NCBI GenBank assembly: GCA_964513425.1
Contig: CAZEME010000001.1
Coordinates: 3,062-67,061 of the forward strand
Source of the DNA: an uncultured Candidatus Saccharimonas sp.
GTDB taxonomy: Bacteria > Patescibacteriota > Saccharimonadia > Saccharimonadales > Saccharimonadaceae
Direction of reading: 5' to 3'
Length of the DNA: 64,000 nt
The notes beneath the pieces were generated by a model that worked only from the letters and a program-made list of their open reading frames with translations, did no database searches and was not told where the DNA came from. This document shows, piece by piece, positions 1-64,000 of the stretch (positions within the stretch are counted from its first letter, which is position 1; every line of letters starts with the position of its first letter). Made by a program: the position numbers and the translations under genes.

Positions 1-2
1 AC

Positions 3-224
3 CGCAAGTCTGCAGAAATAATACAGCAAATTGTTGGCTTTGGAGTCGAAAAGCACGATGACCTAGTCGATGCAGTTTCAATGGGCTTAAACTACATTCA
101 AAGTAATGTTAGGTGGCAAATACTTGCAGAATATGGTGGATTCAGGTTCAGCGACGACCCTACGGGCACGAACCATGGTGAATTTACGGTTACGGGGGTT
201 AAATATCTGGATGAATTAGATTAA
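3..224 (+). CDS. phage terminase large subunit, C-terminal fragment (5' end outside window)
   Basis: Frame-3 translation is RKSAEIIQQIVGFGVEKHDDLVDAVSMGLNYIQSN...YLDELD, with stop TAA at 222-224. The EKHDDLVDAVSM block resembles the conserved hDDxvDA motif near the C terminus of terminase large subunits. It is absent from the ORF track because no start lies in the window. Confidence 0.5.
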   Translation, partial: RKSAEIIQQIVGFGVEKHDDLVDAVSMGLNYIQSNVRWQILAEYGGFRFSDDPTGTNHGEFTVTGVKYLDELD

Positions 225-233
225 AAAAATTAA

Positions 234-806
234 TTATTTATATTTAAGACTATATAAATCTTGAATAGACATACTTTTTCGAAGAAGCTCATCTTCTTCA
301 AGTCGTTCAAACATAAGTTCTCTTGATGTTGACACATTTGGCCAATCATCTGCCCATAAAACACCATCGAATTCTTTGGCTCCTTGTTTGTTGAGAATCC
401 CAGATACAATCTTAAATAATTTTTCAATTCTCTTGAGTGTCGGCTCAGTTAATATTTGGTATGACTTATTATTCAGATAAATCTTATTAATATGAGCAAC
501 TTTTTCGTGCCTAAAATTAATTAAATCTTTATATTCCTTTGATAAAGTATTTTTTATATAATCTGCATCACTTAAGTCAGATATAACCCTGGTTAACCTT
601 AGCGCACCATTCTGACTATCGAATATATAATTAGTAATTAATATTAGTTTAGCTGTCATGCAATCGAGAACAAGTTGAAAAAATGGGTCATATGCACTAT
701 CTATCATGTCTATTTTCTCAAATATTTGTCGGTATGCTTTAATAATTTCGTTTCCTTTTGCAATCTCTTTACAAAAGAATTCCCAATTTTGCTTATCAAT
801 AGTCAT
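234..806 (-). CDS. HEPN-domain protein, AbiU2-like, last gene of the Type I R-M operon
   Basis: 190-aa ORF starting 2 nt after the hsdR stop. It carries an Rx4-6H HEPN signature, FRHEKVAH (R99..H105, nt 492-512). It looks predominantly helical and has a length typical of AbiU2-type HEPN proteins. Confidence 0.55.
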   Translation of the reverse strand: MTIDKQNWEFFCKEIAKGNEIIKAYRQIFEKIDMIDSAYDPFFQLVLDCMTAKLILITNYIFDSQNGALRLTRVISDLSDADYIKNTLSKEYKDLINFRHEKVAHINKIYLNNKSYQILTEPTLKRIEKLFKIVSGILNKQGAKEFDGVLWADDWPNVSTSRELMFERLEEDELLRKSMSIQDLYSLKYK

Positions 807-808
807 TT

Positions 809-3800
809 TTATATCTTTCTACTAGAAATATCAAAAAACTTATTAAAGAATGCTGTTAACTTATCCAAGACTGTTTCTCGTTTCTTGCCTCGGCTTTGAT
901 CAGCTGAAAAACGTGACACAGGTGGCAAAATCTTAGTAATTGCAGTTCCGCTAGTTTGGACTCCTCCATCACGAAACGCACTATCAATAAAGCTATAAGT
1001 CTCATCACGATCAAGATTTTCATCAGCAATAATCTTATTTAATTCCTCAATCTTTTTTGTATCAACAAATGACTGCCAATTATCATCAACGACTGAACCT
1101 ACATCTAATGAATTTATGAATTGCTCAATAAGATCTTTCTTGTTACGAAGTTCAACACTTGAATCTATGGCTTTATTAATATCAACTAACAATTCTTTAT
1201 CCTCTTGATTACCTGCATGATATTTGCGAATTAGTTCAAGAATGTAATCAATATTTATTTCAACTTGTTTGATTAATTCCATTTCAAAGACGATATCATC
1301 ATTAATATTTTCCTTGTCGCTATCTGCAATATCCCTAAACTCATCATAGAAATTAATATACATACTATGATAATCTTGAACATCACGTTCGGATAAAATT
1401 TCTTTTCCAAGAAAATCATCAAATGTAGTCAATATATTTCTAACCTTTAATATTGCACCGTAAAGATTAATGAATTCTTTCTTATTTTGTTCGCCAATAA
1501 TTTGCTCATTTACTGGGAATCGTGAAAGTAATTCGTTCACAAGATCAGTGTATCCACGAATTTGCTTACCTTCAGATTCATAACCCTCATAATATTCTTT
1601 GAAAGATTTCAGCAATACAATACCGCTTGCTTCTTTATCGCCAAATAACGCAATTGAATCATTTGTTGCTTTTTCAAGATTACGGAAAGTCACAATGTTG
1701 CCGAATGTCTTAATAGAATTAAGTATTCGATTTGTACGTGAGTATGCTTGTAATAAACCGTGCATTCGCAAATTCTTATCAACCCATAATGTGTTCAATG
1801 TTGTTGCATCAAAACCAGTCAAAAACATATTAACAACTATCAACAAATCGATCTCGCGATTCTTCATTCGTAATGAAACATCTTTATAGTAATTCTGAAA
1901 TTTATCAGATGATGTATCATAATTCGTAGTAAACATTTTGTTATAGTCTTTCATCGCAGAATCTAGAAAATCTCGCGAACTAGCATCAAGACCATCAGTG
2001 TTCTCAGAATTCTCATCAATTACGCCATCGAGTTCATCATCAACTTCGTTTGCACTATAACTAAAAATTGTTGCTACCTTTAAACGTGCAAGTTCTGGTA
2101 TCTCTGATTGTTGCTTCTTAAACTCTGCATAATATAACTTTGCTACTTCGATTGAACTAACTGCAAATATTGAATTAAAACCACTGAGTCGAATCTTTTC
2201 TTTTACTTCTTCAACAGCCGATCGGTCACGTGCCGAAGCTGCTTCAAATACATTAGCTAGTTTGGTAAATGCGTACGGTTTGCTGTTTCGCTTTGTCTTC
2301 TGATCAAAATGCTCACGAATATACTTAACTACGTTTGATATACGTTCAGGTGCAGCCAGAGCTTTTTCGCGGTCAATATCCCTAACCTGAGAATCATCAA
2401 CATCATCAGCCTCTCTAACAGTACGAACGTAATCGATTCGAAATGGCAAAACATTTTTATCCGTAATGGCATCAACGATAGTATAAGTGTGGAGCTTTTC
2501 ACCGAATGCTTGTTCGGTTGTTTTTATGTCCACTCTTCCGCCGCTAGATGAGTTCTTAGCAAATATCGGTGTACCCGTAAAACCAAATAAATGATAATTC
2601 TTAAAGTTTTTTGTTATTGCATGATGCATATCACCAAATTGTGAACGATGACATTCGTCAAAAATAATTGCTATGTGACTATCAAATGCCTTATGCCCTT
2701 CGTTCGATCGAATGAACTTATCAAGTTTTTGAATAGTGGTAATAATAATTCTAGCGTTTGCATCTTCAAGTTGTCTTTTTAGTTTGGCAGTGCTCGTATT
2801 GCTATTTGCAGCGCCTTTTTCAAACTTGTCATATTCTTTCATTGTTTGATAATCGAGATCTTTGCGATCAACAACAAACAAAACCTTATCTATATAAGAT
2901 AATTTACTAGCAATTTGGGCAGTCTTAAAACTTGTTAATGTCTTACCTGACCCTGTTGTATGCCAAATATAGCCACCAGCATCAATTGTTCCAAGTTTTT
3001 TATAATTTGTTGAGATCTCTATTCGATTTAGTATTCTTTCTGTTGCAACTATTTGATATGGTCGCATTGCGAGTAATAATCGGTCGCTAGTGAATACGCA
3101 ATACTTCGTTAGAATACTTAAAATTGTATGCTTTGCAAAAAATGTCTGCCCAAAATCCATTAGATCAAATATAGGTTTATTGCTTGAATCAGCCCACCAA
3201 CTTGAAAACTCAAAACTATTGCTTGTCTTTTTACTTCGCTTACTGTTATTGTCATTTGATTCTTTGATGTGCTGAAAGCGTGTAGTGTTGCTGTAGTATT
3301 TTGTGTAAGTTCCGTTACTAATTACAAACAACTGAACATATTCGAACAAACCGCTATCTGCCCAAAAACTATCTCGCTGATAACGATTTATCTGGTTAAA
3401 TGCCTCTTGTAGTGCGATGCCTCGTCGTTTCAATTCAACGTGCACAAGTGGTAGACCATTTACTAGAATCGTCACATCATAACGATTAGATCGCAAACCA
3501 TCAATTTCATATTGGTTAATGACTTGAAGACTATTATTATGAATATTCGTTTTATCGATAAGGTAAATATTCTTAACTTCGCCATTATCACGAGTTAGTA
3601 ATTGAACGTGATCTTCTTGTATCTTTGCTGTCTTTTCTTCTATGCCTTCATTTTTGTTAGCTAATTTTGTGACAAAAAATTGTTCCCATTCTATATCACT
3701 GAATTTATAATCATTTAATTTTTCAAGTTGTGTGCGTAAATTTGTAATTAAATCTGATTCGCTTGAAATTGATAAATAATCGTATGCCTGAGATTCAAGT

Positions 3801-3925
3801 AACTTTATAAAAGCTTGTTCTAGATCGGCTTCGCTCTGATAATTAGTCGCTCTAGTTATTGCAGGAGTAAATTCACCCACGACCGTGCTGTTAGTATTTT
3901 CAGCCACCATGCTGTATTTATTCAT
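809..3925 (-). CDS. hsdR: Type I restriction enzyme R subunit
   Basis: 1038 aa. It has the Walker A motif HTTGSGKTLTS, the DEAD/DEAH-type box IIFDECHRSQ and an N-terminal nuclease region. Its start overlaps the hsdS stop by 4 nt. Confidence 0.95.
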   Translation of the reverse strand: MNKYSMVAENTNSTVVGEFTPAITRATNYQSEADLEQAFIKLLESQAYDYLSISSESDLITNLRTQLEKLNDYKFSDIEWEQFFVTKLANKNEGIEEKTAKIQEDHVQLLTRDNGEVKNIYLIDKTNIHNNSLQVINQYEIDGLRSNRYDVTILVNGLPLVHVELKRRGIALQEAFNQINRYQRDSFWADSGLFEYVQLFVISNGTYTKYYSNTTRFQHIKESNDNNSKRSKKTSNSFEFSSWWADSSNKPIFDLMDFGQTFFAKHTILSILTKYCVFTSDRLLLAMRPYQIVATERILNRIEISTNYKKLGTIDAGGYIWHTTGSGKTLTSFKTAQIASKLSYIDKVLFVVDRKDLDYQTMKEYDKFEKGAANSNTSTAKLKRQLEDANARIIITTIQKLDKFIRSNEGHKAFDSHIAIIFDECHRSQFGDMHHAITKNFKNYHLFGFTGTPIFAKNSSSGGRVDIKTTEQAFGEKLHTYTIVDAITDKNVLPFRIDYVRTVREADDVDDSQVRDIDREKALAAPERISNVVKYIREHFDQKTKRNSKPYAFTKLANVFEAASARDRSAVEEVKEKIRLSGFNSIFAVSSIEVAKLYYAEFKKQQSEIPELARLKVATIFSYSANEVDDELDGVIDENSENTDGLDASSRDFLDSAMKDYNKMFTTNYDTSSDKFQNYYKDVSLRMKNREIDLLIVVNMFLTGFDATTLNTLWVDKNLRMHGLLQAYSRTNRILNSIKTFGNIVTFRNLEKATNDSIALFGDKEASGIVLLKSFKEYYEGYESEGKQIRGYTDLVNELLSRFPVNEQIIGEQNKKEFINLYGAILKVRNILTTFDDFLGKEILSERDVQDYHSMYINFYDEFRDIADSDKENINDDIVFEMELIKQVEINIDYILELIRKYHAGNQEDKELLVDINKAIDSSVELRNKKDLIEQFINSLDVGSVVDDNWQSFVDTKKIEELNKIIADENLDRDETYSFIDSAFRDGGVQTSGTAITKILPPVSRFSADQSRGKKRETVLDKLTAFFNKFFDISSRKI

Positions 3926-4515
3926 ACTGATAGCTCCTGGAACGTAAGTAATTTAGTTCGATAGTATTCGTATTGTTGATGACGAGCAGAAATTTCAGCT
4001 GGTAAGCCTTCGGCAATACTATTGATAAGTATTTCAAATTTATCAAGAATATTAACAATACGATTTTGCTCAGAGATAGAAGGAACAGGTATTTTTATTC
4101 TCGCCATATCTTTTGCCGAAACATCGATAACCTTCGTTCCTTTTGCATATTTACGCTTTTCTTTAAAGAACATTAATGTCTGTGTGTAGTATGCAAAATA
4201 TTTTCCAGTAATCTTTTCAGGTTTAAACACAGTTGCATGACCTCCGGTTACGATCTCTCCATCACCACACCATACAACAGCCTTACCAACATCCTCAAGG
4301 TTTTCACTAGTATTAGTGATTATCACATCACCGCTATTCGCCTTTGTGAGTTTTTTTGCTAGTTCTGGCGATACAAATGACTTAGTTTTATTGGTGAATG
4401 TGCCATAATACGTATAAATTTGACCATAATGAATACAAGGGAAACCACTTTCTGTAAAATCTTTTTTCTGCAAACCATTAGCTCTCATAAATACTCCTGT
4501 ATCTCCCAAATTCAA
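3922..4515 (-). CDS. hsdS: Type I R-M specificity subunit, C-terminal half (TRD2 plus distal conserved helix)
   Basis: 197 aa. It begins LNLGDTG (a TRD start motif shared with the upstream half) and ends ISARHQQYEYYRTKLLTF (conserved HsdS helix). The only start is TTG at 4513-4515, overlapping the upstream stop. It is out of frame with the upstream half because of the (AG)10 tract. Confidence 0.85.
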   Translation of the reverse strand: MNLGDTGVFMRANGLQKKDFTESGFPCIHYGQIYTYYGTFTNKTKSFVSPELAKKLTKANSGDVIITNTSENLEDVGKAVVWCGDGEIVTGGHATVFKPEKITGKYFAYYTQTLMFFKEKRKYAKGTKVIDVSAKDMARIKIPVPSISEQNRIVNILDKFEILINSIAEGLPAEISARHQQYEYYRTKLLTFQELSV

Positions 4516-5114
4516 CCATTTAACGTCTCTCTCTCTCTCTCTCTCTGCGAGTCTTGTTGTTCAAACGTCAACAACTGATTTCTATAAAAATCGTATTGCT
4601 TCCTTCTCGCCTCCAGCTCCGCTGACAGCTCCGCTTCTAATTGTGTGAACTTATCGAGAATATTTGCAACCTCTTTTTGAACTTCTAGTGGCGGAATTGG
4701 AATCTGTATACTGCCGATAACTTCCGTTGGTAAGTGTGCCGGTATTGCATCTGTAGCTTGTGATTGAATAAAACCCTGTTTATCTTTTAATACGTAAAAA
4801 AGATATTTATTATCTAAGTTCTCGTTTGGTTTAATGCAGTAACAGACATCATTTGCCCAAAATGCTTCCTTAATATAATTGACGAATCCAGCTGTACCAT
4901 ATTTCACCACAGTAATTGTGTTTGCTGATTGGTTAAACTTACTATAATAACCCATCGGCGTCACGCCACCGCTATATACTGGGTATATACCATCTGACGT
5001 AAGTTCACTTTTCGTGACGCGCCTCCCCCTCTTAATTGAAGCTGTGTCACCGAGATTTAAAAATATTACTCCCTCTGGGCAGGATTTCTGGATCAGCTCA
5101 CCAATCTTGCTCAT
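4512..5114 (-). CDS. hsdS: Type I R-M specificity subunit, N-terminal half (TRD1 plus central conserved helix)
   Basis: 200 aa. It contains FLNLGDTASIKRG at the TRD start and LEARRKQYDFYRNQLLTF as the conserved helix. The C terminus QRERERETLNG-stop is encoded by the dinucleotide repeat. Confidence 0.85.
   Translation of the reverse strand: MSKIGELIQKSCPEGVIFLNLGDTASIKRGRRVTKSELTSDGIYPVYSGGVTPMGYYSKFNQSANTITVVKYGTAGFVNYIKEAFWANDVCYCIKPNENLDNKYLFYVLKDKQGFIQSQATDAIPAHLPTEVIGSIQIPIPPLEVQKEVANILDKFTQLEAELSAELEARRKQYDFYRNQLLTFEQQDSQRERERETLNG
4526..4546. repeat. simple sequence repeat (TC)10T on the + strand, (AG)10 on the coding strand, at the hsdS half-gene junction
   Basis: Read directly as tctctctctctctctctctct at 4526-4546. 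It is the only long dinucleotide tract I noticed in the window. Confidence 0.95.
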
Positions 5115-5569
5115 TACAATTTGATCTTCCCATTGGCAGCTGCGCCAATACCTACAATATTCCCAACTTCTGCCTTAACTAAGCTATCAATAGAAACTTT
5201 TGAAGTAAAGTTAAAATTAAATAATGATTTTATAGCCTTTTGAGGTTCTTCGCCTTGTTCAATTCCTTCTATCACATCTATGCCATTCGCTGTTAAATGC
5301 AAGCCGAGTAACAACAGACCGCCCATAATTTCTTTATTATTCTTTTTTGCGATAAGACCTTTTTCTAGCAAATAATTGAAGGCATTATATAACAAGATAT
5401 CATCTTTACTTATTGAATGCAGGATATCTTTAAGCCACGACTGCGTATCAACTTTCATATTTGATACTGCAGCAAATACTATGCCAGTTTGTCCCAACTT
5501 AGTAGGATCATCTAGCTGTATAACATATAGAGATAAGAGGATTTTGCCAGCTGTTTGCTTTACGCTCAT
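5114..5569 (-). CDS. hypothetical protein embedded between hsdM and hsdS (possible winged-helix fold)
   Basis: 151-aa ORF. Its start overlaps the hsdM stop by 4 nt and its stop overlaps the hsdS start by 1 nt. The segment LYNAFNYLLEKGLIAKK...GLHLTANGIDVIEGIE resembles wHTH recognition-helix and wing regions. I recognise no catalytic motif. Confidence 0.6.
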   Translation of the reverse strand: MSVKQTAGKILLSLYVIQLDDPTKLGQTGIVFAAVSNMKVDTQSWLKDILHSISKDDILLYNAFNYLLEKGLIAKKNNKEIMGGLLLLGLHLTANGIDVIEGIEQGEEPQKAIKSLFNFNFTSKVSIDSLVKAEVGNIVGIGAAANGKIKL

Positions 5570-7137
5570 TTTTTATCCTCTATTTCAGCAACAATCGCAT
5601 CAATCTGAGTACGAAGTTCACTCTGTCTCTTAACAATATTTGCTATGTTTGCATTCAGCTCCGTAATATCAGTGGCGACTGTCATATCAAGCTCGTCAAT
5701 ATAACTACTAACTGCAATATTATAATCATTTTTACTAATTTCATCGTTTGTCACTAATCTAGCAAAATGATCAATGTCTCGACGACTAATAAATGCCTCT
5801 AATATTTTATCTTGATTGACTTGACTGAGCTTATTCTTATTGCCGCCACGAACAAATTCAGCCGATGCATTAATAAATAAAGTTGAGTTGTCTTTTTTGC
5901 TCTTTTTCAAGACTACAATACACGTTGAGATAGTCGTCCCAAAGAATAAGTCAGGCGGTAATTGAATAACTGCATCAACAAAGTTGTTGTCTATTAAGTA
6001 CTTACGAATTTTCGCTTCTGCACCGCCACGATACAGCACTCCAGGGAATTCAACAATTGCAGCAATTCCGCTGGTTGATAACCAACTTAGAATATGCATT
6101 GTAAATGCTAGATCGGCTTTACTCTTTGGGGCTAGTACACCTGCAGGACTGAACCGAGGATCATTTATTAATAATGGATTTGCGTCGCCTTCCCAATTAA
6201 TCGAATATGGTGGATTTGAAACAATTGCATCAAATGGTTCATCGTCCCAATGTTGTGGGTCAATTAATGTATCACCATGAGCTATGTTAAACTTCTCATA
6301 ATTAATGTCATGCAAAAACATATTTATACGTGCAAGGTTGTAGGTTGTTAAGTTAATTTCTTGACCGAAAAATCCTTGACGAACATTATCTTTTCCAAGC
6401 ACTTTAGCAAACTTTAACAGTAAAGATCCTGAGCCACACGCAGGGTCATATACCTTATTAACCTGCGTCTTGCCAACAACTGTAATACGAGCGAGTAATT
6501 CGCTTACTTCTTGTGGGGTAAAGAATTCACCACCAGATTTTCCTGCACTACTGGCATACATACCCATCAAATACTCATACGTATCACCGAAAGCATCAAT
6601 TGTATTGTCTGTGTAATTACCAAGTTTCAAATCACCAATTACGTCCATTAATTTAACAAGTCGCTCGTTACGTTTTGCAACTGTTTGTCCTAGCTTGTTG
6701 CTATTAACATCTAAATCATCAAATAATCCCTTAATATCGTCTTCACTGTCTGCGCCTTTTGCAGAACCTTCAATATTTCGGAATACTCCAGATAAAACTT
6801 CATTCAAATTTTCTTCACTTTTTGCTCGTTTGCGAACATTTTCAAAAAGTTCACTTGGTAATATATAAAAGCCTTTTTCCTTAACGGTATCGTCACGACC
6901 AAATTCTGCAGCATCATCACTAAGGTTTTTATAATCAAAATCTCTAGGTGTGTTTGAATCTTTCAATTCTTCTGAATTGATATAGTTTGTTAGATTTTCC
7001 GAAATGAACCTATAGAATAGTATCCCTAAAACGTATTGTTTAAAATCCCAACCGTCTACAGACCCTCGCAGATCATTTGCAATTTTCCAAATAGTACTGT
7101 GTAGATGCGTACGCTCTTGCTCTTTTTTATTATCCAT
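5566..7137 (-). CDS. hsdM: Type I R-M N6-adenine DNA methyltransferase subunit
   Basis: It has the AdoMet motif VYDPACGSGSLL, the catalytic motif SNPPYS and an N-terminal HsdM_N-like region (IWKIANDLRG). The ORF is open to 7203. ATG at 7137 is preferred because a TATAAT box (7147-7152) lies inside the extension. Confidence 0.93.
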   Translation of the reverse strand: MDNKKEQERTHLHSTIWKIANDLRGSVDGWDFKQYVLGILFYRFISENLTNYINSEELKDSNTPRDFDYKNLSDDAAEFGRDDTVKEKGFYILPSELFENVRKRAKSEENLNEVLSGVFRNIEGSAKGADSEDDIKGLFDDLDVNSNKLGQTVAKRNERLVKLMDVIGDLKLGNYTDNTIDAFGDTYEYLMGMYASSAGKSGGEFFTPQEVSELLARITVVGKTQVNKVYDPACGSGSLLLKFAKVLGKDNVRQGFFGQEINLTTYNLARINMFLHDINYEKFNIAHGDTLIDPQHWDDEPFDAIVSNPPYSINWEGDANPLLINDPRFSPAGVLAPKSKADLAFTMHILSWLSTSGIAAIVEFPGVLYRGGAEAKIRKYLIDNNFVDAVIQLPPDLFFGTTISTCIVVLKKSKKDNSTLFINASAEFVRGGNKNKLSQVNQDKILEAFISRRDIDHFARLVTNDEISKNDYNIAVSSYIDELDMTVATDITELNANIANIVKRQSELRTQIDAIVAEIEDKK

Positions 7138-7225
7138 ATATAAAGTATTATAACCTAAAAATAGGTATAAATCAGCCATGAAATTACTAGACTTTACTGA
7201 CAATTGGCGATAATGTTGTCCTATA

Positions 7226-8488
7226 ATGAAAACAGATTTAACAGATATAAAATATTGCCTGTATGCTCGAAAATCGAGCGAGCAAGATGAACGTCAAGCA
7301 ATGAGCATTGACTCACAAATCAAAGAAATGACCAACATGGCGAACCGTGAGGGGCTACAAGTCACAGAAGTCAAGCAAGAGAGTCATTCGGCCAAACAAT
7401 CTGGGCAAAGGCCTGTCTTTAGCGAATTGCTGACAGATTTACGGAATGATAAATTTCAGGGCATATTAACTTGGGCGCCCGACCGGCTATCACGAAACGC
7501 TGGCGATTTGGGATCATTAGTGGACTTAATGGATTCTAATAAATTACTGCATATTCGAACATTTGGGCAAAGTTTCAGTAATACACCGAATGAAAAGTTT
7601 CTGTTAATGATTTTGTGTTCGCAAGCCAAACTCGAAAACGACAATCGAGGTGTAAATGTAAAACGAGGAATCCGTGCTAAATGTGAAATGGGATGGCGAC
7701 CATGTATGCCTCCGCTTGGATACTTTACTCGAGCTGCAACTGGTGGCGCCCGGGATGTTATTGTTGACGAAGAACGAGCACCATATATTAAAAAGATGTT
7801 CGAGATGTCTGCAAATGGTAAAGGTGGCAGACATATTAAGCAATGGCTAATGGACAATAATGTAAAATCTAGAGGCGGAAAGAATATACCACTTAGTATG
7901 ATTTACAGGATGTTAAATAGTCCATTTTATTATGGCGAGTTTGAATATCCTTCAGGATCGGGCAAATGGTATAAAGGCAATCATCAACCGATAATCGATA
8001 AAGACTTATTCTTGAAAGTCAAAGAACAGTTAAAGGTTCCAATAAAATCTAAATGGGGCTCAAAAGAATTTCCCTTCAGGAACTTTCTGAAATGTTATAG
8101 TTGTGGTGCTTCAATTGTTGGCGAAGAACATACTCGGCATTATGCGAATGGTCGAAATCCTCGATTTGCTTATTATCATTGTTCGCGCCAAGTCGATCAT
8201 GATTGCAAAGAACCATACATATCTGAAAAAGGCATTGTTGAAGAATTGTGTAGCATGCGAAATGAATTAATCACAGATTTACGAGAAGTTGAGCCAGGTT
8301 TGCGTGATGCAATCGAGAAATTTACTAAAATGATTAGTGTTACCGACGAAGATTATAGCAAACAAGAAATGATCGGCGGATATATTAAATACGTATTGCA
8401 TGAAGGGAGTTTGTTTGAGAAAACAAGACTAATTCGAAATATAAATATTAATCTTATGCTGCACAATAAAATACTAATTAAACTATAA
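7226..8488 (+). CDS. large serine recombinase (resolvase/invertase N-domain, recombinase domain and zinc ribbon)
   Basis: 420 aa. The N-terminal YARKSSEQDERQAMSIDSQ is a serine-recombinase catalytic region. GWRPCMPPLGY...ERAPYIKKMF is recombinase-domain-like. The Cys cluster is CYSCGAS...YYHCSRQVDHDC. It is divergent from hsdM. Confidence 0.88.
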   Translation: MKTDLTDIKYCLYARKSSEQDERQAMSIDSQIKEMTNMANREGLQVTEVKQESHSAKQSGQRPVFSELLTDLRNDKFQGILTWAPDRLSRNAGDLGSLVDLMDSNKLLHIRTFGQSFSNTPNEKFLLMILCSQAKLENDNRGVNVKRGIRAKCEMGWRPCMPPLGYFTRAATGGARDVIVDEERAPYIKKMFEMSANGKGGRHIKQWLMDNNVKSRGGKNIPLSMIYRMLNSPFYYGEFEYPSGSGKWYKGNHQPIIDKDLFLKVKEQLKVPIKSKWGSKEFPFRNFLKCYSCGASIVGEEHTRHYANGRNPRFAYYHCSRQVDHDCKEPYISEKGIVEELCSMRNELITDLREVEPGLRDAIEKFTKMISVTDEDYSKQEMIGGYIKYVLHEGSLFEKTRLIRNININLMLHNKILIKL

Positions 8489-8497
8489 TCATATGAT

Positions 8498-9898
8498 ATG
8501 GACAATAATCAAAAAGAAGATAACCAACTTAGCCAAAGAAATATATTAAAAGAATGCTTCACATTATTTGGTAACTCCTATTATGATTCTTTTATCCCTG
8601 GGATAACTGACCTTGTAAAACTTTCCAGGGACCGTCAATATTATAAGAATCCGGCAAAACATTTTGGCCTACAAATAGGGTTAATGGATGCTATTATAAA
8701 GATGGACGAAACCGTTTCCTTAGGCAAACAAGAAGCAAGAAAAAATAACAATAGCGAAGATATAATAATTCAACGAAGACGCAATAGAGTAATTTCATTA
8801 GCATATCGACAAATTTGTGATGGAATTGCTTGGCGCAGTGTTGGCTATTCAAGATTTTATATTCGCATAATGTCTCAGGCACGATCACCTGGATCTGCTC
8901 ATGGAAAAGAAATTGGTCGAAAAAAAGAGATGATTTATGCAACAAATGTCGTACGTAATGGAAGCTATGTTTTAATACACGATGCAACAAATATACTTAG
9001 GGTTGGCGACCTGAGCGCACTAAAAAACATACCTGGAGTACCTTATCTGTCAGAGATAAAAAATAAGAAAGGTATTGCTACACCAAAAGACATAGACGAA
9101 AGATTAGAAAATGGCACATCTACAACTAAACAGGAAGATAGATTATGGCAGGCACAAATAATGCTTAGTTCTAAGAAATGGTATATGAAAGATGTGATTA
9201 TACCTGTTACAAGATTAGTGGCCAAGAAGAAGGATTTCTTAGTAAGTGCCGGCGCTGTCTTGAAACAAGCTGTGAATAAAGGCGTTTACGGAAAAATGTT
9301 AAGCAATTATATGTACATGGAGGCATTTGATATACGTAAAATACTAAATAGTTTTAGTGATACTATATCTTTTCAAAAACTATTAAATACTCTGCCAAGC
9401 CCTCAAAAAGAATTACTTTCAATTCATTCAAACTATGATACCATTGAGGCTCTTTTAGATAATGAGGTGATGCGTTCCGTCCCGCCATACACTATATTCC
9501 CTTTCTCAGCTGAAGTGGTGGCTAAGCTTATTACTGGGCAGCTTGTTTTTAGGACTATGATCTTAAAAAAAGAATTAGAAAATGAATTTCTAAAGTTTGG
9601 CTATGAGTTGATTATTGATGAAAAAGCGCTTGAAGAAGTATCCCAAGACGAAGATAGTGTGGTCTTTTTGTCCAGTAGAGTGCTATTTCCAGATAAAGAT
9701 CCTGACTCGTTTGTGCATATTAGGCACAATAATAGTGGCTTTATGTACCCTATGCAAATGTTCTTTGCTACGATTGCATATGAATTTTTAAGTGTTGAAT
9801 ATATTATTTCGATAGCTGAAGCTGTAAGGGCGACAGCAAAACCAGGCGAAGTAGGAATGTTTTACCCAGAAATAGAAGACAGCTATCGCTGGCTATAA
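8498..9898 (+). CDS. hypothetical protein with a PD-(D/E)xK-like nuclease motif
   Basis: 466-aa ORF starting 9 nt after the recombinase stop. The candidate motif is VLIHD..LRVGD171L-x14-E186-I-K188. I recognise no other family. Confidence 0.55.
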   Translation: MDNNQKEDNQLSQRNILKECFTLFGNSYYDSFIPGITDLVKLSRDRQYYKNPAKHFGLQIGLMDAIIKMDETVSLGKQEARKNNNSEDIIIQRRRNRVISLAYRQICDGIAWRSVGYSRFYIRIMSQARSPGSAHGKEIGRKKEMIYATNVVRNGSYVLIHDATNILRVGDLSALKNIPGVPYLSEIKNKKGIATPKDIDERLENGTSTTKQEDRLWQAQIMLSSKKWYMKDVIIPVTRLVAKKKDFLVSAGAVLKQAVNKGVYGKMLSNYMYMEAFDIRKILNSFSDTISFQKLLNTLPSPQKELLSIHSNYDTIEALLDNEVMRSVPPYTIFPFSAEVVAKLITGQLVFRTMILKKELENEFLKFGYELIIDEKALEEVSQDEDSVVFLSSRVLFPDKDPDSFVHIRHNNSGFMYPMQMFFATIAYEFLSVEYIISIAEAVRATAKPGEVGMFYPEIEDSYRWL

Positions 9899-9972
9899 TA
9901 CATAATATTAATCATGGATTGATTAGCTATGAAAACGTATTATTGAATTTTCTTATGAACTACAAGAAAAAA

Positions 9973-9994
9973 CCGACCCAAAAGGTCGGTTTTT
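9973..9994. terminator. intrinsic terminator hairpin
   Basis: ccgacc-caaaa-ggtcgg followed by ttttt and preceded by an A-run. It lies between the 466-aa ORF and tRNA-Gln. Confidence 0.6.
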
Positions 9995-10066
9995 CTACTT
10001 CCTAGCGTTATGTCCAATAGATTACAAATGTATATTACAACATAAGGTCTTGTTTGATACAATGCT

Positions 10067-10141
10067 TGGCTGGGGATGAGGGATTCGAACCCCCGAATGC
10101 CAGGACCAGAACCTGGTGCCTTACCGCTTGGCCAATCCCCA
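10067..10141 (-). tRNA. tRNA-Gln (anticodon CUG), CCA encoded
   Basis: The reverse complement folds as a cloverleaf. The acceptor is UGGGGAU/AUCCCCA, the anticodon loop is UU-CUG-GU and the T-loop is GGGGGUUCGAAUCCCUC. It is very similar to the E. coli tRNA-Gln scaffold. Confidence 0.93.
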
Positions 10142-10171
10142 GTATGGTGTGATTATAGCTTAAATCTGTGT

Positions 10172-10894
10172 CTATTTCAATTTATAGTATTTGTCTTTTT
10201 GCTCTCTTGTTAATTTTTCACAGGCGTAGCGGAGCATAGTGCGTGGCATAGTGCCGGCGTATTGGTCTAGAAAACTAGTTAATATTTTTTCATCAACTCT
10301 TTTACCAGCTTCTCTGAGCATCCAACCAACTGCTTTATGGATTAGGTCGTGCCTGTCGTTTAGAAGTATCTTGGCGATAGTAATAGTTGTGCTAGCATCA
10401 CCTTCCATAATGAAAGCTAGGGTGCTTATCATGGCGACTCGTTTTTTCCATAAGTTATCGCTATTGGCAAGATTAATTAGGTCTGAGCGTTCACGATTTA
10501 GATAATACTGACCAACAATATAGCCGCAAGTGACATCAATTAAATCCCAGTTGTTTATCTTTTCTTCATTCAGAGCCTTAATATATAGGCCGTAGATAGT
10601 TTGTTGATCTTTTGGGCTAGATTTTTGATAGCGGTTAGATAAAATAATTAATCCAGCCATGCGATGTTCATGGATAGGGCTGTAGATTAGTTTCTTGGTT
10701 TCAGTGATTGGTAGGTCTTTGAACTCTTTGCATAATCGCCTAGTGTCTGGGACTTTAACGCCAATAAACTCATCCCCTTCACCATATTCACCCTTTCCAG
10801 TTTTAAAAAAGCGCTGGAGATTTTTGGCGTTTTCACTGCTGGCATATATAGCTAGATTGGTTTTGAATTGTTTGGCGGTTAGATTATTTGGCAT
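10172..10894 (-). CDS. DNA alkylation repair protein (AlkD/AlkC-like HEAT-repeat glycosylase family)
   Basis: 240 aa. NLQRFFKTGKGEYGEGDEFIGVKVP and the later WMLRE motif are typical of the DNA alkylation repair enzyme family. Confidence 0.75.
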   Translation of the reverse strand: MPNNLTAKQFKTNLAIYASSENAKNLQRFFKTGKGEYGEGDEFIGVKVPDTRRLCKEFKDLPITETKKLIYSPIHEHRMAGLIILSNRYQKSSPKDQQTIYGLYIKALNEEKINNWDLIDVTCGYIVGQYYLNRERSDLINLANSDNLWKKRVAMISTLAFIMEGDASTTITIAKILLNDRHDLIHKAVGWMLREAGKRVDEKILTSFLDQYAGTMPRTMLRYACEKLTREQKDKYYKLK

Positions 10895-10900
10895 GTAGAT

Positions 10901-12142
10901 TTATTGGCGGCAAAGTTTAGCCGTATCTTTTTTATCTAATAATATATTAGCAATAATTTTTTCAATGGTTTGTGAACCAGAGGCTTTGAAGACCAATAGC
11001 TCCTCGCCTGTTAGATTGTTTTTAATGAAGTGTTGGGCATCGATAGCTTTAAAAAATCCAATTACTTGGCAATCTTTAGATTTTTTAGTTTTTAGTTTTT
11101 CCGAGATTCTTTGGTTTAATTTTGGACCAACTAGGATGATTTTTTTGAAGCCAGACTTTATTAATAAATCAGCTATTTTGTTGTATTCTTCAGATTCTTT
11201 TTCACCTAATTCCATTAAATCACCCAAGATTAACCATTTTTTGTCACTTTTTATACAGTTAATGATATTTAAAATGGCTGAGACCGATTCGTGGTTGGCG
11301 TTATAGCTGCTGTCAATTATAGTGGTTTTCTTTATACCTTTGAAAACTGAGCTACGTCCTGGTGGCATGATTAATTTTGAAAAATTATAGTCGAATTTTA
11401 AAGCTAGCTTTTTGACGATTTCAATCGTGGCAGTAATCGAGTAGAAAGTCTCGGTTGGTAGCAAGAATGGTAGTTTGTATATTTGGTTATCAATCTTAAA
11501 ATTAGTTCCCTTGAGGTCAACCTGGTAATCTTGTAACTGGCTGATTTGACTGGCCTTAATGACTTTAGCTGTAGTTCGTCTTAACTGTTTATCTATTAGA
11601 GGGTTATCACTATTAATAATCACTAGTTCAGAAGTGTTCTCTATATGGTGGCCATATTCATAGGCAATGGCTTCTTCAACAGTTTGGAACTTACCATTTT
11701 TGACTAATCTATCAAAGTTGTAGCTATGAGTCCGAGCACTACTTAGCCAAATAGTTATAGTAGGTTTTAGTAGCTTGGCTAGAAAAGCCCCTTCATGAGG
11801 CCTGTCGCAATCGGCTTCAGCCACATAGATAGATTGCTTAAAAGGTTTTTTGAAAGCTTTTAATGGAGCTAGGCTGAAAAGCTTTAGCCATTCTAACTTA
11901 GAGAATTTAATTCGGTTGATACCTAGGATGTCAAAAGGAATACCAAAGGCACTATTGGCAAAATGGGAATATCTAGCTTTTTGTTGAAGCTGAGACTCCA
12001 GTAAATGTAAGGTAGTAGTTTTACCGTTTGAGCCAGTTACAACAATTACCATAGGATGCCATAGTTTTAGTTGGATGGCAGCAAAAAATCGAAAGTAACA
12101 GGCTACTATAAAGTATAGATTTCTTTTAACTTTTTTTAACAA
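10901..12142 (-). CDS. Mur ligase family protein (MurF-like, short N terminus)
   Basis: 413 aa. It has the P-loop VVTGSNGKTTT and Mur ligase middle and C-terminal domain features (DSSYNAN). Confidence 0.65.
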   Translation of the reverse strand: MLKKVKRNLYFIVACYFRFFAAIQLKLWHPMVIVVTGSNGKTTTLHLLESQLQQKARYSHFANSAFGIPFDILGINRIKFSKLEWLKLFSLAPLKAFKKPFKQSIYVAEADCDRPHEGAFLAKLLKPTITIWLSSARTHSYNFDRLVKNGKFQTVEEAIAYEYGHHIENTSELVIINSDNPLIDKQLRRTTAKVIKASQISQLQDYQVDLKGTNFKIDNQIYKLPFLLPTETFYSITATIEIVKKLALKFDYNFSKLIMPPGRSSVFKGIKKTTIIDSSYNANHESVSAILNIINCIKSDKKWLILGDLMELGEKESEEYNKIADLLIKSGFKKIILVGPKLNQRISEKLKTKKSKDCQVIGFFKAIDAQHFIKNNLTGEELLVFKASGSQTIEKIIANILLDKKDTAKLCRQ

Positions 12143-12276
12143 AATTACTCCTTAAAACCAAATGGTAAAATAATAGACAGTCACTTAGCTTGTAACTAAA
12201 TTATACAGTAATAACAGTTATAATAAAATATTTAAATCGCTATCGCTTTAATTATTAGTAGTGCTATAGTTTAGTT

Positions 12277-13041
12277 ATGAGTAAAAAAATATCTATCAAG
12301 TGGTTACGTAATATTAACTTAATTGCCGCTGGGTTACACCTAGCTCAGGCTATAACTGTATTAATCTTAAGCAAGACTTTTAACTTGCAGATAACTGGTA
12401 ATTATCTCGCTTTTAATCCAGCCACCCAGAGCCTAGAACCAGTTACAAAATATCTATTTGATCTGTCTTTGCCGATGTTGATTGCTATCTTCCTATTTAT
12501 CTGTGCTACTGCCCATCTTATTATTGGCACAGTTTATAACAAAAAATATAATGCCGACCTTAAACTTGGTATGAACCGAGCTCGTTGGATTGAATATTCC
12601 ATGTCGGCTAGCGTGATGATGTTAGCTATTGCCCTACTGGTCGGTTTGACTGACCTAATGGGACTATTCATGCTATTCATTCTGAGTGGAGTTATGAATC
12701 TAATGGGCCTAGTAATGGAGGTTCATAACCAGACTACTAAAAAGACTAATTGGCTAAGTTATTGGATTGGTTGTCTAGCCGGTATCGTACCTTGGATAGT
12801 AGTAGCTTTCTATATGTGGCTCGGTGCTGATAATGGAGCTAAGGCACCAAACTTTGTTTATTGGATCTATGTCTCTATCTTTATATTCTTCAACTGTTTT
12901 GCTGTTAATATGATTTTGCAATACAAAAAGATTGGTCCTTGGAAAGATTATCTATTCGGTGAAAGAGTTTATATTATCTTGAGCCTAGTAGCCAAATCAC
13001 TACTAGCTTGGCAGGTTTTTGCTGGCACACTTCGTCCTTAA
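12277..13041 (+). CDS. heliorhodopsin
   Basis: 254 aa with 7 TM segments. Blocks align to heliorhodopsin 48C12: RWIEYSMSASVM, YWIGCLAGIVPW and GERVYIILSLVAKSLLAWQVFAGTL. The Schiff-base Lys (K240), counterion Glu (E106), H21 and H80 are present. Confidence 0.85.
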   Translation: MSKKISIKWLRNINLIAAGLHLAQAITVLILSKTFNLQITGNYLAFNPATQSLEPVTKYLFDLSLPMLIAIFLFICATAHLIIGTVYNKKYNADLKLGMNRARWIEYSMSASVMMLAIALLVGLTDLMGLFMLFILSGVMNLMGLVMEVHNQTTKKTNWLSYWIGCLAGIVPWIVVAFYMWLGADNGAKAPNFVYWIYVSIFIFFNCFAVNMILQYKKIGPWKDYLFGERVYIILSLVAKSLLAWQVFAGTLRP

Positions 13042-13076
13042 TCTTATACATATAAGATACCATAGTTAATCAATGT

Positions 13077-13107
13077 CACCGCTAGATAAAATCTAGCGGT
13101 GTTTCTT
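13077..13107 (+). terminator. intrinsic terminator after heliorhodopsin
   Basis: caccgctaga-taaaa-tctagcggtg (10-bp stem) followed by tttctt. Confidence 0.7.
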
Positions 13108-13470
13108 AGCATTAGCTTTTAGTAAAAACTACAATGTTTTCCTATTGACCGGCTTTAGTTGAGGCGATGTATACTATATATAGTCATGTAGGTACTGGGC
13201 AACCTTTCCACTTACAAGCTTAAATCTAAAAGCCACCATCAGTCGTCGTCGCATTGTCTTTTTTGACAATTCACCGACAACGTTAAATATATTGCTAATC
13301 TAATTAGCAAACAATAGTCATCTAGTTCTCTTTTATAGAGAAAACAGAATAATTAATAACGGTTAGTTATTCCAATCTAGATTGCTTGTGTAAAAAGCCG
13401 TTAACTGGAAAATTATTAATATTTTAACCAGTTTGTTCTAAATATATTTAACTTGTTGGAGGAAATCGTT

Positions 13471-13722
13471 ATGACAAAGACTAATATTAATCAGACAGTT
13501 CATATTACGGCTTTAGGTTTTAAAAAGAACTTAATCACCTACCCTCGTCGTATGGAGTACCAGGGAAAGACTTATAATTTTATTGATGCTGGTTTAAGAT
13601 GTTTGTTTAAATGTGGCGAACATATTGCGGAGTTTTTTACCTTATCTGACGGCCAAGCTTATTACCATTTAAGGCTTGATCGAACTAAGAATGATTGGAC
13701 ATTAATATCGATTAGCGCTTAG
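13471..13722 (+). CDS. hypothetical small protein (83 aa)
   Basis: ATG at 13471 lies 8 nt after GGAGG. The track ORF begins at an upstream TTG (13453). I recognise no family. Confidence 0.55.
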   Translation: MTKTNINQTVHITALGFKKNLITYPRRMEYQGKTYNFIDAGLRCLFKCGEHIAEFFTLSDGQAYYHLRLDRTKNDWTLISISA

Positions 13723-13762
13723 CTAGCTATTTAAGCTTAAAAAAATTATAATTAGACTAAGT

Positions 13763-16090
13763 ATGAAAGATTTTATAGTCATTTTAAAAAGAAATTTCTT
13801 ATCGCCGATAGTTATCGCTATTTTTGTTCTGTCAGTTATATTATTAATACTTGGTGAATTTAGGGATGCTTGGTTTATATCTTCGGTTATTATGATTAAT
13901 ACTATTTTAGGTATTATTCAGGAAACTAGGGCAAGGAATAAACTAAGAAAATTAGAGCTTATGAATCTACCTCATGCTAGGAGATTAAAATCTGATGGGT
14001 CTTTTGAGAATATTTTATTTAATGAGCTAAGGGCTGGCAACAAGGTTGGCCTGGAGATCGGCGAAGAGGTGCCAGCCGACGGTATAATTATTGAGTCATC
14101 TGGCTTAGAGGTTAATGAGAGTATTTTGACTGGTGAATCGAACCCTATTAAGAAAAATAAATCAGCCAAGGTTTTAGCTGTTAGTGCAGTGGTGGCTGGT
14201 AGTGGCTTAATGTTAGTCAAGGCAGTTGGTGATAAAACAATGGCTGGTAAAATGTCTTCCTCTTTAAAACGTTATGAGCCAGAAACAACTCCTATCCAAA
14301 GATCGATTGCCAGGGCTATCACCTATTTGACTTATGGGGCGCTTGGACTAGCTGTTTTGATATTAGTGGTTTATTTCTTGTCTGGTCAGGACGCTGTCAA
14401 AATATTCAAAACAATTGCTGCTGGAGCTATAACGGTTGTGCCAGAGGGTCTACTGTTTGCTAGTACGATTCTACTGGCTTATGGTTCAATTAGACTAGCT
14501 CAGGTCAAGGTTTTGCCCCAAAAGCTGTCAGCCATTGAAGCCATGGCATTACTAGAGATTTTATGTGTTGATAAAACTGGTACTTTGACTAGCGATGAGG
14601 TCAAATTTAATGGCGTTGAATCTTTTGACAAGACTAATAAATTACCAGTTAAAGAATTGATGGCCATTATTGCTAAGGAAACTAGTGGTGGTAGTAAGAC
14701 TGGTGTAGCCATCGCTAATGGTTTAACTTTGCCAAAAGAATATGAAATAGTCGAGAACCTAGCTTTTTCTTCGGCCAGGAAATATAGCGGTGTTAGAGTC
14801 AAGCTAAATAAAAAACTTTATAGTGTTATTATGGGGGCGCCAGAATATCTTTTAAAATATACTGAGCTTGATGATTACCAGTCTAGACGTCTTAAGGATT
14901 TAACCAGTAATGGTAATCGTGTTTTGATGGCCGTGATGTTTGACGATAACCAAATGCCGTTAGCTAGCTTGAAACAAGCTAAAGTCCAGTCAATTGGCTT
15001 GGCGGTCTTAAGTAATGAATTAAGAGACGGTGTTAAGAAAACAGTTAGATATCTGCAGACTAATGAGGTTGAGATTAAGGTTATCAGCGGGGATAATCTA
15101 GAAACAGTCCAATATATTACTAAACAAGCTGGTATCAAGAATGCTGATAAGGCTTTAACTGGAGCTGAACTAGAGGAATTATCGGCTGAGGATTGGGATA
15201 GCGTAGTATCCAGTACGACCGTTTTTGCTAGGATTTTACCTGAACAAAAGCAACTTTTGATTGAAACGTTTAGTCGTCTAGGCAAATTTAGCGGTATGGT
15301 TGGTGATGGGATTAACGATGCTTTGGCTATCAAGAAAGCAGATTTTGGGGTAGCTATGTACGCTGGAGCGGCAGCTACTCGTCGAGTAGCTGATGTCGTT
15401 TTGCTAGATAATTCCTTTAATTCTTTGCCAGTTGGCATGAGACTTGGGAATAGAATTATGCAAGCTATTGAATTAATCGCTACTTTGTTCTTCCATAAGA
15501 TTAGTTATATGGTCGTTTTGTTATTATCTACTTTGGTCCTAGGTATTCCCTATCCATTTGAGCCTAGACATATTACCTTTATGAACATGTTCTTAGTTAG
15601 TATGCCGACCTTGATGTGGACTATATTTACACCACTGCCGGCCCATCGCTTATCTCCAAAATATTTCTGGAAGGATACCCTACTGGCTGTAGCACCAATT
15701 GCTGCTATGACTGGCTTAATAGTTACTCTGTCTTATATATTCTTGGATCTAATCCACCCAGGTGATGCTAGTGGAGTGGCTACTACGACAGTTATTATTG
15801 CTACTTTCTTTGGTATATATCTAGTGTTCTTGGTTTCTAAGATGTTTAATATTAGGAATAATCGTAGTGCTAAGTTGGCTAGGTTGCTTTATATCTTGGC
15901 TGTCATCTTTGTCTTATCAATTAGCTTTGGTTTTGGTTTCTCTCGTGATTTCTTCGACTTTACTACCCCAGCTTGGCGCAATTCTTTACCATTACTAATG
16001 TTAATAGTCTGTGTCAGTATTTTTCAGTGGAAAATTGCTGCTATGGCTGGAGACAGAATTAGCCGGCGACATGGTAGTCAAAAGAATTAG
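13763..16090 (+). CDS. cation-translocating P-type ATPase (E1-E2 family)
   Basis: 775 aa. It has the TGES motif (ILTGESNP), the phosphorylation site CVDKTGTLT, the hinge MVGDGINDALAIKKADFGVAM and multiple TM helices. Confidence 0.9.
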   Translation: MKDFIVILKRNFLSPIVIAIFVLSVILLILGEFRDAWFISSVIMINTILGIIQETRARNKLRKLELMNLPHARRLKSDGSFENILFNELRAGNKVGLEIGEEVPADGIIIESSGLEVNESILTGESNPIKKNKSAKVLAVSAVVAGSGLMLVKAVGDKTMAGKMSSSLKRYEPETTPIQRSIARAITYLTYGALGLAVLILVVYFLSGQDAVKIFKTIAAGAITVVPEGLLFASTILLAYGSIRLAQVKVLPQKLSAIEAMALLEILCVDKTGTLTSDEVKFNGVESFDKTNKLPVKELMAIIAKETSGGSKTGVAIANGLTLPKEYEIVENLAFSSARKYSGVRVKLNKKLYSVIMGAPEYLLKYTELDDYQSRRLKDLTSNGNRVLMAVMFDDNQMPLASLKQAKVQSIGLAVLSNELRDGVKKTVRYLQTNEVEIKVISGDNLETVQYITKQAGIKNADKALTGAELEELSAEDWDSVVSSTTVFARILPEQKQLLIETFSRLGKFSGMVGDGINDALAIKKADFGVAMYAGAAATRRVADVVLLDNSFNSLPVGMRLGNRIMQAIELIATLFFHKISYMVVLLLSTLVLGIPYPFEPRHITFMNMFLVSMPTLMWTIFTPLPAHRLSPKYFWKDTLLAVAPIAAMTGLIVTLSYIFLDLIHPGDASGVATTTVIIATFFGIYLVFLVSKMFNIRNNRSAKLARLLYILAVIFVLSISFGFGFSRDFFDFTTPAWRNSLPLLMLIVCVSIFQWKIAAMAGDRISRRHGSQKN

Positions 16091-16104
16091 TGTATAATAA
16101 GATT

Positions 16105-17181
16105 ATGAAAGTAAGAATAGAGATAGACACAAAGACATTCGTGCGGTTTTGGTTAGTAGTAATCGGTTTCATAGCAGCGGCTTTTATAATATATAGCGCC
16201 AGGGTGGCTTTAGTAATAATAGGTTTAGCAGCTTTCTTTGCTATTGCTTTGAGCTTGCCGGTTAATAGGATCGTTAATAAGCTACCGAGCAAGAGTCGTT
16301 TACTTAGTACAGCTTTAGCTTACATGGTTGTAGTGATGGCTTTAGTTGCTTTTATATCACTAGCGGTTCCGCCTATTATTCAGCAAACAGCTAAATTAGC
16401 TAGCACGGTCCCATCTCTAGTCGATACAGCAGCTAACCAGTATTCTGGCATTAATGCTTTTGTTGAGAAAAATAATTTAGAAGAGCCTTTTGAAGATGTC
16501 ATTACGGCTGTTAAAAATAGTTCAACTAGATTTGCACAAGATTTAGGGACTAATCTAATAGGTGGCATAGGATCAATCTTTTCAGTCTTACTGGCTGGCG
16601 TAATGGTTTTCTTTCTAGCTTTCTTTATGCTAGTAGAAGGTCCGGTTTGGTTGAATTATTTTTGGGGGCTTTTTAAAGATAAAAACAAAATGTCAGCTAC
16701 AAAAGGCATTGTTGAAAAGATGTATAGGGTGGTAACTAAATATTTTGCAGGTCAGGCTACGGTAGCTTTAATAGCGGCTATAGTGTCATCGTCAATGGTC
16801 ACTGTTTTTAGTTTTATATTTAATATACCTTTAAATCTTGCTATACCAACAGCTGCTATCATGTTCGTTTTATCTCTAATACCAATGTTTGGTTCAGGAA
16901 TTGGTTTAGCCATTATTACTATTGTCTTGGCTCTTAATAATTTGCAAGCGGCTATTATATACTTTTGTCTTTATATAGTTTACCAACAAATTGAGGGTAA
17001 TTTTATATCACCGAAGATTCAAGCTAAGAAGATTGATCTATCGGCTTTAGCTATCCTAATATCTATAATAGTTGGTATCTATTTGTTTGGTTTAATCGGT
17101 GGTATAATTTCTATCCCTATAGCCGGTTGTCTGAAGATTTTATTTGATTTTTATACTAATCGTTCAAAAGAATCTGTTTAA
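16105..17181 (+). CDS. AI-2E family transporter (PerM/UPF0118)
   Basis: Polytopic membrane protein with the C-terminal consensus YQQIEGNFISPKI typical of the AI-2E family. The ORF is also open from GTG at 16090. Confidence 0.78.
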   Translation: MKVRIEIDTKTFVRFWLVVIGFIAAAFIIYSARVALVIIGLAAFFAIALSLPVNRIVNKLPSKSRLLSTALAYMVVVMALVAFISLAVPPIIQQTAKLASTVPSLVDTAANQYSGINAFVEKNNLEEPFEDVITAVKNSSTRFAQDLGTNLIGGIGSIFSVLLAGVMVFFLAFFMLVEGPVWLNYFWGLFKDKNKMSATKGIVEKMYRVVTKYFAGQATVALIAAIVSSSMVTVFSFIFNIPLNLAIPTAAIMFVLSLIPMFGSGIGLAIITIVLALNNLQAAIIYFCLYIVYQQIEGNFISPKIQAKKIDLSALAILISIIVGIYLFGLIGGIISIPIAGCLKILFDFYTNRSKESV

Positions 17182-17187
17182 AAGTGT

Positions 17188-18645
17188 TTAATTATATTGC
17201 CAGATACTATCTGCTTTGTTGTCTTTGATAGAGATACCTAACCCATTTAGCTGATGCCTGATAACGTCGGATTTTTTCCAATCTTGCTGAGATCGAGCTA
17301 TATTTCGTTGGATAATGAGTTGTTTAATATCATCAGAGATGTCTGGTGTAGTTTCTAGTAATTTAATACCAAGTAGGTTATCAATAATTTCTAGTAGATA
17401 AATGAATGAATCACGATTAATATCGTTTAGTTCGGAGTCAGCAATTCTGTTAAAGATATCATCGATAATCCTTAAGGCTTCTGGAGTATTAAGGTCATGG
17501 CTAACGGCTTCAATGATTGATTTTGTGGCCGTTAGTATACCAAGATCTTTCTTTTGACTATCACTTGGCTCTTGGTATTTGCTATGAATCTGATGTCTAA
17601 TAACAGCTATATTACGCCAGTTCTTAAGTCGATTAGCAGCTGCTGTTAATCCTTCGAAAGTAAAATTACCTTCCGTCCGGTAATGTCCTTGAAGAATGAA
17701 CAGGCGGAAGTCCATGGCCGAAAAACCATTCTCTTCGATATTCTCTAGGGTATAACCATTGCCCAGTGATTTACTAATTTTCTTTTTATTAGATTTAAGG
17801 AAGTTATTATGAAGCCAATAGTTAACGAATTTGGCACCATTGGCAGATTCAGATTGAGCAATTTCATTAGTATGGTGAACTGGTATAGCATCGATACCTC
17901 CAGTATGGATGTCGAGAGTGTCGCCCAAGAAGTTTTTAGCAATAGCTGAACATTCAAGATGCCAACCGGGAAAGCCCATGACGACTGTTTCGCTAGGACT
18001 ATCTAAAATGTCATTAGGAGTTGGCCATTCCATATCTCTTTTTTTATTATCGGGAGAGAACTTCCAGACGGCAAAGTCGGTTGGATTCTTTTTCTCCTTG
18101 TTAATATCTACTCTGGCGCCAGCTTTTAGGCTTTTAAGGTCTAACTTGGCAAAGTCAGCATAGTTTTTGAACTTGCTAGTATCAAAATAAATACCATCAG
18201 TTGTTTGATAGGTATAACCTTTTTGTTTCAAGGTTCGGATCATATCAATCTGTCGAGGTATAAAATCAGTAGCTCGAGCTATATATTTTGGCATAACTAG
18301 ATTTAGCTTTTTCATACCAATCAAAAAGTTATCGGTATAGAATTTAGCAATTTCCCAGGCATTTTTGCCCTCTTTCTCGGCTCTGACTTCTAGCTTGTCT
18401 TTGCCCTCGTCGGCATCGCTAGTTAAGTGGCCGACATCAGTAATATTCATAACCCTAGTAACTTGATAGTCGTTAATAGTCAACATTCTAACTAAGGTAT
18501 CCCAATAGATATAAGCCGACCAATTACCGATATGAGGATAATAGTAAACTGTTGGCCCACAAGTATAGATCGATACCTGGTTCTTTTTGATTGATATGAA
18601 TTCTTCGGTTTGCTTGGTTAGGCTGTTGTGTAGCTTTATTTTCAT
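17188..18645 (-). CDS. cysS: cysteine--tRNA ligase
   Basis: 485 aa. It has the HIGH region YTCGPTVYYYPHIGNW and KISKSLGN as the KMSKS motif. Confidence 0.95.
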   Translation of the reverse strand: MKIKLHNSLTKQTEEFISIKKNQVSIYTCGPTVYYYPHIGNWSAYIYWDTLVRMLTINDYQVTRVMNITDVGHLTSDADEGKDKLEVRAEKEGKNAWEIAKFYTDNFLIGMKKLNLVMPKYIARATDFIPRQIDMIRTLKQKGYTYQTTDGIYFDTSKFKNYADFAKLDLKSLKAGARVDINKEKKNPTDFAVWKFSPDNKKRDMEWPTPNDILDSPSETVVMGFPGWHLECSAIAKNFLGDTLDIHTGGIDAIPVHHTNEIAQSESANGAKFVNYWLHNNFLKSNKKKISKSLGNGYTLENIEENGFSAMDFRLFILQGHYRTEGNFTFEGLTAAANRLKNWRNIAVIRHQIHSKYQEPSDSQKKDLGILTATKSIIEAVSHDLNTPEALRIIDDIFNRIADSELNDINRDSFIYLLEIIDNLLGIKLLETTPDISDDIKQLIIQRNIARSQQDWKKSDVIRHQLNGLGISIKDNKADSIWQYN

Positions 18646-18646
18646 T

Positions 18647-19627
18647 TTAACCTTCTTTTATAGCTTTATCGGTAGCTTCTAATAATTCAGGGATAATAGT
18701 TTCAATTGACTCATGGACTCTAAAACCAGCGGCATATTGATGACCGCCACCACCAAAGAAACCAGCAATCTTGTCAGAGATTGGCAAGTTGCTACGTAAT
18801 TTGCCAGTTAGCTTGCCGTCTGGATAGGTTTTGATAGCTACTCCGACTTCGACCCCCTCAACTAGGCGCATTTCATCTAGGACTAACATGCTTGGATTAT
18901 ATTTATCACTATAGATCTGAATCTCTTCAAAAGGTATTCTGATTAAAGCTAATTTACCATCAAGATAATATTCGATTCTTTCTATTAGCTGTCCTTTATA
19001 ATGTAGGATTTCAGCCGATTTTTTCATGTATTCTCGACGTCTTAAATCGGTCTGATAATTGCTGGCTCCTAGCTCTGTTAATTTACCGGCTACAAAGAAT
19101 GTTTCTGGTGTAACACCTTTAACTGTTAAGCCTAAACTATCGCTCATAATAGCAACCAGTAGATTTTCGGCTGCCATTTGATTGATAGACCATTTATTAT
19201 GGCTAGCTAATCTGTAAACTATTTCACCAGTAGCAATAGCTGATTCATCATTCAATAGTTGATGAGGAAAATCTAACTTTGATTCGCCATTATGATGATC
19301 AATAACTATGACTGGCTGATGGTTGAGAAAGTTTTTTGCTTCTGGTTTCTCGAGTACTTTAGATAATAGGACGTCAGCCGTCGTATCAACTATGATAGCT
19401 AGATCAGCTGAACTATCAAAGTCACTCACTACCCTATCCCAGCCAGTAATGTAATGCATATATTTAGGTATATCGACTGGACAATATAGGACAACTTCTT
19501 TGCCTAGGTCGCCAAGAATTTCTTCTAAGGCTAGAGCGCTACCTAAAGAATCGCCATCTGGATTTTCAGCTTGGATAATGATTATCTTATTAGCTGAATC
19601 AATTAATTTGGTAATCTTTTCCATCAT
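18647..19627 (-). CDS. nrnA: DHH/DHHA1 phosphoesterase (NrnA-like oligoribonuclease/pAp phosphatase)
   Basis: Motifs DGDSLGSALAL, VIDHHNG and GGGGHQYAAG. Confidence 0.8.
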   Translation of the reverse strand: MMEKITKLIDSANKIIIIQAENPDGDSLGSALALEEILGDLGKEVVLYCPVDIPKYMHYITGWDRVVSDFDSSADLAIIVDTTADVLLSKVLEKPEAKNFLNHQPVIVIDHHNGESKLDFPHQLLNDESAIATGEIVYRLASHNKWSINQMAAENLLVAIMSDSLGLTVKGVTPETFFVAGKLTELGASNYQTDLRRREYMKKSAEILHYKGQLIERIEYYLDGKLALIRIPFEEIQIYSDKYNPSMLVLDEMRLVEGVEVGVAIKTYPDGKLTGKLRSNLPISDKIAGFFGGGGHQYAAGFRVHESIETIIPELLEATDKAIKEG

Positions 19628-19629
19628 AT

Positions 19630-20244
19630 TTAAAAATCTCTTCTGCCTTCTAGGGCATGAGTTAATGTTATCTGACTAGCATACTCTAGGTCAACCCCAG
19701 CGGGTATGCCACGAGCTAATCTAGTGATTTTAAGCTTAAGGTTACCATCAATAATGGCTTTTTGTAAGAAGATAGCGGTTGACTCACCTTCTACGCTAGC
19801 ATTAGTAGCAATAATTACTTCTTTGACTTTATCTTGTTTAATCCGTTTAATTAATTCCGGGATATGGAGCTGGTCAGGGCCGACACCATCAATAGGGCTA
19901 ATAACTCCACCTAGGACATGATAAGTACCCTGGTAGTGACCAGTTTTTTCGATTGATATTATATCCAGAGGTTCTTCTACTACGGCTATTAATGATTTGT
20001 CTCTGCTTTGGTCACTATAAAGTGGCGATATGTCATCTTTCTTATCAATTAGAGCAAAAGTAATTGGACAGCTTTTAACATTGTCATGTAGATTATCAAT
20101 AGCTTTAGCTAATTGTTGACTAGTATTTTTATTGCTCTTAAGTAAAAAGTAAGCATATCTTTCAGCTGTTCTCTCACCAACTCCAGGTAGACGCCCAATT
20201 GCTTCAATGGCGTTAAGCAGTGCTGTCGGTAAAAGTTGTGCCAA
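19630..20244 (-). CDS. recR: recombination protein RecR (zinc-finger cysteines largely missing)
   Basis: N-terminal HhH region LPGVGERTAERYA and Toprim region YHVLGGVISP. Only one Cys remains where the C4 finger normally sits. Confidence 0.88.
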   Translation of the reverse strand: MAQLLPTALLNAIEAIGRLPGVGERTAERYAYFLLKSNKNTSQQLAKAIDNLHDNVKSCPITFALIDKKDDISPLYSDQSRDKSLIAVVEEPLDIISIEKTGHYQGTYHVLGGVISPIDGVGPDQLHIPELIKRIKQDKVKEVIIATNASVEGESTAIFLQKAIIDGNLKLKITRLARGIPAGVDLEYASQITLTHALEGRRDF

Positions 20245-20253
20245 GGTAAATCC

Positions 20254-20544
20254 CTATAAGCCTAGCTTGCCTAATCCACCCATTAGAGGTTTCATTTTTT
20301 CGGCGGCTATCTCTTGAGCTTTAGCTAGACCATCGCGAACAGCGATTTCTAGCCAGTGCTCTAGTTCTTCAATATCTTCTAGGTCAACTCTTTCTGGGTC
20401 AATTTTAAATTTTTTAATTTTTAATTCACCGCTAATTTGAACAATGACGGCGCCATCACCTGCTTCAACTTCTACGATTTCTTTTTTTAGCTCATTTTGG
20501 GCCTTACGCAGGTCATTCATCATTTTGATTTGGTCAAATGCCAT
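20254..20544 (-). CDS. ybaB: YbaB/EbfC nucleoid-associated protein
   Basis: 96 aa in the conserved dnaX-ybaB-recR neighbourhood, with a characteristic M..MMK.aQ N terminus. Confidence 0.85.
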   Translation of the reverse strand: MAFDQIKMMNDLRKAQNELKKEIVEVEAGDGAVIVQISGELKIKKFKIDPERVDLEDIEELEHWLEIAVRDGLAKAQEIAAEKMKPLMGGLGKLGL

Positions 20545-20589
20545 TACTTACTCCTTTTCATTTATTGTTTAGCTAGCTACTATTATACT

Positions 20590-22017
20590 TTAATTAGCGG
20601 TCTTTTTATATAAGTAAAAACGATCACTATTATCTTTAAATGAAGAAGTTATAATGTGATCAATTTTATAGCCAGTATAATTTTTCTTAGCTTGTCTGGT
20701 AGCCCAGAAATAATCAGTTGTGGGCTTGGTCGATATAATAATACTTTTATTATATTTGGTTATTACTTCGAAGAAAGGTTTTTCAGCTTGGCTGACGACA
20801 AGGTATTTTGGGCCATCATTAACTATATTCAGATCACGCGAAAAGCTACTAGCTAATTTTGGCTCATAAGTATAACTATAAATGTGACGATCAAGACCAG
20901 ATAATACTAGGACTGATATTAGAACAGTCAGTGGTATTAGACCACCAATCCGAGCATAAGGGTTCCTAGGAAATAATTTATACCAATAAGACAAGATAAA
21001 ATTTAGACCAGAAGCTAGTAATAGTAATATTGGTAAGAATGTCACACTAGTAAAACTCGGGTTAATGATAATAATCGGTATGATACAGACTATCCAAAAA
21101 ATAATTAAATAGTTCTTTGAGGTAAATCTTTCTTTGTAAACTATTGAGACACCTATAAAGACCATCAACATAGAACTTAGCTCGTAAAAAGGTGTCATTA
21201 AGATTGATTCGCTAGCCTTTGTAAAACTAAAATAGTGTGACCAGAGAGTTTTTAGATTATCCGATATATTAGGTATAACTGATGGTATCCCCAATAACTC
21301 GGATATTAACTTTGGTTGATTAGCTACTAGGAGTATGAGAGGTAGAGATAGCAAAATAGCCATAATAATACCTATTATAAGCTTAGACTTTGGCAGGTTT
21401 TTAACTGTATAGCGCAAGTGAGGATGGAATAGGACAGAGAATATGATGGCTAGGATGACATATAGGCTGAGAGGGGTATAAAGGCTCAAGAAAGCGGTGG
21501 CATAGAAGGCTATGATATAAAGCAATCGGTGCTTTACTTGGCTAACAATCAGACTGGCTAATAGAATTAGCCAAACAGCCCAAAAGATATACATAATGCC
21601 AGGAGTGCCATCCTGAGCAAAGAAGATAAAGCGACTGGTTGAGACAGCTATCAATGAGGCTAAGACTCCGATACTTGGCTTAAACCAGCGCCTAAGCAAT
21701 AGAACTATACCAACAGCTGAGAAAAAAGCTAAAATAGCTGACGGTAATTTGATAGCTAAGAGATTGGCATTAAAGATACTAAGACTAGCTTTCTGGAGAA
21801 GATGGTAAGGTAAGTTGGCTATAGCTAAAGAATCAATATTATTAAAATCGATATTACCACTAGTAATGACAGCTCTAATTTCCTGTTCGGAGATACCACC
21901 CGGGTAATAAAGACAAGATATTAAAAGAACAGTAATTAAGCTAATTGCAAATAATCCATAGCCTAAAATAAAGCGATGTTTATAGATAAATGTTTCATTC
22001 AAACTAAACTTGCCCAT
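20590..22017 (-). CDS. polytopic membrane protein, possibly a GT-C type (PMT/ArnT-like) glycosyltransferase
   Basis: 475 aa with more than 10 predicted TM segments by hydrophobic runs and a soluble C-terminal tail. The family call is weak. Confidence 0.45.
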   Translation of the reverse strand: MGKFSLNETFIYKHRFILGYGLFAISLITVLLISCLYYPGGISEQEIRAVITSGNIDFNNIDSLAIANLPYHLLQKASLSIFNANLLAIKLPSAILAFFSAVGIVLLLRRWFKPSIGVLASLIAVSTSRFIFFAQDGTPGIMYIFWAVWLILLASLIVSQVKHRLLYIIAFYATAFLSLYTPLSLYVILAIIFSVLFHPHLRYTVKNLPKSKLIIGIIMAILLSLPLILLVANQPKLISELLGIPSVIPNISDNLKTLWSHYFSFTKASESILMTPFYELSSMLMVFIGVSIVYKERFTSKNYLIIFWIVCIIPIIIINPSFTSVTFLPILLLLASGLNFILSYWYKLFPRNPYARIGGLIPLTVLISVLVLSGLDRHIYSYTYEPKLASSFSRDLNIVNDGPKYLVVSQAEKPFFEVITKYNKSIIISTKPTTDYFWATRQAKKNYTGYKIDHIITSSFKDNSDRFYLYKKTAN

Positions 22018-22045
22018 GGCTATTATTAATTATAACATTAAATTA

Positions 22046-23395
22046 TTAGTCGTCGTGTTTACGATCGAGGGAAACGAAACGCAATAACTTTGGATGGAAG
22101 TAAAGCTCAACTTTACCGACTGGTCCGTTTCGGTGTTTAGCTAAGATTAGATCAGTTATATTCTCTCGTTCGGTCTCTGGGTTATAATAGGCTTCTCGAT
22201 AAATGAACATGACAATATCGGCATCTTGCTCAATCGAACCTGATTCTCTTAAGTCGGCTAATTGTGGTATTTGGGGGCTTCTAGCCTCGACTGAACGAGA
22301 TAACTGGCTACAAGCAATAACAGGTACATTTAATTCCCTAGCAATCAGCTTTAAGCCTCTAGATATTTCACTAACTTCTTGGACACGATTACCATAGTTT
22401 TGGCCACTAGCTTGCATTAATTGTAGATAGTCAACGATGATTAGCCCGAGAGGGTGCTCATGCATAGCTCGGCGGGCTTTGGTGCGCATTTCTAGGACAG
22501 ATAGACCGGGTGTATCGTCAAAATAAATTGGGGTTTCAGCTAATTCACCCATAGCTTCAGATATTTTACCGAAATCATCATCAGACAGATTACCGGTGCG
22601 GATATTCCAGGCTTCAACGCCTGAGGCATCGGATAGCATACGATCGACTAATTGTTCTTTGCTCATCTCAAGGCTGAAGAATAGGACAGGTTGTTTAGCA
22701 GCTGTAGCTACGTTATAGGCCAAGTTGGTTACTAAAGTTGTTTTTCCCATAGCTGGTCGGGCAGCTAAGATAATTAAGTCACTCTTTTGAAAACCAGCTG
22801 TCATATTATCTAGGTCACGATAGCCGGTTTTGACACCTCGTAAAGCCCCTTTATTGCGATGTAGCTCTTCCATACGATCGAAACTATCGTTAAGAATGCT
22901 TTCAATACTGACTAGATCTTGTTTTAACGACTGATCACTAACTGAGAATATCTCAGCTTCAGCTTTGCCGAGTAACTCTTCGGTAGAAGTCTCTTCGTTA
23001 TAGCCTAATTCGGATATCTCAGTACTAGCTTTGATTAAACGACGTCTAACAGCTTTTTGGGCTACTAGTTCAGCATAGGCTTCAGCATGAGCTGAAGTTG
23101 GCACATAGTTAGTTAATTCTGTTAGATAAGCTGAGCCACCGATTAGATCTAGTTCTTTTTTGCGTTTTAATTCATCAGTTAGAGTCAATAAATCGACTGG
23201 TCGATGCTTCTCATAAAGACGCATAATGGCACCATAGATAATACCATGTCGCCTTTCGTAGAAATCTTTAGCAGTGACATGCTCACTTATATCAGCTAGA
23301 GTTTCTTCATCAATTAAAACTGATCCTAGTAAGCTCTTTTCGGCATCTAGGTTCTGGGGTGGGACTTTGGCAGCAATAACCTCTTCTTTAACCAT
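22046..23395 (-). CDS. dnaB: replicative DNA helicase
   Basis: 449 aa. PPQNLDAEKSLLGS at the N terminus, Walker A ARPAMGKTT and the RecA-like C-domain. Confidence 0.95.
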   Translation of the reverse strand: MVKEEVIAAKVPPQNLDAEKSLLGSVLIDEETLADISEHVTAKDFYERRHGIIYGAIMRLYEKHRPVDLLTLTDELKRKKELDLIGGSAYLTELTNYVPTSAHAEAYAELVAQKAVRRRLIKASTEISELGYNEETSTEELLGKAEAEIFSVSDQSLKQDLVSIESILNDSFDRMEELHRNKGALRGVKTGYRDLDNMTAGFQKSDLIILAARPAMGKTTLVTNLAYNVATAAKQPVLFFSLEMSKEQLVDRMLSDASGVEAWNIRTGNLSDDDFGKISEAMGELAETPIYFDDTPGLSVLEMRTKARRAMHEHPLGLIIVDYLQLMQASGQNYGNRVQEVSEISRGLKLIARELNVPVIACSQLSRSVEARSPQIPQLADLRESGSIEQDADIVMFIYREAYYNPETERENITDLILAKHRNGPVGKVELYFHPKLLRFVSLDRKHDD

Positions 23396-23401
23396 CTTTT
23401 C

Positions 23402-24808
23402 TTATACGGACTCTAACGAAACCTCTTCTCCTCCACCCATAATAGCAACAATAGCGGCTGCTTGGCTATCCTTAGGTGGAGGAGCTGTGGCTATCGTGTG
23501 GATATCTAGATCAGGTTGACCGATAGAAGCAAGACATTGGCTAAGGACTGGTCGGTATTTATTATCATCTAACTTCTTTTTATAAAATTTATTACCGGTA
23601 TAAATAGTTAAAGTGTTGTCTTCTAGCTGGTAATGACACTTCGATAAAACACTATAGACGGCTACGTGGTTTGCTTTAGCATAATCAATCAGTTTATCTT
23701 GGTCAAAACAGCCTTCTTGAGGCTCTTCTTTATCTTTAATCTCGATTATTTCGTCACTTGGTTGATCTTCGGTGACTTTTTTGGCGAGATCAGTAAGAGG
23801 CGCTTTAATCTCTTCTGTTTTAACACTTAGAGCTATTGTTTTACTAGCTAGATTAGATACGGCTTTTTTGTATAGAATACATAATAGTTTCAGGTCAGGA
23901 TTAGAATTTCTATCGATGGTGATTAACTGATCTAATAGATCGATTAAGTCAGGTCTATCAACAATCTGTTGACGAATAGAATCGATCAGCTGGTCAATCA
24001 AGACGCTAGCTGAGACTCCTTCATTAATAGATTGGTTTAGAATGTTGACAATTTGTTTGCTATCGTGGTTATCTATATTCTTAATTATTTGGTCTACGGT
24101 TTCCAGAGGAGCTAGCCCAAGGGTTTGCTCGACTAATTGAGTGGTGATAGCTTGTTTAGAATCTTGTCCAACTAGATTAGACATCTGGTCAAGCAAGCTA
24201 ATACTGTCTCTGAAACTGCCATCACTTCTTTTGGCAATAATTTTTAAGGCTTCATCTTCAATTTTGATTTTCTCTTTTTTAGCAATATCTTTTAGATGGT
24301 TAACAGCGTCTTCTATTAAAATTGGTCTAAAGCTAAAACGCTGGGTGCGGCTCAGGATAGTAGCTGGTAATTTCTCAGCATTAGTAGTGGCTAATATGAA
24401 GATGACGTGCTCTGGTGGCTCCTCAAGGGTCTTCAGTAGAGCATTAAAGGCTGGTTTAGATAACATATGGACTTCATCAATGATATATATCTTTTTACTA
24501 GCCGAAACAGGGGCAATTTGAACTTTTTCGCGTAAATCTCTAACATCATCTACCCCATTGTTACTAGCAGCATCTATCTCGATAATATCTAGATGGTTTG
24601 ATTCTTCTTCGTATGGAAGATTATTTATAGCATGAGCTAGTATTCTAGCTACAGAAGTTTTGCCTACACCTCTTGGGCCAGTTAATAAATAAGCATGAGA
24701 AATACTATTTTGACTAATAGCTCTGGCTAGTATGTCGGTTATATGTTTTTGACCAATAATTTCATCAAGTGATTTAGAACGATATTTACGATATAACGCC
24801 TTAGACAT
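23402..24808 (-). CDS. dnaX: DNA polymerase III subunit gamma/tau
   Basis: 468 aa. LYRKYRSKSLDEIIGQ, GPRGVGKTS, IIDEVHMLS and SRTQRFSF. Confidence 0.92.
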   Translation of the reverse strand: MSKALYRKYRSKSLDEIIGQKHITDILARAISQNSISHAYLLTGPRGVGKTSVARILAHAINNLPYEEESNHLDIIEIDAASNNGVDDVRDLREKVQIAPVSASKKIYIIDEVHMLSKPAFNALLKTLEEPPEHVIFILATTNAEKLPATILSRTQRFSFRPILIEDAVNHLKDIAKKEKIKIEDEALKIIAKRSDGSFRDSISLLDQMSNLVGQDSKQAITTQLVEQTLGLAPLETVDQIIKNIDNHDSKQIVNILNQSINEGVSASVLIDQLIDSIRQQIVDRPDLIDLLDQLITIDRNSNPDLKLLCILYKKAVSNLASKTIALSVKTEEIKAPLTDLAKKVTEDQPSDEIIEIKDKEEPQEGCFDQDKLIDYAKANHVAVYSVLSKCHYQLEDNTLTIYTGNKFYKKKLDDNKYRPVLSQCLASIGQPDLDIHTIATAPPPKDSQAAAIVAIMGGGEEVSLESV

Positions 24809-24992
24809 ATTTTACCTCATCTCCCCTAACAACAATTATACGTAATATTGCGTTATAAAGTTGTCGTAGTTTTTACTTTTTTTGTTTTCACCTCTTAGTG
24901 ATATGTCTATTATAGCGCTAATGATTAAAAACACAATACTAAAAAAGTAGCTCTATCTAAGCTGGCTGTTTTTATTTAATAAAAGATTAATC

Positions 24993-25514
24993 TTATAGAG
25001 CAGCTTCGACTGCAGCCCAGATAGCATCTGGGTTGTCAGCTGGGATAATAATAGTAACTTGGTCGCCAGTATTGAGCTTAAAGTAGGTCACACTAGCTAG
25101 TAGAATTCGATATTCGTGACCGCTAGCCTCAACATAATAGAGTCCATCATGTTGGACTAAGGTGCCGATAATTTGTCTTCTTTCGACTGGGCTAATTTGT
25201 TTATAGATAAAGCTACCATCTTCGGTAATAGTTAGCTTTAAGATGTCGCCTTCAACTAGTTTTGACTTACTAGCATAATTAGCTGGTACTGGGTATTCTT
25301 TACCGTCAGGGCCGGCCATTTTTTGACCATCAAAAATACCTTCCACTACTTTGCCACTAATATCTTCCTCGTTTATATTATTTCGTGGGGTGATAATAGA
25401 ACCATCATCACCTAAGATACTAATTAATAACTCTTTAGCGGCTGCTAAATTAGTCTCAGCTTCTTGGATTAAACTGTGTAGTCTTTTAACTTGTTTTTCT
25501 GGTAATTCAGACAT
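24993..25514 (-). CDS. hypothetical protein
   Basis: 173 aa counted from the ATG preceded by AAAGGAA. The track ORF starts at an upstream TTG (25526). I recognise no family. Confidence 0.55.
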   Translation of the reverse strand: MSELPEKQVKRLHSLIQEAETNLAAAKELLISILGDDGSIITPRNNINEEDISGKVVEGIFDGQKMAGPDGKEYPVPANYASKSKLVEGDILKLTITEDGSFIYKQISPVERRQIIGTLVQHDGLYYVEASGHEYRILLASVTYFKLNTGDQVTIIIPADNPDAIWAAVEAAL

Positions 25515-25635
25515 AGTAACTCGCAATTCCTTTGTCTATTTTTGTAGTAATATCAATCTATATATACCAATTATCTTGACAGTTGTCAATGATAATCTGA
25601 TATTCTTGGTTGCTTAACTAGTCTTTGTTCTAAGA

Positions 25636-25675
25636 TTAAAAAATAGATTAGACTCATCAGGATGATGAGTCTAAT
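25636..25675 (-). terminator. strong intrinsic terminator
   Basis: 12-13 bp perfect stem attagactcatc/gatgagtctaat, followed on the minus strand by cuauuuuuu. Confidence 0.7.
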
Positions 25676-25692
25676 TGGTTATTTGATGGCGC

Positions 25693-26007
25693 TTATCCGA
25701 GCCCTTTCAGGGTTCTTAGGATGTTCAAAGAGCTCAAGAATGGAGCACATCTTTTGCTGTACTGGCAATGCCAGCATTTTTTTATTGAGGCTTCTTTTGC
25801 CTCAATAAGTTGGTACCTGAAGATAGGTTCTTTTCTAGCTGTCTGGAAGCTTTCAAAGTCACTCTCTACGACAAAGAGTGCTCCTTGAGGTAGCGGTCCT
25901 TTTGATTCCCTGGCTTTCTTGCGACAGGACATTAATTCATAGAACCTCTGATCTACGTAAAAGCTTTCGTGCTTTTGCGGATCATGATGGATCAGCAGCT
26001 TTTCCAT
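25693..26007 (-). CDS. hypothetical protein (orphan, own promoter and terminator)
   Basis: 104 aa counted from the ATG 6 nt after AGAGGTGA. Visibly more G+C than its flanks. No recognisable domain. Confidence 0.45.
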   Translation of the reverse strand: MEKLLIHHDPQKHESFYVDQRFYELMSCRKKARESKGPLPQGALFVVESDFESFQTARKEPIFRYQLIEAKEASIKKCWHCQYSKRCAPFLSSLNILRTLKGLG

Positions 26008-26163
26008 TCTTTTCACCTCTTTTTAACCAATACTAAGATTCAAAAGAATCTTGCACTTGTTATTATATAACATATATTACTTTATATCAATGTAATTCAG
26101 CTTTTCCACAATCATTTATGGGATAAAGCTTAAAACGTTGTAAATTTTGTTTATTCATTAATA

Positions 26164-26193
26164 ACAAAAATACCGCCAAATATTTGACGGTAT
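26164..26193 (-). terminator. intrinsic terminator after rplL
   Basis: The minus-strand hairpin auaccgucaa-auau-uuggcgguau (one G-U pair) is followed by uuuuguuauu. Confidence 0.6.
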
Positions 26194-26231
26194 TTTCTAC
26201 TATTTGATCGAACTTTATTACTAATTTATAT

Positions 26232-26636
26232 TTATACTAATTCAACAGTTGCGCCAGCTTCCTCTAGAAGTTTTTTAGCATTGTCAGCTTCTTCTTTAGT
26301 AGCTTTTTCTTTAACAACTGATGGGGCGCTATCGATGATAGCCTTAGCTTCACCTAGACCTAGTCCAGTGATTTCTTTAACAGCTTTAATAGCGGCAACT
26401 TTTTGGCTACCAGCATCTGTTAGCTTAATAGTGAACTCATTTTTTTCTTCAGCAGCAGCTGGGGCACCGGCATCGGCAGCAGGAGCTGCAGCAACGGCAG
26501 CAGGAGCAGCGGCGCTTACGCCCCACTCGCCTTCCAGGTGCTTTACGATTTGGCTCAGCTCAAGAGCTGAAAGTTTATTTAGCTCGTCAACGATTTTGAT
26601 TTGAGCAGCGGATAGCTTGATTTCTGTATCAGCCAT
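26232..26636 (-). CDS. rplL: 50S ribosomal protein L7/L12
   Basis: 134 aa with an Ala-rich hinge and a C-terminal domain ending KKLLEEAGATVELV. Confidence 0.95.
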   Translation of the reverse strand: MADTEIKLSAAQIKIVDELNKLSALELSQIVKHLEGEWGVSAAAPAAVAAAPAADAGAPAAAEEKNEFTIKLTDAGSQKVAAIKAVKEITGLGLGEAKAIIDSAPSVVKEKATKEEADNAKKLLEEAGATVELV

Positions 26637-26691
26637 AATTTATTTCTCCTTTTATTTAGAAATTAATAGTTATTTTTAATTGATTACAAAA

Positions 26692-27219
26692 TTATAATGA
26701 TTCTGCATGTTTTGATAAGACTTGGACTAGACCACGCTGTGTTCCACTAGTAACAGACAAAAAGCCTGACAATGGAGCAGCCATGACACTAACTAGTTGA
26801 CCACGTAGTTGATCTTTAGTAGGTAGATTAGATATAGCGTTAACCGTGTCAGCATCAAGTGAGATGCCAGTATTATCAAAACCAACTATCAGCTTTAAGG
26901 CTGGATGTGATTTTGAGAATTTGGCTAAGACTTGGGCTGGGGCGACTTCATCTTCATTAGAAAAAGCATAGACTAATTGACCAGTTAGGCCTTTAGTTTC
27001 GGCTTTTTTAAACTTATCACTATTTTCTAAGGCTACTTTAACTAAACGGTTCTTAACAACCTTAATAGCTATGTTGTTTTTGCGGGCTTCGGCACGTAAT
27101 GATTGCATGTCAGCTACATTAAGGCCGTTATAAGCAGCTCCAACTATACCTTTAGCATTAGTAAACAAATCAGTTAATTCTGTAACCAAAGCTTTCTTTT
27201 TATCGCGTGATATTGCCAT
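26692..27219 (-). CDS. rplJ: 50S ribosomal protein L10
   Basis: 175 aa in the rplJ-rplL order, with a typical L10 N-terminal sequence. Confidence 0.95.
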   Translation of the reverse strand: MAISRDKKKALVTELTDLFTNAKGIVGAAYNGLNVADMQSLRAEARKNNIAIKVVKNRLVKVALENSDKFKKAETKGLTGQLVYAFSNEDEVAPAQVLAKFSKSHPALKLIVGFDNTGISLDADTVNAISNLPTKDQLRGQLVSVMAAPLSGFLSVTSGTQRGLVQVLSKHAESL

Positions 27220-27284
27220 AAAAATCCTTTCTTTGATTATTGTTCGACCAAATTGTTAATGTTCTAGACAGTGGCGAAGGAAAC

Positions 27285-27388
27285 AAAAAAGTCTTTGGTT
27301 CTCGCACTGCCAAAGACTAAGATCGAAAAATGTTTTTATACACTGTCCTCGGTAGCAAATTAAGTGTTTTCACAGCTACTGTCTTTGG
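27285..27388 (-). promoter_or_regulatory. rplJ leader with alternative antiterminator/terminator helices (L10-leader-like attenuator)
   Basis: The minus-strand order is CCAAAGAC (27388-27381), GUCUUUGG (27317-27310), CCAAAGAC (27298-27291), then U6. The middle segment can pair with either flank. The downstream pairing makes a hairpin plus U-tract. Confidence 0.5.
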
Positions 27389-27403
27389 TAATGTCTATCA
27401 AAA

Positions 27404-27432
27404 ATTATAGCAATCCTACCACTTATTGTCAA
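27404..27432 (-). promoter_or_regulatory. consensus sigma70-type promoter for rplJL
   Basis: TTGACA (27432-27427), a 17-nt spacer, then TATAAT (27409-27404) on the minus strand. Confidence 0.6.
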
Positions 27433-27486
27433 TCTAAATATAACTATGTTATTATTAATCTAAATTAATTTAAATCTAGGGGCATC

Positions 27487-28155
27487 GTGGCTAATAGACA
27501 TTTGAACGAAAAGAAATATCAAAAGAATCGCAAAAAGCTTAATCTTATTAGTTTAATTATAATTATTACTAGTATCATACTAGGTGGTTTAGTGATGTAT
27601 TTGGGCTATAACTTTTCAACCGGTTTAGGCGCAGATACGAGTATAGTCAAATTAGAAACGGATAATGTTAAAGAAACAGTTTTAACTGACGGCTCTATTA
27701 TTAATACGCCAACTAATAAGACCGAATATGATCAAGCCATAGCTGATTTAGAAGCTAAATATGCTGATGATAACTCATTTGAAGCTAATAGGGATAAGAA
27801 TTTTGATCTAAATAGAATCAATTCTGGTTATGAATCCTTTATTAGTACTAGTGGCATGAAAGATAGTTTTAATAACTCAGCTAGCCAAATGACGTCTGGT
27901 TTCAATGGCATATTCAAGGTTATTAGTAGTATATTCTTTGTTATACCAGGTCTAATTATTATGGGGATTGGTCTATTTATAGGTGGTCAATTATTCCTTC
28001 TAGCTAATGGTCGAAGTATTTTTGCTTTCTTCTTCCAGGCGGGTATGCCGGTTGCTAAAGAAGCTGGCAAGGAACTTGCTCCAGTCTTTGGTAATATAGC
28101 TAAACATATAGCTGATGGGGTGATTCAAGCTAAATCTAGCTCTAAGCGTAAATAG
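27487..28155 (+). CDS. hypothetical membrane protein
   Basis: 222 aa with a GTG start after AGGGG, an N-terminal TM helix and C-terminal TM helices. No family recognised. Confidence 0.55.
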   Translation: MANRHLNEKKYQKNRKKLNLISLIIIITSIILGGLVMYLGYNFSTGLGADTSIVKLETDNVKETVLTDGSIINTPTNKTEYDQAIADLEAKYADDNSFEANRDKNFDLNRINSGYESFISTSGMKDSFNNSASQMTSGFNGIFKVISSIFFVIPGLIIMGIGLFIGGQLFLLANGRSIFAFFFQAGMPVAKEAGKELAPVFGNIAKHIADGVIQAKSSSKRK

Positions 28156-28169
28156 TTTTTTGAATTAAT

Positions 28170-28205
28170 AAAAACATCCTCGCTAATAGCGAGGATGTTT
28201 TCTTG
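28170..28205. terminator. bidirectional intrinsic terminator
   Basis: aacatcctcgc-taata-gcgaggatgtt (11-bp stem) flanked by A-run and T-run sequences, between convergent genes. Confidence 0.7.
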
Positions 28206-28215
28206 TTGCAATATA

Positions 28216-29247
28216 TTAATTGATAGTATTTTCTATTTTGATGCCAGGGCCCATAGTAGTGCTAATATTAACTGACTTAACATAAGTACCTTTAAGGCTG
28301 GCTGGCCTTTGGGCTTTGAGACTTTCTAACAAAGCATTAATGTTAACGCGTAAGTCATTAGCACCAAAAGAAACTTTACCAACACTCAGGTGTACAATTG
28401 ACTGTTTATCTACTCGGTACTCAACTTTCCCAGCTTTAGCTTCAGTAGTAGCCTTGACTAAATTAGTAGCTACTGACCCGCTCTTTGGGTTTGGCATGAG
28501 GCCTTTTGGACCCAGTAGACGGGCATATTTACCTAATTTTGGCATATACTGTGGGGTGGTGATTAAGACATCGAAGTTTAAATCACCTTTTTCGAGTTGT
28601 TGCAAGAAATTATCGTCACCGACTATATCAGCTCCAGCCTTTTTGACATTAGCATGTTCACCTTCTGGTGCAAAGACAGCAACTCTAATAGTTTTACCAG
28701 TCCCTTTAGGCAAGACAACATTAGCACGAATATTTTGGTCGGCTTGTCGAGGGTCTACACCTAGTTTAATATGTAGTTCAACACTGGCATCGAACTTGGT
28801 TGGGCTAGTCTTAGTGATTAGTTCTATAGCATCATCTAGATTATAAAATTTAGTAGCATCTATTAGTTTAGCAACCTCTTGGTATTTTTTGCCACGACGT
28901 TCAATCTTTGGCCTAGTAATTGGGGCTGGACCTTTTTTCTTGGTTTCAGACTTGTCGGACTTTGGTGAAGTATCGTGCTTTTCTTTACGTTCTTCTTTAG
29001 CTATTTTTTCACCTGTTTCCTTGATAGCTTTTTCACTACGTTTACCAGCTTTAGCTAGCGGTTTATCGACAGCCTCTGGTACTTCACCAGCAACTGGTTG
29101 ATCGATAATTTTAGCTATTTTCTTAGCTACTTCTGGCTTTAGTTCCACTGATTTGATAGCAGCCTCTATCTCAGCAATAGTATTGCTGGGGCTGACTTCT
29201 AATTTAAGCTTTCTAGCTTGTTCTAATAATTCGGCTTTTTTAGCCAT
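28216..29247 (-). CDS. rplA: 50S ribosomal protein L1 with a ~115-aa N-terminal extension
   Basis: The C-terminal ~228 aa align along their length with bacterial L1 (GLMPNPKSGSV, VNISTTMGPG). The N-terminal Lys/Glu/Ala-rich extension begins AELLEQARKLKLEVSPSNTIAEIEAAI. Confidence 0.9.
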   Translation of the reverse strand: MAKKAELLEQARKLKLEVSPSNTIAEIEAAIKSVELKPEVAKKIAKIIDQPVAGEVPEAVDKPLAKAGKRSEKAIKETGEKIAKEERKEKHDTSPKSDKSETKKKGPAPITRPKIERRGKKYQEVAKLIDATKFYNLDDAIELITKTSPTKFDASVELHIKLGVDPRQADQNIRANVVLPKGTGKTIRVAVFAPEGEHANVKKAGADIVGDDNFLQQLEKGDLNFDVLITTPQYMPKLGKYARLLGPKGLMPNPKSGSVATNLVKATTEAKAGKVEYRVDKQSIVHLSVGKVSFGANDLRVNINALLESLKAQRPASLKGTYVKSVNISTTMGPGIKIENTIN

Positions 29248-29401
29248 AGTTTTGAACCCTTTCTGTGGTAATAGCGGCTTTATGGGCCTCCCAACATTGA
29301 TTTGATATTATTTATTATATCATATTGTATATGAAAATAAAGATTATTTTATAAATCTTTAAGTGGTATGCCAGTCTTCTTAGAAACTTACTTAGCCCAA
29401 C

Positions 29402-29596
29402 TTAATAGACGTTTAAATTGTAATCTCTTGATACTTGTTCTATCTCGTTATTATCTAAGCGTTTTACAAAACTATCGATAGTGCTAGTTAACCTATCTAA
29501 ACTATCCTGAGAAGCTCTCTCATCGAGCTTTTTTTCTATATTAGAAAAATTCTTTTGCATGTATTTAAACAATTTCATGAATTGGTCTTCGCTCAT
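29402..29596 (-). CDS. hypothetical small coiled-coil protein inserted between rplK and rplA
   Basis: 64-aa ORF with ATG 6 nt downstream of TGaTATAAT (29611-29603). No SD sequence, so possibly leaderless. Confidence 0.45.
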   Translation of the reverse strand: MSEDQFMKLFKYMQKNFSNIEKKLDERASQDSLDRLTSTIDSFVKRLDNNEIEQVSRDYNLNVY

Positions 29597-29613
29597 ATAA
29601 TAATTATATCATT

Positions 29614-29641
29614 AATAAAAAATCGCGGCAAAAACCGCGAT
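29614..29641 (-). terminator. intrinsic terminator after rplK
   Basis: The minus-strand hairpin aucgcgg-uuuuug-ccgcgau is followed by uuuuuu. Confidence 0.6.
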
Positions 29642-29661
29642 AATTTATATATTTACTATTA

Positions 29662-30087
29662 TTAACCTTCGACTTCGACTCCCATTGACCTGGCAGTACC
29701 GGCAATAACCTTGACTCGGCCTTCTACGTCAATAGCATTTAGCTGGTCTTTTTTGATTTCAGCGATCTCTTCGAGTTGAGCGCGAGTGATTTTACCAACT
29801 TTATCAGAATGAGGCTTGCCACTACCTTTTTCTATGCCAATTCTTTCACGAATCATATCGTCAACTGGTTGACCGAGTGATACCCAGTCAAAAGAACGAT
29901 CTTCGTATATCTTAAGATGAACGATTACATTCTTGCCCATCAAATCTTTAGTAGCTTCATTAAATGGATTAATAAAATCCATCATATTTAGTCCCCATTG
30001 ACCTAAAGTTGAGCCAACTGGAGGTCCGGCCGTAGCTCGGCCAGCTGGGATTCTTAGTTTTAAATTACCAATTATTTTTTTTGCCAT
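29662..30087 (-). CDS. rplK: 50S ribosomal protein L11
   Basis: 141 aa. LRIPAGRATAGPPVGSTLGQ is a diagnostic L11 N-domain sequence. Confidence 0.95.
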   Translation of the reverse strand: MAKKIIGNLKLRIPAGRATAGPPVGSTLGQWGLNMMDFINPFNEATKDLMGKNVIVHLKIYEDRSFDWVSLGQPVDDMIRERIGIEKGSGKPHSDKVGKITRAQLEEIAEIKKDQLNAIDVEGRVKVIAGTARSMGVEVEG

Positions 30088-30143
30088 ATTAATAAATCTT
30101 TCTAATTAATTTCAATAAATGAAGCATGCGTAACTGACGGTTA

Positions 30144-30689
30144 TTATAACTTATTAACCTGTAAGGCGTCAAGCTCAACTGAAGTGTCGCGACCGAACAT
30201 GCTGACCATAACTTTGACTTTACCTTTTTGGGCATCTATTTCAGAGATTGAACCATCGAAGCCCTTAAATGGTCCATCGGTGATGCTAACAACCTCACCA
30301 GGTTTAAAGTCAATAAAGTGTTTTGGATCTTCCACTCCCATCCTTCGTCTGATTTTAGTGATCTCACCATCTGATACGGGACTTGGTTCAGTACCGCTAC
30401 CAACAAAACCAGTGACGCCTGGGGTGTTACGAATAATATACCAAGTTTCGTCGGTTAGTTTCATTTCGACCAAAACGTAACCTTGGAAGATCTTTTTTTC
30501 GACAACTTTTCGTTTGCCATTTTTAATTTCAATTTGTTTTTCTTTAGGCACAACAGCATCGAAGATCTTATCAGCCATATCGACAGCTTTTATTCTTTGC
30601 AAAATACTGTCGGCTACTTTATCTTCATAGCCACTATAAGTATGGATGGCATACCATTGACGAGTTGAATCATATCTATTGTTTGACAT
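30144..30689 (-). CDS. nusG: transcription termination/antitermination factor NusG
   Basis: 181 aa. WYAIHTYSGYE NGN domain plus a C-terminal KOW domain, in secE-nusG-rplK order. Confidence 0.95.
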   Translation of the reverse strand: MSNNRYDSTRQWYAIHTYSGYEDKVADSILQRIKAVDMADKIFDAVVPKEKQIEIKNGKRKVVEKKIFQGYVLVEMKLTDETWYIIRNTPGVTGFVGSGTEPSPVSDGEITKIRRRMGVEDPKHFIDFKPGEVVSITDGPFKGFDGSISEIDAQKGKVKVMVSMFGRDTSVELDALQVNKL

Positions 30690-30698
30690 ATATTTTTC

Positions 30699-31016
30699 CT
30701 ACTTTATGATTAATTTAAATAATAATTGGAAGACATAATCTAGGGCGATTATTAAGATTATGAAGAAGCCTGTAAAGATGATTACTGCTCCAGTTAGAGC
30801 CCAAGTAGCTCGGCGATTTGGCCATCGTACTTGTTTTAGTTCTTGCCAGGAGCCTTTAAAATAACCAGCAATTTTCAAGATAATTTTAAGTATCGGGTTG
30901 TTTACTTCTTTTATAACCTTTTCTTTAGCTTTCTTAACTGATTCTTTTTTAGGCTTGATTGGCTTATCTTTTGACTCAGTTTTGGCGCTATTTGCTTTTA
31001 TTTTAGTTATTGCCAC
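30699..31016 (-). CDS. secE: preprotein translocase subunit SecE (Lys-rich N-terminal extension)
   Basis: The C-terminal ELKQVRWPNRRATW plus a single TM helix is the SecE signature. Confidence 0.85.
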   Translation of the reverse strand: MAITKIKANSAKTESKDKPIKPKKESVKKAKEKVIKEVNNPILKIILKIAGYFKGSWQELKQVRWPNRRATWALTGAVIIFTGFFIILIIALDYVFQLLFKLIIK

Positions 31017-31109
31017 AGTTTTCTCCTATTTAAATAGCCTGCTCGAGGCAGACTGTCAAGTACCACTATAGTCTCAAGAGGTTGAATAGTCAATAGATTT
31101 ATGGCTCTA

Positions 31110-32798
31110 TTATTTTATCTTTTCTTTTTTGAATCGATTAGTATTAATCGTAAAACTGAAGGTTGAGCCAAAGTTCAATCGACTAGTTAGTTCTATAGTA
31201 GAGCCTAGTTGCCGAGCTAGTTTTTTGGCTATATAAAGTCCCAGCCCAGTCCCACCTGTCTCACGAGTACGATAATCTTCACTTCGGAAAAATTTATCAA
31301 AAACTTTATTTTGGTCTGACTTACTAATACCAATACCGGTGTCGATGATGGCAAAAGTTATTTTGTCACCCTCTTTTTTAATAGATATCTTGATACTACC
31401 TTTTTTGGTGTATTTTAGGGCATTAGTCATAAGATTTTGGAGCAATTCTTCAACATATAAGCGACTAACAGTTATTTGGCCTAGGCCAGGTGACATATCC
31501 AGATCAAGCTTGATTTTTTTATTAGTAGCTTCGGTCAGATATTTATTATGTAGTTCGTTACCTAGCTCACGGACATCAACTAATTCTGGCTTATCTTTTA
31601 TGCCTCTTTCAGCTCTAGATAAGGTACTAAGATCATTAACCATACTGGCTAGGTAAATTATTTGTTTATGAGCTACTTTAATAGAATCTTTTAGCATAGC
31701 TGTCGTTGAATCAGGATGCTCCATCAGGGCTTTTATATTAGATAATGTTCCTTCGGCTATAGTGATAGGCGTTCGAAGCTCATGGCTGACTACGCTAACG
31801 AATTCATCTCTTTCTTCTTCTAAACTTTTTTCTTTAGTGATATCACGTATAATTAGAATATAGCCATCGTTTGGCCCGGTCTTTTTAGTTTTTTGGTAAT
31901 CTTTACGGATTGGGGCATAGGTTATCTCTAAACGCATTTTATCATCGTCTGAAAAATAATAAATCAGATCATTTCTTCTAGACACTTTTTTAACTATTTG
32001 TAGTTCATCTAAAATATAAAAATCATTATCATTCATATCTTTAAGTGGTAGTATGTCTTGGATACTATAACCAGCTAGACTTTTATTGGTGTCAAGTAGA
32101 CTAAGGGCGGCAGCATTATATATATTTATAATACCTTTTTCGTCAGTGCTAATTAAGGCGTCGGCCATATTATTAACAATGGTCATTACTTTGTCTTTTT
32201 GTAACATTTCTTGTGCTTTGCTTTTTTCAAGTTTATCTTCTGAGGCTTTACGGGTTCGGTGAAAAGCAAAAAGAAGCATAGTACTTGTGGTTAATATGCC
32301 TATCATAATAAGGCTATTGGAGGCTAAAATATTTATATTTAAATCATTCCATAATAAGGCATCAATAAATATGACTGTTATGAAAGTCAAAATATTCAAC
32401 ATAACTCCCGTAGTAGAAAAATAAACATAGCAGGCTGTAATTAAGATTAACCAAAGTAGAATCAACGGTGATGCTATCGCTGAAAATATAATTAAAAGTG
32501 AGCTAGATACAAGATGGTGAAAGACCAGTCTAATGGCAACTTCTACTTTGCTTTTACTTTCATGGAAAAATTGGATCGTTCCCATAGTCATCCAGATAAA
32601 CAGCATGATCAATGGTACAATTGGGCCAACTATAATATCTACGTCGATAATTTTTAACTCAATTAAAATAAAATAAACTAGAAATATGGTTGGGGCTATC
32701 ATACCAGATAGGCGCATAGCCTTAGCTGAAGCTGGTAGATGGACTGGTTTTACAGATGTAGCTTTATCTCTTATTTTTTTCTTTTTCATTGTCATCAT
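31110..32798 (-). CDS. sensor histidine kinase (multi-TM N-domain, PAS, HisKA, HATPase_c)
   Basis: H-box VVSHELRTPIT, N-box LMTNALKYT and G-boxes DTGIGI / GGTGLGLYIAKK. The start is ambiguous (Met cluster 32789-32798). Confidence 0.85.
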   Translation of the reverse strand: MMTMKKKKIRDKATSVKPVHLPASAKAMRLSGMIAPTIFLVYFILIELKIIDVDIIVGPIVPLIMLFIWMTMGTIQFFHESKSKVEVAIRLVFHHLVSSSLLIIFSAIASPLILLWLILITACYVYFSTTGVMLNILTFITVIFIDALLWNDLNINILASNSLIMIGILTTSTMLLFAFHRTRKASEDKLEKSKAQEMLQKDKVMTIVNNMADALISTDEKGIINIYNAAALSLLDTNKSLAGYSIQDILPLKDMNDNDFYILDELQIVKKVSRRNDLIYYFSDDDKMRLEITYAPIRKDYQKTKKTGPNDGYILIIRDITKEKSLEEERDEFVSVVSHELRTPITIAEGTLSNIKALMEHPDSTTAMLKDSIKVAHKQIIYLASMVNDLSTLSRAERGIKDKPELVDVRELGNELHNKYLTEATNKKIKLDLDMSPGLGQITVSRLYVEELLQNLMTNALKYTKKGSIKISIKKEGDKITFAIIDTGIGISKSDQNKVFDKFFRSEDYRTRETGGTGLGLYIAKKLARQLGSTIELTSRLNFGSTFSFTINTNRFKKEKIK

Positions 32799-34491
32799 CC
32801 TTTAGCTCTTCTTTCTTTATCTTAATCTCTGGTAAAGTAATGCTAAAAGTAGAGCCATGATTAAGACGACTTACTAAACTTATGTTTGTGTTCATTTTCT
32901 TGGCTAGCTTGGCGGCTACATAAAGCCCCAGTCCAGTTCCACTAGATTCTCTAGTACGGTAATCTTCACTACGATAGAACTTTTGAAATATTTTAGCTTG
33001 ATCAGTTTTGCTTATACCTATACCGGTATCTTTAACAGATATTATTATTTTTTCATTCTCTTTCTCAGCAATAATAGTTATACTACCAGTTTTAGTATAT
33101 TTGATAGAGTTGGTCACTAAGTTCTGCAATAGTTCCTCGATATATAATCGATTGGTTCGGATGATACCAATATTAGGGTCGACAGCTATATTTAGCTTTA
33201 ACTTCTTTTTCTTAGCCTCATCATTATATTTTGTTAGTAAGTTATGGACTAGTTCTTGGACATCGATATTCTCTAAGTCATTATCAGTACTATTCTCTAC
33301 TCTTGATAGAGCGCTGAGATCATTTACCATATTAGCTAGAAACATAACTTGGTCATGAGCGATATTTAGTGAATCTTTTAATATTTTTTTACTGACATTA
33401 GCTTTAGAGGCCATAGCTTGGATATTAGAAAGTGTTCCTTCGGTTATGGTAATAGGTGTTCGAAGCTCATGGCTGACTACGCTAACGAATTCATCTCTTT
33501 CTTCCTCTAGACTTTTTTCTTTGGTGATATCACGCATAATTAGAATATATCCGTCATTCATCTCTTTATGTTTAATCTTTGAATAGCTCTTACGAATTGG
33601 TGCAAAAGTAGTAGATAACCTAATTCGTTCATTATCACTGAAGACATAATATAAGTCATCGCGTTGTATGGTGTTGCGACACTGTCTTAAAATCGAGATT
33701 ATACTAACCGGTTCACCTTCTCTATCTTCTAATTTAAATAATTTATCAATATTGATATTGATAAGATCTTTATTAGTATCTAGTAAGCTCAAAGTGGCCG
33801 CATTATATACCTTTATATCCCCGCCATTATCTGTACCAATAATGGCATCAGTTAGATTATTAACTATAGTGGCAATTCTTTCTCTTTGGAGAGACTCTTT
33901 AACGACACTTTCAAATAATTTTTGTTTACGTATTTCGTGCGTCTTATTAACGGTTATAACTACTAAACCGGTAGTTATTGCTGTTAGGAATATCATCAAA
34001 TCAGTTATTAGTATCCTTATGTCCCCAGAATGTATCAATAAGATATCTATTAGAACCAGCGATAATATGAATAAAATACTAAGCTTTAGGCCAGTATTTT
34101 CAAAATAAATATAAGAGGCTATCATTAAAATTGGCCAAGCAGCAGCAAAGGGATTGAATATACCAGCCACTAATAAAAGGTAAACACCTGTCATTATATG
34201 GAATTCAGCTAGTCTTAGAGTTGAGCCAAGAGCTGTTTTACCGGGTCTTGTTTTTTGGAGGAAGCCAACAATAAACCATATAATCATGATGATCGAAAAG
34301 CCTACTGGGCCAACTATTTTATTAGGTGAAATAATTATATTGAATTGAATTAATAGACCATAAATCAATAACCCTATCGGCATTAAGAACCCAGTATTAG
34401 TAATAGTTTTGTCAGCTTTTTTAGTATAACTATTATCACTACGATATTTATTAACGTAAGATTTAATATCCATCTTATGCTTATTATACAC
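32764..34491 (-). CDS. sensor histidine kinase, tandem paralog of the downstream kinase
   Basis: Same architecture: H-box VVSHELRTPIT, N-box LVTNSIKYT and G-boxes DTGIGI / GTGLGLYVAAK. Confidence 0.85.
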   Translation of the reverse strand: MYNKHKMDIKSYVNKYRSDNSYTKKADKTITNTGFLMPIGLLIYGLLIQFNIIISPNKIVGPVGFSIIMIIWFIVGFLQKTRPGKTALGSTLRLAEFHIMTGVYLLLVAGIFNPFAAAWPILMIASYIYFENTGLKLSILFILSLVLIDILLIHSGDIRILITDLMIFLTAITTGLVVITVNKTHEIRKQKLFESVVKESLQRERIATIVNNLTDAIIGTDNGGDIKVYNAATLSLLDTNKDLININIDKLFKLEDREGEPVSIISILRQCRNTIQRDDLYYVFSDNERIRLSTTFAPIRKSYSKIKHKEMNDGYILIMRDITKEKSLEEERDEFVSVVSHELRTPITITEGTLSNIQAMASKANVSKKILKDSLNIAHDQVMFLANMVNDLSALSRVENSTDNDLENIDVQELVHNLLTKYNDEAKKKKLKLNIAVDPNIGIIRTNRLYIEELLQNLVTNSIKYTKTGSITIIAEKENEKIIISVKDTGIGISKTDQAKIFQKFYRSEDYRTRESSGTGLGLYVAAKLAKKMNTNISLVSRLNHGSTFSITLPEIKIKKEELKDDDNEKEKNKR

Positions 34492-34505
34492 TGACTAACA
34501 AGTTT

Positions 34506-35201
34506 TTAGATAGAGGGGTTATGTAGTTTTAATTCTCTTTTATGTTTTAAGTAGTCGGGGTCATTCTCGCCGACTACTTTCCAAAAATTAGCTCCATGGT
34601 TCATCTCTATAGTATGAGATAGTTCATGCAAGATGACATAATCAATTAGTTTAAATGGTAGTTTCATTAAAGCAATATTAAGACTGATTGTGCCATTGTT
34701 GCTACAACTACCCCATCTTCCACCGGCATGAGAACAGCGTACTTTAGTGTAGCTATAGCCATATTTATTAGCCAAGAAAGCTAATCTTTTTGGGAGGTAG
34801 CTTTTTGCCTCATTTTTAATGGCTTTTATAACTGCTTGTTTAACTTGTTCTGTTACTCTTTTATCAGCTAATGTTAAGTTATCTGGCAAATCAATGATTA
34901 TTCTTTGTCCTTGATTTGATATCTTTAATTCTTTTTGGGCACAAGGCTGGATTATTAAGATATGGCTTTTACCTATTTGTTGGCCATTAACTAACTCATA
35001 GCTCGATTTAGAGCTTTTTATCATATCTCTTATTTCAGCTCGTGAATCTTTAATTAGTTTTTTAACTAAAAAGATTGGGGCTCTTGTTGGTAGGGATGCC
35101 CCCAGTGAACCGTTTGGCAAAAGGCGTAGCTTTATTTGTCTAGCCTTGTGATTGCGCCGAATTGTAATCTTTCCAAATTCATCGTCAAGTATTATTGACA
35201 T
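34506..35201 (-). CDS. DUF45/YgjP-like zinc metallohydrolase (M48 superfamily)
   Basis: 231 aa. It has the HELSH zinc motif (VILHELSHTIEMNHGANFW) in a C-terminal position typical of YgjP-like proteins. Confidence 0.72.
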   Translation of the reverse strand: MSIILDDEFGKITIRRNHKARQIKLRLLPNGSLGASLPTRAPIFLVKKLIKDSRAEIRDMIKSSKSSYELVNGQQIGKSHILIIQPCAQKELKISNQGQRIIIDLPDNLTLADKRVTEQVKQAVIKAIKNEAKSYLPKRLAFLANKYGYSYTKVRCSHAGGRWGSCSNNGTISLNIALMKLPFKLIDYVILHELSHTIEMNHGANFWKVVGENDPDYLKHKRELKLHNPSI

Positions 35202-35210
35202 AGATAATTC

Positions 35211-35792
35211 CTAGCGGAATAGAGAACGCCTGTCTTCATTTGTTCTTTTCGATTCTTCATTTTGATTAGTTGTATCGACTAATTTTTTTAAGACAATTTT
35301 TAGTTGGCTACTATAAGTAAATTTACCGCTAATAACTACAACAGCTTCATTCGCTTTTGGCGGGCAAAATTGTTTCGCTCGCTTAACAAACCTATCCTCG
35401 GCTAATAATGGATCACCAATTATTTTTTTAAACCTTTTCTTAGCAGTTGTTTCATCTGTTTGTACCCATACTAAGAGTGGATTATAACCTTTATCACGAC
35501 ATAGTTTATAGATTAATAGTCGATCGGCCTTTAGGCTACTTTGGCCTTCATAGACTATAGTCTGCTTAGTTTTCATAAATTCTGCTAGAAGATATACTGT
35601 TATCTTGTTAACAAGTTCATCCTCAGCTTTATCGTATTTTGGCTTGTCAGATATTTTATAGCGGATAAGGCTATCACTAATAATCGGAGCATTAAAAGAA
35701 TTAGAAAAATTATTAGCAAAATAACTCTTTCCAGAGCCGGGTATTCCGATCATAATAAGCAAATGTGGTTTATTTAGTCCAAGCTGTTCCAT
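35211..35792 (-). CDS. P-loop kinase-like ATPase (AAA_33 / polynucleotide-kinase-like)
   Basis: 193 aa with the Walker A motif IGIPGSGKSYF near the N terminus and the size of a small nucleotide/nucleic-acid kinase. Confidence 0.6.
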   Translation of the reverse strand: MEQLGLNKPHLLIMIGIPGSGKSYFANNFSNSFNAPIISDSLIRYKISDKPKYDKAEDELVNKITVYLLAEFMKTKQTIVYEGQSSLKADRLLIYKLCRDKGYNPLLVWVQTDETTAKKRFKKIIGDPLLAEDRFVKRAKQFCPPKANEAVVVISGKFTYSSQLKIVLKKLVDTTNQNEESKRTNEDRRSLFR

Positions 35793-35903
35793 GAGTATAT
35801 TATAACAGTAAAATTATTTTTAATAAAAAGCTATCATTATTAGTTTAACAACCATTTACTAGTGGTTCAAGCATAGGTATTATATTTTTATCATTTACTA
35901 ATA

Positions 35904-35931
35904 GAAAAAGCCGATTAATCAAATAATCGGC
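35904..35931 (-). terminator. intrinsic terminator ending the tRNA-Trp-adjacent cassette
   Basis: gccgatta-atcaaa-taatcggc stem-loop, followed on the minus strand by uuuuu. Confidence 0.6.
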
Positions 35932-35938
35932 TTCATTG

Positions 35939-36157
35939 TTAGCTATCTCTTTTTATGAGCATAGCTTTTTCTTTGGCTGTGCCCGACGATTGGATATCAT
36001 TCTTCAGATGTCTAAAAGTAATACAAACATCTTTTAGGTCACAGCCTAGGCAAGCCACCAACATAGTCATACGGCCATCAATTTTATTGTTTTGACCGAT
36101 ACTGCATGGTTTAATATTGTGCTGGGGTCCTGGCTTTGGCCTCTTGTGTCTTGGCAT
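35939..36157 (-). CDS. hypothetical small Cys-containing basic protein (72 aa)
   Basis: ATG at 36157 lies 7 nt after GAGAGG. The sequence is MPRHKRPKPGPQHNIKPCS...ACLGCDLKDVC. The track ORF starts at an upstream TTG (36175). Confidence 0.4.
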   Translation of the reverse strand: MPRHKRPKPGPQHNIKPCSIGQNNKIDGRMTMLVACLGCDLKDVCITFRHLKNDIQSSGTAKEKAMLIKRDS

Positions 36158-36171
36158 AGTGCACCTCTCAT

Positions 36172-36306
36172 TCAATAAGATTCCGTGTAAAATATTTTCA
36201 GCACCTTTCTTATTAATTTTACTAAAGGATTAATACTACGTTTGCGCGACAAGATTAAAATATGATTCTCGTGCTTACCGTTCTTGTCATAGGTATGTAC
36301 TGACAT
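36172..36306 (-). CDS. hypothetical 44-aa ORF (below the ORF-track size cutoff)
   Basis: AAAGGAGGAAAAAG precedes the ATG at 36306. The translation is MSVHTYDKNGKHENHILILSRKRSINPLVKLIRKVLKIFYTESY, with stop TGA at 36172-36174. Confidence 0.4.
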   Translation of the reverse strand: MSVHTYDKNGKHENHILILSRKRSINPLVKLIRKVLKIFYTESY

Positions 36307-36318
36307 CTTTTTCCTCCT

Positions 36319-36735
36319 TTATTGTATGAACCAATATCCGCTTACCAGCGAACTTGATTCAAAGACTGCATTGCGAACGTTTTGTGTTAACTTATAAACC
36401 AATTTTGGATTTGAGAAGTTCTCAATTCCCAAAATGTTTATCCAGTTAACAAGACGTTTTTCGTTCCAACAAGGATTCGAACATTGCTTACAAATTGAAA
36501 GCTCTTCAACGAAAATACTTTCAATCTGTGGGTTTTTACGCAAAGCGACACGTATTACTGCAGATCTTCTACGTCTTGTCCGCCAATAACCTGTAATGTC
36601 GCATTGATGAATTCTACTGACAAAATTAAAGATAATGTCAGTATCGTCACCGTGGTTGCCAATAATGAAGTTAAGCTCACCTGTGATTAATACCCTATTG
36701 ATATCAGTGTGGCTATAGCCACATGCCCCTATCAT
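36319..36735 (-). CDS. hypothetical protein (138 aa)
   Basis: ATG lies after GGAGGTGA. It contains IIGNHGDD and CKQCSNPC. No family recognised. Confidence 0.5.
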   Translation of the reverse strand: MIGACGYSHTDINRVLITGELNFIIGNHGDDTDIIFNFVSRIHQCDITGYWRTRRRRSAVIRVALRKNPQIESIFVEELSICKQCSNPCWNEKRLVNWINILGIENFSNPKLVYKLTQNVRNAVFESSSLVSGYWFIQ

Positions 36736-36886
36736 TAAATCACCTCCAATTTTGTCCGTCAGAAACGGCTACTTGCCAACATTAAATATTAGAAAATAGT
36801 CGTTTCCGATTAATGCGGTGTGACATGCACTGTGATAATTTGATTTTAATGATCAACAGATATGAATAATCGTATTAGCCTAGCTG

Positions 36887-36915
36887 ATTTTATCATAAAA
36901 ACACCATCGAGTCAA
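36887..36915 (-). promoter_or_regulatory. sigma70-type promoter for the cassette, giving a ~145-nt leader
   Basis: TTGACT (36915-36910), a 17-nt spacer, then TAAAAT (36892-36887) on the minus strand. Confidence 0.5.
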
Positions 36916-36949
36916 TATCGCGATATGTATAGTGGCTAATGAATAAAGT

Positions 36950-37507
36950 CTATTTACTTTTCTTTTTACGTACAACTGGGTCTTTTAACATCTCAGTCCT
37001 AATTAAAGCATCTTCTAAGTATTCGCCTGGTTGTATAATTATCTTTTCATTTGGTTGTTTTAAAAAGTCTTCAAAATCTGTCTGGATATTTGTTTCAATC
37101 CTTTTTACAAATTCCTCGTTGGCGCCTCGATCTCTTGCACGTTTAATATACTCTGCTTTACAATCCGGATCTGGATAGGCTAAGGTGAATTCTATGCCAT
37201 ATTCTCTCATCTCTGCAAAAGGCATGCATGGTGCAACTAAAATAATGTCGTATTTATTATTTTTTACTTCTTTAAGAATTGCATCATAATAATTATTTGG
37301 CCAGGCAGGATTAAGCTCCCTATTTGTTGACTTGATACTTTCTTTGTTTTTTACGGCTTTTTGTTCTGCCGTCAAAATATACTTATAGTCGCCACTCGGT
37401 AACTCAGTTATGTTTTTATATTTTTTCGTTAAATATGTTTTACCGGCACAAATCCAGGCACTTATTACCAGTGGCTTTTTGTCTATATCCATATGATGAT
37501 TATACAT
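36950..37507 (-). CDS. hypothetical P-loop protein (185 aa)
   Basis: It has a Walker A-like AWICAGKTY near the N terminus. Small kinase-like size. No confident family. Confidence 0.5.
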   Translation of the reverse strand: MYNHHMDIDKKPLVISAWICAGKTYLTKKYKNITELPSGDYKYILTAEQKAVKNKESIKSTNRELNPAWPNNYYDAILKEVKNNKYDIILVAPCMPFAEMREYGIEFTLAYPDPDCKAEYIKRARDRGANEEFVKRIETNIQTDFEDFLKQPNEKIIIQPGEYLEDALIRTEMLKDPVVRKKKSK

Positions 37508-37597
37508 TATTTTGAGTTTTTAATTAGGTAGGAGTGTTAGCCTTGTGCAAGATGTAATAATAAAGTAATCTATACTCTCGTATAGATTATCTTATTT

Positions 37598-37671
37598 TGG
37601 CAGGGGCACGTGGTGTCGAACCACGATCTTAGGTTTTGGAGACCCATATACTACCGTTGTACTATGCCCCT
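37598..37671 (-). tRNA. tRNA-Trp (anticodon CCA), CCA encoded
   Basis: The acceptor is AGGGGCA/UGCCCCU, the anticodon loop CU-CCA-AA and the T-arm CGUGG-UUCGACA-CCACG. Confidence 0.93.
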
Positions 37672-37790
37672 TTATATTTTTTAGTACAAAAGTATTTTAT
37701 CAGATAAACTATAGTTTTCGCAAGGTTGAAAAAGCCTATGCTTAGTTATATACTAGAAATAGTAATAAATTTTAAGATAAAAGGAGTGGG

Positions 37791-39017
37791 ATGAATATAC
37801 TGATGCTTGGCTGGGAGCTACCACCTCATTTCAGCGGAGGCTTAGGAGTAGCTTGCTATAATATGTCTAAAGCTTTAGCTATCCAAGGTTCTAAAATCGA
37901 CTTTGTAGTGCCCTACTCGGCTAAACATCCTGGAATTGATTTCATGAAAATACATTGTGCTACTAAATTATCACCAGACCAGCGTAATGGACTGGGTGTT
38001 TATGATAGTGCTAAGGTTTTAAATAAATCTTTATCTGAAGCTGATGCTAATGATCTTAAAGATATGCGTGGTGTTCAAAAACGTTATGCCCAATTTGTTA
38101 GTAAATTAGTTAAAAGATTAAATCCAGATGTTATTCATGCTCATGATTGGTTGACTATAGAGGCTGGCATAATGGCTAAAAAGGCCTCTAACACTCCATT
38201 AGTAGTCCATGTTCACGCTACCGAATTTGATCGTTCTGGTGGTGGTTCTGGTAATCCTCTGGTTCGTGAGATTGAAATGCAGGGTTTAATAATGGCTGAT
38301 CGGATTATAGCTGTTAGTAATATCACTAAAAATATTATTATTAGTAAATATGGAATACCAGCCGATAAGATTGAAGTAGTTCATAATGCAGTTGATATAG
38401 ATGGTTTGAATGATGATTATATCTACGATACTTCGACTTACCGTTACTTGGAATCTTTAAAACATGATGGCTATACGGTCATCGTTACGATTACTCGTTT
38501 GACTATCCAGAAAGGCTTAGTTAACTTTTTGAGAGCTATGGCTAGGGCTTGTCAAAAATATGACAAATTAGCCTTTTTATTAGCTGGGAATGGTGAACAA
38601 AGAGATGAATTGATTAGGTTAGCAACAGACTTAGGGATAGCCGATAAGGTATTCTTTGCTGGTTTTATAACTGGTAAACGCTGGCGTGATGCTTATAGTG
38701 TGGGTGATATATTTATTATGAGTTCGATTAGTGAGCCATTCGGTATCACCGCTTTGGAGGCAGCTCATCATGATAGTGCTGTTATCTTAACTAAACAATC
38801 TGGTGTTGGAGAAGTCTTAGATAACGTTTTAAAGTATGACTATTGGGACGAGGAGAGGCTAGCTAACCAATTAGTAGCCGTAGCAACTTCTTATGCTTTA
38901 AGAACTTCCTTGCAACAAAATGTTAAACAAGAATACACTAAAATATCTTGGCATGATGCGGCTAGTTTATGCTATAGTATTTATCATAAGGCTAACTTAA
39001 AAAGAGGCTTGTTATGA
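37791..39017 (+). CDS. glycosyltransferase, glycogen-synthase-like (GT4/GT5, GT-B fold)
   Basis: 408 aa. The N terminus MNILMLGWELPPHFSGGLGV and the C-terminal SEPFGITALEA motif are present. SD is AAGGAG. Confidence 0.8.
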   Translation: MNILMLGWELPPHFSGGLGVACYNMSKALAIQGSKIDFVVPYSAKHPGIDFMKIHCATKLSPDQRNGLGVYDSAKVLNKSLSEADANDLKDMRGVQKRYAQFVSKLVKRLNPDVIHAHDWLTIEAGIMAKKASNTPLVVHVHATEFDRSGGGSGNPLVREIEMQGLIMADRIIAVSNITKNIIISKYGIPADKIEVVHNAVDIDGLNDDYIYDTSTYRYLESLKHDGYTVIVTITRLTIQKGLVNFLRAMARACQKYDKLAFLLAGNGEQRDELIRLATDLGIADKVFFAGFITGKRWRDAYSVGDIFIMSSISEPFGITALEAAHHDSAVILTKQSGVGEVLDNVLKYDYWDEERLANQLVAVATSYALRTSLQQNVKQEYTKISWHDAASLCYSIYHKANLKRGLL

Positions 39018-40240
39018 AGAAAGGTCTAGTTCTCTATCTGCATGTCCACCAGCCATATCGGGTTAGGCAGTATAGTATTTTTGATACAGCTGATAACCAT
39101 GATTATTTCAATGAAGAATCATCCAGTAGCGGGGCTAATAATGAAGTAATCTTTAAAAAGGTTGTAGCTAAATCTTATCGTCCGATGAATCAGTTACTAG
39201 AAGCTCTCCTAAAACAGCATCCTGATTTTAAATTGTCACTCAGTATTACTGGGACATTTATAGAACAGGCTGAGCTATGGGCACCAGAAGTGCTAGATGA
39301 TTTCAAACGTCTAGTAGCTACTGGTCGAGTTGAAATATTAGCAGAGACCTATTACCACTCTTTGGCATATTTTTATAATCTAGACGAATTTGAAAAACAG
39401 GTTAAGTTGCATGCTCAAAAAATAGAGTCTATTTTTGGTATCCGCCCAACAGTTTTCCGTAACACAGAGCTAGCTTATGATGATTCTTTAGCTAAATGGG
39501 CCGAATCGGCTGGTTATAAGGGTATTATCGCTGAAGGCTGGGATGGCGTCCTAGATGGCAAGAGCCCTAATGATGTCTATAGACCAATTGATACTAATAA
39601 CATCGGTCTATTGCTCAAGAATTATAAACTAAGTGATGATATCGCCTTTAGATTTAGTAATAGAGATTGGCCAATGTGGCCTTTAACGGTCGAAAAGTAT
39701 ATAGCCTGGCTTAATTCGTCACTAGAGGGTCATTCAGTTGTTAACTTGTTTATGGACTATGAGACTTTTGGAGAACATCAATGGGATGATACTGGTATCT
39801 TTGATTTTATGAGACAGTTGGTCGGCAATTGGCTTAACCAAGAAAATGGTAGTTTTTATACAGTGTCTGGGGCAATTGATACATTTGACAAACAGCAGTC
39901 AATTAGCATGCCAAGGGTTGTTACTTGGGCTGATACGGAACGTGACTTGACAGCTTGGACTGGCAATAGTATGCAACAAGAAGCTTTGCATTATTTGTAC
40001 GAAATGCGTGATGATGTCATGCGTAGCGAAGACCTGTCTTTGATTAATGATTGGCGTAAACTACAGACCTCCGACCATTTCTATTATATGTGCACAAAAT
40101 GGTTCACAGATGGTGATGTTCATGCCTATTTTAGCCCTTATGATTCGCCCTATGATGCTTTCTTATATTATCTAAACGTTATCCGAGATATGCGTTGGCG
40201 GTTATATTACAAAGACTTTAAGGTTGGTAGTAATGTCTAG
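39014..40240 (+). CDS. glycoside hydrolase family 57 (alpha-amylase / branching-enzyme type)
   Basis: GH57 conserved regions: YLHVHQPYR, GRVEILAETYYHS, FRNTELAY and FMDYETFGEHQWD. Its start overlaps the upstream stop (ATGA). Confidence 0.85.
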   Translation: MKKGLVLYLHVHQPYRVRQYSIFDTADNHDYFNEESSSSGANNEVIFKKVVAKSYRPMNQLLEALLKQHPDFKLSLSITGTFIEQAELWAPEVLDDFKRLVATGRVEILAETYYHSLAYFYNLDEFEKQVKLHAQKIESIFGIRPTVFRNTELAYDDSLAKWAESAGYKGIIAEGWDGVLDGKSPNDVYRPIDTNNIGLLLKNYKLSDDIAFRFSNRDWPMWPLTVEKYIAWLNSSLEGHSVVNLFMDYETFGEHQWDDTGIFDFMRQLVGNWLNQENGSFYTVSGAIDTFDKQQSISMPRVVTWADTERDLTAWTGNSMQQEALHYLYEMRDDVMRSEDLSLINDWRKLQTSDHFYYMCTKWFTDGDVHAYFSPYDSPYDAFLYYLNVIRDMRWRLYYKDFKVGSNV

Positions 40241-42179
40241 ACCGATTGTTCTTAGTAATGGTGAATTGCATGTGGGCCTTAACAATTTTGGCATGGTTCA
40301 TGATTTTTATTATCCTTATGTTGGCTTTGAGAATCATTCGGCTGGTAATGACCTGAGAGACCACGTCGGTGTTTGGATAGATGGTCAGATTAGTTGGATG
40401 GATACGCCTGGTGAATGGACTTTTAGTTTCAGGTACCCTTATCCAGCCCTAGTCGGCCATACGATTGCTAAAAATAGTAAACTTAATATTCTACTAGAAT
40501 TTGATGACTTTGTGGATGCTCATGTTAGTGCTTTTATCCGTAATATCCATATAGTTAATTTGGCTGATTATCCTCGTCAAGTTAGACTATTCATGCATCA
40601 AGCTTTTGCAATTGGTGATTCACGCAGTAATACTGATACGGCTCAATATCTACCAGATAGTAATGCTATCTTGCATTATCGTGGGCGAAGAGCCTTAGTC
40701 GTATCTGGTGAGTATAATAATAAGCCTTTTGATCAATATACAGTTGGCTTATTTGGGATTGAAGATAGACAAGGGACTTACTTAGATGCTTGTGATGGTG
40801 AGCTAGGTATGAATAATGTTGAACACGGTAGAGTTGATTCTACTATTAGATTTTGTCTTGATATGGCTGCTAATAGCTCCGATAGGGTTCATTATTGGAT
40901 AGCGGCTGGCACTTCTACTCGTGAAGCTGTTTATATCCATAAAAAAATTCAAGATGATAACGCTCTGTCTAATCTTAAGCAAACATCAGATTGGTGGGAT
41001 GAATGGCTAGAACCAACCTATGCAATCTTAAATAAGATTAATCCAGCTCATCGCAACACTTTTCTACAGAGTATGATGATTATTAAGTCACAGATAGATA
41101 AACGCGGAGCTATTATAGCTAGTACCGACACCTCGATGCTTAATTATTCGCGCGATGCTTATGCCTATTCTTGGCCCAGAGATGGGGCTTACGTGCTTTG
41201 GCCATTAATTAGAATGGGCTATAAAGATGAAGCTCATCGTTTCTTTGAGTTCTCTAAAAGAGGCTTACATCCTTCTGGTTATATGATGCATAAATATCGG
41301 GCTGACGGAGCTTTAGGTAGTAGTTGGCACCCTTATATTCATGATGGTATCGTGGCTCCACCGATCCAGGAAGATGAAACAGCTTTAACCTTATTCATGT
41401 TTGCTCAATTCTACCAAATGAATCCCGAAGCTAGCTTACTCAAAACCTTTTATAAAGATATGGTTGTACCAATGGCTAACTTCTTAGCCGGTTTTATTAA
41501 TAAAAAGACTGGTTTGCCACAACCGAGCTATGATTTATGGGAACAGACTTTTCTAACCAGTACTTATAGTACAGCAGTAACTTATGCGGCTTTGTTGGCA
41601 GCTTCTGACTTAGCCACTGTAGCTGATGAATATAACCACGCTGTAACTTGGCGCTCAGCTGCTAACGATATTAAAATAGCTGCCCAGAAATATCTATATA
41701 ATGAGGATAAAAAAGTTTTTTATAGAGGATTAGTGGCTAAGGGCCAAGACATAAAATATGACGATACGGTGGATTGTTCCAGTGTCTTTGGCGCCTACAT
41801 TTTTGGCTTATTTGATGCTAAAAGCCCAGAAATCTTGAGTTCAATAGAAACTATTAAACAGTTATTCAAAGTCAATGATGGTGAAATTGGCTTGCCACGC
41901 TATGAGAATGATGAATATCGTCGTCGCAATTCGAAGATTACTGGTAATAAATGGCTAATAACCTCACTATGGTTAGCCCAATATTATATAGATAATCATC
42001 AGGCAGATGAGGCTCTAAAGATATTGGATTGGGTTAGAGACCATTCTCTTAGCACTGGTGTTATGCCGGAGCAAATTAATCCAGAGAATGATGAGTTGGT
42101 TTCACCAGCCCCTCTTACTTGGTCTCATGCTGAATATGTAGCTACTCTACTTGACTTGATAGCTAAAGAAAAGAACTAG
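40233..42179 (+). CDS. glycoside hydrolase family 15 (glucoamylase/glucodextranase-like)
   Basis: ~648 aa with an N-terminal beta-sandwich and an (alpha/alpha)6 catalytic domain (YSWPRDGAY, QEDETAL, LTWSHAEY). ATG at 40233 overlaps the GH57 stop. The track ORF begins at TTG 40224. Confidence 0.85.
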   Translation: MSRPIVLSNGELHVGLNNFGMVHDFYYPYVGFENHSAGNDLRDHVGVWIDGQISWMDTPGEWTFSFRYPYPALVGHTIAKNSKLNILLEFDDFVDAHVSAFIRNIHIVNLADYPRQVRLFMHQAFAIGDSRSNTDTAQYLPDSNAILHYRGRRALVVSGEYNNKPFDQYTVGLFGIEDRQGTYLDACDGELGMNNVEHGRVDSTIRFCLDMAANSSDRVHYWIAAGTSTREAVYIHKKIQDDNALSNLKQTSDWWDEWLEPTYAILNKINPAHRNTFLQSMMIIKSQIDKRGAIIASTDTSMLNYSRDAYAYSWPRDGAYVLWPLIRMGYKDEAHRFFEFSKRGLHPSGYMMHKYRADGALGSSWHPYIHDGIVAPPIQEDETALTLFMFAQFYQMNPEASLLKTFYKDMVVPMANFLAGFINKKTGLPQPSYDLWEQTFLTSTYSTAVTYAALLAASDLATVADEYNHAVTWRSAANDIKIAAQKYLYNEDKKVFYRGLVAKGQDIKYDDTVDCSSVFGAYIFGLFDAKSPEILSSIETIKQLFKVNDGEIGLPRYENDEYRRRNSKITGNKWLITSLWLAQYYIDNHQADEALKILDWVRDHSLSTGVMPEQINPENDELVSPAPLTWSHAEYVATLLDLIAKEKN

Positions 42180-42214
42180 GGTAAAACCTAGCTCTTTATT
42201 AGTAATTATTTTAT

Positions 42215-42421
42215 TTAGCCTTTTCTTGGCTTAACTTCGTTACGACCAAGATTCTTTTTTGTTTCAGTATAGACGGCATGCTTACGAGCAATTGGGTCAT
42301 ATTTCTTAAGTTCAATCTTCTCAGTTGTATTTTGAGTATTCTTGGTTGTGTAATAAGTTCTATGACCGGTTAGGCTACTAACAAGTCCGACTAATTTACG
42401 CTTGGTGTTCTTTTTTGCCAT
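42215..42421 (-). CDS. rpmG: 50S ribosomal protein L33 (Cys-less form, C-terminal extension)
   Basis: The sequence contains [33 protein letters not shown]. The usual CxxC pairs are replaced. Confidence 0.88.
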
Positions 42422-42500
42422 ATTTAATTCCTATATAAAAAATTATTTAACTATCAGGGGTAGATTATACCAAGATATCTAACTATATACAAGGGACTAA

Positions 42501-42995
42501 CTAGCGATAATTATCAAAAACTACCGGAAAGTCAAAATCTTGAGAGTTTATTAGTTTGATTGCCTTCTGTAAATCATCTTTATTATTACCGATAACTCGG
42601 ACTATATCACCTTGAATTTGAGATTTTAATTTAGGCAATTCATCTTTTATAAGTTTAGTGATTTGTTTGGCCTTTAATTGATCTAAACCATTGATAAATG
42701 GTATTTCTTTAGTAGCTTTCATGTTGCTTGTAACAATTTCTTTGCTTAGGTCTAAGACTTTACTTGACTGTTCGCGTGATGCTAGTTTCTTGCGGATAAT
42801 ATCGATAATACTTTCAATCTGCCAATCATTAGCACCTGTAATCTTAAAACCAATCTTGTCACCCAACCATTCAATAAAAGCTGGAGTACCTTTGAAGTCA
42901 TAACGATTAGTTATTTCTTTCTGAACCATTGCCAAGACATTATTCATCTCAGCTTTATCATAACTAGAACTTATATCAAAACTAAATGTGGGCAT
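42501..42995 (-). CDS. yajQ: YajQ family nucleotide-binding protein (UPF0234)
   Basis: 164 aa. MPTFSFDISSSYDKAEMNNV...ITNRYDFKGT is a diagnostic YajQ N terminus. Confidence 0.9.
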   Translation of the reverse strand: MPTFSFDISSSYDKAEMNNVLAMVQKEITNRYDFKGTPAFIEWLGDKIGFKITGANDWQIESIIDIIRKKLASREQSSKVLDLSKEIVTSNMKATKEIPFINGLDQLKAKQITKLIKDELPKLKSQIQGDIVRVIGNNKDDLQKAIKLINSQDFDFPVVFDNYR

Positions 42996-43024
42996 ATTTA
43001 ATTATCTCCTAATAATATTATAGC

Positions 43025-43369
43025 AAAAGAAAAGAGGTCGGACTATTAATCCGACCTCCGGGAGTGTAAATGCATGAGCCATATCCAATCATCGGGCGCT
43101 TTCGCGCGCTGATATGCCCTCGCTTGGGGCGGCTACACACTTTCTTCTACACTTCCCTAGGGCTAAGCCCCAGCCCGACTTTTAGTACGTCTACCTTAGC
43201 CGGGCTAAAAATAGAACTTTGGTCTTGTCATTTTCAAGACAAAACCTCCTCTCAATTTGGGTATACCACTATAAGATCTGACGGGATAACAGGGCATTAC
43301 GCTGATTGCGTTCGCTATATACCTGTTTTACCCTAACCGGTTTCGTTCCGGAAGTCTTACAATAGTACG
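43025..43369 (-). ncRNA. unclassified ~345-nt structured RNA (promoter-to-terminator unit; possibly a divergent housekeeping RNA such as RNase P RNA)
   Basis: A clearly G+C-richer block in AT-rich DNA with no credible ORF. A near-consensus promoter lies upstream and a 9-bp-stem terminator plus U-tract lies at the 3' end. Several internal helices are present, including a GCGC-GAAA-GCGC tetraloop hairpin. Confidence 0.5.
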
Positions 43370-43375
43370 TTTTAT

Positions 43376-43404
43376 ATAATATCACACTGTCATTAATATG
43401 TCAA
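43376..43404 (-). promoter_or_regulatory. near-consensus promoter of the unclassified RNA
   Basis: TTGACA (43404-43399), a 17-nt spacer, then TATTAT (43381-43376) on the minus strand. Confidence 0.55.
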
Positions 43405-43430
43405 TAGTTTAAAGAATAAATAATTAATTT

Positions 43431-43506
43431 TGGAGCCGCGATCGGGAGTCGAACCCGAGACCTCATCCTTACCATGGATGCGCTCTACCAACTGAGCTAT
43501 CACGGC
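43431..43506 (-). tRNA. tRNA-Thr (anticodon GGU), CCA encoded
   Basis: 76-nt cloverleaf GCCGUGA...UCGCGGCUCCA. The anticodon loop is AU-GGU-AA and the T-loop is UUCGACU. Confidence 0.93.
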
Positions 43507-43587
43507 ATACTTAAATAGTTTATCAAAAAAAGATTATTTTTGAAATTAAAATGGCCGGGCGTAGAATTACACCTGGCCAAGTTGTCG

Positions 43588-43842
43588 TTAAAAATTAGAT
43601 CCTGTAACGATTATAGTGGTTATGGCTGCTGTCATAGATAACACCGTCAGAATGTTGGCGAGCGATTTCTCTTTACCCTCACTCTTGTTCGCTATAGATC
43701 GCCACAAAACAGTTATCAATACCCAGATCGCAGCGTTGGTGGCATATAGCCATAAAGAATCATTACCAGCAATCATAAATGATTGCTGTACAAAAGATAG
43801 ACAAACTAAGAAAAGTATCAAACATGCGTATAGCTCTTTCAT
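43588..43842 (-). CDS. hypothetical small membrane protein (84 aa)
   Basis: Three hydrophobic segments, located between tRNA genes. No homology recognised. It could be spurious. Confidence 0.35.
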   Translation of the reverse strand: MKELYACLILFLVCLSFVQQSFMIAGNDSLWLYATNAAIWVLITVLWRSIANKSEGKEKSLANILTVLSMTAAITTIIVTGSNF

Positions 43843-43969
43843 CTTTTTCCCTCTTCTTTTTTAATGTGCATTTAACGACTAGTTTATTATAGCATATAAA
43901 AGCTAAAGTGTAAATAGCCTGGATGACCTTATAAAAAATACCTGCCTCTAATGGCAGATATTTTTAATT

Positions 43970-44054
43970 TGGTGCTGGAGGAAGGACTCGAACCTTCGAA
44001 CTCTTGCGAGGGGAGATTTACAGTCTCCAGTGATTGCCACTACACGACTCCAGC
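43970..44054 (-). tRNA. tRNA-Tyr (anticodon GUA), long variable arm, CCA encoded
   Basis: 85 nt with anticodon stem-loop GGAGA-CUGUAAA-UCUCC, a bacterial type II variable arm and the T-loop GGUUCGAGUCC. Confidence 0.93.
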
Positions 44055-44064
44055 ATGATTATTT

Positions 44065-44140
44065 TGGAGCCGCCTCCCGGATTCGAACCGGGGACCTTCA
44101 CTTTACAAAAGTGTTGCTCTACCAACTGAGCTAAGGCGGC
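44065..44140 (-). tRNA. tRNA-Thr (anticodon UGU), CCA encoded
   Basis: 76 nt, GCCGCCU...AGGCGGCUCCA. The anticodon loop is UU-UGU-AA and the T-arm is CCCGG-UUCGAAU-CCGGG. Confidence 0.93.
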
Positions 44141-44223
44141 ATAAATTTTAAAAAAGTACAAATACAAGTTTACATAACATTGAAGATTTTTGCAAGAACA
44201 GATATAGATTGACTATCGGAATG

Positions 44224-44874
44224 TTATATAACCCGTCGAGGCTGATGAATCTTTTTAGCGGGGGCTTGTTTTTGGACTATTTTTTGAATTCGTTTTCGAA
44301 GTTCTTCGGCTTTTTCTGGTTCTTCTAATCTCTCATAAGCATCGGCTAGTATATTAAGAGTCTGGGCTGATGTTTCTAACTCGACAGCTTTTTCTAATGA
44401 TTCAATCATTTTCTTATTATTACCTAACTTTTCTTGAACTTTTGCATAGGCTATATAACGCGTCGGTAGCTTGTCATCAATTGCGATAGCTTGTTCAAAA
44501 GCTAGAGCTGCTTTCTCATAATCTTTAGTCTCATAATAAATTAGACCGACATTATGTAGGCTACTAGCGCTTGGTTCTAGTGATTGGGCAATTTCGAAAC
44601 ATTCAATAGCATCACTGAGTGATTTTTGTTTGGCATAGAGAATACCTAGTCGGTTATAGGCGCTAGTATTACGCTCATCAATCCTTAGGATGGTTAAAAG
44701 GGCCTTTTCAGCTCTTAAATATTTATTAGTCTGTAATGATTCTTGGGCAATAGACCATAGTTGATCTAGTTTGTTTGATAATCTAGTCGGGATACTATCT
44801 TTAGAACCATCAGCCTTTGGTCGATAATAGATAACCCAGGCGCCTAAACAAATAATTAAAATTAAACCTAACAT
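44224..44874 (-). CDS. TPR-repeat protein with N-terminal membrane anchor
   Basis: 216 aa with a TM helix at the N terminus and several 34-residue TPR-like repeats (YNRLGILYAKQ.., HNVGLIYYETKDYEKA..). Confidence 0.72.
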   Translation of the reverse strand: MLGLILIICLGAWVIYYRPKADGSKDSIPTRLSNKLDQLWSIAQESLQTNKYLRAEKALLTILRIDERNTSAYNRLGILYAKQKSLSDAIECFEIAQSLEPSASSLHNVGLIYYETKDYEKAALAFEQAIAIDDKLPTRYIAYAKVQEKLGNNKKMIESLEKAVELETSAQTLNILADAYERLEEPEKAEELRKRIQKIVQKQAPAKKIHQPRRVI

Positions 44875-44877
44875 AAC

Positions 44878-45729
44878 TTACTTTATTATAACAGACTGTA
44901 GAGCCATTTTAGTTAACCAAAGCCTAATATTGCCGTTGGAACTAACTTGTTGGTGAGTATCTAATATATCATCAATATAGTTAATTGTTTTTTGGCTATC
45001 GTCTTGTTTGATAATTGTTTGTTTGAGAATTAATAAACAATATTGCAGTATCTTCAAGGTGTCTGGGCGACTATCTTTATATTTATTAATAATTAGTAGT
45101 TTATGGTATAAATCACTCGTCAGTAAAGATTTACTATCAAGCATTAATTGCAATTGGGTATTAAAATAATCTTCATTAGTAGCTAGTTTATATAATTCGG
45201 CTGGTCGATGATTGGCCATAAAAATAATTTGATGACGTTTTATGGTATCTTTTAGCTCAATAGAATCTAATAGTTGAATGGATTGTTTGTCAGTTATGGG
45301 CTTTATCTCTAATTTAGAGGCTCTTGATAATATGGTTGGCAAAAATATTCCAAGATTATTAGCCAGTAATATAAAGTAATTATTGCTTTTAGGCTCTTCT
45401 AGGAGCTTCAGAAAAGCATTCTGAGCCTGGCTAGTCATAGTGTCGGCTTTTTCTATAATAATCATCCTCTTACCTTTTGTTCTAGAAGCTGTTGTCTGGT
45501 AAAGCTGTCTAATAATATCTACGCCTATAATACCGTTGATTTGATCAATCTTATTATCTTTTTCTGGTAAAAACAATAATGGCTTAGCCTCAAGTTGGTT
45601 AGTAATATATCTAGCAACCGTCGTTAATCCAGAACCGGGTTGACCGAAAATAATTAAGGCTTGAGGCGGATTATTAATAACTGATTGGATATGCAGTTTA
45701 GTTATTTGATTAAGGATTGGTTGAATCAT
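44878..45729 (-). CDS. holB: DNA polymerase III delta-prime subunit-like AAA+ protein
   Basis: 283 aa. Walker A FGQPGSGLTT, the IIIEKAD box and the sensor motif ILSRASKL, characteristic of clamp-loader delta-prime. Confidence 0.72.
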   Translation of the reverse strand: MIQPILNQITKLHIQSVINNPPQALIIFGQPGSGLTTVARYITNQLEAKPLLFLPEKDNKIDQINGIIGVDIIRQLYQTTASRTKGKRMIIIEKADTMTSQAQNAFLKLLEEPKSNNYFILLANNLGIFLPTILSRASKLEIKPITDKQSIQLLDSIELKDTIKRHQIIFMANHRPAELYKLATNEDYFNTQLQLMLDSKSLLTSDLYHKLLIINKYKDSRPDTLKILQYCLLILKQTIIKQDDSQKTINYIDDILDTHQQVSSNGNIRLWLTKMALQSVIIK

Positions 45730-46901
45730 AACTTTATTTTACTAAAAAAATTATTAAAATCTTTAGGTAAGCTAGCTTTGAATATCTTCTTACCTAGATC
45801 TGGCACATTTATCTCTAGGCTGTAAGCATGAAGATATAGTCTATCTTGGCTTTTGCCATAAATTCTATCACCTAGAATCGGGCAATTAAGATAGGCTAAA
45901 TGGACTCTTAGTTGGTGGGTTCGACCAGTTTTAGGTATCAACTTTATTAAAGCTTTGTCTTCTTTTATATCCAATATCTCATAGTCAGTAATAGCTGATT
46001 TACCGTTACTATTGACTTTGAAGGTCTTTGGTTTAGCTAGGTTACGGCTAATTGGCAAATCAATTCGAGCCTGACTGTTTTTTGGTATACCAGATGTGAT
46101 AGCTATATATGTTTTAGTAGTTAAACGATCGGCAAACTGTTTTTCAAGCTGTTTGGCCGTTGCCTGATTGCGAGCTCCAATCATAAGGCCACTAGTATCT
46201 CTGTCTAAGCGATGGACTATGCCCGGTCGGTTAGTCTCTATATTATAGCTAGTATAACGTTTAAAGAAATCGGCTACCGTAAACTCCTCGTTAGTTTCAC
46301 CTTTAGAATGAGATAGAACTCCAGCTGGTTTATCGATGACAATTATATTTTCATCAAGATAAATAATCGGCAGATCAAGTTCCTGATAGTCTATTTTATC
46401 TGGTAAATTAAAACTAATTCTATCAGTTTGAGAGACATTTTCTTTAGTTGATTCAACGATCGCTTCATTGATTAATACATGACCTAATCTAATATGTTTC
46501 TGCCACTGACTGCGTGATTTTTCAGGGAATTTACTAGCTAGGACCTGATCTAGTCGTTGTTTATCGATACTTAATTGGCCTATTAAATAACAGCTTTTAC
46601 CTCTAAATGGCATACCATAAGTCTTGGCAATTTTATCTTTCGGATTAGTAATCAGCCGGAATCTAGTCTTATCATGAGAAACTTTATTAACCTCATTTAA
46701 TATATAGTTTTTTCTATCATCTGCCTCGCCATCTATTAATATATAGTAGGCTTTAGCCTGATAGTAAAAGCTAGTTAGACTATTGAAACTACTTGGCTGA
46801 TGGAACTTTACTAGAGTAATATCTTTAGTGGTATCTTTTTCTTCTTTAATCTCAAAAGAATGTAGAATCTCTAGAATATCTTTTTTAGATAGATTTGACA
46901 T
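45726..46901 (-). CDS. RluA-family 23S rRNA pseudouridine synthase (RluD-like) with a ~120-aa N-terminal extension
   Basis: S4-like segment, catalytic motif HRLDRDTSGL and C-terminal HQLRVHL. The first ~120 aa match nothing I recognise. Confidence 0.82.
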   Translation of the reverse strand: MSNLSKKDILEILHSFEIKEEKDTTKDITLVKFHQPSSFNSLTSFYYQAKAYYILIDGEADDRKNYILNEVNKVSHDKTRFRLITNPKDKIAKTYGMPFRGKSCYLIGQLSIDKQRLDQVLASKFPEKSRSQWQKHIRLGHVLINEAIVESTKENVSQTDRISFNLPDKIDYQELDLPIIYLDENIIVIDKPAGVLSHSKGETNEEFTVADFFKRYTSYNIETNRPGIVHRLDRDTSGLMIGARNQATAKQLEKQFADRLTTKTYIAITSGIPKNSQARIDLPISRNLAKPKTFKVNSNGKSAITDYEILDIKEDKALIKLIPKTGRTHQLRVHLAYLNCPILGDRIYGKSQDRLYLHAYSLEINVPDLGKKIFKASLPKDFNNFFSKIKL

Positions 46902-46906
46902 ACTAA

Positions 46907-47941
46907 TTATTTTTTAGGTCGTAAGCCAACTGCTTGTTGTACTTTTAGTAAAGTAGCATTAGCAATTGGGGTTAAATCACCTTCTGATTGTTCTAGCTTG
47001 GCCATTAACTTTGTATCTGATATATTACCTAACCTGGTTTGAAAATCTGTTAAGAACTGTTTAACTGTCTCGGCTACAGCTTTTTTAAAATCGCCATAGC
47101 TAGTTGTGCCAACCCATCTATCATTAATTTCTGTTTGGCTACGCCCAGTCAGCATAGATTCAATCTGTAGTAAGCTAGTGATACCGGGTTGATTCTCCCA
47201 ATCAAAGTTAATCTTGCCGACGCTATCAGTAGTAGCTGACATGATCTTTTTAGCGGCAACTGAAGGCTTATCGATTAATAATATCTTTGATTTTTCATCT
47301 TTATCACTCTTACTCATTTTTCTATAAGGGTTAGACAAGCTTCTAATTCTCAAGCCTTTATCACGTTTAATAAATTCAGTTTGAACGTTAGTTGGTTCTG
47401 GAACTGTAAAGATTTCTCCGAACTTACTATTGAATCTCATAGCAATATCTCTAGTTATTTCAATATGCTGGAATTGGTCATCACCAACTGGTACATAGTT
47501 AGCACCGTACAATAGAATATCAGCAGCCATTAGAACTGGATAATTAAATAGACCAACTGTTATAGAGTTATTCTCAGAAGAATATTTCTCTTTGAATTGA
47601 GTCATTCGGCTCATTTCGCTAAAGCTAGTAAAACAATCTAATATCCAAGTCAATTCACTGTGAGCTGGAATATAGCTCTGGCGATAGAGATAGGTGTCTG
47701 GGTCATCTAGATTAAGCCCGGCGGCTACGAAGTATCTCAAGTTTTGTAGGGTATTATGATAAAGAGAGTCATAATCAATTGGAGTTGTAAAGCTATGGAG
47801 ATCTGGCACAAACATATTAATTTGGTATTTGCCAGCAAAATTATGTTGCATCTTGACTATTGGCAACATAGCCCCTAGATAATTGGCAATAGTTGGCTCT
47901 TCGTTGGAACGTATCCCTGTTAATATAATAGATTTATTCAT
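46907..47941 (-). CDS. trpS: tryptophan--tRNA ligase
   Basis: 344 aa. TrpRS-type HIGH variant PTIANYLGA, GDDQFQHIEITRD and KMSKS. Confidence 0.9.
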   Translation of the reverse strand: MNKSIILTGIRSNEEPTIANYLGAMLPIVKMQHNFAGKYQINMFVPDLHSFTTPIDYDSLYHNTLQNLRYFVAAGLNLDDPDTYLYRQSYIPAHSELTWILDCFTSFSEMSRMTQFKEKYSSENNSITVGLFNYPVLMAADILLYGANYVPVGDDQFQHIEITRDIAMRFNSKFGEIFTVPEPTNVQTEFIKRDKGLRIRSLSNPYRKMSKSDKDEKSKILLIDKPSVAAKKIMSATTDSVGKINFDWENQPGITSLLQIESMLTGRSQTEINDRWVGTTSYGDFKKAVAETVKQFLTDFQTRLGNISDTKLMAKLEQSEGDLTPIANATLLKVQQAVGLRPKK

Positions 47942-48041
47942 GACTATCTAATATTATACATCATTGACTCAATTAGATTAATATTCTATTATTAGAATTG
48001 ATCCGAAATAGGCGCTCATTAATATAAGGAGGTTGGGTTAG

Positions 48042-48356
48042 TTGGAGAAATATCTGGTACGTGGCTATTTTTTTGGTCAGGAAGATTCTCCCTGTGGGGC
48101 TCTCATAGCTGAGATGATTTCCACTAAAGATGGCTCAGTTGTTAGGACCGCCGCTAAAGACTTGGACACTCTGGTAATCAAGCTTAAGGCCGATTATGGC
48201 TCTTCAAGCGAAGATTTGCCGGAAACCTTGCAGCTATTGATTGATTACATCAAATCCTTAAAAGAAGAAAACCCTTCAATCAAAGAGATTTCTGGGATCA
48301 ATTTGGACCAGCTAGTCAATTCGGCGACAAATAAGCTGTCGCAACTTTTAAGTTGA
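48042..48356 (+). CDS. hypothetical protein (104 aa)
   Basis: TTG start 9 nt after AAGGAGG, followed by a strong terminator. No family recognised. Confidence 0.5.
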   Translation: MEKYLVRGYFFGQEDSPCGALIAEMISTKDGSVVRTAAKDLDTLVIKLKADYGSSSEDLPETLQLLIDYIKSLKEENPSIKEISGINLDQLVNSATNKLSQLLS

Positions 48357-48388
48357 TAATTGATAAAAAGATGAGCTAGGATCAAAAA

Positions 48389-48412
48389 GAGCGGACAATG
48401 ATTTGTCCGCTC
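48389..48412. terminator. bidirectional intrinsic terminator
   Basis: gagcggacaa-tgat-ttgtccgctc (10-bp stem), flanked by aaaaa on one side and tttcttttt on the other. Confidence 0.7.
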
Positions 48413-48435
48413 GATTTCTTTTTCTGGATAATATA

Positions 48436-48834
48436 TTATCGCTTGGAATATTGCTCTTTTTTACGAGCTGACCTGAGGCCATATTTCTTACGTTCTTTTT
48501 CCCTGGAATCTCTTTTTAGAAGTTCAGCTTTCTTTAGGACTGGTCTTAAATCACTGAAACCAGCAATTACTGCTTTAGCAATAGCTAGTTTAATGGCATC
48601 GACTTGTCCAGCTAAGCCACCACCTTTAACTAATATACTAGCATCAAAATCTGATTGTTTACTAACTAAAGCTAAGGGATCAGTTATCTCAGCTAGTTGA
48701 GTCTTGTTATTGCTTAGATAGTCGCTAGCAGCTTTGCCATTAATAACTATTTTACCGGTACCTGGCAGTAAACGAACTGTAGCTGTAGAACTCTTTCTTC
48801 GACCAAGACCATAAAGATATTTAGTTTTTGCCAT
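48436..48834 (-). CDS. rpsI: 30S ribosomal protein S9
   Basis: 132 aa with the C-terminal ...KKYGLRSARKKEQYSKR, in rplM-rpsI order. Confidence 0.95.
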   Translation of the reverse strand: MAKTKYLYGLGRRKSSTATVRLLPGTGKIVINGKAASDYLSNNKTQLAEITDPLALVSKQSDFDASILVKGGGLAGQVDAIKLAIAKAVIAGFSDLRPVLKKAELLKRDSREKERKKYGLRSARKKEQYSKR

Positions 48835-48835
48835 A

Positions 48836-49276
48836 TTATATTACCTCTACTTTCTGTGGTGTTTGAGCTGTATGATTATGTTCTCCGTCTGGGAAAACAT
48901 GTAGCCTCTTTAATCTGTCAGCAGATAACTTATTCTTTGGCAACATACCTTTTATAGCTTCTTCAATAATTAGTTCAGGGCTTTTAACTCTCAATTCGCC
49001 CAGTGAAGCAGTCTTAAGATTACCAATATAGCCAGAATGGCGATAATACTTCTTAGCTAGCTCTTTGTTACCAGTTACAATCAGTTGTTTAGCATTAATA
49101 ACCACTACATGGTCTCCAGAGTCGATATGAGGCGTGTAGGTGGGCTTATATTTGCCAATTAGATATTTAGCGGCACAAGTGGCTATTCGGCCAAGAGGAG
49201 CGCTAGAAGCGTCTAATAATATCCATTCTCTAGATATTTCAGCTGTTTTCTGTGAATATGTTTTAGTATTTGGCAT
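48836..49276 (-). CDS. rplM: 50S ribosomal protein L13
   Basis: 146 aa, L13 family sequence, upstream of rpsI. Confidence 0.95.
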   Translation of the reverse strand: MPNTKTYSQKTAEISREWILLDASSAPLGRIATCAAKYLIGKYKPTYTPHIDSGDHVVVINAKQLIVTGNKELAKKYYRHSGYIGNLKTASLGELRVKSPELIIEEAIKGMLPKNKLSADRLKRLHVFPDGEHNHTAQTPQKVEVI

Positions 49277-49680
49277 TATTTTTTCTCCTTGTTAGTCTCA
49301 ACTGGGTCTTTTGTTGATGATATATCATCAACAAATTCAACTATAGCCATTTGTGATCCATCACCAACTCTTAAGCCAGTTTTTTTAAGGCGAATATGAC
49401 CACTGGTCCGGTTAGCTAGTTTAGGGGCAATCTCTTCTATTAATCTATGGGCAGCTTCTTGAGTATTTAAGCTAGCTATAACCATTCGACGGTTATTCAA
49501 GTCGCCCTTTTTAGCCTTAGTAATAACTTTTTCGATATAACGAATTAGTTCTTTAGCTTTTGGACAAGTTGTTTCAACTTTACCGTAGATAACCAAGCTA
49601 GTAGCTAGCCCTTTAATAAGAGCTCCTCTTTGGTCTTTTTCTCGGCCTAACTTTCTACCTACATAACCATGTCTGTGCAT
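49276..49680 (-). CDS. rplQ: 50S ribosomal protein L17
   Basis: 134 aa. MHRHGYVGRKLGR is the L17 signature. It follows rpoA. Confidence 0.95.
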   Translation of the reverse strand: MHRHGYVGRKLGREKDQRGALIKGLATSLVIYGKVETTCPKAKELIRYIEKVITKAKKGDLNNRRMVIASLNTQEAAHRLIEEIAPKLANRTSGHIRLKKTGLRVGDGSQMAIVEFVDDISSTKDPVETNKEKK

Positions 49681-49683
49681 TTT

Positions 49684-50610
49684 CTATAATTCCAATTCTG
49701 CTAGCTTTTCTTTAACTTCATCTAAGGCTTTTGATCCGAAGCCCTTTAGTTCTCTTAGATCTTGTTCACTAAGAGTGACTAGATCATGGACAGTTCGGAT
49801 GTCGTTATTAACTAGCGCATTAGCTGTTCTAGCGGTTAGGTTTAATTCTTCGATTAGGGTATTAAGCTCACTTGGCTCGTCATCTATCTCTTGACCTAGA
49901 GCTGGGGCACTATCTACGATGGTTGAACCAGCTAAGGCAGAATATTGATTGACTAATATAGCAGCAGCTTGTTCAAAAGCTTCTTTAGGGCTAATAGAAC
50001 CATCTGTTTCTATAACTAGAGATAATTTATCTAGATTAGTCTCGCGACCAACACGGGTGCCTTCTACTTTATAGCGAACTCGGGTGACTGGACTAAACAT
50101 AGCATCAATAGCTACCATATCGCTATGCACGCGATTAGAGCTAGAATCTTCTATAGATTCATAACCACAGCCTGATTCAACTACTAAGTCAATTAGGATT
50201 GATTTTTTTGGATCGTCAATAGTACAGATTAATTGATCTGGATTAACTACTTCAACATCAGCATTAGTAGTTATGTTACCAGCTAAAACTGGGCCAGAAC
50301 CTTTTTTCTCTAATCTTAATTCGATTGGCTCATCACTATGAACCTTCAAATTTACGCTCTTTAAATTCAACATGATGTCAACTACATCTTCTTTGACACC
50401 CTCTATTGTTGTGAATTCGTGGCTAGCCCCTTCTATTCGGAAGGCGACAATTGCTCCACCTTTAATACTAGATAGAAGGACCCGTCTTAAGCTGTTACCT
50501 AAAGTGTTACCGTAACCAGCATGTAGTGGTTCGATATTAAAGACGGCACAAGTTGGACTTTGCTCATCTATACTCTCAAGGGCTGGGTTGTGGATTACTT
50601 TTGTTGACAT
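49684..50610 (-). CDS. rpoA: DNA-directed RNA polymerase subunit alpha
   Basis: 308 aa with N-terminal dimerisation domain and C-terminal domain sequences, in the alpha operon position. Confidence 0.95.
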   Translation of the reverse strand: MSTKVIHNPALESIDEQSPTCAVFNIEPLHAGYGNTLGNSLRRVLLSSIKGGAIVAFRIEGASHEFTTIEGVKEDVVDIMLNLKSVNLKVHSDEPIELRLEKKGSGPVLAGNITTNADVEVVNPDQLICTIDDPKKSILIDLVVESGCGYESIEDSSSNRVHSDMVAIDAMFSPVTRVRYKVEGTRVGRETNLDKLSLVIETDGSISPKEAFEQAAAILVNQYSALAGSTIVDSAPALGQEIDDEPSELNTLIEELNLTARTANALVNNDIRTVHDLVTLSEQDLRELKGFGSKALDEVKEKLAELEL

Positions 50611-50642
50611 TTATTTACTCCTTTTTTACTTTTGCTTATTTT

Positions 50643-51269
50643 TTAGCGTGAGTAGTACTCAACTATTAATTGTTCTTTAATATCACTCTCAGCCTCATCT
50701 CTATTTGGTAAACCAGTAATAGATATTTTTAGCTTTTTAATATCTGATTTTAACCAAGATAGTGGTTGCTGGTAAGTGTTCTTCTCAATTTCCTCCATTT
50801 GACTGAAATAGCCAGACTTTTGGCTTTTAGTTCTAACTTCTAATTCATCACCAATTTCTAATCGAATTGATGGGATGTTAACACGACGTCCATTAAGCAT
50901 AAAATGACCGTGAGAGACTAGTTGTCTAGCAGCTCGACGACTAGTAGCAAAACCAGCTCGATAAACAGCATTATCAATTCTTCTTTCTAAGAATTGTAAG
51001 AGTAATTCTCCTGGTAATTGACCCGGTTGATTCTTTCTGGTAGCTTCATCCATTAATTTAGCAAATTGTTTCTCTAATAGACCATAGATGCGTCTGACTT
51101 TTTGTTTTTCGCGTAATTGGGTTGAATATAGGCTTATTTTGCCTCTTCTGCCACCAGCTTGAGAGCCAGGGGTATTAGTTTTCTTAGCCATAATCTTAGC
51201 TGCTTTAGGGTGTAATACATAACCTTCGCGGCGACTTTGTTTTACGATTGGTGAGATATCTCTAGCCAT
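50643..51269 (-). CDS. rpsD: 30S ribosomal protein S4
   Basis: S4 sequence from MARDISPIVKQSRREG. ATG at 51269 lies just after the rpsK stop. The track ORF extends to 51308, overlapping rpsK. Confidence 0.93.
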   Translation of the reverse strand: MARDISPIVKQSRREGYVLHPKAAKIMAKKTNTPGSQAGGRRGKISLYSTQLREKQKVRRIYGLLEKQFAKLMDEATRKNQPGQLPGELLLQFLERRIDNAVYRAGFATSRRAARQLVSHGHFMLNGRRVNIPSIRLEIGDELEVRTKSQKSGYFSQMEEIEKNTYQQPLSWLKSDIKKLKISITGLPNRDEAESDIKEQLIVEYYSR

Positions 51270-51270
51270 A

Positions 51271-51723
51271 TTAAGCTCTCCTTGCCTTTCTTGGACGGAC
51301 TCCGCCATGTGGTATACCAGTTACATCTTTAATACTATCAACCACTAAATTATAACCACCTAAGGCTCTAATAGCGGCATCTCTACCTAAACCAATACCT
51401 TTTACAAAAACATCAACAGACTTCATTGAAAATTGGTTTTTAACTATTTCAGCCGCTTTTTCGGTAGCTATTTGTGAAGCATAGGCTGTGCCTTTTTTGC
51501 TACCACGGAAGCCACAAGCCCCAGCACTAGACGAGCATAAGACGTTGCCTTTTTTATCCGAGAAAGTAACGATAGTATTATTAAAAGTTGCTTGAATATG
51601 TAATTGACCGGCTGGTATCGATTTTTTCTGTTTCTTTTTAGATTTTGAAACAATCACCGGTGTTTCGGTTATTTCATTAACTTCTGGAGTTGTTTTCTGT
51701 TCTTCTATAATTTCTTCTGTCAT
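51271..51723 (-). CDS. rpsK: 30S ribosomal protein S11 (short acidic/basic N-terminal extension)
   Basis: The S11 core is [15 protein letters not shown]...[14 protein letters not shown]. Confidence 0.95.
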
Positions 51724-51735
51724 ATTAATACCTTC

Positions 51736-52122
51736 CTAAGTCTTGGAGACTGCTTTCTTTTGGGCACCACCAACAGCTACGCCTTTTCCTTTACGGGTTC
51801 TAGCATTAGTTCTAGTTCTTTGTCCTCTAGTTGGTAAGCCAGATTTGTGTCTTAAACCACGATAACAACTAATATCTTTCAAACGTTTGATATTATTAGT
51901 AACTATTCTTTGAAGATCACCTTCTACGGTGTAGTTATTGTCGATAATATCACGTAATCTTTGCTCTTCAGACTCGGTCAATTTACTGACTCTGGTAGTT
52001 GGATCAATATTAGCCTCTTTTAAGATAGACTTGGCTGAAGTTGGACCAATACCATGGATATAGGTCAAAGCCACCTCTATTTGTTTTTCGGTTGGGATAG
52101 TTATTCCTGAAATACGAGCCAT
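51736..52122 (-). CDS. rpsM: 30S ribosomal protein S13
   Basis: 128 aa with the [11 protein letters not shown] terminus. Confidence 0.95.
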
Positions 52123-52125
52123 TTA

Positions 52126-52242
52126 TTAACCCTGCCTTTGCTTATTCTTTGGCTTTAGTTTGTTTATAATTCTAAGGATACCCTTACGACGAACTAGGAT
52201 ATCATCAGGACTTATCTTTTTAACGCTTGCACGAACTTTCAT
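52126..52242 (-). CDS. rpmJ: 50S ribosomal protein L36 (Cys-less)
   Basis: Not in the ORF track (38 aa). The translation is [38 protein letters not shown], lying between infA and rpsM as expected. The ends match L36, but the zinc-ribbon Cys/His are replaced. Confidence 0.85.
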
Positions 52243-52280
52243 AAGCGTATTAAAACTCCTATAGCTATTAATTTATTATT

Positions 52281-52508
52281 TTAATTGTCATTCAAGCGGA
52301 AAGTGATTCTTCCCTTACTAAGATCGTAAGGGGTCAACTCAACTTCCACTTTATCACCCGCTACTAATCTAATGTAATGCTTACGCATCTTGCCAGATAT
52401 GTGGGCGATTATACTATGACCATTCTCTAATTCTACTTTAAATTGAGTATTTGGCAGTGATTCCACTACCTTACCTTGCAATTTAATTACTTCTTTTTGA
52501 TTGGCCAT
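52281..52508 (-). CDS. infA: translation initiation factor IF-1
   Basis: 75 aa with an S1-like fold sequence ([20 protein letters not shown]). Confidence 0.95.
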
Positions 52509-52591
52509 AGGCTACAACAGAAAATTATACATTAAATTTAAGATTAAGTAAAGTATAAAATTGATTTTTCTTATCTATTAAATTACAGAGT

Positions 52592-54004
52592 CTATTTATA
52601 GTCATCATAAGTAACCATTAAAGCTCTAGAATTAATCTGTCTAAGTGATTCTAGAGCGACTGATATAACAATTAAAAGACCCGTACCACTGATTGACAAG
52701 TTGCTACCAGTCATACCAGCTAAATAGTATAAAGCAAATTCAGCTATGAATGGTAGGATAGCAATAAAACCAAGAGCTAATGATCCAAATAGAGTTAGTC
52801 GATTCATAGTAGTATTTAAATACTTTTCGGTTTTCAGACCTGGTCTAACACCTTCTATAAAGCCACCTTGTTTTTGCATATTATCGGCTATCTCATTTGA
52901 GTTGAAGACTATACCGGTATAAAAGAAGGTAAAAAGTATAACTAACATGAAATAGATAGAAGGATAGATAAAAGCCTGTAGTGATGAGCCGGTAAATGAG
53001 CCGGCTGACGGAGCTTGGAACCAGGCTATAAGATTATTAGCGATACCCATGAACGATTCATTATTAGTAGCTTTTAAGATCTGACCGATAAATGATGGTA
53101 GCGACAGAAAAGCGACGGCAAAGATAATTGGTATGACATTAGCAGTAATTAACTTAACTGGCAGAATACTCTTGATGCCACCATAACTGCTATTACCATG
53201 AACTCTTTTGGCATAGTTAATAACTAATATTCTTTGGGCCTCATTTATCTTAACTAAGATATAAAGGATAATTATTAAGAATATAGCTAGCCCTATCATC
53301 ACCCAGAAAGCTGTCGGATCAACTGGTATAGTAAACCAATTAAAAACATTTAAGCCACCGTTAGTAGTGTTTAATAATGAGCTAATTATAGTACCTATCA
53401 TATTAGGTAGCTGGCTGACGATACCGGCAAAGATAACTAAGCTTATACCATTGCCTATCCCCTGCTCGGTCATTAATTCACCAAGCCACATCAAAAGTAT
53501 AGAACCAGCACTCATAGCTGTAATAGCTATAGCCCAACCAAATATAGAATTATCTGCTGATATAGTCGTATTACCGGCCAGGACAGTTTGTCTCAAGATA
53601 TAGATAAAAGCTCCTGATTGAACAATAGCTAATGGTACGGCTATAATTCTAGTCCATTGGTTTATTTTACGACGACCTGATTCACCATCTTTATGTAATT
53701 CTTCTAACTTTGGTATAGCCTTGGTCAACAGCTGAGAAACAATTGAGGCTGTAATAAAAGGGCTCATGCCAACTAACATAATAGATATGCTAGTCAAGGC
53801 TCCACCGGATAGTAAATTCATAAAACCGCCAAAATCAGAGGAGGCAATAAGATTATTAACTACTTCTTTCAATTGAGCCGGCTCAGCTAAAGGGACCGGT
53901 ATATGGGCTAGTAATCGATAGATAGCCACTATACCTAAAACAATAAAAATACGCTTTCGCATGTCTTTATTTTTGAAAGATTTAAAGATTGTTTTCCAAT
54001 TCAT
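52592..54004 (-). CDS. secY: preprotein translocase subunit SecY
   Basis: 470 aa with 10 TM segments, in the conserved position after rplO. Confidence 0.95.
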   Translation of the reverse strand: MNWKTIFKSFKNKDMRKRIFIVLGIVAIYRLLAHIPVPLAEPAQLKEVVNNLIASSDFGGFMNLLSGGALTSISIMLVGMSPFITASIVSQLLTKAIPKLEELHKDGESGRRKINQWTRIIAVPLAIVQSGAFIYILRQTVLAGNTTISADNSIFGWAIAITAMSAGSILLMWLGELMTEQGIGNGISLVIFAGIVSQLPNMIGTIISSLLNTTNGGLNVFNWFTIPVDPTAFWVMIGLAIFLIIILYILVKINEAQRILVINYAKRVHGNSSYGGIKSILPVKLITANVIPIIFAVAFLSLPSFIGQILKATNNESFMGIANNLIAWFQAPSAGSFTGSSLQAFIYPSIYFMLVILFTFFYTGIVFNSNEIADNMQKQGGFIEGVRPGLKTEKYLNTTMNRLTLFGSLALGFIAILPFIAEFALYYLAGMTGSNLSISGTGLLIVISVALESLRQINSRALMVTYDDYK

Positions 54005-54077
54005 TGAGCTTTTTACCCCTAATTTTATTCTATTATCTAGATTAAGCTAAATAATCACTGTCTATAATAATACACTA

Positions 54078-54551
54078 TTATTTGGTTTCAGTGGTCTTTT
54101 CTTTAATAGGTACACTAGTTTTTGTAAAACTACCACCAGCTTTTAAAACAGCAGCCTTGGCACCTTCGCTAATGCCTAAAACTCTTATATCTAAGCTTTT
54201 ATTAATTTCCCCATTTAAGATGATCTTAACTGGTTGGTGAGGTGTAGCTATAAAACCTTCTGAGAATAGAGATTCATTGTCAACAACCTTGCCCTTAAAA
54301 GATTGTAGATTACCTAGGTAGACTACTTGAGCTGGAGCTTTAAGTGACTTAAAGCCTTTTTTCTTCGGAACAGCTGAAACTAAAGATCTTGAACCACCTT
54401 GAAAGCTGGCTCGCATCTTTTTATGTCCAGTTCGAGCTTTTTGACCCTTAGTACCTCGTCCAGCTGTCATACCTTGACCAGCTGAGATACCTCGGCCAAC
54501 TCTTTTGGTCGTTTTGTTAGCTATTACTTCTAAGTCATTAAACTTTGTCAT
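54078..54551 (-). CDS. rplO: 50S ribosomal protein L15
   Basis: 157 aa with the Gly/Lys-rich N-terminal GRGISAGQGMTAGRGTKGQKAR. Confidence 0.95.
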   Translation of the reverse strand: MTKFNDLEVIANKTTKRVGRGISAGQGMTAGRGTKGQKARTGHKKMRASFQGGSRSLVSAVPKKKGFKSLKAPAQVVYLGNLQSFKGKVVDNESLFSEGFIATPHQPVKIILNGEINKSLDIRVLGISEGAKAAVLKAGGSFTKTSVPIKEKTTETK

Positions 54552-54553
54552 AA

Positions 54554-55126
54554 TTATTTTTCCTCTTTTTCGGGATTACTTACTTTAACTTTAGATTTAT
54601 TAATCCATTGACTCCTTGGGACTATCTCACTGAGAGCTTTAATAGTAGCATAGGCTATATTAACTTTATTATTTGAACCCAGTGATTTGGTCAATAAGTT
54701 TTCTATTCCAGTAACTCCTATGATTGTTCTGACAGCTCCACCAGCTATAATACCAGTACCAGGAGCTGCTGGTTTAAGTAAGATTCTAGCTCCAGAGAAG
54801 GTAACTTCTACATCATGAGGAATAGTACCTTTATCAATAGCAATAGAAATTAGATTCTTTTTAGCTACTTCAGTAGCTTTGGCAACAGCTAATTGGACGT
54901 CAGATCCCTTAGCTACACCTACTCCAACCTTTGTTTTCTTGTCACCAACTACTACTAGGGCTTTAAATCGGAAACGTCTACCACCTTTTACTACTCGAGC
55001 TACTCGATAGATATTAATAACTAATTCTTCATAGACTTTTTGGTCTGTTTTTGCCTCAGTCCTAGGACTAAACTGACGAGTCTTTTTGTTGTCAGTTGAA
55101 TAAGATGTAATTTTTTCTTCAGCCAT
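54554..55126 (-). CDS. rpsE: 30S ribosomal protein S5
   Basis: 190 aa with an S5 dsRBD and C-domain. It abuts rplO directly, with no rpmD between them. Confidence 0.95.
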   Translation of the reverse strand: MAEEKITSYSTDNKKTRQFSPRTEAKTDQKVYEELVINIYRVARVVKGGRRFRFKALVVVGDKKTKVGVGVAKGSDVQLAVAKATEVAKKNLISIAIDKGTIPHDVEVTFSGARILLKPAAPGTGIIAGGAVRTIIGVTGIENLLTKSLGSNNKVNIAYATIKALSEIVPRSQWINKSKVKVSNPEKEEK

Positions 55127-55127
55127 A

Positions 55128-55481
55128 TTAGAAAACCAATCCTTCCTTGCGAGCAGCTTCAGCTAAAGCACTCAATCTATTAGCATATTGTCGTCCATTA
55201 CGATCAAACACTACCGTCTTTATTTTTAACTTGGTAGCTTTTTTACCAATATCACTACCTATGAAACGAGCTTTTTCGGTTATACAACCAACTATCTTAC
55301 TACCAACAGTTGTGCTATAGGCTAGAGTAACACTCTTTGAGTCGTCAATTATTTGAGCGCTAACATGGGTATTACTAATTGAAACGCTTAACCTTGGTCT
55401 TTCACTTGTTCCGAAAACTTTTGCCCTGACTCTCTTCTTGCGAATATTATGGTTAGCAATTTTTTTGATCAAATTTGACAT
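55128..55481 (-). CDS. rplR: 50S ribosomal protein L18
   Basis: 117 aa, spc operon order. Confidence 0.95.
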   Translation of the reverse strand: MSNLIKKIANHNIRKKRVRAKVFGTSERPRLSVSISNTHVSAQIIDDSKSVTLAYSTTVGSKIVGCITEKARFIGSDIGKKATKLKIKTVVFDRNGRQYANRLSALAEAARKEGLVF

Positions 55482-55483
55482 AA

Positions 55484-56017
55484 TTATTTACCTGCCTTTC
55501 CAGCTTTATGACGTAAAACTTCATCAGCATATTTTATACCTTTGCCTTTATAAGGCTCAGGTTTTTTAAGTGATCTAATTTCAGCAGCTGACTGTCCGAC
55601 TAGCTGTTTATCTATACCAGATACTATGATATTCATTTTATCTACTTTTAAGGTTATTCCATCTTTGGCTTTATACTTTATAGGATGAGAAAAGCCCAGT
55701 GACATATCTAGTTCATTATTATTACAATTAACCCTAAAGCCCACGCCATTAACTTCTAATACTTTTTCATAACCTTTAGTTACACCGATAATAGCATTAT
55801 TAATTAAGGTTCTTTGTAGACCGTGTTGTGATTTAGCTAAAAATTCCTCATTGTCCCTAGTAACGATTATTTGTCCGTCTTCAGCTTTAGTATCAACATT
55901 GTTTAAATGGGGAACTGTTAATTCACCTTTAGGGCCTTTAACAATTATGTCATTTAAGTCAATCGTGATTGTCACGCCTTCAGGAATCTCAATTGGTAGT
56001 TTTCCGATTCGACTCAT
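55484..56017 (-). CDS. rplF: 50S ribosomal protein L6
   Basis: 177 aa with the MSRIGKLPIEIPEGV N terminus. Confidence 0.95.
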   Translation of the reverse strand: MSRIGKLPIEIPEGVTITIDLNDIIVKGPKGELTVPHLNNVDTKAEDGQIIVTRDNEEFLAKSQHGLQRTLINNAIIGVTKGYEKVLEVNGVGFRVNCNNNELDMSLGFSHPIKYKAKDGITLKVDKMNIIVSGIDKQLVGQSAAEIRSLKKPEPYKGKGIKYADEVLRHKAGKAGK

Positions 56018-56038
56018 TATTTATCTCCTTTTATTATC

Positions 56039-56440
56039 TTAATAAACTTTTAGTAATAATTCACCGCCAAGGCGTTGTTTTGTGGCCATATAGCCCGTCA
56101 TAACACCCTTACTGGTACTAACTAGTACTATCCCACGACCATTTTTAATTTTTGGTATTTCATCAGCCCCAACGTAAACCCTTCGACCTGGTTTAGATAG
56201 GCGAGTAATTTCAGTTATATTAGGATTCTCACCTGGTTGATTGATGGTAATAAGTAGAACATCTCTAGGTTTAGAACTTTCTACCTTAACTTCACTTAGA
56301 TATTTAGCTTTTTTTAATTCATTAGCAATAGTCAACTTCAGTTTAGAAGAAGGTATTCGAATTTCATTTTTGCCAACCATACTAGCATTGCGAATGCGGG
56401 TCAATAAGTCAGCAATTGGATCATTAGATTGTAGTGTCAT
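56039..56440 (-). CDS. rpsH: 30S ribosomal protein S8
   Basis: 133 aa with the DPIADLLTRIRNA motif. Confidence 0.95.
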   Translation of the reverse strand: MTLQSNDPIADLLTRIRNASMVGKNEIRIPSSKLKLTIANELKKAKYLSEVKVESSKPRDVLLITINQPGENPNITEITRLSKPGRRVYVGADEIPKIKNGRGIVLVSTSKGVMTGYMATKQRLGGELLLKVY

Positions 56441-56460
56441 ATATTATATCCTTACCTTTC

Positions 56461-56730
56461 CTACCAGCTACTCTTTATTATGCCTGGTATTTCGCCTTTT
56501 GAGGCTTTTTCTCTAAAGTTGATACGACTTAGTCCGAACCGTCTCATATAAGCTCTTGGTCTACCATGTATAATGTCACGGTTTTTCCAACGAGTTGGAG
56601 AACTGTTTCTTGGTAGCTTAGCTAATCCCTCTCTGTCACCTATCTCCCTCAGTTCAACTCGTTTAGCGGCATATTTGGTTATCATTTTCTTTCTTTTTTC
56701 GTCTCTTACGACAGCTGATCTCTTAGCCAT
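56461..56730 (-). CDS. rpsN: 30S ribosomal protein S14 (long, Cys-less form)
   Basis: 89 aa ending ...[11 protein letters not shown], with no CxxC pairs. Confidence 0.93.
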
Positions 56731-57311
56731 TATTTACTCCCTCCGACTTTTTCAAAAGGCATACCAAACTTTTCTAAAAGAGCTTGACTGTTCTTTGGAT
56801 TACCATTTTTTATAACTATAGTAATTTGTAGCCCATGACTAGTCTGAGTCTCTTCAAAGCTTAGTTCTGGGAAGATTGATTGATCAACAATACCAAGATT
56901 AAAATTACCAAATTTATCAAAAGATTTGAGGCTAACACCATGGAAGTCACGAGTTCTTGGTAGTGATACATTGATAAATCTATCTAAGAACTCATACATT
57001 TTAGCGCCTCGAAGATTATTACTGATACCAACTCGATTCATACCAGCTCTAATTTTGAAGGTAGCTATAGATTTTTTAGCAATTCGATCAATTGTAGCCT
57101 GGCCAGTAACTTTCATAATAGTGTTCTTAACTACTTCATAAAAATGTTTATCATCTTTATTCTTACCAATTCCTGCACTGACTACAATTTTTTCTATTTT
57201 TGGCACTTGATGAATATTAGCCAAGTTCAATTCGGCTTGTAGTTCTTTAGCGACTTGTTGGTCGTATAAAGCTTTCAGGCGAGGAGCTGTGTTCTGGTTC
57301 TGTTTTGCCAT
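56730..57311 (-). CDS. rplE: 50S ribosomal protein L5
   Basis: 193 aa, spc operon order. Confidence 0.95.
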
Positions 57312-57637
57312 TACTTTATCTCCTTATTATTATTTTGACGGGCAACTCTTATTTTTTTACCTTCATTATTGAATTTGAATCCAACCTTACTGATTTTTTC
57401 AGTCTTTTCTTCTATCACTAAAGCAATTTTATGATTGGAAATTGGGATATGGATATCTTTTTGGCCACCTTTTGGATTATGAGCTGACGGTTTGACCTTT
57501 CGGTTGATATGCCCTAAACCTTCTATTAAGACGGCTTTCTGCTTTACTAAAACAGCTTCAACCTTACCAGTCTTACCTTTATTCTTACCACTGATTATTT
57601 TAACTAGATCACCTTTAATTATTTTTTGGCTAGCCAT
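57311..57637 (-). CDS. rplX: 50S ribosomal protein L24
   Basis: 108 aa with a KOW motif (GDLVKIISGKNKGKTGKV). Confidence 0.95.
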   Translation of the reverse strand: MASQKIIKGDLVKIISGKNKGKTGKVEAVLVKQKAVLIEGLGHINRKVKPSAHNPKGGQKDIHIPISNHKIALVIEEKTEKISKVGFKFNNEGKKIRVARQNNNKEIK

Positions 57638-57638
57638 A

Positions 57639-58007
57639 TTATAGGACCTCCGGAGCTAAGCTGATAATTTTTGCATAGCCTAAATCTCTTAATTCTCTTG
57701 GTACCGGTCCAAAGACACGAGTACCTTTCGGCAACTTATCATCACCCACTATAACTGCTGCGTTATCATCGAACTGGATAGTTGAACCATCTTGGCGATG
57801 GATTTGATCCTTAGTCCTGACAACCACAGCTTTAACAACTGATTTTCGTTTAACTATACCAGTTGGAGAAGCTTCCTTAACACTAGCAATAATAAGATCA
57901 CCAACTCGAGCATAATGACGCCTTGTACCACCTAAAACACGGATACAAAGTATTTCTTTTGCTCCAGAGTTGTCGGCTACTTTCAATCTACTTTCTTGTT
58001 GAATCAT
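57639..58007 (-). CDS. rplN: 50S ribosomal protein L14
   Basis: 122 aa with the [18 protein letters not shown] terminus. Confidence 0.96.
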
Positions 58008-58012
58008 ATCTA

Positions 58013-58297
58013 TTATTCCTTAGCTTCCATTACTTCTTCTTTTAATTTAACTATACCGCGTGATTTCTCAATAATTTCTTCAAGCTTGTAAGCTTTTCTC
58101 TTAGAATATGGTCGAGTCTCTGTGATAGCTACTTTATCGCCAATTTTTGCACTATTAGCCTCATCATGCGCCATATATTTCCTAGTAACAGTATATTGCT
58201 TTCTATAAATAGGATGAGTTTTGCGACTAGTAATAGTTACGACAATTGTTTTGTCGGCTTTATCAGATGTAACGATACCTATTAGTGATTTTGACAT
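58013..58297 (-). CDS. rpsQ: 30S ribosomal protein S17
   Basis: 94 aa, S10 operon order. Confidence 0.95.
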
Positions 58298-58518
58298 TAT
58301 TTATTCTCCTTATCGGCTAGCTGAGCTAGTCTTAGCTGTGTCTTTAATCGAGCAATTTGTTTACGAAGTTTTATAAGAGCACCGGTATTAGTTAACTCAC
58401 CTTGTCTGTGACTAAGCTTGGTTTCGATCAAGAGAGCTTTCTTGTCAGCCAAATCTTTGTTTAGGTTTTCTATTGAGTCAATATCTTTATCTTTAGAGAT
58501 TTTTTTATTATTAACCAT
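58297..58518 (-). CDS. rpmC: 50S ribosomal protein L29
   Basis: 73 aa, helical, lying between rplP and rpsQ. Confidence 0.92.
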   Translation of the reverse strand: MVNNKKISKDKDIDSIENLNKDLADKKALLIETKLSHRQGELTNTGALIKLRKQIARLKTQLRLAQLADKENK

Positions 58519-58931
58519 TAGATTTGTTCCTTCTTAATAAATTTAGTCTTAACAGGTAGTTTATGAGATGCTAGACGCATAGCCTCTTTGGCTACTTCTT
58601 CATTAACGCCTTTCATTTCAAAGATAACCGTTCCGGCTTTAACTTTAGCTACAAAGAATTCTGGATTACCTTTACCACTACCCATCTTAACATCGAGCGG
58701 TTTGCGAGTAACTGGAGTATGTGGGAAAACTCTAATCCAAATTTTAGCTCCACGTTGGACATGGTGCGTAATAGCTTGCCTGGCAGCTTCTATCTGTCGG
58801 CCAGTCAAACACTCATTATCCTGAGATTGTAAACCATAATCACCAAAAGCTACATAATTTCCTCTTGTAGCTATGCCGGTGTTCTTACCTTTTCGGACTT
58901 TACGATGAGCTGTTTTCTTAGGAATCAACAT
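58518..58931 (-). CDS. rplP: 50S ribosomal protein L16
   Basis: 137 aa with the MLIPKKTAHRK N terminus. Confidence 0.96.
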   Translation of the reverse strand: MLIPKKTAHRKVRKGKNTGIATRGNYVAFGDYGLQSQDNECLTGRQIEAARQAITHHVQRGAKIWIRVFPHTPVTRKPLDVKMGSGKGNPEFFVAKVKAGTVIFEMKGVNEEVAKEAMRLASHKLPVKTKFIKKEQI

Positions 58932-58934
58932 AAA

Positions 58935-59564
58935 CTATAACCTTTCACCTTTATAAATCCAAACTTTAACACCTATAATACCGGCCTGAGTTTTAGCTCT
59001 GCTAGTATGAAAATCAATATCAGCTCTTAAGGTATGTAAGGGGACTGATCCTTCGATATGTTTCTCACGACGAGCCATCTCGGCATTATTTAACCTACCA
59101 GCTACTTGGATCCTAATTCCCTTGGCCCCAGCATTCATAGTGCTTTGAGCAACAGACTTAACGGCTCGACGAAAGTTAACACGATGTTCTAATTGCCTAG
59201 CTATATTTTCTGAAACTAATTTAGCTGATAATTCTGGTCTCTTAATCTCTTCAACATTTAATCGACAAGGTAGACCAGCTATCTTCTCGACAATTGTTTT
59301 GAGCTCAGTAGCACCAGATCCACCCCTACCGATAATGACACCTGCTTTAGCAGTATGAATTGTAATCGTAATTAAATTAGCTGATCTTTCAATTTCAATA
59401 TGATCAATAGTTGGACGACTAGCAAATTTATTCTCGATTAGTTCACGAATTCTAATATCTTCAACTAACCATTTTGAGAAATCTCTTTTACTAGTAAACC
59501 AACGAGAGTTCCAGTTCTTATGTATCTGGAGTCTAAAGCTAATAGGGTTTACTTTTTGTCCCAT
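58935..59564 (-). CDS. rpsC: 30S ribosomal protein S3
   Basis: 209 aa with MGQKVNPISFRL at the N terminus and a KH domain. Confidence 0.96.
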   Translation of the reverse strand: MGQKVNPISFRLQIHKNWNSRWFTSKRDFSKWLVEDIRIRELIENKFASRPTIDHIEIERSANLITITIHTAKAGVIIGRGGSGATELKTIVEKIAGLPCRLNVEEIKRPELSAKLVSENIARQLEHRVNFRRAVKSVAQSTMNAGAKGIRIQVAGRLNNAEMARREKHIEGSVPLHTLRADIDFHTSRAKTQAGIIGVKVWIYKGERL

Positions 59565-59978
59565 TTATTTGCTCTCCTTCTTTATTGGTTTAGCCTGGGC
59601 TTCTTCCTTAGGCGCTACCTTTTTACTTATCTTTTGACTGCCAGTTATCTCAACTAGAATATTAGCTGTTTTCTTCTGGAATGGTAAAGCTCTACCTCGA
59701 CTAGCTGGTTTAAATCGTTTTAGCCTCGTACCAGTAGTAACAGAGATTGTTTTTATGGATAGAGTTTTATTATCTAAATTATAATTATTAACAGCATTGG
59801 CCTTGGCACTTTCAATAGCTTTCTGAACAGCTAGAGAGGCTCTTTTTGGAGTATGCGATAGAATAACCAAAGCATCACTTACAGTACGACCTCTAACTAG
59901 GCTAGCCACCAAAGAAACTTTTCTTGGAGCTTGATTAACTTCTTTAGCATATGACTTAACTATTACTAATTCGGCCAT
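59565..59978 (-). CDS. rplV: 50S ribosomal protein L22
   Basis: 137 aa, S10 operon order. Confidence 0.95.
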   Translation of the reverse strand: MAELVIVKSYAKEVNQAPRKVSLVASLVRGRTVSDALVILSHTPKRASLAVQKAIESAKANAVNNYNLDNKTLSIKTISVTTGTRLKRFKPASRGRALPFQKKTANILVEITGSQKISKKVAPKEEAQAKPIKKESK

Positions 59979-59980
59979 GG

Positions 59981-60244
59981 CTATTTCTCCTTCCCGCCGT
60001 GCTTGCGGAATTTACGAGTAGGACTGAATTCACCTAGTTTATGTCCGACCATATTTTCAGTAATCAGGACTGGAAGATGAACTTTACCATTATGGACAGC
60101 TATAGTTCGACCAACCATTTCTGGGCTAATTGTGCTTTCACGAGCCCAAGTTTTAAGAATTGTTCGATCTTCTTGACCAAGAGCAGCTATTTTCTTAGCT
60201 AGTTTAAAGTCAACATATGGACCTTTTTTTATTGAACGACTCAT
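59981..60244 (-). CDS. rpsS: 30S ribosomal protein S19
   Basis: 87 aa with the [13 protein letters not shown] terminus. Confidence 0.96.
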
Positions 60245-60246
60245 AA

Positions 60247-61086
60247 TTATTTCTTCCTCTTCGCATCATGGCGACTTTTTATAATTAACTTGGCAACATC
60301 CTTACGACGCCTAGTTCGATATCCTAAAGCTAACTGGCCCCATGGTGAAACAGGAGGTCTACCAGAGCCATGTCGTCCACCGTCACCACCACCGTGTGGG
60401 TGATCACAAGCATTCATAACAACACCACGGACAGTTGGTCTGATACCTTTTTTCCTTTTTCGACCGGCTGAGCCAATCTTGATGTTTTGGTGCTGTAAAT
60501 TACCGACAACACCAATTGAAGCAGTAGCTTCTTTTCTGAAGCGTCTGACTTCACCAGAAGGTAATCGTACCTGAACATAATCACCTTCTTTAGCCATTAA
60601 TTGAGCTTTAGTGCCAGCCGAACGAACCATTTGTGAGCCCTTACCTGGGGTAATCTCTATAGCATAAATCTGTGAACCAACTGGAATATCTTTTAGAGGC
60701 ATCCTATTACTATCTTCGATGACGACTCCTGAGCCAGTTCTAATAACTTTTCCGATCTGCATAGTTGTATCAGCTATAATATAGTGATAATCGTTATTTT
60801 GATCTTTAACTCGAGCAATTCTAGCACTACGATTTGGATCATATTCAATCTGTTCAACTGTCAATATTAAACCATCTTTTAGATTATGATTAAGAAGTCG
60901 ATAATGTCTTTTAACACCGCCACCACGATGCCTGACAGTTATCCGACCGGTATTATTGCGTCCGGCTTTCTGAGGTTTGCTAGCTAATAGTTTTTTAAGT
61001 GGTTTTTTAGTAGTTATCTCAGAAAAATCTTGAGTAGTCATACCCCGTTGGGCTGGAGTAGTTGGATTATATAATTTTATAGCCAT
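60247..61086 (-). CDS. rplB: 50S ribosomal protein L2
   Basis: 279 aa with the [13 protein letters not shown] motif. Confidence 0.96.
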
Positions 61087-61430
61087 TACTTTTTCTCCTT
61101 AACTAAAGGCTTTTTGACTTCTTCGTCTTTAACAGCTTCATCAAAAACCTTAATGCTGTCACCAGCTTTTAAGGTAGCATAGGCCTTTTTAAAATCTTGT
61201 CGGCTAGCTGTAGCTGGACGATTGTGTTTACCTTTTTGAGCTCTAACTTTCTTACCGAATTGGACTAGAGTCTTAAGGTTAATAACAGTAACATTAAATC
61301 TTTCTTCAATAGCTGCTTTAATTTGTTGACGATTAGCTTTTAAAGGAGTCTTAAAGATATAGATATTGCTTTGAGCTTGTCGGTAAGCCTTCTCAGTTGA
61401 TAGAGGAAATACATTAATTGAGTCTTTCAT
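61086..61430 (-). CDS. rplW: 50S ribosomal protein L23
   Basis: 114 aa, S10 operon order. Confidence 0.93.
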   Translation of the reverse strand: MKDSINVFPLSTEKAYRQAQSNIYIFKTPLKANRQQIKAAIEERFNVTVINLKTLVQFGKKVRAQKGKHNRPATASRQDFKKAYATLKAGDSIKVFDEAVKDEEVKKPLVKEKK

Positions 61431-62060
61431 TTATTTTACCCCTTTCGTCAGCCAATTAGCTATTAAGGAAATTGATTCTTTACAAATTAGAATCTTGTCA
61501 GCATTTAAAACATCAAAAACATTTAGATAAGTTGGTTTAATAACTTTTAATTGTTGAACATTCTTAGTAGCTCTTAAAATTAGATCATCTTTATTATTAA
61601 TAACTAATAAAACACGATCTAGATCATTAACCTTATTACTGGCTAGAACTGACATAGTTTCTTTAACCTTACCGGTTGGACAATCAAAGCTATTAATTAC
61701 AGTAATTCTACCGTCTAGATTAGCGATTGATAAAGCTTGTTTAACAGCTAAACGCTTGCTAGAAGTAGAAATCTTTATAATGTGGTTTTCATTTCCTTGT
61801 GGACCAAAAGCAACTCCACCACCTCGCCAGATAGGATTTCTTGAAGAGCCAAAACGAGCTCGACCAGTTCCTTTTTGGCGCCAAGGTTTTTTGCCACCAC
61901 CTCTGACATCACCACGATCTTTACTATTAGGATGAGCGTTTCGAGCATTAGCTAGATAACGATTATAAGCTAGTTTTAATAACTCGTGATTCTTCACCTC
62001 TAAGCCGAATATATCTTCCGGTAAAATATTCTTTGTTGCCACTTTTTTAACATCAGCCAT
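61431..62060 (-). CDS. rplD: 50S ribosomal protein L4
   Basis: 209 aa with the [16 protein letters not shown] motif. Confidence 0.96.
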
Positions 62061-62674
62061 TAGATTTTACCTCCAATAGTAATTAAGCCTTTTTTTGGTC
62101 CTGGGACAGCCCCTCTAACACCAATCAGATTATCTTCTAGATTAATATAAGAAACTATCAGATTCTTAACAGTTACTTGGTCATGCCCCATTCGTCCAGC
62201 CATTCTCTTACCTTTCATAACCTTCTGAGGATACATTGACCCGATTGAACCAACTTTTCTGACGTCACCAAAACCACCATGGGTATGTTTGCTAGTCATA
62301 AAATTATGTCTTTTAACGGTTCCGGCAAAGCCTTTACCTTTACTTGTGCCAGTTACATCGACGACATCACCTAGATTAAAACTAGTGACATCTAATTTAC
62401 TGCCAACTACTAAATCAGTTGATGGCTCATCCAACCTGAACTCTTTAATATGTTTTGGTGTTATTTTGGCTGTCTTAGTGTGTCCAGCCACGGCCTTGCT
62501 CAGATTCTTACCCTCATCATAAGCTACCTGTACTGCATTGTATCCGTCTTTATCGACAGACTTTATCTGAGTTACAGTTACAGGGCCGGCTTTAATAAGT
62601 GTTATTGGAGTCATAACACCATCTTCGCCGATGATTTGGGTCATACCAATTTTGGTACCGATAAGTGCTTTCAT
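62060..62674 (-). CDS. rplC: 50S ribosomal protein L3
   Basis: 204 aa with the KGKGFAGTVKRHNF motif. It is the first gene of this operon here. Confidence 0.96.
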   Translation of the reverse strand: MKALIGTKIGMTQIIGEDGVMTPITLIKAGPVTVTQIKSVDKDGYNAVQVAYDEGKNLSKAVAGHTKTAKITPKHIKEFRLDEPSTDLVVGSKLDVTSFNLGDVVDVTGTSKGKGFAGTVKRHNFMTSKHTHGGFGDVRKVGSIGSMYPQKVMKGKRMAGRMGHDQVTVKNLIVSYINLEDNLIGVRGAVPGPKKGLITIGGKI

Positions 62675-62696
62675 AGCGCTTCTGCTCCCATTTAAA

Positions 62697-62750
62697 ATTC
62701 TTGGTGGAAGGCAGTATCTTTTTAATTAGACTTACCGATTCACCAAGAAT
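62697..62750 (-). promoter_or_regulatory. leader hairpin upstream of rplC
   Basis: A perfect 10-bp inverted repeat, attcttggtg (62697-62706) and caccaagaat (62741-62750), with a 34-nt loop. It lies in the 5' untranslated region of the operon. Confidence 0.35.
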
Positions 62751-62843
62751 TGTTTAATATTTCTATAAGTTACCGTCTGATTTTAACATAGCATCTGTTA
62801 ATAGTCAACAACTAGTCTAGAATATTGTGATATAATTTCTTAT

Positions 62844-63740
62844 ATGTTTAATTTTGAATACAGTAAAAGAAAAAAGCTAAAGAATATTTATAATAAGGCT
62901 CTGATTGTAATTATTGGTCTAGCTATACTTATAGGCACTGGTTATATTACCAGCCAGTATCTAGAGACGAAAAGATTAACTGAAATTATCCTGAAAAAGG
63001 AAGAAGCGGAAAAAACCGAACAAACCAAAGAAGCGGCTAGGCTATTAGCTATTGAACAAAAAAAACAAGAACCAGTTAATATTAATATACCTGGAGCTGA
63101 TACTTTTCAAGCTTTACGTCAAGATTATCTTAAGCCAGACAGTCTTTGGGTATTAGTTAATAAGAATAATCCAATTCCAACCGACTACATCCCAGAAGGC
63201 CTAGCCATACCAGCCGTTGCTACCCAAGCTAATCGTAGCCTAGCTGAACGTTCTACTAGAGCTGACATCGAATCATTTTTGATAGAATTATTTACAGCTG
63301 CTAATAACGATGGCATTAAGATGGAAATACTAAGTGGCTATCGTTCAGCCGCTACTCAAGCAGCTATTTTTAATAATTCAGCTAGAGCTAATGGTGAAGC
63401 TCTAGCTAACCAATACATAGCCAAGCCTGGCCAAAGTGAACATCAAACTGGTCTAGCGGTTGATTTTGCATCTATACCTCAAGTATGTTCCTTAGAGCGT
63501 TGCTTTGAAAACACTATACCAGGTGAATGGTTAAAAAATAATGCTCATAAATATGGTTTTATCTTGCGTTATCCAGCTGGCAAAGAAGATATTACTGGCT
63601 ACCAATATGAACCTTGGCATTTTCGTTATGTCGGCAAAGATCTAGCCAAAGCTATCTATCAGACTAACCTAACCCTAGAAGAGGTCTGGCCTTATCTTGA
63701 AACTGCTCGTAACCAACTAATAGATAATGGGGCTATCTAG
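62844..63740 (+). CDS. D-alanyl-D-alanine carboxypeptidase family protein (peptidase M15B / VanY-like) with N-terminal TM anchor
   Basis: 298 aa. It has the motifs SGYRS, GQSEHQTGLAVD and EPWHFRYVG. Confidence 0.85.
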   Translation: MFNFEYSKRKKLKNIYNKALIVIIGLAILIGTGYITSQYLETKRLTEIILKKEEAEKTEQTKEAARLLAIEQKKQEPVNINIPGADTFQALRQDYLKPDSLWVLVNKNNPIPTDYIPEGLAIPAVATQANRSLAERSTRADIESFLIELFTAANNDGIKMEILSGYRSAATQAAIFNNSARANGEALANQYIAKPGQSEHQTGLAVDFASIPQVCSLERCFENTIPGEWLKNNAHKYGFILRYPAGKEDITGYQYEPWHFRYVGKDLAKAIYQTNLTLEEVWPYLETARNQLIDNGAI

Positions 63741-63808
63741 CTTTTTTATAAAGCTTAAGTTAATATATACTATATAAAGTTGTTATTTAGTAAATTTATG
63801 GGGGAAAT

Positions 63809-64000
63809 ATGCCAGCCAAAGCCAAAAAAATAATTAAAAAGAAAGTAACTAAAATAGCTCCAAAAACAAATAGAGTAGTAAAGAGTCTACAGTCACAAAC
63901 TATGAAATCTTTTAGAATAGTCAAGAATACTGAAAAATTCGTTACATTCAGGTTAACAAGACAGACTCTTTATTGGTTCATACTACTAGTTTATATATTA
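63809..64000 (+). CDS. hypothetical protein, N-terminal fragment (runs off the window)
   Basis: ATG at 63809 lies after GGGGGAAAT. A Lys-rich N terminus is followed by the start of a TM helix (LYWFILLVYIL). Confidence 0.4.
   Translation, partial: MPAKAKKIIKKKVTKIAPKTNRVVKSLQSQTMKSFRIVKNTEKFVTFRLTRQTLYWFILLVYIL

Follow-up and report, generated by a model that had tools for sequence, protein, structure and literature searches.

The window, by which we mean the whole 64,000-nt stretch of DNA that was analysed, carries near its start a Type I restriction-modification (R-M) operon that ends in a short gene, ORF190, and is bordered by phage-type genes. The features of this region are as follows (coordinates, strand, description):

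3..224, plus strand: 3' portion of the gene for a phage terminase large subunit, read towards ORF190 (phrog_38, E = 2.4e-5)
234..806, minus strand: ORF190, 190 aa, assigned below as a probable divergent HEPN_AbiU2-family protein and a predicted metal-independent endoRNase
492..512, minus strand: codons of R99-H-E-K-V-A-H105, the putative Rx5H catalytic motif
663..665, minus strand: codon of D48, an acidic residue invariant in 25/25 sequences and located in predicted helix 2
807..820, minus strand: junction of hsdR and ORF190, read directly from the sequence, with a purine-rich AGAAAGA (820..814), the hsdR stop codon TAA (811..809) and a 2-nt spacer (808..807)
809..3925, minus strand: hsdR, 1038 aa, EcoR124-like (HSDR_N, SWI2_SNF2/ResIII, T1R_D3-like and EcoR124_C, all E < 1e-40)
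3922..4515, minus strand: distal half of hsdS with the second target-recognition domain (Methylase_S, E = 5e-13)
4526..4546, no strand assigned: (AG)10.5/(TC) repeat that parts the hsdS halves (TRF score 42, 100% matches)
4512..5114, minus strand: proximal half of hsdS with the first target-recognition domain (Methylase_S, E = 4e-28)
5114..5569, minus strand: orf151, between hsdM and hsdS and overlapping both by a few nt
5566..7203, minus strand: hsdM (N6_Mtase, E = 6.5e-111; HsdM_N, E = 2e-20)
7226..8488, plus strand: large serine recombinase/integrase gene, divergent from hsdM (Resolvase, Recombinase and Zn_ribbon_recom; phrog_95, E = 1e-64)
8498..9898, plus strand: orf466, an ORF of 466 aa that starts 9 nt past the serine integrase gene
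10070..10141, minus strand: tRNA gene near the R-M/HEPN cassette

All three components of a Type I R-M system, encoded by hsdM, hsdS and hsdR, gave strong Pfam matches, and the genes of the operon stand in the order hsdM-orf151-hsdS'-hsdS''-hsdR-ORF190; orf151 had no match in Pfam, NCBIfam or PADLOC. The hsdS gene is frameshifted at the (AG)10.5 repeat, where the loss of 2 nt or the gain of 4 nt would restore a single HsdS of 396/398 aa with both target-recognition domains. This arrangement of the sequence suggests slipped-strand phase variation of the Type I specificity; alternatively, the split may reflect a frameshift, or an assembly or population variant. An earlier sequence-only reading of this DNA had described ORF190 as the last gene of an hsdM-orf151-hsdS-hsdR operon, starting 2 nt past the hsdR stop codon. 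Direct reading of the letters bears out the start: the TAA of hsdR occupies 811..809, the spacer AA 808..807 and the ATG of ORF190 806..804, so that the gap is exactly 2 nt. The terminal position and the tight coupling likewise stand, whereas the hsdS of that description is in fact two half-genes. The AGAAAGA sequence lies inside the 3' end of hsdR, 8–14 nt upstream of the ORF190 start. No terminator-like site was detected on the minus strand of positions 1..7600, and promoter-like sites showed no excess (28 versus 30.5 expected from shuffled sequence). We propose that ORF190 would be carried on one transcript with the EcoR124-like Type I R-M genes, and that its translation is probably coupled to that of hsdR by termination-reinitiation.

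We searched 5.8 billion proteins for relatives of ORF190 and obtained five (E = 9.6e-104 to 3.4e-24). The junction of terminase, HEPN and hsdR genes recurs in a syntenic contig of another sample (L008), which is 89% identical to the window at the nucleotide level and keeps the order terminase, ORF190, hsdR. Comparison of ORF190 with its ortholog in this contig gave dN/dS = 0.27, which indicates purifying selection. For the flanking gene fragments, the same comparison gave dN/dS of about 0.02–0.03 over short alignments of 53–59 codons; by this measure, ORF190 appears less constrained than the genes on either side. Judged by its sequence, ORF190 is a real gene.

Because the terminase 3' end and the serine integrase gene bound the R-M/HEPN cassette, the cassette seems to be carried on a prophage-like element, of which it is probably cargo. 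Its GC content (34.7%) is close to that of the rest of the window (36.3%). The neighbouring orf466, for which Pfam, NCBIfam and PADLOC gave no match, may also belong to the cargo of this element. As candidates for a conserved partner or antitoxin of ORF190, both orf151 and orf466 were rejected, being absent from every other HEPN locus. The window also contains a ribosomal protein L10 leader (27276..27406, minus strand; Rfam RF00557, 73.5 bits) and five tRNA genes; such features are usual on a chromosome and fit with Saccharibacteria core genome in the remainder of the window. In the same direction, a SecY-like protein encoded in the window shows up to 82% identity to proteins from MAGs (metagenome-assembled genomes) of Candidatus Saccharimonas, so that the genome appears to be Saccharimonas-like.

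The borders of the cassette bear on one alternative account of ORF190, in which it would act autonomously, as a toxin or addiction module, to stabilise its mobile element without any functional tie to restriction, and would lie beside hsdR merely through the accumulation of defence and selfish genes in an island. The terminase fragment and the serine integrase that flank the cassette would fit this account, as would the serine recombinase found beside the HEPN gene in a second locus (L024). Against it, no antitoxin candidate, whether a nucleotidyltransferase (MNT) or a small upstream ORF, was found in the window. We regard this explanation as unlikely, and the neighbourhoods of the relatives, described below, weigh on both sides of it.

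To place ORF190 by sequence, we compared it with Pfam, in which HEPN_AbiU2 (PF18734) was the top match at 19.9 bits (E = 5.4e-4), below the gathering cut-off of 26.8 bits for this family. The alignment is collinear, with residues 14–142 of ORF190 matched to model positions 14–169 of 193. Among 25 relatives, HEPN_AbiU2 was the sole recurrent Pfam family, matched at E <= 0.01 by 14, and four relatives scored at or above the cut-off (P0017, 35.2 bits; P0029, 33.1 bits; P0012, 27.5 bits; P0030, 26.8 bits). Profile searches link ORF190 to each of these four, to P0017 at E = 7.5e-16, to P0012 at E = 3.2e-24 and to both P0029 and P0030 at about E = 1.6e-46, and ORF190 is thus a transitive member of HEPN_AbiU2 through relatives that reach the cut-off. 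PADLOC, NCBIfam and PHROGs yielded nothing useful for ORF190, and attempts to bridge it to named canonical AbiU2 proteins, with the alignment query and with P0017, led only to the query or to members of this small clade. A match of the ORF190 profile to Cas2 among PDB sequences (E = 0.003, 49 residues) was set aside as spurious, since it is short, weak and otherwise unsupported.

The motif FRHEKVAH, in which the sequence-only reading had singled out R99 and H105, is present (R99 codon 512..510, H105 codon 494..492), and its R/H dyad is conserved. HEPN domains are defined by Rx4-6H with a polar N, D or H directly after the R (PMC3710099), and ORF190 has this pattern as R99-H100-x4-H105. Across the 25 relatives (20–88% identity), only D48 and H105 are invariant columns; R99 is retained in 24 of 25 and replaced by K in one, and all 25 have H, D or N at residue 100. 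Some Rx4-6H was found in 22.5% of shuffles of ORF190, so that the motif alone is weak evidence, and the weight of the R99/H105 motif comes from its conservation across relatives.

An AlphaFold model of ORF190 obtained with the 25-sequence alignment (pLDDT 88.5, pTM 0.83) contains helices at residues 3–31, 40–62 (with D48), 78–104 (with R99) and 121–145, an insert at 63–77, and two further C-terminal helices at 158–189. The R99–H105 motif spans the end of helix 78–104 and the start of the loop 105–120. The predicted topology is that of a HEPN domain: the model agrees with the published HEPN fold, and D48, R99 and H105 are modelled at the active-site positions given in the literature. A Foldseek search with this confident model returned nothing significant from PDB or BFVD (best E 1.4 and 0.32, respectively); the solved HEPN structures 3o10, 4nqf and 3jrt appeared in PDB at E = 2.6–5 and TM 0.3–0.4, amid unrelated helical bundles. 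A first, shallow model (pLDDT 64.6) also gave nothing significant in Foldseek.

The AbiU2-type HEPN identity claimed by the sequence-only reading is accordingly supported by the sequence, though not by the fold search. On the profile side, AbiU2 is the top Pfam family and four relatives reach the cut-off, but ORF190 itself falls short of it; on the structural side, the confident model has a HEPN-like topology, but Foldseek gave no significant HEPN match. Our assessment is that ORF190 is very probably a divergent AbiU2-family HEPN protein, on the basis of profile, motif and predicted topology rather than of a fold search. The shortfall in Pfam score, the frequency of Rx4-6H in shuffled sequences and the lack of a significant structural match would also be compatible with ORF190 being an unrelated helical protein, in which the Pfam match and the R..H spacing are coincidental. 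However, a single Pfam family is matched collinearly by 14 of the 25 relatives, four of them at or above its cut-off, the motif residues coincide with the invariant columns, and the predicted topology puts these residues where HEPN descriptions do; coincidence therefore seems to us very improbable.

We further analyzed the distribution of the ORF190 clade. When 1.84 billion cluster representatives were searched exhaustively by profile, only 24 representatives were recovered, for which reason we consider the clade genuine but rare. The relatives with a named host belong to metagenome-assembled genomes (MAGs) of Saccharibacteria (Saccharimonadales) and Berkelbacteria. A tblastn search of plasmid and phage collections gave no ORF190 match, a scan of IMG/VR gave no relative, and a metagenome scan gave only one contig, arranged as L003. 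Two broad alignments, A2 and A3, proved unsuitable for scanning loci, being too divergent.

Restriction genes adjoin about 10 of the 13 relatives with readable contexts, or 8 of 11 when the hsdR-linked copies are merged into one lineage; the linkage to R-M genes on which the sequence-only reading depended is therefore found in the relatives. The closest ones, P0001 (L008) and P0005 (L005–L007), follow hsdR at distances of 3 and 9 nt, and the HsdR of L005 is 73% identical to that of the window. P0002 lies after an Eco57I/MmeI-type methyltransferase gene and a PLD-SNF2 helicase-nuclease gene, P0003 lies 3 nt after a gene with a TnsA-like endonuclease domain, and P0004 lies after a gene with a TaqI_C specificity domain. 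P0006 and P0029 head Type III mod-res operons; P0006 overlaps the gene behind it by 4 nt, and P0029 is followed by a gap of 5 nt. P0017 belongs to a dnaK-dnaJ island, where it converges with the gene of an Mrr-type endonuclease, and a relative from Berkelbacteria shares its island with genes for a MamI endonuclease, a methyltransferase and a serine recombinase. Three relatives have no R-M neighbour: P0007, flanked by dnaK and dnaJ, and P0011 and P0014, which have other neighbours. The neighbouring restriction types vary (Types I, II, IIG-like, III and Mrr-type/IV), with no fixed partner.

Some of these neighbourhoods have features of their own. In L017 (670..11294), L018 and L012/L013, all from Saccharimonadales MAGs, genes are inserted between dnaK and dnaJ; the inserts encode a 241-aa unknown protein, an AbiU2-like HEPN protein, an Mrr-type endonuclease and a Bro-N protein, and on another contig the HEPN gene is the sole insert at this site. 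Between dnaK and dnaJ, these genomes may have a hotspot at which defence genes insert. P0005 (L005, 5152..5850) keeps the N-terminal half of the HEPN protein, including the R..H residues, and differs past about residue 108, where it has an unrelated, hydrophobic and possibly membrane-spanning tail. A simple frameshift was ruled out as the origin of this C-terminus, since residues 109–190 of ORF190 found no match in the other frames of L005. The same locus has a GmrSD/DUF262 gene (214..2013) just upstream of hsdR and ends in the AbiU2-like HEPN gene, an order that echoes the pairing of AbiU1 and AbiU2 with hsdR placed between them; lactococcal AbiU1 is assigned to DUF262. A zeta-toxin gene follows the Type III res gene in the HEPN-containing island of L011 (13402..14127), and L024 (1248..2813) encodes a LexA-DNA-binding/S24-peptidase domain fused to an N6/N4 methyltransferase, beside a MamI endonuclease gene.

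These contexts return us to the addiction module. The presence of relatives in the possible dnaK-dnaJ hotspot speaks for it, as does the variety of R-M types among the partners, which makes a single specific partner protein less likely. On the other hand, same-strand tight coupling to a restriction or methylase gene occurs in 8 of 11 independent lineages and exceeds what loose co-residence in an island would give.

Of the roles considered, we judge it reasonably likely that ORF190 is a small stand-alone HEPN_AbiU2 RNase that backs up restriction through dormancy or suicide and is portable with restriction cassettes. The protein is predicted to be a metal-independent endoribonuclease, the active site of which would combine D48 of helix 2 with three residues where core helix 3 ends, R99, H100 and H105. 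Restriction would act as the first layer of defence; upon failed or inhibited restriction, the ORF190 RNase would act and bring about dormancy or suicide. The sequences show the gene structure of ORF190, its family placement, the conservation of its residues and the linkage in its neighbourhoods, whereas we infer the RNase activity, the toxicity, the trigger, the silencing and the defence role. No antitoxin or other silencing partner for it was identifiable, and in the literature searched, neither RNase activity nor a defence phenotype is shown for any AbiU2-type protein.

Since its partners vary across restriction types, we prefer a portable accessory toxin to a dedicated HsdR-bound subunit, and the same variety argues weakly against a specific interaction with HsdR. 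Direct gating of ORF190 in the manner of PrrC, where the nuclease is kept latent by binding to the R-M complex until an anti-restriction factor sets it free, accordingly appears doubtful. In one form of this idea, which we hold to be decidedly unlikely, ORF190 would be a sensor-less minimal PrrC, made in a fixed ratio with HsdR by way of translational coupling, silenced by the R-M complex and freed by a phage anti-restriction protein. If that were true, the cassette would amount to 'guarded restriction' borne by a phage in episymbiotic Saccharibacteria, and its specificity could also switch via the (AG)n repeat in hsdS.

Another possibility is that ORF190 is a non-toxic modulator: as an RNA-binding or regulatory HEPN protein, it would adjust the activity or expression of the neighbouring nuclease. 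According to the part of PMC13064643 that recounts Dai 2001, AbiUii was dispensable for resistance and lowered the activity of AbiUi, so that the two together had less antiphage activity. Moreover, certain HEPN domains, such as MtlR, are non-catalytic binders (PMC3710099), and a location straight after nuclease or helicase subunits recurs among the relatives of ORF190. Nevertheless, non-catalytic HEPN domains usually lack Rx4-6H (PMC3710099), whereas conservation in this family is highest at the R, the H and the Asp of helix 2, and a modulator role is in our view distinctly improbable. The back-up RNase remains our preferred account of ORF190.

This preferred account has clear precedents. In Table 1 of Anantharaman et al. 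2013, AbiU2 is entered as a HEPN family with an active motif that occurs in 'R-M operons', and the same study linked at least 16 HEPN clades to R-M and proposed a multi-pronged defence like that of PrrC-EcoprrI (PMC3710099). Makarova et al. 2013 described toxins, mostly HEPN proteins, embedded in immunity loci without antitoxins, and interpreted them as a coupling of immunity and suicide (PMC3632139). The view of the sequence-only reading that the combination is undescribed consequently falls, as AbiU2 HEPN genes in R-M operons were already tabulated in 2013; the two-layer idea is the standard published interpretation, and the locus is therefore not a new system.

The closest known counterparts are the AbiU2-type HEPN proteins of R-M operons (PF18734), with which ORF190 shares the Pfam family by profile, the Rx4-6H motif, a small stand-alone form and a position in or beside R-M operons. 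It differs from them in that its clade is very divergent and rare, its own score lies below the Pfam cut-off and its model has the extra C-terminal helices at 158–189. The PrrC/EcoprrI system of Type IC, the paradigm of restriction with a back-up suicide RNase (PMC3710099, PMC3632139), likewise places a HEPN-superfamily RNase in a Type I hsd locus with an EcoR124-like HsdR. However, PrrC belongs to another HEPN clade and has an N-terminal ABC-ATPase sensor, whereas no ATPase domain was found in the 190 aa of ORF190; prrC lies within the hsd neighbourhood of EcoprrI, whereas ORF190 closes the operon, after hsdR. In the lactococcal AbiU system, AbiUii, the founding AbiU2 HEPN protein, is encoded next to a nuclease-like partner, as is ORF190. 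That partner, AbiUi, is DUF262/ParB-like, whereas the genes within 1–10 kb of the window gave no DUF262/GmrSD match; in L005, a gene of this AbiU1-like partner family stands two genes upstream. HEPN domains of the DUF4145 type are fused to Type I restriction subunits (PMC3632139) and resemble ORF190 in being tied to the R component, but ORF190 is a separate gene of a different HEPN family, and no DUF4145 match was found for it. HEPN-MNT toxin-antitoxin systems also have a small HEPN protein with Rx4-6H; there is no nucleotidyltransferase antitoxin gene beside ORF190, the neighbours of which are hsdR and the convergent terminase gene.

The ORF190 locus is thus a fresh example of a known arrangement and not a new kind of defence, and it brings no new principle, because the association of HEPN proteins with R-M has been in the literature since 2012–2013. 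The novelty of the locus is small and lies in a very divergent and rare clade, which we rate as restricted to Patescibacteria and which is absent from PADLOC, in the very tight coupling to hsdR and in the location on a phage-like element. To our knowledge, the defence biology of Saccharibacteria (CPR) is almost unstudied, and in the literature searched there is no experimental test of an R-M-linked HEPN protein of the AbiU2 type. The locus provides a clean, tightly coupled case of a predicted HEPN toxin gene in a restriction operon of these bacteria, and with a protein of 190 aa, obvious catalytic mutants (R99A, H105A and D48A) and a compact Type I partner, it would lend itself well to testing the hypothesis that immunity is coupled to suicide.

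What the first reader, a model, noticed from the sequence alone, without database searches (positions are those of the whole stretch)
4512..4560. (AG)10 tract sits exactly at the break between two hsdS half-genes; removing one repeat unit restores a full-length two-TRD HsdS (candidate phase or specificity switch)
On the coding (minus) strand the tract reads C(AG)10A. It encodes ...SQRERERE-TLNG followed by TGA (4512-4514). The downstream TRD2 ORF is in another frame and has only a TTG (4513-4515) overlapping that stop. I re-read the junction by hand. With one AG unit fewer, the frame becomes ...RERER-DVKW-LNLGDTGVFMRANG..., a continuous HsdS of roughly 395 aa. The LNLGDT start of TRD2 mirrors FLNLGDTASIK at the start of TRD1. 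Each TRD is followed by its conserved helix (RKQYDFYRNQLLTF and HQQYEYYRTKLLTF). With one unit more, the reading frame hits TAA after one codon. Slipped-strand changes would therefore toggle between a full heterobipartite HsdS and a half-HsdS. Truncated half-HsdS proteins in other Type I systems are known to dimerise and recognise symmetric targets. SSR-controlled Type I specificity is known in a few pathogens, but I am not aware of it for CPR-like genomes.
Basis: partly seen in the sequence, partly recalled or inferred. Interest (0 to 1): 0.8.

Follow-up and report, generated by a model that had tools for sequence, protein, structure and literature searches.

The report
Repeat-switched Type I restriction specificity gene
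A run of ten AG pairs splits the DNA-recognition gene of a restriction-modification system in a Saccharibacteria genome; this is a well-described kind of slippage switch, ordinary in mechanism and new only in its host lineage.

Summary
A perfect (AG)10 tract lies at window 4526-4546 on the minus strand. It is the only dinucleotide repeat of 5 or more units in the 64 kb window. It sits in the loop between the central helix and TRD2 of an hsdS gene, inside a tightly packed EcoR124-like (Type IC) operon: hsdM, orf151, hsdS, hsdR. With 10 or 11 units the gene stops after TRD1 and the central helix (200 or 198 aa). With 6, 9 or 12 units it reads through as a 394-398 aa two-TRD HsdS that aligns end to end with full-length homologues.

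In orthologous operons from many phyla the same loop carries (GA)n, poly-G, (ACAG)n or (GCAA)n tracts, in both in-frame and split states. Every genuine split among the operons chosen by HsdM similarity falls on such a tract. This supports a slippage-driven switch between full-length and half HsdS.

The mechanism is already known. NgoAV of Neisseria gonorrhoeae is the demonstrated case. Atack et al. 2020 found SSRs in 7.8% of REBASE hsdS genes, always between the TRDs, including AG[n]. Only the host, a divergent Saccharibacterium (CPR), is new.

Switching is not shown here. All three available assemblies carry 10 units, and no other allele exists in the databases searched.

The parts
5566..7203 (-). 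hsdM, the Type I N6-adenine methyltransferase subunit (545 aa)
   Evidence: Matches TIGR00497 hsdM at 2.2e-221 and Pfam N6_Mtase plus HsdM_N. Matches the EcoR124II M protein 7bst_D at 4e-179.
5114..5569 (-). orf151, a 151 aa ORF of unknown function between hsdM and hsdS; it overlaps hsdM by 4 nt and shares 1 nt with the hsdS start
   Evidence: No Pfam, NCBIfam or PADLOC match, even at E<=1 in Pfam. A 65%-identical copy sits in the same position in the Saccharibacteria locus L004.
4512..5114 (-). hsdS N-terminal half as currently framed: TRD1, the central conserved helix (..LEAELSAELEARRKQYDFYRNQLLTF), an (RE)n stretch and a 5-residue out-of-frame tail (200 aa)
   Evidence: Pfam Methylase_S at 4e-28. 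Matches the half-size PADLOC Specificity_I model PDLC03111 over positions 1-197 of 207. Translation.
4526..4546 (-). The (AG)10(A) simple sequence repeat. It encodes (RE)n in the loop between the central helix and TRD2 and sets the reading frame of TRD2
   Evidence: In the alignment to EcoR124II HsdS it lies within an 8-residue insertion.
3922..4515 (-). hsdS C-terminal half: TRD2 and the distal conserved helix (..ARHQQYEYYRTKLLTF). It is an open 197-codon frame, out of frame with the N-half at n=10, and its stop overlaps the hsdR start by 4 nt
   Evidence: Pfam Methylase_S at 5e-13. It is 70% identical to TRD2 of L155. The conserved DVKW/LNLGD motif extends upstream of any start codon.
4486..4498 (-). 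AGGAG, a 5-nt spacer and an in-frame ATG inside TRD2; a possible independent start for a 188 aa TRD2 fragment
   Evidence: Read from the sequence. Gene callers used this start in the Logan contigs. Whether it functions is not shown.
809..3925 (-). hsdR, the Type IC restriction/translocase subunit (1038 aa)
   Evidence: Pfam EcoR124_C, T1R_D3-like, SWI2_SNF2 and HSDR_N. Matches EcoR124 HsdR 2w00_A at 1.2e-250, also 1038 aa.

Best explanation
This is a Type IC (EcoR124-family) restriction-modification operon of a Saccharibacterium. Its specificity gene hsdS carries a hypermutable (AG)n tract in the loop between the central coiled-coil helix and TRD2.

Slipped-strand mispairing during replication would change the unit number. 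At n = 0 mod 3 (6, 9, 12) the cell makes a full-length two-TRD HsdS with an asymmetric bipartite target. At any other n, including the 10 seen here, translation stops just after the central helix. The product is then a half HsdS (TRD1 plus helix) that would dimerise and direct HsdM2, and HsdR, to a symmetric target built from two TRD1 half-sites.

[quoted passage not shown] The sequenced population is in the truncated state.

Shown:
- the anatomy and the frame arithmetic
- family membership
- recurrence of repeats in the same loop in orthologues, in both states

Inferred by analogy with NgoAV and truncated EcoR124I/EcoDXXI HsdS:
- that the tract actually changes length at a useful rate in this organism
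- that the half HsdS is active
- that the two forms methylate different motifs
For: 1. Anatomy and frames.

2. Type IC membership. HsdR matches EcoR124 HsdR at 1e-250 with identical length. HsdM matches at 4e-179. The HsdS conserved helices match EcoR124II HsdS at 7e-33, and the (RE)n stretch lies within an 8-residue insertion in the loop after ..LLSFK.

3. An ancestrally fused gene. Full-length homologues reach 65% identity over 100% of the 9-unit reconstruction. P0040 shares TRD2 and has a linker of exactly the 9-unit length.

4. Recurrence in orthologues. Among 50 orthologous operons (HsdM 74-86% identical) in which both helices could be paired, 12 carry an SSR meeting the Atack criteria in the same loop. 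That is 12 of the 42 SSRs found in 907 kb, falling within 6 kb of loop windows, roughly 60-fold enrichment. About 20 qualify with laxer thresholds. The motifs are unrelated: (GA)4-12, G7-9, C8, (ACAG)8-12 and (GCAA)/(CAAG)6-24. Both in-frame and split states occur.

5. Splits track repeats. Every genuine split in that set coincides with a repeat tract. This points to repeat-driven frameshifts rather than scattered decay.

6. Closest relative. L155 (TRD1 72%, TRD2 70% identical) is itself split at (GA)7 and is restored at 6, 9 or 12 units. L006, L008 and L155 share the flanks AAGGACGGRACC(GA)nGTAAGA with n = 6, 12 and 7.

7. A working half-size form exists nearby. The Saccharibacteria operon L007 has a natural stand-alone half hsdS that ends 9 residues after the helix and is followed directly by hsdR.

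8. Literature. The NgoAV poly-G switch changes specificity from GCAN8TGC to GCAN7STCA (PMC9577141). SSRs occur in 7.8% of REBASE hsdS genes, always between the TRDs, and AG[n] is among them (PMC7383803).
Against: - No tract-length polymorphism is seen for this locus. The NCBI contig and two Logan assemblies from different runs are 100% identical, with 10 units. These may all come from one study, so they are weak as independent samples.
- No 9-, 11- or 12-unit allele exists among about 15 billion proteins. The top full-length hit is only 65% identical, and the N-half cluster has a single member.
- No such allele is in the metagenome collection.
- No reads or methylation data are available.
- Activity of the half HsdS, and the mutation rate of (AG)10 in this organism, are inferred only.
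Confidence: 0.65

Rival explanations
1. Fixed frameshift with no adaptive switching. The repeat is only a mutational hot spot that has broken hsdS. The system now runs permanently on a half HsdS, or is inactive, and TRD2 is a young pseudogene.
For: All three assemblies carry the same 10-unit allele, and no alternative allele is found in any database. Stand-alone half hsdS genes do exist in the clade (L007), so loss of TRD2 can be a stable end state.
Against: - TRD2 is still an intact 197-codon frame in a 36% GC genome, with all conserved motifs.
- The repeat is perfect and uninterrupted.
- Repeats recur at the same loop with unrelated motifs and in both states across many phyla. This is hard to explain without selection for mutability, or at least frequent reversal.
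Confidence: 0.25
2. Assembly or sequencing artefact. The true tract has 9 or 12 units and hsdS is simply intact.
For: Dinucleotide repeats are prone to polymerase stutter. The source is a metagenome-assembled contig.
Against: Two separate assemblies of different sequencing runs (SRR11845635 and SRR11845626) give exactly the same 10 units and 100% identity over 3.3 and 1.8 kb. A 20-nt tract is well within read length.
Confidence: 0.04
3. A leaky switch. At n=10, transcriptional or ribosomal slippage on the AG run (a 2-nt shift re-pairs AGA with AGA) yields some full-length HsdS alongside the half form, so both specificities coexist in one cell.
For: A 2026 preprint reports length-dependent frameshift suppression on (AG)n tracts of a Mycoplasma bovis mod gene expressed in E. 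coli (10.64898/2026.04.01.715767).
Against: There is no evidence for this at this locus. The suppression reported there is weak for -1 frames and short tracts. NgoAV behaves as a discrete genetic switch.
Confidence: 0.05

Closest known systems
NgoAV of Neisseria gonorrhoeae FA1090 (phase-variable hsdS with a poly-G tract)
   Same: hsdS is split into hsdS1 and hsdS2 by a repeat-induced frameshift at the 3' end of the TRD1/central-helix half: 208 of 410 aa there, 200 of 396 here. Losing one repeat unit fuses the halves and changes specificity, and the truncated form is active (PMC9577141). Gene content is hsdM, hsdS1, hsdS2, hsdR.
   Different: The repeat is a mononucleotide G tract, not (AG)n. 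The host is a proteobacterial pathogen. NgoAV switching and both specificities were shown experimentally; nothing has been shown here.
AG[n]-bearing hsdS genes of Mycoplasmataceae, and GCAA[n] hsdS genes of Haemophilus parasuis and Pseudomonas aeruginosa (Atack et al. 2020 REBASE survey)
   Same: The SSR lies between the two TRD coding regions and meets the same criterion (dinucleotide, 5 or more units). Switching between full-length and truncated HsdS is predicted. The same dinucleotide is used in Mycoplasma (PMC7383803). The GCAA[n] class also appears among the orthologues found here (L030, L040, L044, L048, L070).
   Different: The host phylum is different (Saccharibacteria/CPR). The Mycoplasma loci often carry several tandem hsdS genes; this locus has one.
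Engineered or spontaneous truncated HsdS of the Type IC enzymes EcoR124I and EcoDXXI (own knowledge: Abadjieva et al. 1993; MacWilliams and Bickle 1996; Smith et al. 2001)
   Same: Same enzyme family. An N-terminal half made of TRD1 plus the central conserved region dimerises and recognises a symmetric target.
   Different: Those truncations were made in the laboratory or arose by transposon insertion. They were not produced by a reversible repeat.
Inverton (recombinase-driven) phase-variable hsdS loci, reported for two REBASE Saccharibacteria loci
   Same: They also diversify Type I specificity within a clonal population. This is the only previously reported Type I phase-variation mode found here for Saccharibacteria (PMC7672463).
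   Different: The mechanism is site-specific inversion among several hsdS copies, not slippage in a single gene. No inverted hsdS copies are seen at this locus.

Membership tests
Type IC restriction-modification systems (EcoR124 family) | HsdR homologous over its full length to EcoR124 HsdR, including the family-specific C-terminal domain | tested here: met
   PF12008 EcoR124_C at 3.4e-67. phmmer match to 2w00_A at 1.2e-250; both proteins are 1038 aa.
Type IC restriction-modification systems (EcoR124 family) | HsdM homologous to EcoR124 HsdM | tested here: met
   Match to 7bst_D at 4e-179 over residues 28-542. TIGR00497 at 2.2e-221.
Type IC restriction-modification systems (EcoR124 family) | HsdS with two TRDs, each followed by a conserved helix homologous to the EcoR124 central and distal regions | tested here: met
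   The 9-unit reconstruction matches 7bst_A at 7e-33 across the central helix, TRD2 and the distal helix. In the sequence as it stands the two halves are in different frames.
Type IC restriction-modification systems (EcoR124 family) | Subunit complementation or cross-hybridisation with other IC members (the classical family definition, from own knowledge) | not testable with these tools
   Requires genetics or biochemistry.
SSR-controlled (phase-variable) hsdS genes, NgoAV/Atack class | An SSR whose unit is not a multiple of 3, long enough to be unstable (dinucleotide, 5 or more units), inside the ORF | tested here: met
   (AG)10. Criterion taken from PMC7383803.
SSR-controlled (phase-variable) hsdS genes, NgoAV/Atack class | The tract lies between the two TRD coding regions | tested here: met
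   The tract starts 8 codons after ..YRNQLLTF and ends 4 codons before the W-LNLGD start of TRD2.
SSR-controlled (phase-variable) hsdS genes, NgoAV/Atack class | Gain or loss of units toggles between full-length and truncated HsdS | tested here: met
   In-silico edits give 394-398 aa for n = 6, 9 or 12, and 196-202 aa for every other n from 6 to 14.
SSR-controlled (phase-variable) hsdS genes, NgoAV/Atack class | Tract length differs among strains or within a population | tested here: inconclusive
   This locus has 10 units in all three assemblies and no other allele in the databases. Among orthologues with the same flanks, n = 6, 7 and 12 (L006, L155, L008). Reads were not available.
SSR-controlled (phase-variable) hsdS genes, NgoAV/Atack class | Full-length and truncated forms give different methylation specificities | not testable with these tools
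   Needs a methylome or cloned variants.
Functional half-HsdS (single TRD plus coiled-coil helix, acting as a dimer) | The product retains a complete TRD and the full central conserved helix | tested here: met
   The 200 aa product covers Methylase_S positions 2-167 of 168. It matches the half-size PADLOC model PDLC03111 over positions 1-197 of 207. The natural half hsdS of L007 ends at the equivalent point.
Functional half-HsdS (single TRD plus coiled-coil helix, acting as a dimer) | Dimerisation and assembly with HsdM | not testable with these tools
   No multimer modelling or biochemistry was available.

The most novel reading that the evidence does not exclude
The tract is a working contingency locus in an ultra-small episymbiont. 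It would be the first SSR-driven Type I specificity switch documented in Saccharibacteria/CPR. It may be leaky, with slippage on the AG run giving both enzyme forms in one cell. It would form part of a convergent 'hypermutable loop' that this Type IC clade uses across more than ten phyla, including other reduced-genome lineages: Gracilibacteria (L052), Patescibacteria (L010) and Velamenicoccus archaeovorus (L058).
Probability: 0.35. Interest if true: 0.45.

Novelty: new member of a known kind. Interest (0 to 1): 0.3.

Why it matters
If the tract does switch, this Saccharibacterium can alternate between two methylation and restriction specificities without extra genes. For an organism with a tiny genome that lives attached to a host bacterium and is exposed to phage and foreign DNA, that is a cheap way to diversify defence, and possibly gene regulation. 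It also matters for genetic work on Saccharibacteria, because incoming DNA would face a moving restriction target. As biology it extends a known mechanism to a new lineage and does not reveal a new one. The practical value is an annotation rule: a 'split hsdS' at a repeat should be read as one phase-variable gene, not as two genes or a pseudogene.

Tried and rejected
- **Alternative alleles in protein databases.** An exact-protein look-up of the N-half, the C-half and orf151 found only two Logan contigs, both 100% identical to the window with 10 units. The 90%-identity clusters of these proteins each have one member. The search with the fused protein found nothing above 65% identity. No polymorphism could be shown.
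- **Metagenome scan with the fused HsdS.** No same-species locus was found; the best were 54-68% identical.
- **Genome scan with HsdM.** The source genome is not among the GTDB species representatives; the nearest are two Saccharibacteria MAGs at 86%.
- **Integration-site repeats.** I searched for att-like direct repeats linking tRNA-Gln to the far side of the operon. Nothing convincing appeared within 1-10300, so the island idea stays open.
- **Function of the small ORFs.** orf151, the 190 aa ORF and the 466 aa ORF gave no significant Pfam, NCBIfam or PADLOC match. The one exception is a sub-threshold AbiU2 HEPN hit for the 190 aa ORF.
- **Supplementary tables of Atack et al.** These are not held, so I could not check whether any CPR entry is already listed there.
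- **Structure prediction.** Not run. The alignment to the solved EcoR124II HsdS already places the repeat in the inter-domain loop.
- **Artefact reading.** Considered and largely rejected, because independent assemblies agree.

Full report
**Observation**

On the minus strand the sequence reads ...TTGACGTTTGAACAACAAGACTCGC(AG)10ACGTTAAATGGTTGAATTTGGGAGAT.... Tandem Repeats Finder and a regex scan place a perfect 10.5-copy dinucleotide array at 4526-4546. It is the only dinucleotide repeat of 5 or more units in the 64 kb window; the next longest are four-unit TA/AT runs. None of 100 dinucleotide-preserving shuffles produced a match.

ORF listing and translation confirm a 200 aa ORF (4512-5114) ending ...DSQRERERETLNG-TGA. 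A 197-codon ORF (3922-4515) lies in another frame, and its TTG overlaps that stop. Editing the tract in silico gives these products:

| Units (n) | Product |
|---|---|
| 6, 9, 12 | 394, 396, 398 aa, continuous (...QRERERDVKWLNLGDTGVF...) |
| 10 | 200 aa |
| 11 | 198 aa |

The one inaccuracy concerns the TRD2 start. An in-frame ATG at 4488-4486 has an AGGAG five bases upstream, and gene callers used it.

**What the locus is**

The tract sits in a compact minus-strand operon. The genes overlap by 1-4 nt:

| Gene | Coordinates | Size |
|---|---|---|
| hsdM | 5566-7203 | 545 aa |
| orf151 (unknown function) | 5114-5569 | 151 aa |
| hsdS (split) | 3922-5114 | 200 aa and 197 codons |
| hsdR | 809-3925 | 1038 aa |

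The proteins place the operon in the EcoR124 (Type IC) family:
- HsdM matches TIGR00497 at 2e-221 and the EcoR124II M protein at 4e-179.
- HsdR carries the EcoR124_C domain and matches EcoR124 HsdR at 1e-250, with the same length of 1038 aa.
- Both hsdS halves are Methylase_S domains.
- The 9-unit reconstruction matches the solved EcoR124II HsdS (7bst_A) at 7e-33 across the central helix, TRD2 and the distal helix. In that alignment the repeat-encoded (RE)n stretch lies within an 8-residue insertion in the loop between ...LLSFK and EGEVEWKTLGEIG.

The host is most likely a divergent Saccharibacterium:
- The nearest HsdM and HsdR (86%) are in Saccharibacteria MAGs.
- The neighbouring recombinase clusters at 90% identity with a Saccharibacteria protein.
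- All named homologues of a chromosomal M48 peptidase (34506-35201) are from Candidatus Saccharibacteria, with 65% as the best identity to any other sequence.

**Was the gene once fused?**

Yes. The 396 aa reconstruction finds 388-400 aa HsdS proteins covering 100% of its length at up to 65% identity. In these, the central helix is followed by a short variable linker and then V-E-W-K-T-L-G-E. In the window the equivalent D-V-K-W is encoded upstream of the TTG, in the TRD2 frame. P0040 shares TRD2 and has a linker of exactly the length given by 9 units.

**Comparative evidence**

I fetched 80 loci encoding HsdM at 74-86% identity, from many phyla. A strict SSR census of these 907 kb showed repeats piling up about 600 bp into hsdS.

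Pairing the central and distal helices located the loop in 50 operons. Twelve of them carry an SSR in that loop that meets the published criteria. That is 12 of 42 SSRs in 907 kb falling within 6 kb of loop windows, about 60-fold enrichment. About 20 qualify with laxer thresholds.

The motifs are unrelated:

| Motif | Loci |
|---|---|
| (GA)4/6/12 | L004, L006, L008 |
| G7-9 or C8 | L010, L022, L032, L039, L052, L055, L059, L066, L081 |
| (ACAG)8/12 | L029; L058 (complete genome of Velamenicoccus archaeovorus) |
| (GCAA)/(CAAG)6-24 | L030, L040, L044, L048, L070, L077 |

Both states occur:
- In frame: for example L008, L006, L029, L070, L059.
- Split: L058, L030, L077, L066, L039, L032, L022, L048.

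Every genuine split in this set coincides with a repeat. A second sample of 71 hsdS genes, selected by HsdS similarity from metagenomes, gave 5 with a loop SSR. That is close to the published database-wide figure.

The closest HsdS relative is L155, from a groundwater metagenome (TRD1 72%, TRD2 70% identical). It is itself split at (GA)7 and is restored at 6, 9 or 12 units. L006, L008 and L155 share the flanks AAGGACGGRACC(GA)nGTAAGA and differ in n (6, 12 and 7).

One Saccharibacteria operon, L007, has a natural single-TRD hsdS that ends nine residues after the helix and runs straight into hsdR. A half-size HsdS is therefore a viable form in this clade. The window's N-half also fits a half-size PADLOC specificity model from end to end.

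**Mechanism**

The best-supported reading is a slippage-driven specificity switch.
- With n = 0 mod 3, the cell makes a two-TRD HsdS with an asymmetric bipartite target.
- With any other n, it makes a half HsdS (TRD1 plus helix) that dimerises to give a symmetric target.

This is what was demonstrated for NgoAV. There, loss of one G fuses hsdS1 and hsdS2 and changes the target from GCAN8TGC to GCAN7STCA, and adding one G leaves the truncated activity unchanged (PMC9577141).

Only the anatomy and the comparative pattern are shown here. Three points are inferred: that the tract is unstable in this organism, that the half form is active, and what the two motifs are.

**What is missing**

The NCBI contig and two Logan assemblies of different runs are 100% identical, with 10 units. 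No 9-, 11- or 12-unit allele exists in the protein collection or the metagenome collection. This agreement argues against an assembly artefact. It does not rule out a fixed frameshift. I put that rival at about 0.25, the artefact at 0.04, and a leaky-frameshift variant, suggested by a preprint on (AG)n tracts, at 0.05.

**Comparison with what is known**

Atack et al. surveyed 23,558 REBASE hsdS genes. They found 7.8% with qualifying SSRs, always between the two TRD coding regions. Their examples include AG[n] in Mycoplasmataceae, GCAA[n] in Haemophilus parasuis and Pseudomonas aeruginosa, and G[n] in Salmonella, in pathogens and environmental species alike (PMC7383803).

The finding meets every sequence-level criterion of that class. 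Only the criteria that need population data or methylomes remain open.

For Saccharibacteria, the literature search found only inverton-type hsdS variation (PMC7672463) and no SSR-type report. The supplementary tables of the survey were not available to check.

**Verdict**

- The mechanism is already known, so this is a new member of a known kind in a new host lineage.
- Interest is modest, at 0.3.

Noticed in passing
L006, L008, L010, L022, L029, L030, L032, L039, L040, L044, L048, L052, L055, L059, L066, L070, L077, L081 (loop about 0-120 nt after the central ..YYRxxLL helix of hsdS): In this Type IC clade, unrelated repeat motifs (poly-G/C, (GA)n, (ACAG)n, (GCAA)n) occupy the same inter-TRD loop. 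12 of 50 operons (24%) qualify by the published criteria, about three times the 7.8% reported for all REBASE hsdS genes. The hosts span Proteobacteria, Bacteroidota, Planctomycetota, Omnitrophota, Actinomycetota and several CPR lineages.
   Followed up: partly
L058 8144-8191 (NZ_CP019384.1, Candidatus Velamenicoccus archaeovorus LiM, complete genome): hsdS is split by an (ACAG)12 tract encoding (TDRQ)n. The orthologue in L029 has (ACAG)8 in frame. This is a finished genome where the split cannot be blamed on binning.
   Followed up: partly
L007 about 4515-5105 (uncultured Candidatus Saccharibacteria, CAYWQH010000003.1): A natural stand-alone half hsdS (one TRD plus helix, ending ..RKELLTFEGLDSE*) is followed directly by hsdR, with HsdM and HsdR 76-78% identical to those of the window.
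   Followed up: partly
window 5114-5569 (-); L004 7560-7961: A 151 aa ORF is wedged between hsdM and hsdS and overlaps both. It has no match in Pfam, NCBIfam or PADLOC. It is conserved at 65% identity in the same position in one Saccharibacteria relative and absent from the other 159 fetched loci.
   Followed up: partly
window 7226-8488 (+), 8498-9898 (+), 10067-10141 (-): A large serine recombinase (Resolvase, Recombinase and Zn-ribbon domains) and a 466 aa ORF of unknown function lie between the R-M operon and a tRNA-Gln gene. Homologues of the recombinase (27-57% identity) lie within 6 kb of hsdM in about 11 of the 80 orthologous loci. This suggests the operon travels on an integrative element. 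No att-like repeat was found inside 1-10300.
   Followed up: partly
window 234-806 (-): A 190 aa ORF immediately downstream of hsdR has a sub-threshold match to the AbiU2 HEPN family (E = 5e-4, below the gathering score). It may be a second defence gene on the same island.
   Followed up: no
P0002 vs P0012; P0013 vs P0021 (central helix of HsdS homologues): Near-identical HsdS proteins differ by one 4-residue unit (LEAE or LTAE) in the central helix. This is the same kind of change that separates EcoR124I from EcoR124II and alters the spacer length of the target (the EcoR124I/II comparison is from own knowledge). The window has LEAE-LSAE-LEAR at the equivalent place.
   Followed up: no
window 4486-4498 (-): A canonical AGGAG, 5-nt spacer and ATG lie inside TRD2, 24 nt downstream of the N-half stop. 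This could allow separate translation of a 188 aa TRD2 fragment in the split state. In NgoAV the corresponding hsdS2 product is reported inactive.
   Followed up: no
L053 8537-8627; L040, L044, L048 (GCAA arrays): L053 has G25, then NNNN, then C57 flanked by inverted sequence, which looks like an assembly artefact. Several long (GCAA)n arrays are interrupted by runs of N, so their unit numbers and frame states are unreliable.
   Followed up: no

What the first reader, a model, noticed from the sequence alone, without database searches (positions are those of the whole stretch)
7226..9898. Large serine recombinase co-transcribed with an orphan 466-aa protein bearing a PD-(D/E)xK-like motif
The two ORFs are 9 nt apart on the same strand and are followed by a terminator (9973-9994). 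The second protein matches no family I recognise. It contains a plausible restriction-endonuclease-like core, with a beta-strand VLIHD, then RVG-D171-L, 14 residues, then E186-I-K188. This core is flanked by ~140 aa and ~270 aa of unknown sequence. No cognate methyltransferase lies next to it. It could be a methylation-dependent (Type IV-like) or stand-alone defence nuclease carried as integrase-adjacent cargo, or a recombinase accessory factor.
Basis: inference. Interest (0 to 1): 0.65.

Follow-up and report, generated by a model that had tools for sequence, protein, structure and literature searches.

The report
Orphan nuclease-like cargo beside serine recombinase
A 466-aa protein of a large, unnamed family with a conserved nuclease-type catalytic signature sits as a single-gene cargo between a genomic island's integrase and its target tRNA gene; it is not the integrase's helper, and it is a candidate new stand-alone DNA-cutting defence or selfish gene.

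Summary
A large serine recombinase (LSR, 7226-8488) is followed after 9 nt by a 466-aa ORF (ORF2, 8498-9898), a hairpin terminator and a convergent tRNA-Gln.

ORF2 matches nothing in Pfam, NCBIfam, PADLOC or PDB sequences. It belongs to a large unnamed family: 957 clusters at 50% identity, mostly Patescibacteria but also Streptomyces linear plasmids, Chloroflexota, Acidobacteriota and others.

D171 and K188 are invariant and position 186 is always acidic (72 E, 3 D); D108 is also invariant. A confident AlphaFold model (pLDDT 92.7) puts these residues on an alpha-beta-beta-beta-alpha-beta run of elements. However, Foldseek finds no PDB neighbour and profile comparison with a real PD-(D/E)xK domain is insignificant. 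The nuclease fold is therefore plausible but unproven.

The recombinase-accessory idea is refuted: 0 of 160 loci with this recombinase type carry the family. Close relatives have recombinase, terminator and tRNA-Gln with no gene in between, and that slot holds unrelated genes elsewhere.

ORF2 is autonomous single-gene cargo. It survives beside a decayed recombinase (L010) and sits alone inside a ribosomal operon (L007). Its neighbours are rich in defence and mobile-element genes. The most likely role is a stand-alone conflict/defence nuclease.

The parts
7226..8488 (+). Large serine recombinase (420 aa), the integrase of a tRNA-Gln-associated genomic island
   Evidence: Pfam Resolvase, Recombinase and Zn_ribbon_recom; phrog_95 integrase 1.3e-64. 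R15 and S17 are invariant in the recombinase alignments. At least 586 relatives in reference genomes and at least 589 in metagenomes, the best 80 of each at 47-85% identity, nearly all Patescibacteria.
8460..8489 (+). Promoter-like site (TGCACA, 18 nt, TATAAT). The -10 box at 8484-8489 overlaps the recombinase stop codon and lies 8 nt before the ORF2 ATG, with no Shine-Dalgarno sequence
   Evidence: Consensus scan. A -10-like box sits 6-9 nt before the ATG also in L005/L010, L007, L011 and L001. Function is inferred, not shown.
8498..9898 (+). ORF2, 466 aa: member of a large unnamed family with a PD-(D/E)xK-like signature; a single-gene cargo
   Evidence: No hit in curated libraries. 957 representative clusters at E<=1e-3. 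AlphaFold model with pLDDT 92.7 and pTM 0.93. No PDB fold neighbour.
8966..9061 (+). Codons for residues 157-188: beta-strand VLIH, D162, TNxLRVG-D171, beta-strand, then beta-strand YLS-E186-I-K188 (putative catalytic hairpin)
   Evidence: Conservation counts. Strands 157-160, 172-175 and 183-188 in model 2. hhalign places the HsdR D150...E163-L-K165 on these residues, but at only 1-2% probability.
9967..9995 (.). Hairpin terminator shared by ORF2 and the convergent tRNA-Gln. In relatives the same hairpin directly follows the recombinase
   Evidence: L054 has recombinase stop, 52 nt, AAAAACCGACC...GGTCGGTTTTT, about 72 nt, then tRNA-Gln.
9996..10066 (.). Island-end spacer up to the junction ...CAATGCT|TGGCTGGGG at the tRNA 3' end (likely att region)
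   Evidence: The same junction sequence is present in L054. The L005/L010 homology block ends within the first 5 nt (TGGCT) of the tRNA-Gln 3' end.
10067..10141 (-). tRNA-Gln (CTG), the probable integration target of the island
   Evidence: ARAGORN and Rfam tRNA at 60.3 bits. tRNA-Gln is the commonest tRNA found convergent and within 400 nt downstream of this recombinase type.
234..7203 (-). Other island cargo, divergent from the recombinase: Type I R-M operon (hsdM 5566-7203, unknown 151-aa ORF 5114-5569, half hsdS 4512-5114 and 3922-4515, hsdR 809-3925) plus a weak AbiU2-like HEPN ORF (234-806)
   Evidence: Pfam N6_Mtase 6.5e-111, Methylase_S (two genes), HSDR_N/SWI2_SNF2/EcoR124_C, and HEPN_AbiU2 5.4e-4, which is below the Pfam cut-off. 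The left end of the island was not located.

Best explanation
ORF2 is an autonomous single-gene cargo of a tRNA-Gln-targeting genomic island. It is inserted between the island's serine integrase and that integrase's own terminator. It belongs to a large, previously unnamed protein family of about 460 aa: an N-terminal bundle of long helices, a central alpha/beta core and a C-terminal alpha/beta domain. The core carries an invariant D...(E/D)xK signature with additional conserved D108, D162 and Q212. The most likely mechanism is a divalent-metal-dependent DNA endonuclease of the PD-(D/E)xK type that acts on its own, without a cognate methyltransferase and without the recombinase. On this view it serves in conflicts between the host or island and incoming DNA (phage, plasmid or rival island). 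Expression comes from its own near-leaderless promoter and/or read-through from the recombinase; in other genomes a small XRE-type regulator precedes it. Shown here: gene anatomy, family size, residue conservation, predicted order of secondary-structure elements, independence from the recombinase, and cargo-slot location. Inferred: nuclease chemistry, DNA as substrate, and a defence/conflict role.
For: Family and motif. 957 clusters at E<=1e-3, nearly all about 420-480 aa and matching over their full length. D108, D171, K188 and P330 are invariant in 75 diverse members; E/D186, D162, T164, R168 and Q212 are >=90% conserved; D-to-ExK spacing is mostly 12-15 residues. Structure. The model (pLDDT 92.7, pTM 0.93) gives helix 138-153, strand 157-160, strand 172-175 with D171 at its start, strand 183-188 carrying E186 and K188, strand 192-194, helices 196-204 and 211-225 (Q212), then strand 227-230. 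That is the PD-(D/E)xK order of elements. The window's own HsdR nuclease motif is the only thing hhalign aligns, and it lands residue-for-residue on D171/E186/K188. Independence from the recombinase. 0/80 reference-genome and 0/80 metagenome loci with this recombinase type contain a family member, with a working positive control. L010 keeps an intact ORF2 at 96% DNA identity to L005 beside only the last 34 codons of the recombinase. L007 has the gene alone between rpsH and rplF, where the window's own spacer is 21 nt. Cargo slot. L054 and L056 (69-71% recombinase identity) have recombinase, terminator and tRNA-Gln with nothing between. 36 of 104 loci hold one or two unrelated ORFs there, and 44 of 46 such ORFs are singletons. 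Defence and mobile-element neighbourhood. Type I R-M and an AbiU2-like ORF in the window. Elsewhere SocA_Panacea, Mrr_cat, AAA_15/21, HEPN_Cthe2314, Schlafen AlbA_2, HNH, AbiJ, RT-protease, RadC, T4 coupling protein with Replic_Relax, DarG, AriA and AbiLi. A serine recombinase or its remnant lies within 7.4 kb in 16 of 39 non-redundant loci. The family is almost absent from plasmids (3 of 72,556) and was not found in phage or viral collections, as expected for a cellular or island-borne gene.
Against: Two Foldseek searches against the PDB and one against viral models found no significant neighbour, even with the high-confidence model (best E 1.9, query-normalised TM <=0.17). So the nuclease fold is not structurally confirmed, and I could not inspect coordinates to see whether the conserved residues cluster. 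There is no significant sequence-profile link to any PD-(D/E)xK family: Pfam on 75 members gave only one NOV_C hit at 0.023; hhalign gave 1-2% probability. No member matches any PADLOC defence model. The neighbourhood evidence is qualitative, with no background control, and no neighbour is universal. No experiment supports nuclease activity or defence.
Confidence: 0.5

Rival explanations
1. Selfish, homing-type nuclease gene. The protein would cut 'empty' copies of conserved intergenic sites (the recombinase-terminator spacer next to tRNA-Gln, the rpsH-rplF spacer), and the gene would be copied in by recombinational repair. That would explain why it turns up as a bare single gene inside otherwise conserved operons.
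For: L007 has a solitary ~1.6-kb insertion between rpsH and rplF, against a 21-nt spacer in the window. In the window, the insertion lies exactly between the recombinase stop and its terminator, compared with L054/L056. L005 and L010 share a 1,674-bp block (34 recombinase codons + ORF2 + spacer) at 96% identity with unrelated flanks, the pattern expected from co-conversion of flanking sequence. There is no room for transposon ends. The protein carries a nuclease-type signature.
Against: At about 460 aa it is much larger than known PD-(D/E)xK homing enzymes (my own knowledge). Most family members lie in variable islands, not at one conserved site. No intron or intein RNA surrounds it. The occupied and empty alleles I could compare are too diverged (69-71% recombinase identity) to show recent gain. 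The 10-bp direct repeat GGGAGATTTT flanking the L007 insertion (about 1-2% by chance, my estimate) is not what homing produces. The slot next to the recombinase is filled by many unrelated genes, so no special mobility is needed.
Confidence: 0.13
2. Toxin or abortive-infection effector that stabilises the island (an addiction module). The nuclease would be kept in check by a small XRE-family HTH protein or by tight regulation, and would kill or arrest cells that lose the island or become infected.
For: A 75-84-aa XRE HTH gene lies directly upstream and co-oriented in L004, L006, L044 and L029, and is the most recurrent neighbour cluster (7 loci). PADLOC 'control protein' models match these. 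HEPN, SocA_Panacea and AbiJ neighbours are present. ORF2 persists after recombinase decay in L010.
Against: The window, L005, L007 and L010 have no such HTH gene or any small partner. XRE regulators also precede ordinary restriction genes. No known toxin family matches.
Confidence: 0.12
3. Recombinase accessory or recombination directionality factor that controls excision and integration by the adjacent serine recombinase.
For: It is adjacent and co-oriented with the recombinase in the window and L005, with both genes co-inherited (recombinase 75%, ORF2 79% identity). Known directionality factors of serine integrases are diverse and some are enzyme-like (my own knowledge). A serine recombinase lies within 7.4 kb in 16 of 39 loci.
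Against: 0 of 160 loci with the same recombinase type have the family within 4-10 kb. Where both genes occur, distance and orientation vary from 13 nt to 7.4 kb and cover both orientations. All non-Patescibacteria members lack a recombinase nearby. ORF2 is intact beside a recombinase remnant in L010 and alone in L007.
Confidence: 0.03
4. DNA-processing protein of a mobilisable or conjugative element, for example a restriction-endonuclease-fold relaxase of the MOB_C kind. This would make recombinase + ORF2 a minimal integrative mobilisable element.
For: In L003 and L006 (and perhaps L044) the homologue lies directly upstream of an ~840-aa TrwB/TraG-like coupling ATPase, in elements that also carry Replic_Relax, RadC and a serine recombinase. 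MOB_C relaxases are reported to be restriction-endonuclease-like (my own knowledge; the source paper was not read here).
Against: The family is nearly absent from 72,556 plasmids: 3 Streptomyces linear plasmids, two of which are already typed MOBF. Most loci have no transfer genes. The L003/L006 elements already encode a Replic_Relax protein. No sequence comparison with MOB_C was made.
Confidence: 0.06
5. Not a nuclease at all: an enzyme or binding protein of a new fold in which the D...ExK pattern serves another chemistry.
For: A very confident model has no PDB neighbour of any kind. There is no profile link to nuclease families. Many conserved residues lie outside the motif: Q59, D108-G-x-A-W-R113, R119, P330, P335, G347.
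Against: The motif's exact form (hydrophobic strand, then D; hydrophobic strand with E-x-K; Q at the start of the following helix; typical spacing) and the order of elements fit PD-(D/E)xK enzymes closely. PD-(D/E)xK families are known to escape fold and profile searches (my own knowledge).
Confidence: 0.16

Closest known systems
PD-(D/E)xK (restriction-endonuclease-like) nucleases, e.g. the N-terminal nuclease domain of Type I HsdR (Pfam HSDR_N) and Type II enzymes
   Same: Both have an invariant acidic residue at the start of a beta-strand, followed 12-15 residues later by (E/D)-x-K within the next strand, a further conserved acidic residue on a preceding helix, and Q on the following helix. 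The predicted order is alpha-beta-beta-beta-alpha-beta. The local sequences look alike: HsdR DVTILVNGL-PLVHVELKRRG against ORF2 DLSALKNIPGVPYLSEIKNKKG.
   Different: There is no significant sequence-profile or Foldseek similarity to any member. The core is embedded between a ~125-aa bundle of long helices and a ~170-aa C-terminal alpha/beta domain, neither with known relatives. The signature TNxLRxGD loop and the DGIAWR helix motif match no Pfam, NCBIfam or PADLOC model.
Shedu (SduA, DUF4263) and other single-gene defence nucleases
   Same: Both are stand-alone proteins of about 400-470 aa with a variable N-terminal part and a putative PD-(D/E)xK core. Both are found in defence/mobile islands without a methyltransferase partner.
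   Different: No PADLOC model matches any of 75 members, and PADLOC includes Shedu. There is no Pfam DUF4263 hit. No defence phenotype is known.
Type IV (modification-dependent) restriction enzymes such as Mrr
   Same: Both are solitary nuclease-like genes with no cognate methyltransferase of their own.
   Different: No Mrr_cat, SRA, EVE/YTH or other modification-reading domain was detected. hhalign with a genuine Mrr_cat protein from L004 gives nothing. Modification dependence is untested.
Free-standing homing endonuclease genes of phages (seg/mob type)
   Same: Both occur as a single nuclease-like gene with its own promoter, wedged into short spacers between conserved genes (L007 rpsH|rplF; window recombinase|terminator).
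   Different: Those genes are GIY-YIG or HNH, about 200-250 aa and phage-borne (my own knowledge). This family is about 460 aa, not found in viral collections, and mostly sits in variable islands.
LdgA / DdgA, Patescibacteria-restricted antiphage genes from functional metagenomics (PMC12366544)
   Same: [quoted passage not shown] LdgA acts as a single gene and is non-abortive.
   Different: They are described as lacking homologues outside Patescibacteria, whereas this family also occurs in Actinomycetota, Chloroflexota, Acidobacteriota, Desulfobacterota, Nitrospirota and Bacillota.

Membership tests
PD-(D/E)xK nuclease superfamily | Conserved catalytic signature D...(D/E)xK | tested here: met
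   D171 75/75, position 186 E 72 and D 3 of 75, K188 75/75; spacing mostly 12-15 residues.
PD-(D/E)xK nuclease superfamily | alpha-beta-beta-beta-alpha-beta core with D at the start of strand 2 and (D/E)xK in strand 3 | tested here: inconclusive
   The order of secondary-structure elements in the pLDDT-92.7 model fits.
PD-(D/E)xK nuclease superfamily | Structural similarity to solved members | tested here: not met
   Foldseek against the PDB with both models: best E 1.1 and 1.9, no nuclease among the hits. Against viral models: best E 0.39.
PD-(D/E)xK nuclease superfamily | Sequence-profile similarity to a known member family | tested here: inconclusive
   No consistent Pfam hit in 75 members: 40 unrelated families each matched a single member at E<=0.1, including one NOV_C hit at 0.023. 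hhalign against an HsdR_N profile gives 1-2% probability, though the motifs align. Mrr_cat gives nothing. phrog_93 'endonuclease' matches weakly in 2 of 75.
PD-(D/E)xK nuclease superfamily | Metal-dependent nucleic-acid cleavage | not testable with these tools
   Needs biochemistry.
Large serine recombinase (ORF1) | Resolvase catalytic domain with the serine nucleophile, plus Recombinase domain and zinc ribbon | tested here: met
   All three Pfam domains are above their cut-offs. R15 and S17 are invariant in the alignments.
Recombination directionality factor / recombinase accessory protein | Regular co-occurrence with the cognate recombinase | tested here: not met
   0/80 genome and 0/80 metagenome loci of this recombinase type carry the family, and the positive control recovered all known members.
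Known anti-phage defence systems (PADLOC-DB v2.0.0, incl. Shedu) | Match to a system's protein model | tested here: not met
   0 relevant hits for ORF2 and for 75 family members.
Defence-island gene (guilt by association) | Enrichment of defence genes in the neighbourhood relative to background | tested here: inconclusive
   Many defence-type neighbours are present, but no background control was run and no partner recurs.
Type IV restriction enzyme | Modified-base-reading domain coupled to a nuclease | tested here: not met
   No such domain appears in Pfam scans of ORF2 or of 75 members. The N- and C-terminal domains are of unknown function, so a novel reader cannot be excluded.
Homing endonuclease gene | Presence/absence polymorphism at one conserved site, with cleavage of the empty site | tested here: inconclusive
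   Occupied and empty versions exist for two sites, but only between diverged genomes. Cleavage is not testable here.
MOB_C-type relaxase | Homology to TraX/MobC and prevalence on mobilisable plasmids | tested here: inconclusive
   Plasmid prevalence is very low, 3 of 72,556. Sequence comparison with MOB_C was not done.

The most novel reading that the evidence does not exclude
ORF2 would be the founding example of a self-propagating, homing-type nuclease gene of a new fold. On this reading it spreads as a bare ~1.5-kb single-gene cassette into short spacers inside conserved operons of ultra-small (CPR) bacteria and their genomic islands (the ribosomal spc operon; the integrase 3' UTR next to tRNA-Gln).
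Probability: 0.12. Interest if true: 0.75.

Novelty: new variant of a known kind. Interest (0 to 1): 0.5.

Why it matters
Patescibacteria (CPR) have tiny genomes and, according to PMC12366544, very few recognised defence systems. Here a family of about a thousand sequence clusters has no name in any curated library, a very confident predicted structure with no solved neighbour, and a strictly conserved nuclease-type signature, and it rides in their integrase-bounded islands. If it is a stand-alone nuclease it would add a new family to the restriction-endonuclease-like enzymes. It would also be a concrete candidate for how these organisms and their islands fight foreign DNA.

The work also defines a very widespread short serine integrase family (more than 580 hits in each collection) that sits next to tRNA genes and has a hypervariable one-to-two-gene cargo slot between integrase and tRNA. 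That slot is a useful place to mine for further unknown accessory genes. If the finding is not followed up, it remains a well-delimited hypothetical protein.

Tried and rejected
1. Recombinase accessory factor: rejected by the reverse co-occurrence test (0 of 160).
2. Structural confirmation of the nuclease fold: two AlphaFold models and three Foldseek searches found no neighbour.
3. Profile-level link to PD-(D/E)xK: a single HsdR sequence, a single Mrr_cat sequence and then a 121-sequence HsdR_N profile all gave 0.4-2% probability.
4. Known defence system: PADLOC on ORF2 and on 75 members gave nothing.
5. Phage or plasmid core gene: 3 of 72,556 plasmids, no match in INPHARED phages (one query), none in IMG/VR with three subgroup alignments. 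The only viral link is phrog_14906 (unknown function), hit by 14 of 75 members.
6. att repeats or a displaced tRNA fragment to delimit the island: none found, as expected for serine integrases. There is no GC shift, so the left end of the island is undetermined.
7. Conserved multi-gene system: clustering of neighbours found only an XRE HTH (7 loci) and serine recombinases. A candidate operon in Microgenomates (382-aa + 254-aa genes) has no annotation and may reflect relatedness of three genomes.
8. Intron-borne gene: no Rfam hit around ORF2 or the L007 insertion other than the tRNA.
9. The deep alignment (A2) and the 10-sequence recombinase alignment were too diverse for the locus finder, so subgroup alignments were used instead.
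10. The second word-indexed protein search with A2 added only one protein.
11. Comparison with LdgA/DdgA: sequences are not held.
12. MOB_C relaxase idea: not pursued to a sequence test because of the plasmid scarcity.


Full report
1. WHAT IS IN THE SEQUENCE

The two ORFs are exactly as described: 7226..8488 (+, 420 aa) and 8498..9898 (+, 466 aa), separated by 9 nt.

ORF1 is a large serine recombinase. It has Resolvase, Recombinase and Zn_ribbon_recom domains, all above Pfam cut-offs, and matches phrog_95 integrase at 1.3e-64.

ORF2 has no match in Pfam, PADLOC, NCBIfam or PDB sequences.

A 13-bp-stem hairpin at 9967-9995 lies between ORF2 and a convergent tRNA-Gln(CTG) at 10067-10141.

On the other side, a complete Type I R-M operon starts 22 nt upstream of the recombinase and runs divergently. 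It comprises hsdM, a 151-aa unknown ORF, two half-size hsdS genes and hsdR, followed by a weak AbiU2-like ORF.

The closest relatives of both ORFs come from Saccharibacteria MAGs, so the window is most likely from a Saccharibacterium.

2. ORF2 BELONGS TO A LARGE UNNAMED FAMILY, AND THE MOTIF IS ITS MOST CONSERVED FEATURE

The word-indexed search found only 18 relatives. The exhaustive profile search found 957 representative clusters (50% identity) at E<=1e-3 and 482 at <=1e-10, nearly all about 420-480 aa and matching full length.

Every member that carries a name in public sources is called 'hypothetical protein'. None of 75 diverse members matches a Pfam family consistently, and none matches any PADLOC model.

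In those 75 sequences, which go down to 17% identity, the invariant columns are D108, D171, K188 and P330. Position 186 is E in 72 and D in 3. D162, T164, R168, Q59, G109, R113, R119, Q212, P335 and G347 are >=90% conserved.

The local pattern is: hydrophobic strand, (N/H)D-x-T-N-x-L-R-x-G-D, hydrophobic strand, 12-15 residues in all, hydrophobic strand with E-x-K, then K-Q at the start of a helix.

3. STRUCTURE

With 17 sequences, AlphaFold gave pLDDT 80, but the motif segment was low-confidence coil.

With the 75-sequence alignment, the model reached pLDDT 92.7 and pTM 0.93. The region resolved as helix 138-153, strand 157-160, strand 172-175 (D171 immediately before it), strand 183-188 (E186, K188), strand 192-194, helices 196-204 and 211-225 (Q212), then strand 227-230. 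This is the succession of elements expected for a PD-(D/E)xK core. It is flanked by an N-terminal bundle of long helices (to about residue 125, ending in the DGIAWR motif) and a C-terminal alpha/beta domain.

However, Foldseek found no significant neighbour in the PDB for either model (best E 1.1 and 1.9) or among viral models.

hhalign of the family profile with the window's own HsdR nuclease domain produced only one alignment. It puts HsdR D150...E163-L-K165 exactly on D171...E186-x-K188. This held first with a single sequence and then with a 121-sequence profile, but at 1-2% probability. A genuine Mrr_cat protein gave nothing.

My reading is that a restriction-endonuclease-like active site is the best explanation of the conservation pattern. 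Fold membership is not demonstrated, and the overall architecture has no solved relative detectable with the tools at hand.

4. RELATION TO THE RECOMBINASE

Forward view. In 39 non-redundant loci carrying a family member, a serine recombinase or its remnant lies within 7.4 kb in 16, all of them Patescibacteria. Distances run from 13 nt to 7.4 kb and both orientations occur. Several of these recombinase genes abut or overlap a tRNA gene at their 3' end.

Reverse view. The window-type short recombinase is very common, with at least 586 hits in reference genomes and at least 589 in metagenomes. Among the best 80 loci of each set (47-85% identity), none contains a family member. The same HMM recovered every known member as a positive control.

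So ORF2 is not a partner of this recombinase. It is one of many things that such islands carry.

5. THE SLOT

In the closest recombinase relatives that have a tRNA, L054 (71%) and L056 (69%), the order is: recombinase stop, about 50 nt, hairpin AAAAACCGACC...GGTCGGTTTTT, about 72 nt, then the 3' end of tRNA-Gln, with the junction ...GCAATGCT|TGGCTGGGG.

The window has the same hairpin, spacing and junction, but ORF2 lies between the recombinase stop and the hairpin. The recombinase C-terminus (...KILIKL*) ends at the same position as in L054 and L056.

Of 104 recombinase loci with >=3 kb downstream, 20 have the tRNA within 400 nt. In 36 there are one or two ORFs of about 115-830 aa, on either strand, between recombinase and tRNA. 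Of 46 such ORFs, 44 are unrelated singletons. L053, the closest recombinase (85%), carries a different 185-aa gene there.

ORF2 is therefore a single-gene occupant of a hypervariable cargo slot at the tRNA-proximal end of the island.

6. AUTONOMY OF THE GENE

Three observations point to ORF2 being a self-sufficient unit.

(a) L005 has the same recombinase-ORF2 pair (75% and 79% identity). L010 shares with L005 a 1,674-bp block at 96% identity consisting of the last 34 recombinase codons, ORF2 and the spacer, and the block ends within the first 5 nt (TGGCT) of tRNA-Gln. The rest of the recombinase is gone in L010, yet ORF2 is intact.

(b) In L007 a 57%-identical homologue sits alone between rpsH and rplF in the ribosomal spc operon. 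The window's own rpsH-rplF spacer is 21 nt. That insertion is flanked by a 10-bp direct repeat, GGGAGATTTT.

(c) A -10-like box lies 6-9 nt before the ATG, with no Shine-Dalgarno sequence, in the window (TATAAT 8484-8489, overlapping the recombinase stop), L005/L010, L007, L011 and L001. It is absent where an XRE HTH gene precedes the homologue, as in L004 and L006.

Co-transcription with the recombinase is possible, since there is no terminator between the genes and they share a terminator. It is probably not required.

7. NEIGHBOURHOODS AND DISTRIBUTION

No neighbour is universal. The recurrent ones are a 75-84-aa XRE HTH (7 loci) and serine recombinases.

The immediate neighbours are heterogeneous but rich in mobile-element and defence families:
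- Type I R-M and AbiU2-like (window).
- AAA_15/21 ATPase (L005).
- SocA_Panacea (L001).
- Mrr_cat (L004).
- HEPN_Cthe2314 (L013).
- Schlafen AlbA_2 (L011, L023).
- HNH (L012).
- AbiJ plus an RT-protease (L044).
- RadC (L006, L047).
- TrwB/TraG-like coupling ATPase plus Replic_Relax (L003, L006).
- A TIGR02391-family protein (pSV2).
- PADLOC hits to DarG, AriA, AbiLi and mad3/mad8.

Taxa include Saccharibacteria, many Microgenomates lineages, Falkowbacteria, Thermincola, Streptomyces linear plasmids (hhalign probability 99.9%), Thermodesulfovibrionales, Syntrophales, Acidobacteriota and Chloroflexota.

The family is nearly absent from plasmids (3 of 72,556). It was not found in INPHARED phages (one query) or in IMG/VR (three subgroup alignments). 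14 of 75 members match the unannotated phrog_14906.

This is the profile of a chromosomal, island-borne accessory gene, not of a phage or plasmid core function. I did not run a background control, so the enrichment for defence genes is qualitative.

8. INTERPRETATION

Best-supported (confidence about 0.5 for the whole statement): ORF2 is a stand-alone, metal-dependent PD-(D/E)xK-type endonuclease carried as autonomous cargo and used in host/island-versus-foreign-DNA conflict.

Confidence differs by step:
- Cargo that is independent of the recombinase: about 0.85 (shown).
- Nuclease-type active site: about 0.6 (motif and element order shown; fold not confirmed).
- Defence or conflict role: about 0.4 (inferred from context only).

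Rivals:
- A selfish homing-type nuclease cassette (0.13), which would explain the bare insertions into operon spacers.
- A toxin or abortive-infection/addiction effector with an XRE regulator (0.12).
- A DNA-processing or transfer protein (0.06).
- A recombinase directionality factor (0.03, essentially refuted).
- A non-nuclease enzyme of a new fold (0.16).

9. COMPARISON WITH WHAT IS KNOWN, AND NOVELTY

It works like, or at least looks like, a restriction-endonuclease-fold nuclease. In lifestyle it resembles single-gene defence nucleases such as Shedu. It fails the membership tests for Shedu and every other PADLOC system, for Mrr-type enzymes and for any Pfam PDDEXK family.

LdgA and DdgA are Patescibacteria-restricted defence genes without recognisable homology (PMC12366544). 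They are an intriguing lead that could not be compared here.

I rate the finding as a new variant of a known kind: a new family with a restriction-endonuclease-like signature and novel flanking domains. Interest is moderate (0.5). The anatomy is solid and the family is large and unnamed, but function rests on inference, and many such orphan nuclease-like island genes exist.

Noticed in passing
window 3922-5569 (-): The Type I R-M operon has two adjacent half-size hsdS genes (197 and 200 aa, one Methylase_S domain each, overlapping by 4 nt) instead of one two-domain hsdS. An unannotated 151-aa ORF (5114-5569) lies between hsdM and hsdS.
   Followed up: no
window 7226-8488 and loci L053-L212: The short (~415-420 aa) serine recombinase type is extremely widespread in Patescibacteria, with at least 586 and 589 hits. 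It often lies convergent with a tRNA gene 110-360 nt downstream (Gln most often; also Ser, Asn, Glu, Lys, Trp, Leu). A hypervariable 1-2-gene cargo slot lies between recombinase and tRNA in about a third of loci.
   Followed up: partly
L007 1675-3325: A family member is inserted alone between rpsH and rplF of the ribosomal spc operon. It is preceded by a terminator-like hairpin and flanked by a 10-bp direct repeat, GGGAGATTTT (L007 1715 and 3245). The same spacer in the window (56020-56042) is 21 nt.
   Followed up: partly
L005 9868-11541 and L010 3194-4867: A 1,674-bp block at 96% identity (last 34 recombinase codons + ORF2 + spacer) is shared by two loci with otherwise unrelated flanks. In L010 it ends in tRNA-Gln. 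In L005 the sequence after TGGCT is different, so L005 may be an excised form or a different integration site.
   Followed up: partly
L006 9542-11288; L011 13163-14772; L013/L014 1466-3109; L035 3275-4828; L029 7808-8914: Longer serine recombinases (500-580 aa) have 3' ends that overlap or abut a tRNA gene (Glu, Asp, Gln). L029 has an extra 38-nt copy of part of tRNA-Gln about 100 nt upstream of the intact gene, possibly a scar of an earlier integration.
   Followed up: no
L003 4199-9134; L006 1492-11254: Small ICE/IME-like elements in Saccharibacteria: (RadC) - XRE HTH - ORF2 homologue - ~840-aa DUF8128/TrwB/TraG-like coupling ATPase - Replic_Relax - serine recombinase at a tRNA.
   Followed up: no
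L019 3837-7810; L022 116-4097; L024 6549-11425; L018 8811-11425: In Microgenomates the homologue follows tightly packed same-strand genes of about 382 aa and about 254 aa with no Pfam annotation. This may be a conserved operon or may only reflect relatedness of the genomes.
   Followed up: partly
L015 (pSV2, NC_004934.1) 7851-9925; L016: Streptomyces linear plasmids carry a full-length family member (459 aa). In pSV2 it is convergent with, and overlaps by 4 nt, a TIGR02391-family protein, with GIY-YIG, endonuclease VII and DEAD-box helicase genes nearby.
   Followed up: no
L044 313-3353: A defence-type cluster lies next to a homologue: an AbiJ_NTD3 protein (472 aa) and a reverse transcriptase fused to a trypsin-like protease (536 aa).
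   Followed up: no
window 12277-13041 (+): A heliorhodopsin gene (Pfam 4.9e-96) lies 2 kb beyond the tRNA-Gln, next to a Mur-ligase-like gene and a DNA-alkylation-repair gene.
   Followed up: no
family alignment A2: 14 of 75 family members match phrog_14906, a phage protein family of unknown function (best E 7.4e-09). Yet no family member was found in IMG/VR or INPHARED with the queries used.
   Followed up: no

Follow-up and report, generated by a model that had tools for sequence, protein, structure and literature searches.

What a heliorhodopsin (HeR) does for the cell that carries it is an open question, and a locus with a single such gene in a Saccharibacteria genome raises it in a simple form: where would the protein obtain its retinal, and on what would it act once it is lit? 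We analyzed a window of 64,000 nucleotides (positions 3,062 to 67,061 of contig CAZEME010000001.1) together with the rest of its assembly. The assembly comprises 631,202 bases in 19 contigs, is 92.5% complete and has 37% G+C, a size in keeping with the streamlined genome of which a preliminary description of this DNA had spoken. Taking the evidence together, we consider it probable that the locus encodes a canonical and functional HeR that scavenges its retinal, that works as a non-transporting light sensor on a partner protein, and that is expressed from a leaderless single-gene unit. With a minimal genome, a gene that is not part of an operon, and two of the three shown classes of HeR partner missing, it offers a clean test case for the function of the family.

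Several parts of this setting are not new. It is already published that Saccharimonadia carry HeRs, that these have the SLVAK motif, and that Saccharibacteria rhodopsins depend on retinal from outside (PMC9166423, PMC9296517). In a survey of 1326 CPR genomes, Chiriac et al. 2022 (Microbiome 10:84, PMC9166423) found 80 HeRs in Saccharimonadia, which form clades of their own, identified SLVAK as the commonest motif of CPR HeRs, and discussed possible roles. The protein studied here shares lineage, family, and SLVAK motif with those HeRs, and there is no difference in kind between them. Patescibacteria were also listed among the HeR-bearing monoderm phyla by Bulzu et al. 2021 (PMC8612252), and under the NCBI pipeline the protein would already receive the name 'heliorhodopsin HeR'. 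As a whole, the preliminary description was thus borne out in its observation and in its reading but overrated the novelty, since the same situation had been reported in the first two studies (PMC9166423, PMC9296517). What is added here is a retinal pathway that is missing genome-wide, the finding that, of the three proven partner classes, two are absent, a quantified leaderless layout, and evidence of strong purifying selection on the gene.

Family, pocket, and topology

The protein had been described as a heliorhodopsin with a complete retinal pocket, and on this point profile, residue, structure-model, and phylogenetic evidence agree. The PF18761 Heliorhodopsin profile is matched from end to end (positions 1-242 of 242) with an E-value of 4.9e-96 and 321 bits against a cut-off of 26.7, and the NCBIfam equivalog NF038020, 'heliorhodopsin HeR', is matched with 329.5 bits against a cut-off of 100. 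The profile search, which had been named as one check that could overturn the assignment, places the protein with the heliorhodopsins and not in another 7-TM family. Among solved structures, the best matches by sequence are TaHeR (6IS6, E 8e-81) and then the actinobacterial 48C12 (E 4e-57). Homologue length fixes the start codon, since almost all of the close homologues have a length of exactly 254 aa. Of the span first proposed for the gene, 12262-13041, the end holds, but the start does not, since 12262 is the first base of the element TGcTATAGT and the coding sequence begins at 12277 (Table 1).

Table 1 Features of the heliorhodopsin locus, with positions counted in the 64,000-nucleotide window
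Feature	Position	Strand	Basis or remark
DNA_alkylation (PF08713) protein	10172-10894	-	profile match
MurF-like Mur ligase, divergent	10901-12142	-	PF08245, PF02875; TIGR01143 murF E 1e-35, below its cut-off
Extended -10 element TGcTATAGT	12262-12270	+	hexamer TATAGT 12265-12270 = -12 to -7, ends 6 nt before ATG
Heliorhodopsin (HeR) CDS	12277-13041	+	254 aa plus stop; PF18761, NF038020, and TaHeR matches
His21 codon, TM1, conserved HeR histidine	12337-12339	+	residue check; alignments
His80 codon, TM2, conserved HeR histidine	12514-12516	+	residue check; alignments
Glu106 codon (RWIE106YS), TM3, single Schiff-base counterion	12592-12594	+	equivalent to TaHeR E108 and 48C12 E107
Lateral fenestration / carotenoid-site residues Y162, C166, G169, F205, N206, A209, also I201	12760-12903	+	mapped via TaHeR alignment
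SLVAK motif, TM7	12982-12996	+	S236 = 12982-12984; retinal-binding Lys240 = 12994-12996
Intrinsic terminator: 11-bp stem, 3-nt loop, T-rich tail	13077-13108	+	36 nt after stop codon
Small orphan ORF, 83 aa	13453/13471-13722	+	ORF call; family search
P-type ATPase	13763-16090	+	profile match
AI-2E family transporter	16090-17181	+	profile match

The residues of the pocket had been read correctly from the start. A scripted check found K240 in SLVAK, E106 in RWIEYS, His21, and His80 all present, plus S236, and the codon of the Schiff-base lysine, AAA, lies exactly where it had been placed. In an alignment of 35 HeRs, made up of 33 distinct relatives, TaHeR, and the window protein, thirteen positions are invariant in 35/35 sequences: H21, H80, N100, W104, E106, Y107, S110, M140, G169, F205, A209, S236, and K240. 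H21, H80, and E106 are invariant in a second alignment as well.

An AlphaFold2 model (pLDDT 89, pTM 0.85), for which 25 sequences were aligned, predicts seven long helices and, in the first external loop, a beta-hairpin with strands 36-47 and 52-64; a long beta-hairpin in this loop is a typical HeR trait. The model fits the TaHeR structures with TM-scores of 0.92-0.95 and an rmsd of 1.4-1.7 A (0.93 on 6IS6) and 48C12 with TM-scores of 0.86-0.90, whereas those for type-1 rhodopsins reach only 0.53-0.72, at 10-17% identity. On the predicted inner side, formed by the N-terminus together with the even-numbered loops, there are 14 lysines and arginines, versus 3 in the other, outer loops, and from this distribution the positive-inside rule predicts an inverted topology with a cytoplasmic N-terminus. 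By its sequence, the protein is confirmed as a genuine, intact, and full-length canonical heliorhodopsin.

TaHeR, from Thermoplasmatales archaeon SG8-52-1 (6IS6, 7U55, 7CLJ), is 56% identical to the window protein over 247 residues and belongs to the same length class. The two have in common the Schiff-base lysine, the single glutamate counterion, both histidines, the SxxxK pattern, the fenestration residues Y/C/G/F/N/A, and an isoleucine at the position of the transporter glutamate. They differ in their hosts, that of the window protein being bacterial (Saccharibacteria), in belonging to separate clades, and in small indels in the TM5-TM6 loop; the window protein is known from its sequence and a model.

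Retinal supply

The preliminary description had seen no retinal or carotenoid genes in the window, and the whole-genome search that it called for extends this statement to the whole 92.5%-complete genome. No match was found there to phytoene synthase (CrtB, PF00494), to CrtI-type oxidases of the phytoene desaturase type (PF01593), to lycopene cyclase (PF05834), or to the RPE65-type carotenoid oxygenase (PF03055), four profiles that had matches in 2 to 14 of 14 control genomes. Blh (PF15461) had no match in the genome either, but this profile matched nowhere, be it in the controls (0/14), in the sampled genomes of the same order (0/301), or in non-CPR HeR-bearing genomes (0/5). The absence of Blh is the weakest negative of the pathway set, as its profile has no positive control. 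Given the completeness of the assembly, the absence of the pathway from this genome is probable. Since the genome holds no route to beta-carotene, the retinal must, on this gene content, come from outside, either from the host cell or from the surroundings.

The organism of TaHeR likewise has no retinal pathway, according to literature quoted alongside PMC9296517. Jaffe et al. 2022 (PMC9296517) described Saccharibacteria type-1 rhodopsins that occur without blh and rely on external retinal, for which they proposed actinobacterial hosts as the source. These type-1 DTS proton-pumping rhodopsins (SacR) come from the same host phylum as the window protein and show the same reliance on outside retinal, but they are members of another rhodopsin family, lie in the membrane the other way round, and work as pumps. 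None was found in the present genome, which has no match to the type-1 rhodopsin profile PF01036; matches above the Pfam cut-off in 5 of the 301 genomes of the order validate this profile.

For TaHeR, the published explanation of how external retinal enters is a lateral fenestration, an idea that Jaffe et al. 2022 (PMC9296517) carried over to the type-1 rhodopsins of Saccharibacteria. The roles of TaHeR residues Y164, C168, G171, F203, N204, and A207 in the lateral opening of the retinal pocket and in the carotenoid site have been described in a preprint (bioRxiv 10.1101/2025.11.27.691015). Their equivalents here are Y162, C166, G169, F205, N206, and A209, all six identical, and retinal probably enters the window protein by the same path. 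The same residues also lend themselves to a different idea, namely, that the protein is mainly a two-chromophore light harvester in which an exogenous xanthophyll, taken up at the outward-facing fenestration, serves as a second antenna, the inverted topology and the monoderm envelope serving the capture of outside pigments. Kornilov et al. 2025 propose a carotenoid-antenna role of this kind for HeRs in general. The complete set of six carotenoid-site residues, with G169, F205, and A209 invariant in the relatives, is consistent with it, and in a genome that makes no carotenoid the pigment would be exogenous, as the model requires. However, the proposal comes from a preprint and is built on docking and on sequence motifs; for no HeR has carotenoid binding been demonstrated, and in TaHeR the same residues double as the retinal entry port. 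The model also leaves unsaid how the absorbed energy would be used, and it complements a sensor more than it replaces one. We therefore consider an antenna quite unlikely and retain, as the preferred reading, a sensor supplied with scavenged retinal.

Ion transport, partners, and neighbourhood

If the window protein works like TaHeR, as their 56% identity suggests, all-trans-retinal would form its covalent bond with Lys240, and Glu106 would be the only counterion. Judging from the homologous TaHeR and 48C12, the lit protein would most likely move no ions. Some HeRs do move protons (PMC9448325), and a light-driven proton transport like that of V2HeR3, through a gated channel or by an inward pump, could feed the membrane potential of a cell that would have little else to build it with and in whose genome no type-1 rhodopsin pump was found. 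E229 and Q215, which correspond to the proton-accepting group of V2HeR3, are conserved here, which would fit such a role. However, the transporting viral HeRs need a glutamate, E191 in V2HeR3, at a position where TaHeR has I199 (PMC9448325), and the window protein has Ile201 at this position, so that the hallmark of ion-transporting HeRs is missing. In addition, position 205 is occupied by Phe and not by the Trp of V2HeR3, and the tree places the protein on the TaHeR side and not with the viral or algal HeRs. For TaHeR and 48C12, no ion transport has been detected, and their outer half is hydrophobic (cited in PMC9448325). Since Ile201 and Phe205 agree with TaHeR, a non-transporting HeR, the protein is unlikely to be a pump or channel, and we regard a mechanism like that of V2HeR3 as highly improbable for this protein.

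The function that we favor is that of a sensor, in which light would put the protein into a long-lived signalling state and so let it modulate another protein, again by homology with TaHeR and 48C12. Three partners of prokaryotic HeRs have been described, glutamine synthetase (AbHeR, PMC9529153), photolyase (TfHeR, PMC9769723), and the OmrDE ABC transporter (OcHeR, PMC11109279). AbHeR, TfHeR, and OcHeR belong to the same family as the window protein and have the same likely mode of action, in which the lit HeR binds and modulates a protein; they share an operon with the partner gene, whereas the window HeR is monocistronic and has no operon partner. Neither glutamine synthetase (PF00120, matched in 14/14 control genomes) nor photolyase (PF00875, matched in 8/14) has a match in this genome, and therefore neither can be the partner here. 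One PF00664 (ABC_membrane) exporter is encoded, on contig 5 and not on the HeR contig. The gene for the partner would not be expected near HeR, and it is possible that the partner is an ABC exporter encoded elsewhere in the genome or an undescribed protein.

A more general proposal, which we think unlikely, would be that the Saccharimonadales HeR acts through a partner or pathway that has yet to be described. Its grounds would be that HeR has matches in roughly three quarters of the genomes sampled from the order, forms a predicted leaderless unit of its own, and persists in a genome of about 630 kb in which glutamine synthetase and photolyase are missing. If true, no natural system would be simpler for finding the signalling target of a HeR than a proteome of ~600 proteins whose chromophore comes strictly from the host, and it would allow a test of whether the retinal supply of the host doubles as a host-contact cue. 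Because the genome is minimal, the gene stands alone, and two of the three shown partner classes are missing, the search space for a HeR partner is small, and a pull-down or a co-occurrence study in this lineage would profit from it.

The genes around HeR had been named as a Mur ligase, an alkylation repair gene, a small ORF, and a P-type ATPase, and all of them were found as described. On other contigs, the start of the Mur ligase is called 30 codons later, at ~12052 (383 aa). Conserved neighbours were considered as a clue to the partner in 20 related loci over +-8 kb: the alkylation-repair gene and the P-type ATPase never adjoin HeR there, and the Mur ligase does so in only one. We read no functional signal from the position of the Mur ligase and the alkylation-repair gene beside HeR, which is not conserved. 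The 83-aa ORF was likewise rejected as a HeR-specific partner, as its family is found in 182 of the 301 genomes of the order, including genomes that have no HeR. In most cases this family lies away from HeR; a single other genus has the two side by side.

In the nearest relatives HeR is likewise followed by the 83-aa ORF, the P-type ATPase, and the AI-2E transporter, but a DHO_dh gene lies between HeR and the ORF, and the genes upstream are different. No remnant of DHO_dh was found in the 410-bp spacer (13042-13452), nor is there a copy elsewhere in the genome. The block of 83-aa ORF, ATPase, and AI-2E transporter is a transcription unit separate from HeR. The next 11 kb downstream contain housekeeping genes only, with no histidine kinase or response regulator among them. 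From gene contexts elsewhere, Chiriac et al. 2022 (PMC9166423) suggested a link of HeRs to oxidative-stress defence; at this locus, however, there is no oxidative-stress neighbour of the kind seen in those contexts.

Transcription unit, selection, and distribution

The gene had been called apparently leaderless, a reading that is supported, at the level of sequence, by a genome-wide peak of promoter hexamers at -12 and by a spacing that is kept in orthologues. Upstream of the ATG we found no Shine-Dalgarno (SD) motif, and the position of the extended -10 element predicts that transcription very probably starts at the first base of the start codon, the A, or next to it, so that the mRNA would be leaderless. 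The promoter survey called 549 long ORFs and drew on two sets of genes whose ATG start was unambiguous, 170 operon-head and 170 intra-operon. TAnnnT starting at -12 precedes 35 of the 170 operon-head genes, versus ~8 at other positions, and 13/170 genes of the intra-operon set. In-frame stop codons (TAA/TAG) were considered as a source of the peak and ruled out, as TA[TC]nnT still gives 20 versus ~3.5; TATAAT with one mismatch allowed gives 26 versus ~4. When the hexamer is allowed to start at -13 to -11, it is present in 53/170 operon-head genes (~31%); the TG extension is found in 21 of these and an SD motif in only 2, and SD is used by a further 54 operon-head genes. The 3' end of the 16S rRNA, which would give the anti-SD sequence, is absent from the assembly.

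The TGnTAnnnT-N6-ATG layout recurs in 23 of 33 distinct related HeR genes, a few of the others using SD instead, and in three other strains of the same species the hexamer is the consensus TATAAT. The leaderless layout is a habit of the lineage and the genome, not a peculiarity of the HeR gene, and it is useful for start-codon annotation in Saccharibacteria genomes of this kind. Between 12100 and 13500 there is one terminator-like site (0.5 expected from shuffles). With a promoter and a terminator of its own, both as predicted here, and a divergent upstream neighbour, the HeR gene is a monocistronic unit.

The nearest non-identical homologues of the protein are ~80% identical, and the close homologues bear the name Candidatus Saccharibacteria or Saccharimonadales. 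Compared with its relatives, the HeR gene has a dN of 0.12-0.17 and a saturated dS. In four other samples, contigs of this species carry a HeR gene that deviates by 1-18 nt, and all of these differences are synonymous except N192S, which lies in an external loop. In comparison with the two closest syntenic contigs, HeR shows 76-80% identity, versus 61-71% for the flanking ATPase, small ORF, and transporter. These comparisons indicate strong purifying selection on the HeR gene, which is clearly in use.

Of 301 genomes sampled from the same order, 228 have a match to PF18761, which exceeds the Pfam cut-off in 225; in the family to which the window belongs, only 2 of 12 genomes have one. Some relatives are MAGs of activated-sludge, groundwater, or sewage origin, and many others come from sunlit lakes and glacier-fed streams.

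Such a distribution, with HeR present in most genomes of the order whatever their source, can also be read as the mark of a role that is independent of light, or of a protein whose chromophore is often missing, the gene being kept for a structural or transport-regulating function. The relatives from sludge, groundwater, and sewage point in this direction, as does the lack of a Blh match in any relative, found with a profile that has no positive control. However, the residues that serve retinal chemistry only (K240, S236, E106, H21, H80, W104, and the F205 pocket) are invariant across the clade, strong purifying selection is hard to explain if no chromophore is bound, and many relatives do come from the lakes and streams just named. 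We judge a light-independent role very unlikely and keep to the light sensor.

Phylogenetic placement had been suggested as a check, and it puts the window protein among the HeRs of Patescibacteria. In a tree of 88 HeRs, it groups with two metagenome contigs at 100% support, inside a clade of 64 Patescibacteria sequences supported at 99%; the next group is the Thermoplasmatales clade with TaHeR, linked at 81%. A horizontal origin within the family was also considered: the HeR of a genome of the same family (G284) groups elsewhere in the clade, but a single clade is not rejected (AU p = 0.19). The nearest relatives of the window protein include a contig from a sewage metagenome, a habitat where light may be scarce.

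Promoter and operon context of the heliorhodopsin gene

The heliorhodopsin (HeR) gene of the window begins in a way that recurs throughout its genome, G000. In 53 of the 170 operon-head genes of this genome, the first genes of their transcription units, a TAnnnT motif lies upstream of the ATG, at positions −13 to −11, and in 21 of these 53 it carries the TG extension. A Shine-Dalgarno (SD) motif accompanies it in only 2 of the 53, and overall only 23% of first start codons have an SD core ahead of them. Judged by these sequence patterns, the TAnnnT spacing is a genome-wide leaderless signature in G000, of which the HeR start region is one example. Our literature search found no published description of a leaderless signature in Saccharibacteria.

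In the closest relatives, whose HeR is 80% identical, the HeR start codon lies within a 4-nt overlap with a Bact_hydrolase (PF20603) gene, which makes HeR the second gene of an operon on these contigs (L053 and L054). This hydrolase is absent from G000. Alpha/beta hydrolases are listed as one of the recurrent groups of HeR neighbours (PMC11109279).

Coordinates of features at the HeR locus and in related contigs
Feature	Location	Strand	Remark
Leaderless signature	Window 12262-12279		HeR start region
Bact_hydrolase/HeR overlap	L053 1420-1423; L054 1477-1480		4 nt
DHO_dh (PF01180) gene	L051 8784-9923; L053 2212-3348		In relatives
Non-coding spacer	Window 13042-13452		410 bp
Soluble orphan protein, 83 aa	Window 13471-13722	+	Directly 5' of P-type ATPase
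Mur ligase	Window 10901-12142	−	Upstream of HeR

Genes flanking HeR

Downstream, the nearest relatives have a DHO_dh gene (378-379 aa) that separates HeR from a small ORF. The same place in G000 is occupied by the non-coding spacer, which holds no remnant of the DHO_dh gene, and tblastn found no copy elsewhere in this genome. The small ORF encodes an 83-aa protein with no Pfam or NCBIfam match, homologues of which occur in 182 of the 301 sampled genomes of the order, at times in two copies. Its position ahead of the P-type ATPase and AI-2E transporter genes is also found in the nearest relatives, and the protein may act with the ATPase, as a small subunit or a regulator.

Upstream, the Mur ligase matches murF (TIGR01143) at an E value of 1e-35 and 123 bits, far under the cut-off of 288 bits for this family, and its usual N-terminal domain was unmatched. 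On other contigs, gene callers placed its start 30 codons later, giving a protein of 383 aa. Strains whose HeR proteins are the same apart from one residue share only about 86% identity in the ligase (332 of 384 positions). Comparison of the HeR locus (12262-13041) with contigs of the same species from four other samples (L137-L140) revealed N192S, in the external loop between TM5 and TM6, as the sole amino-acid polymorphism of HeR. The −10 hexamer of its promoter reads TATAGT in two strains (the window and L139) and TATAAT in the other three.

Divergent HeR-like sequences and contig labels

An order-wide search with the Pfam Heliorhodopsin profile (PF18761) returned weak matches, with E values from 1e-5 to 1e-40, in many genomes (for example, G049, G138, G210, G170, and G040). 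These either replace or accompany a canonical HeR matching at about 1e-90, a sequence pattern that suggests one or more clades of divergent HeR-like paralogues in the order. Finally, HeRs on contigs labelled Gammaproteobacteria, Dormiibacterota, or Thiobacillus (L111, L114, L115, and L071, together with protein P0020) nest within Patescibacteria clades. As HeRs reportedly occur in monoderms only (Bulzu et al. 2021, PMC8612252), these contigs and the source of P0020 are probably mis-binned or mislabelled.
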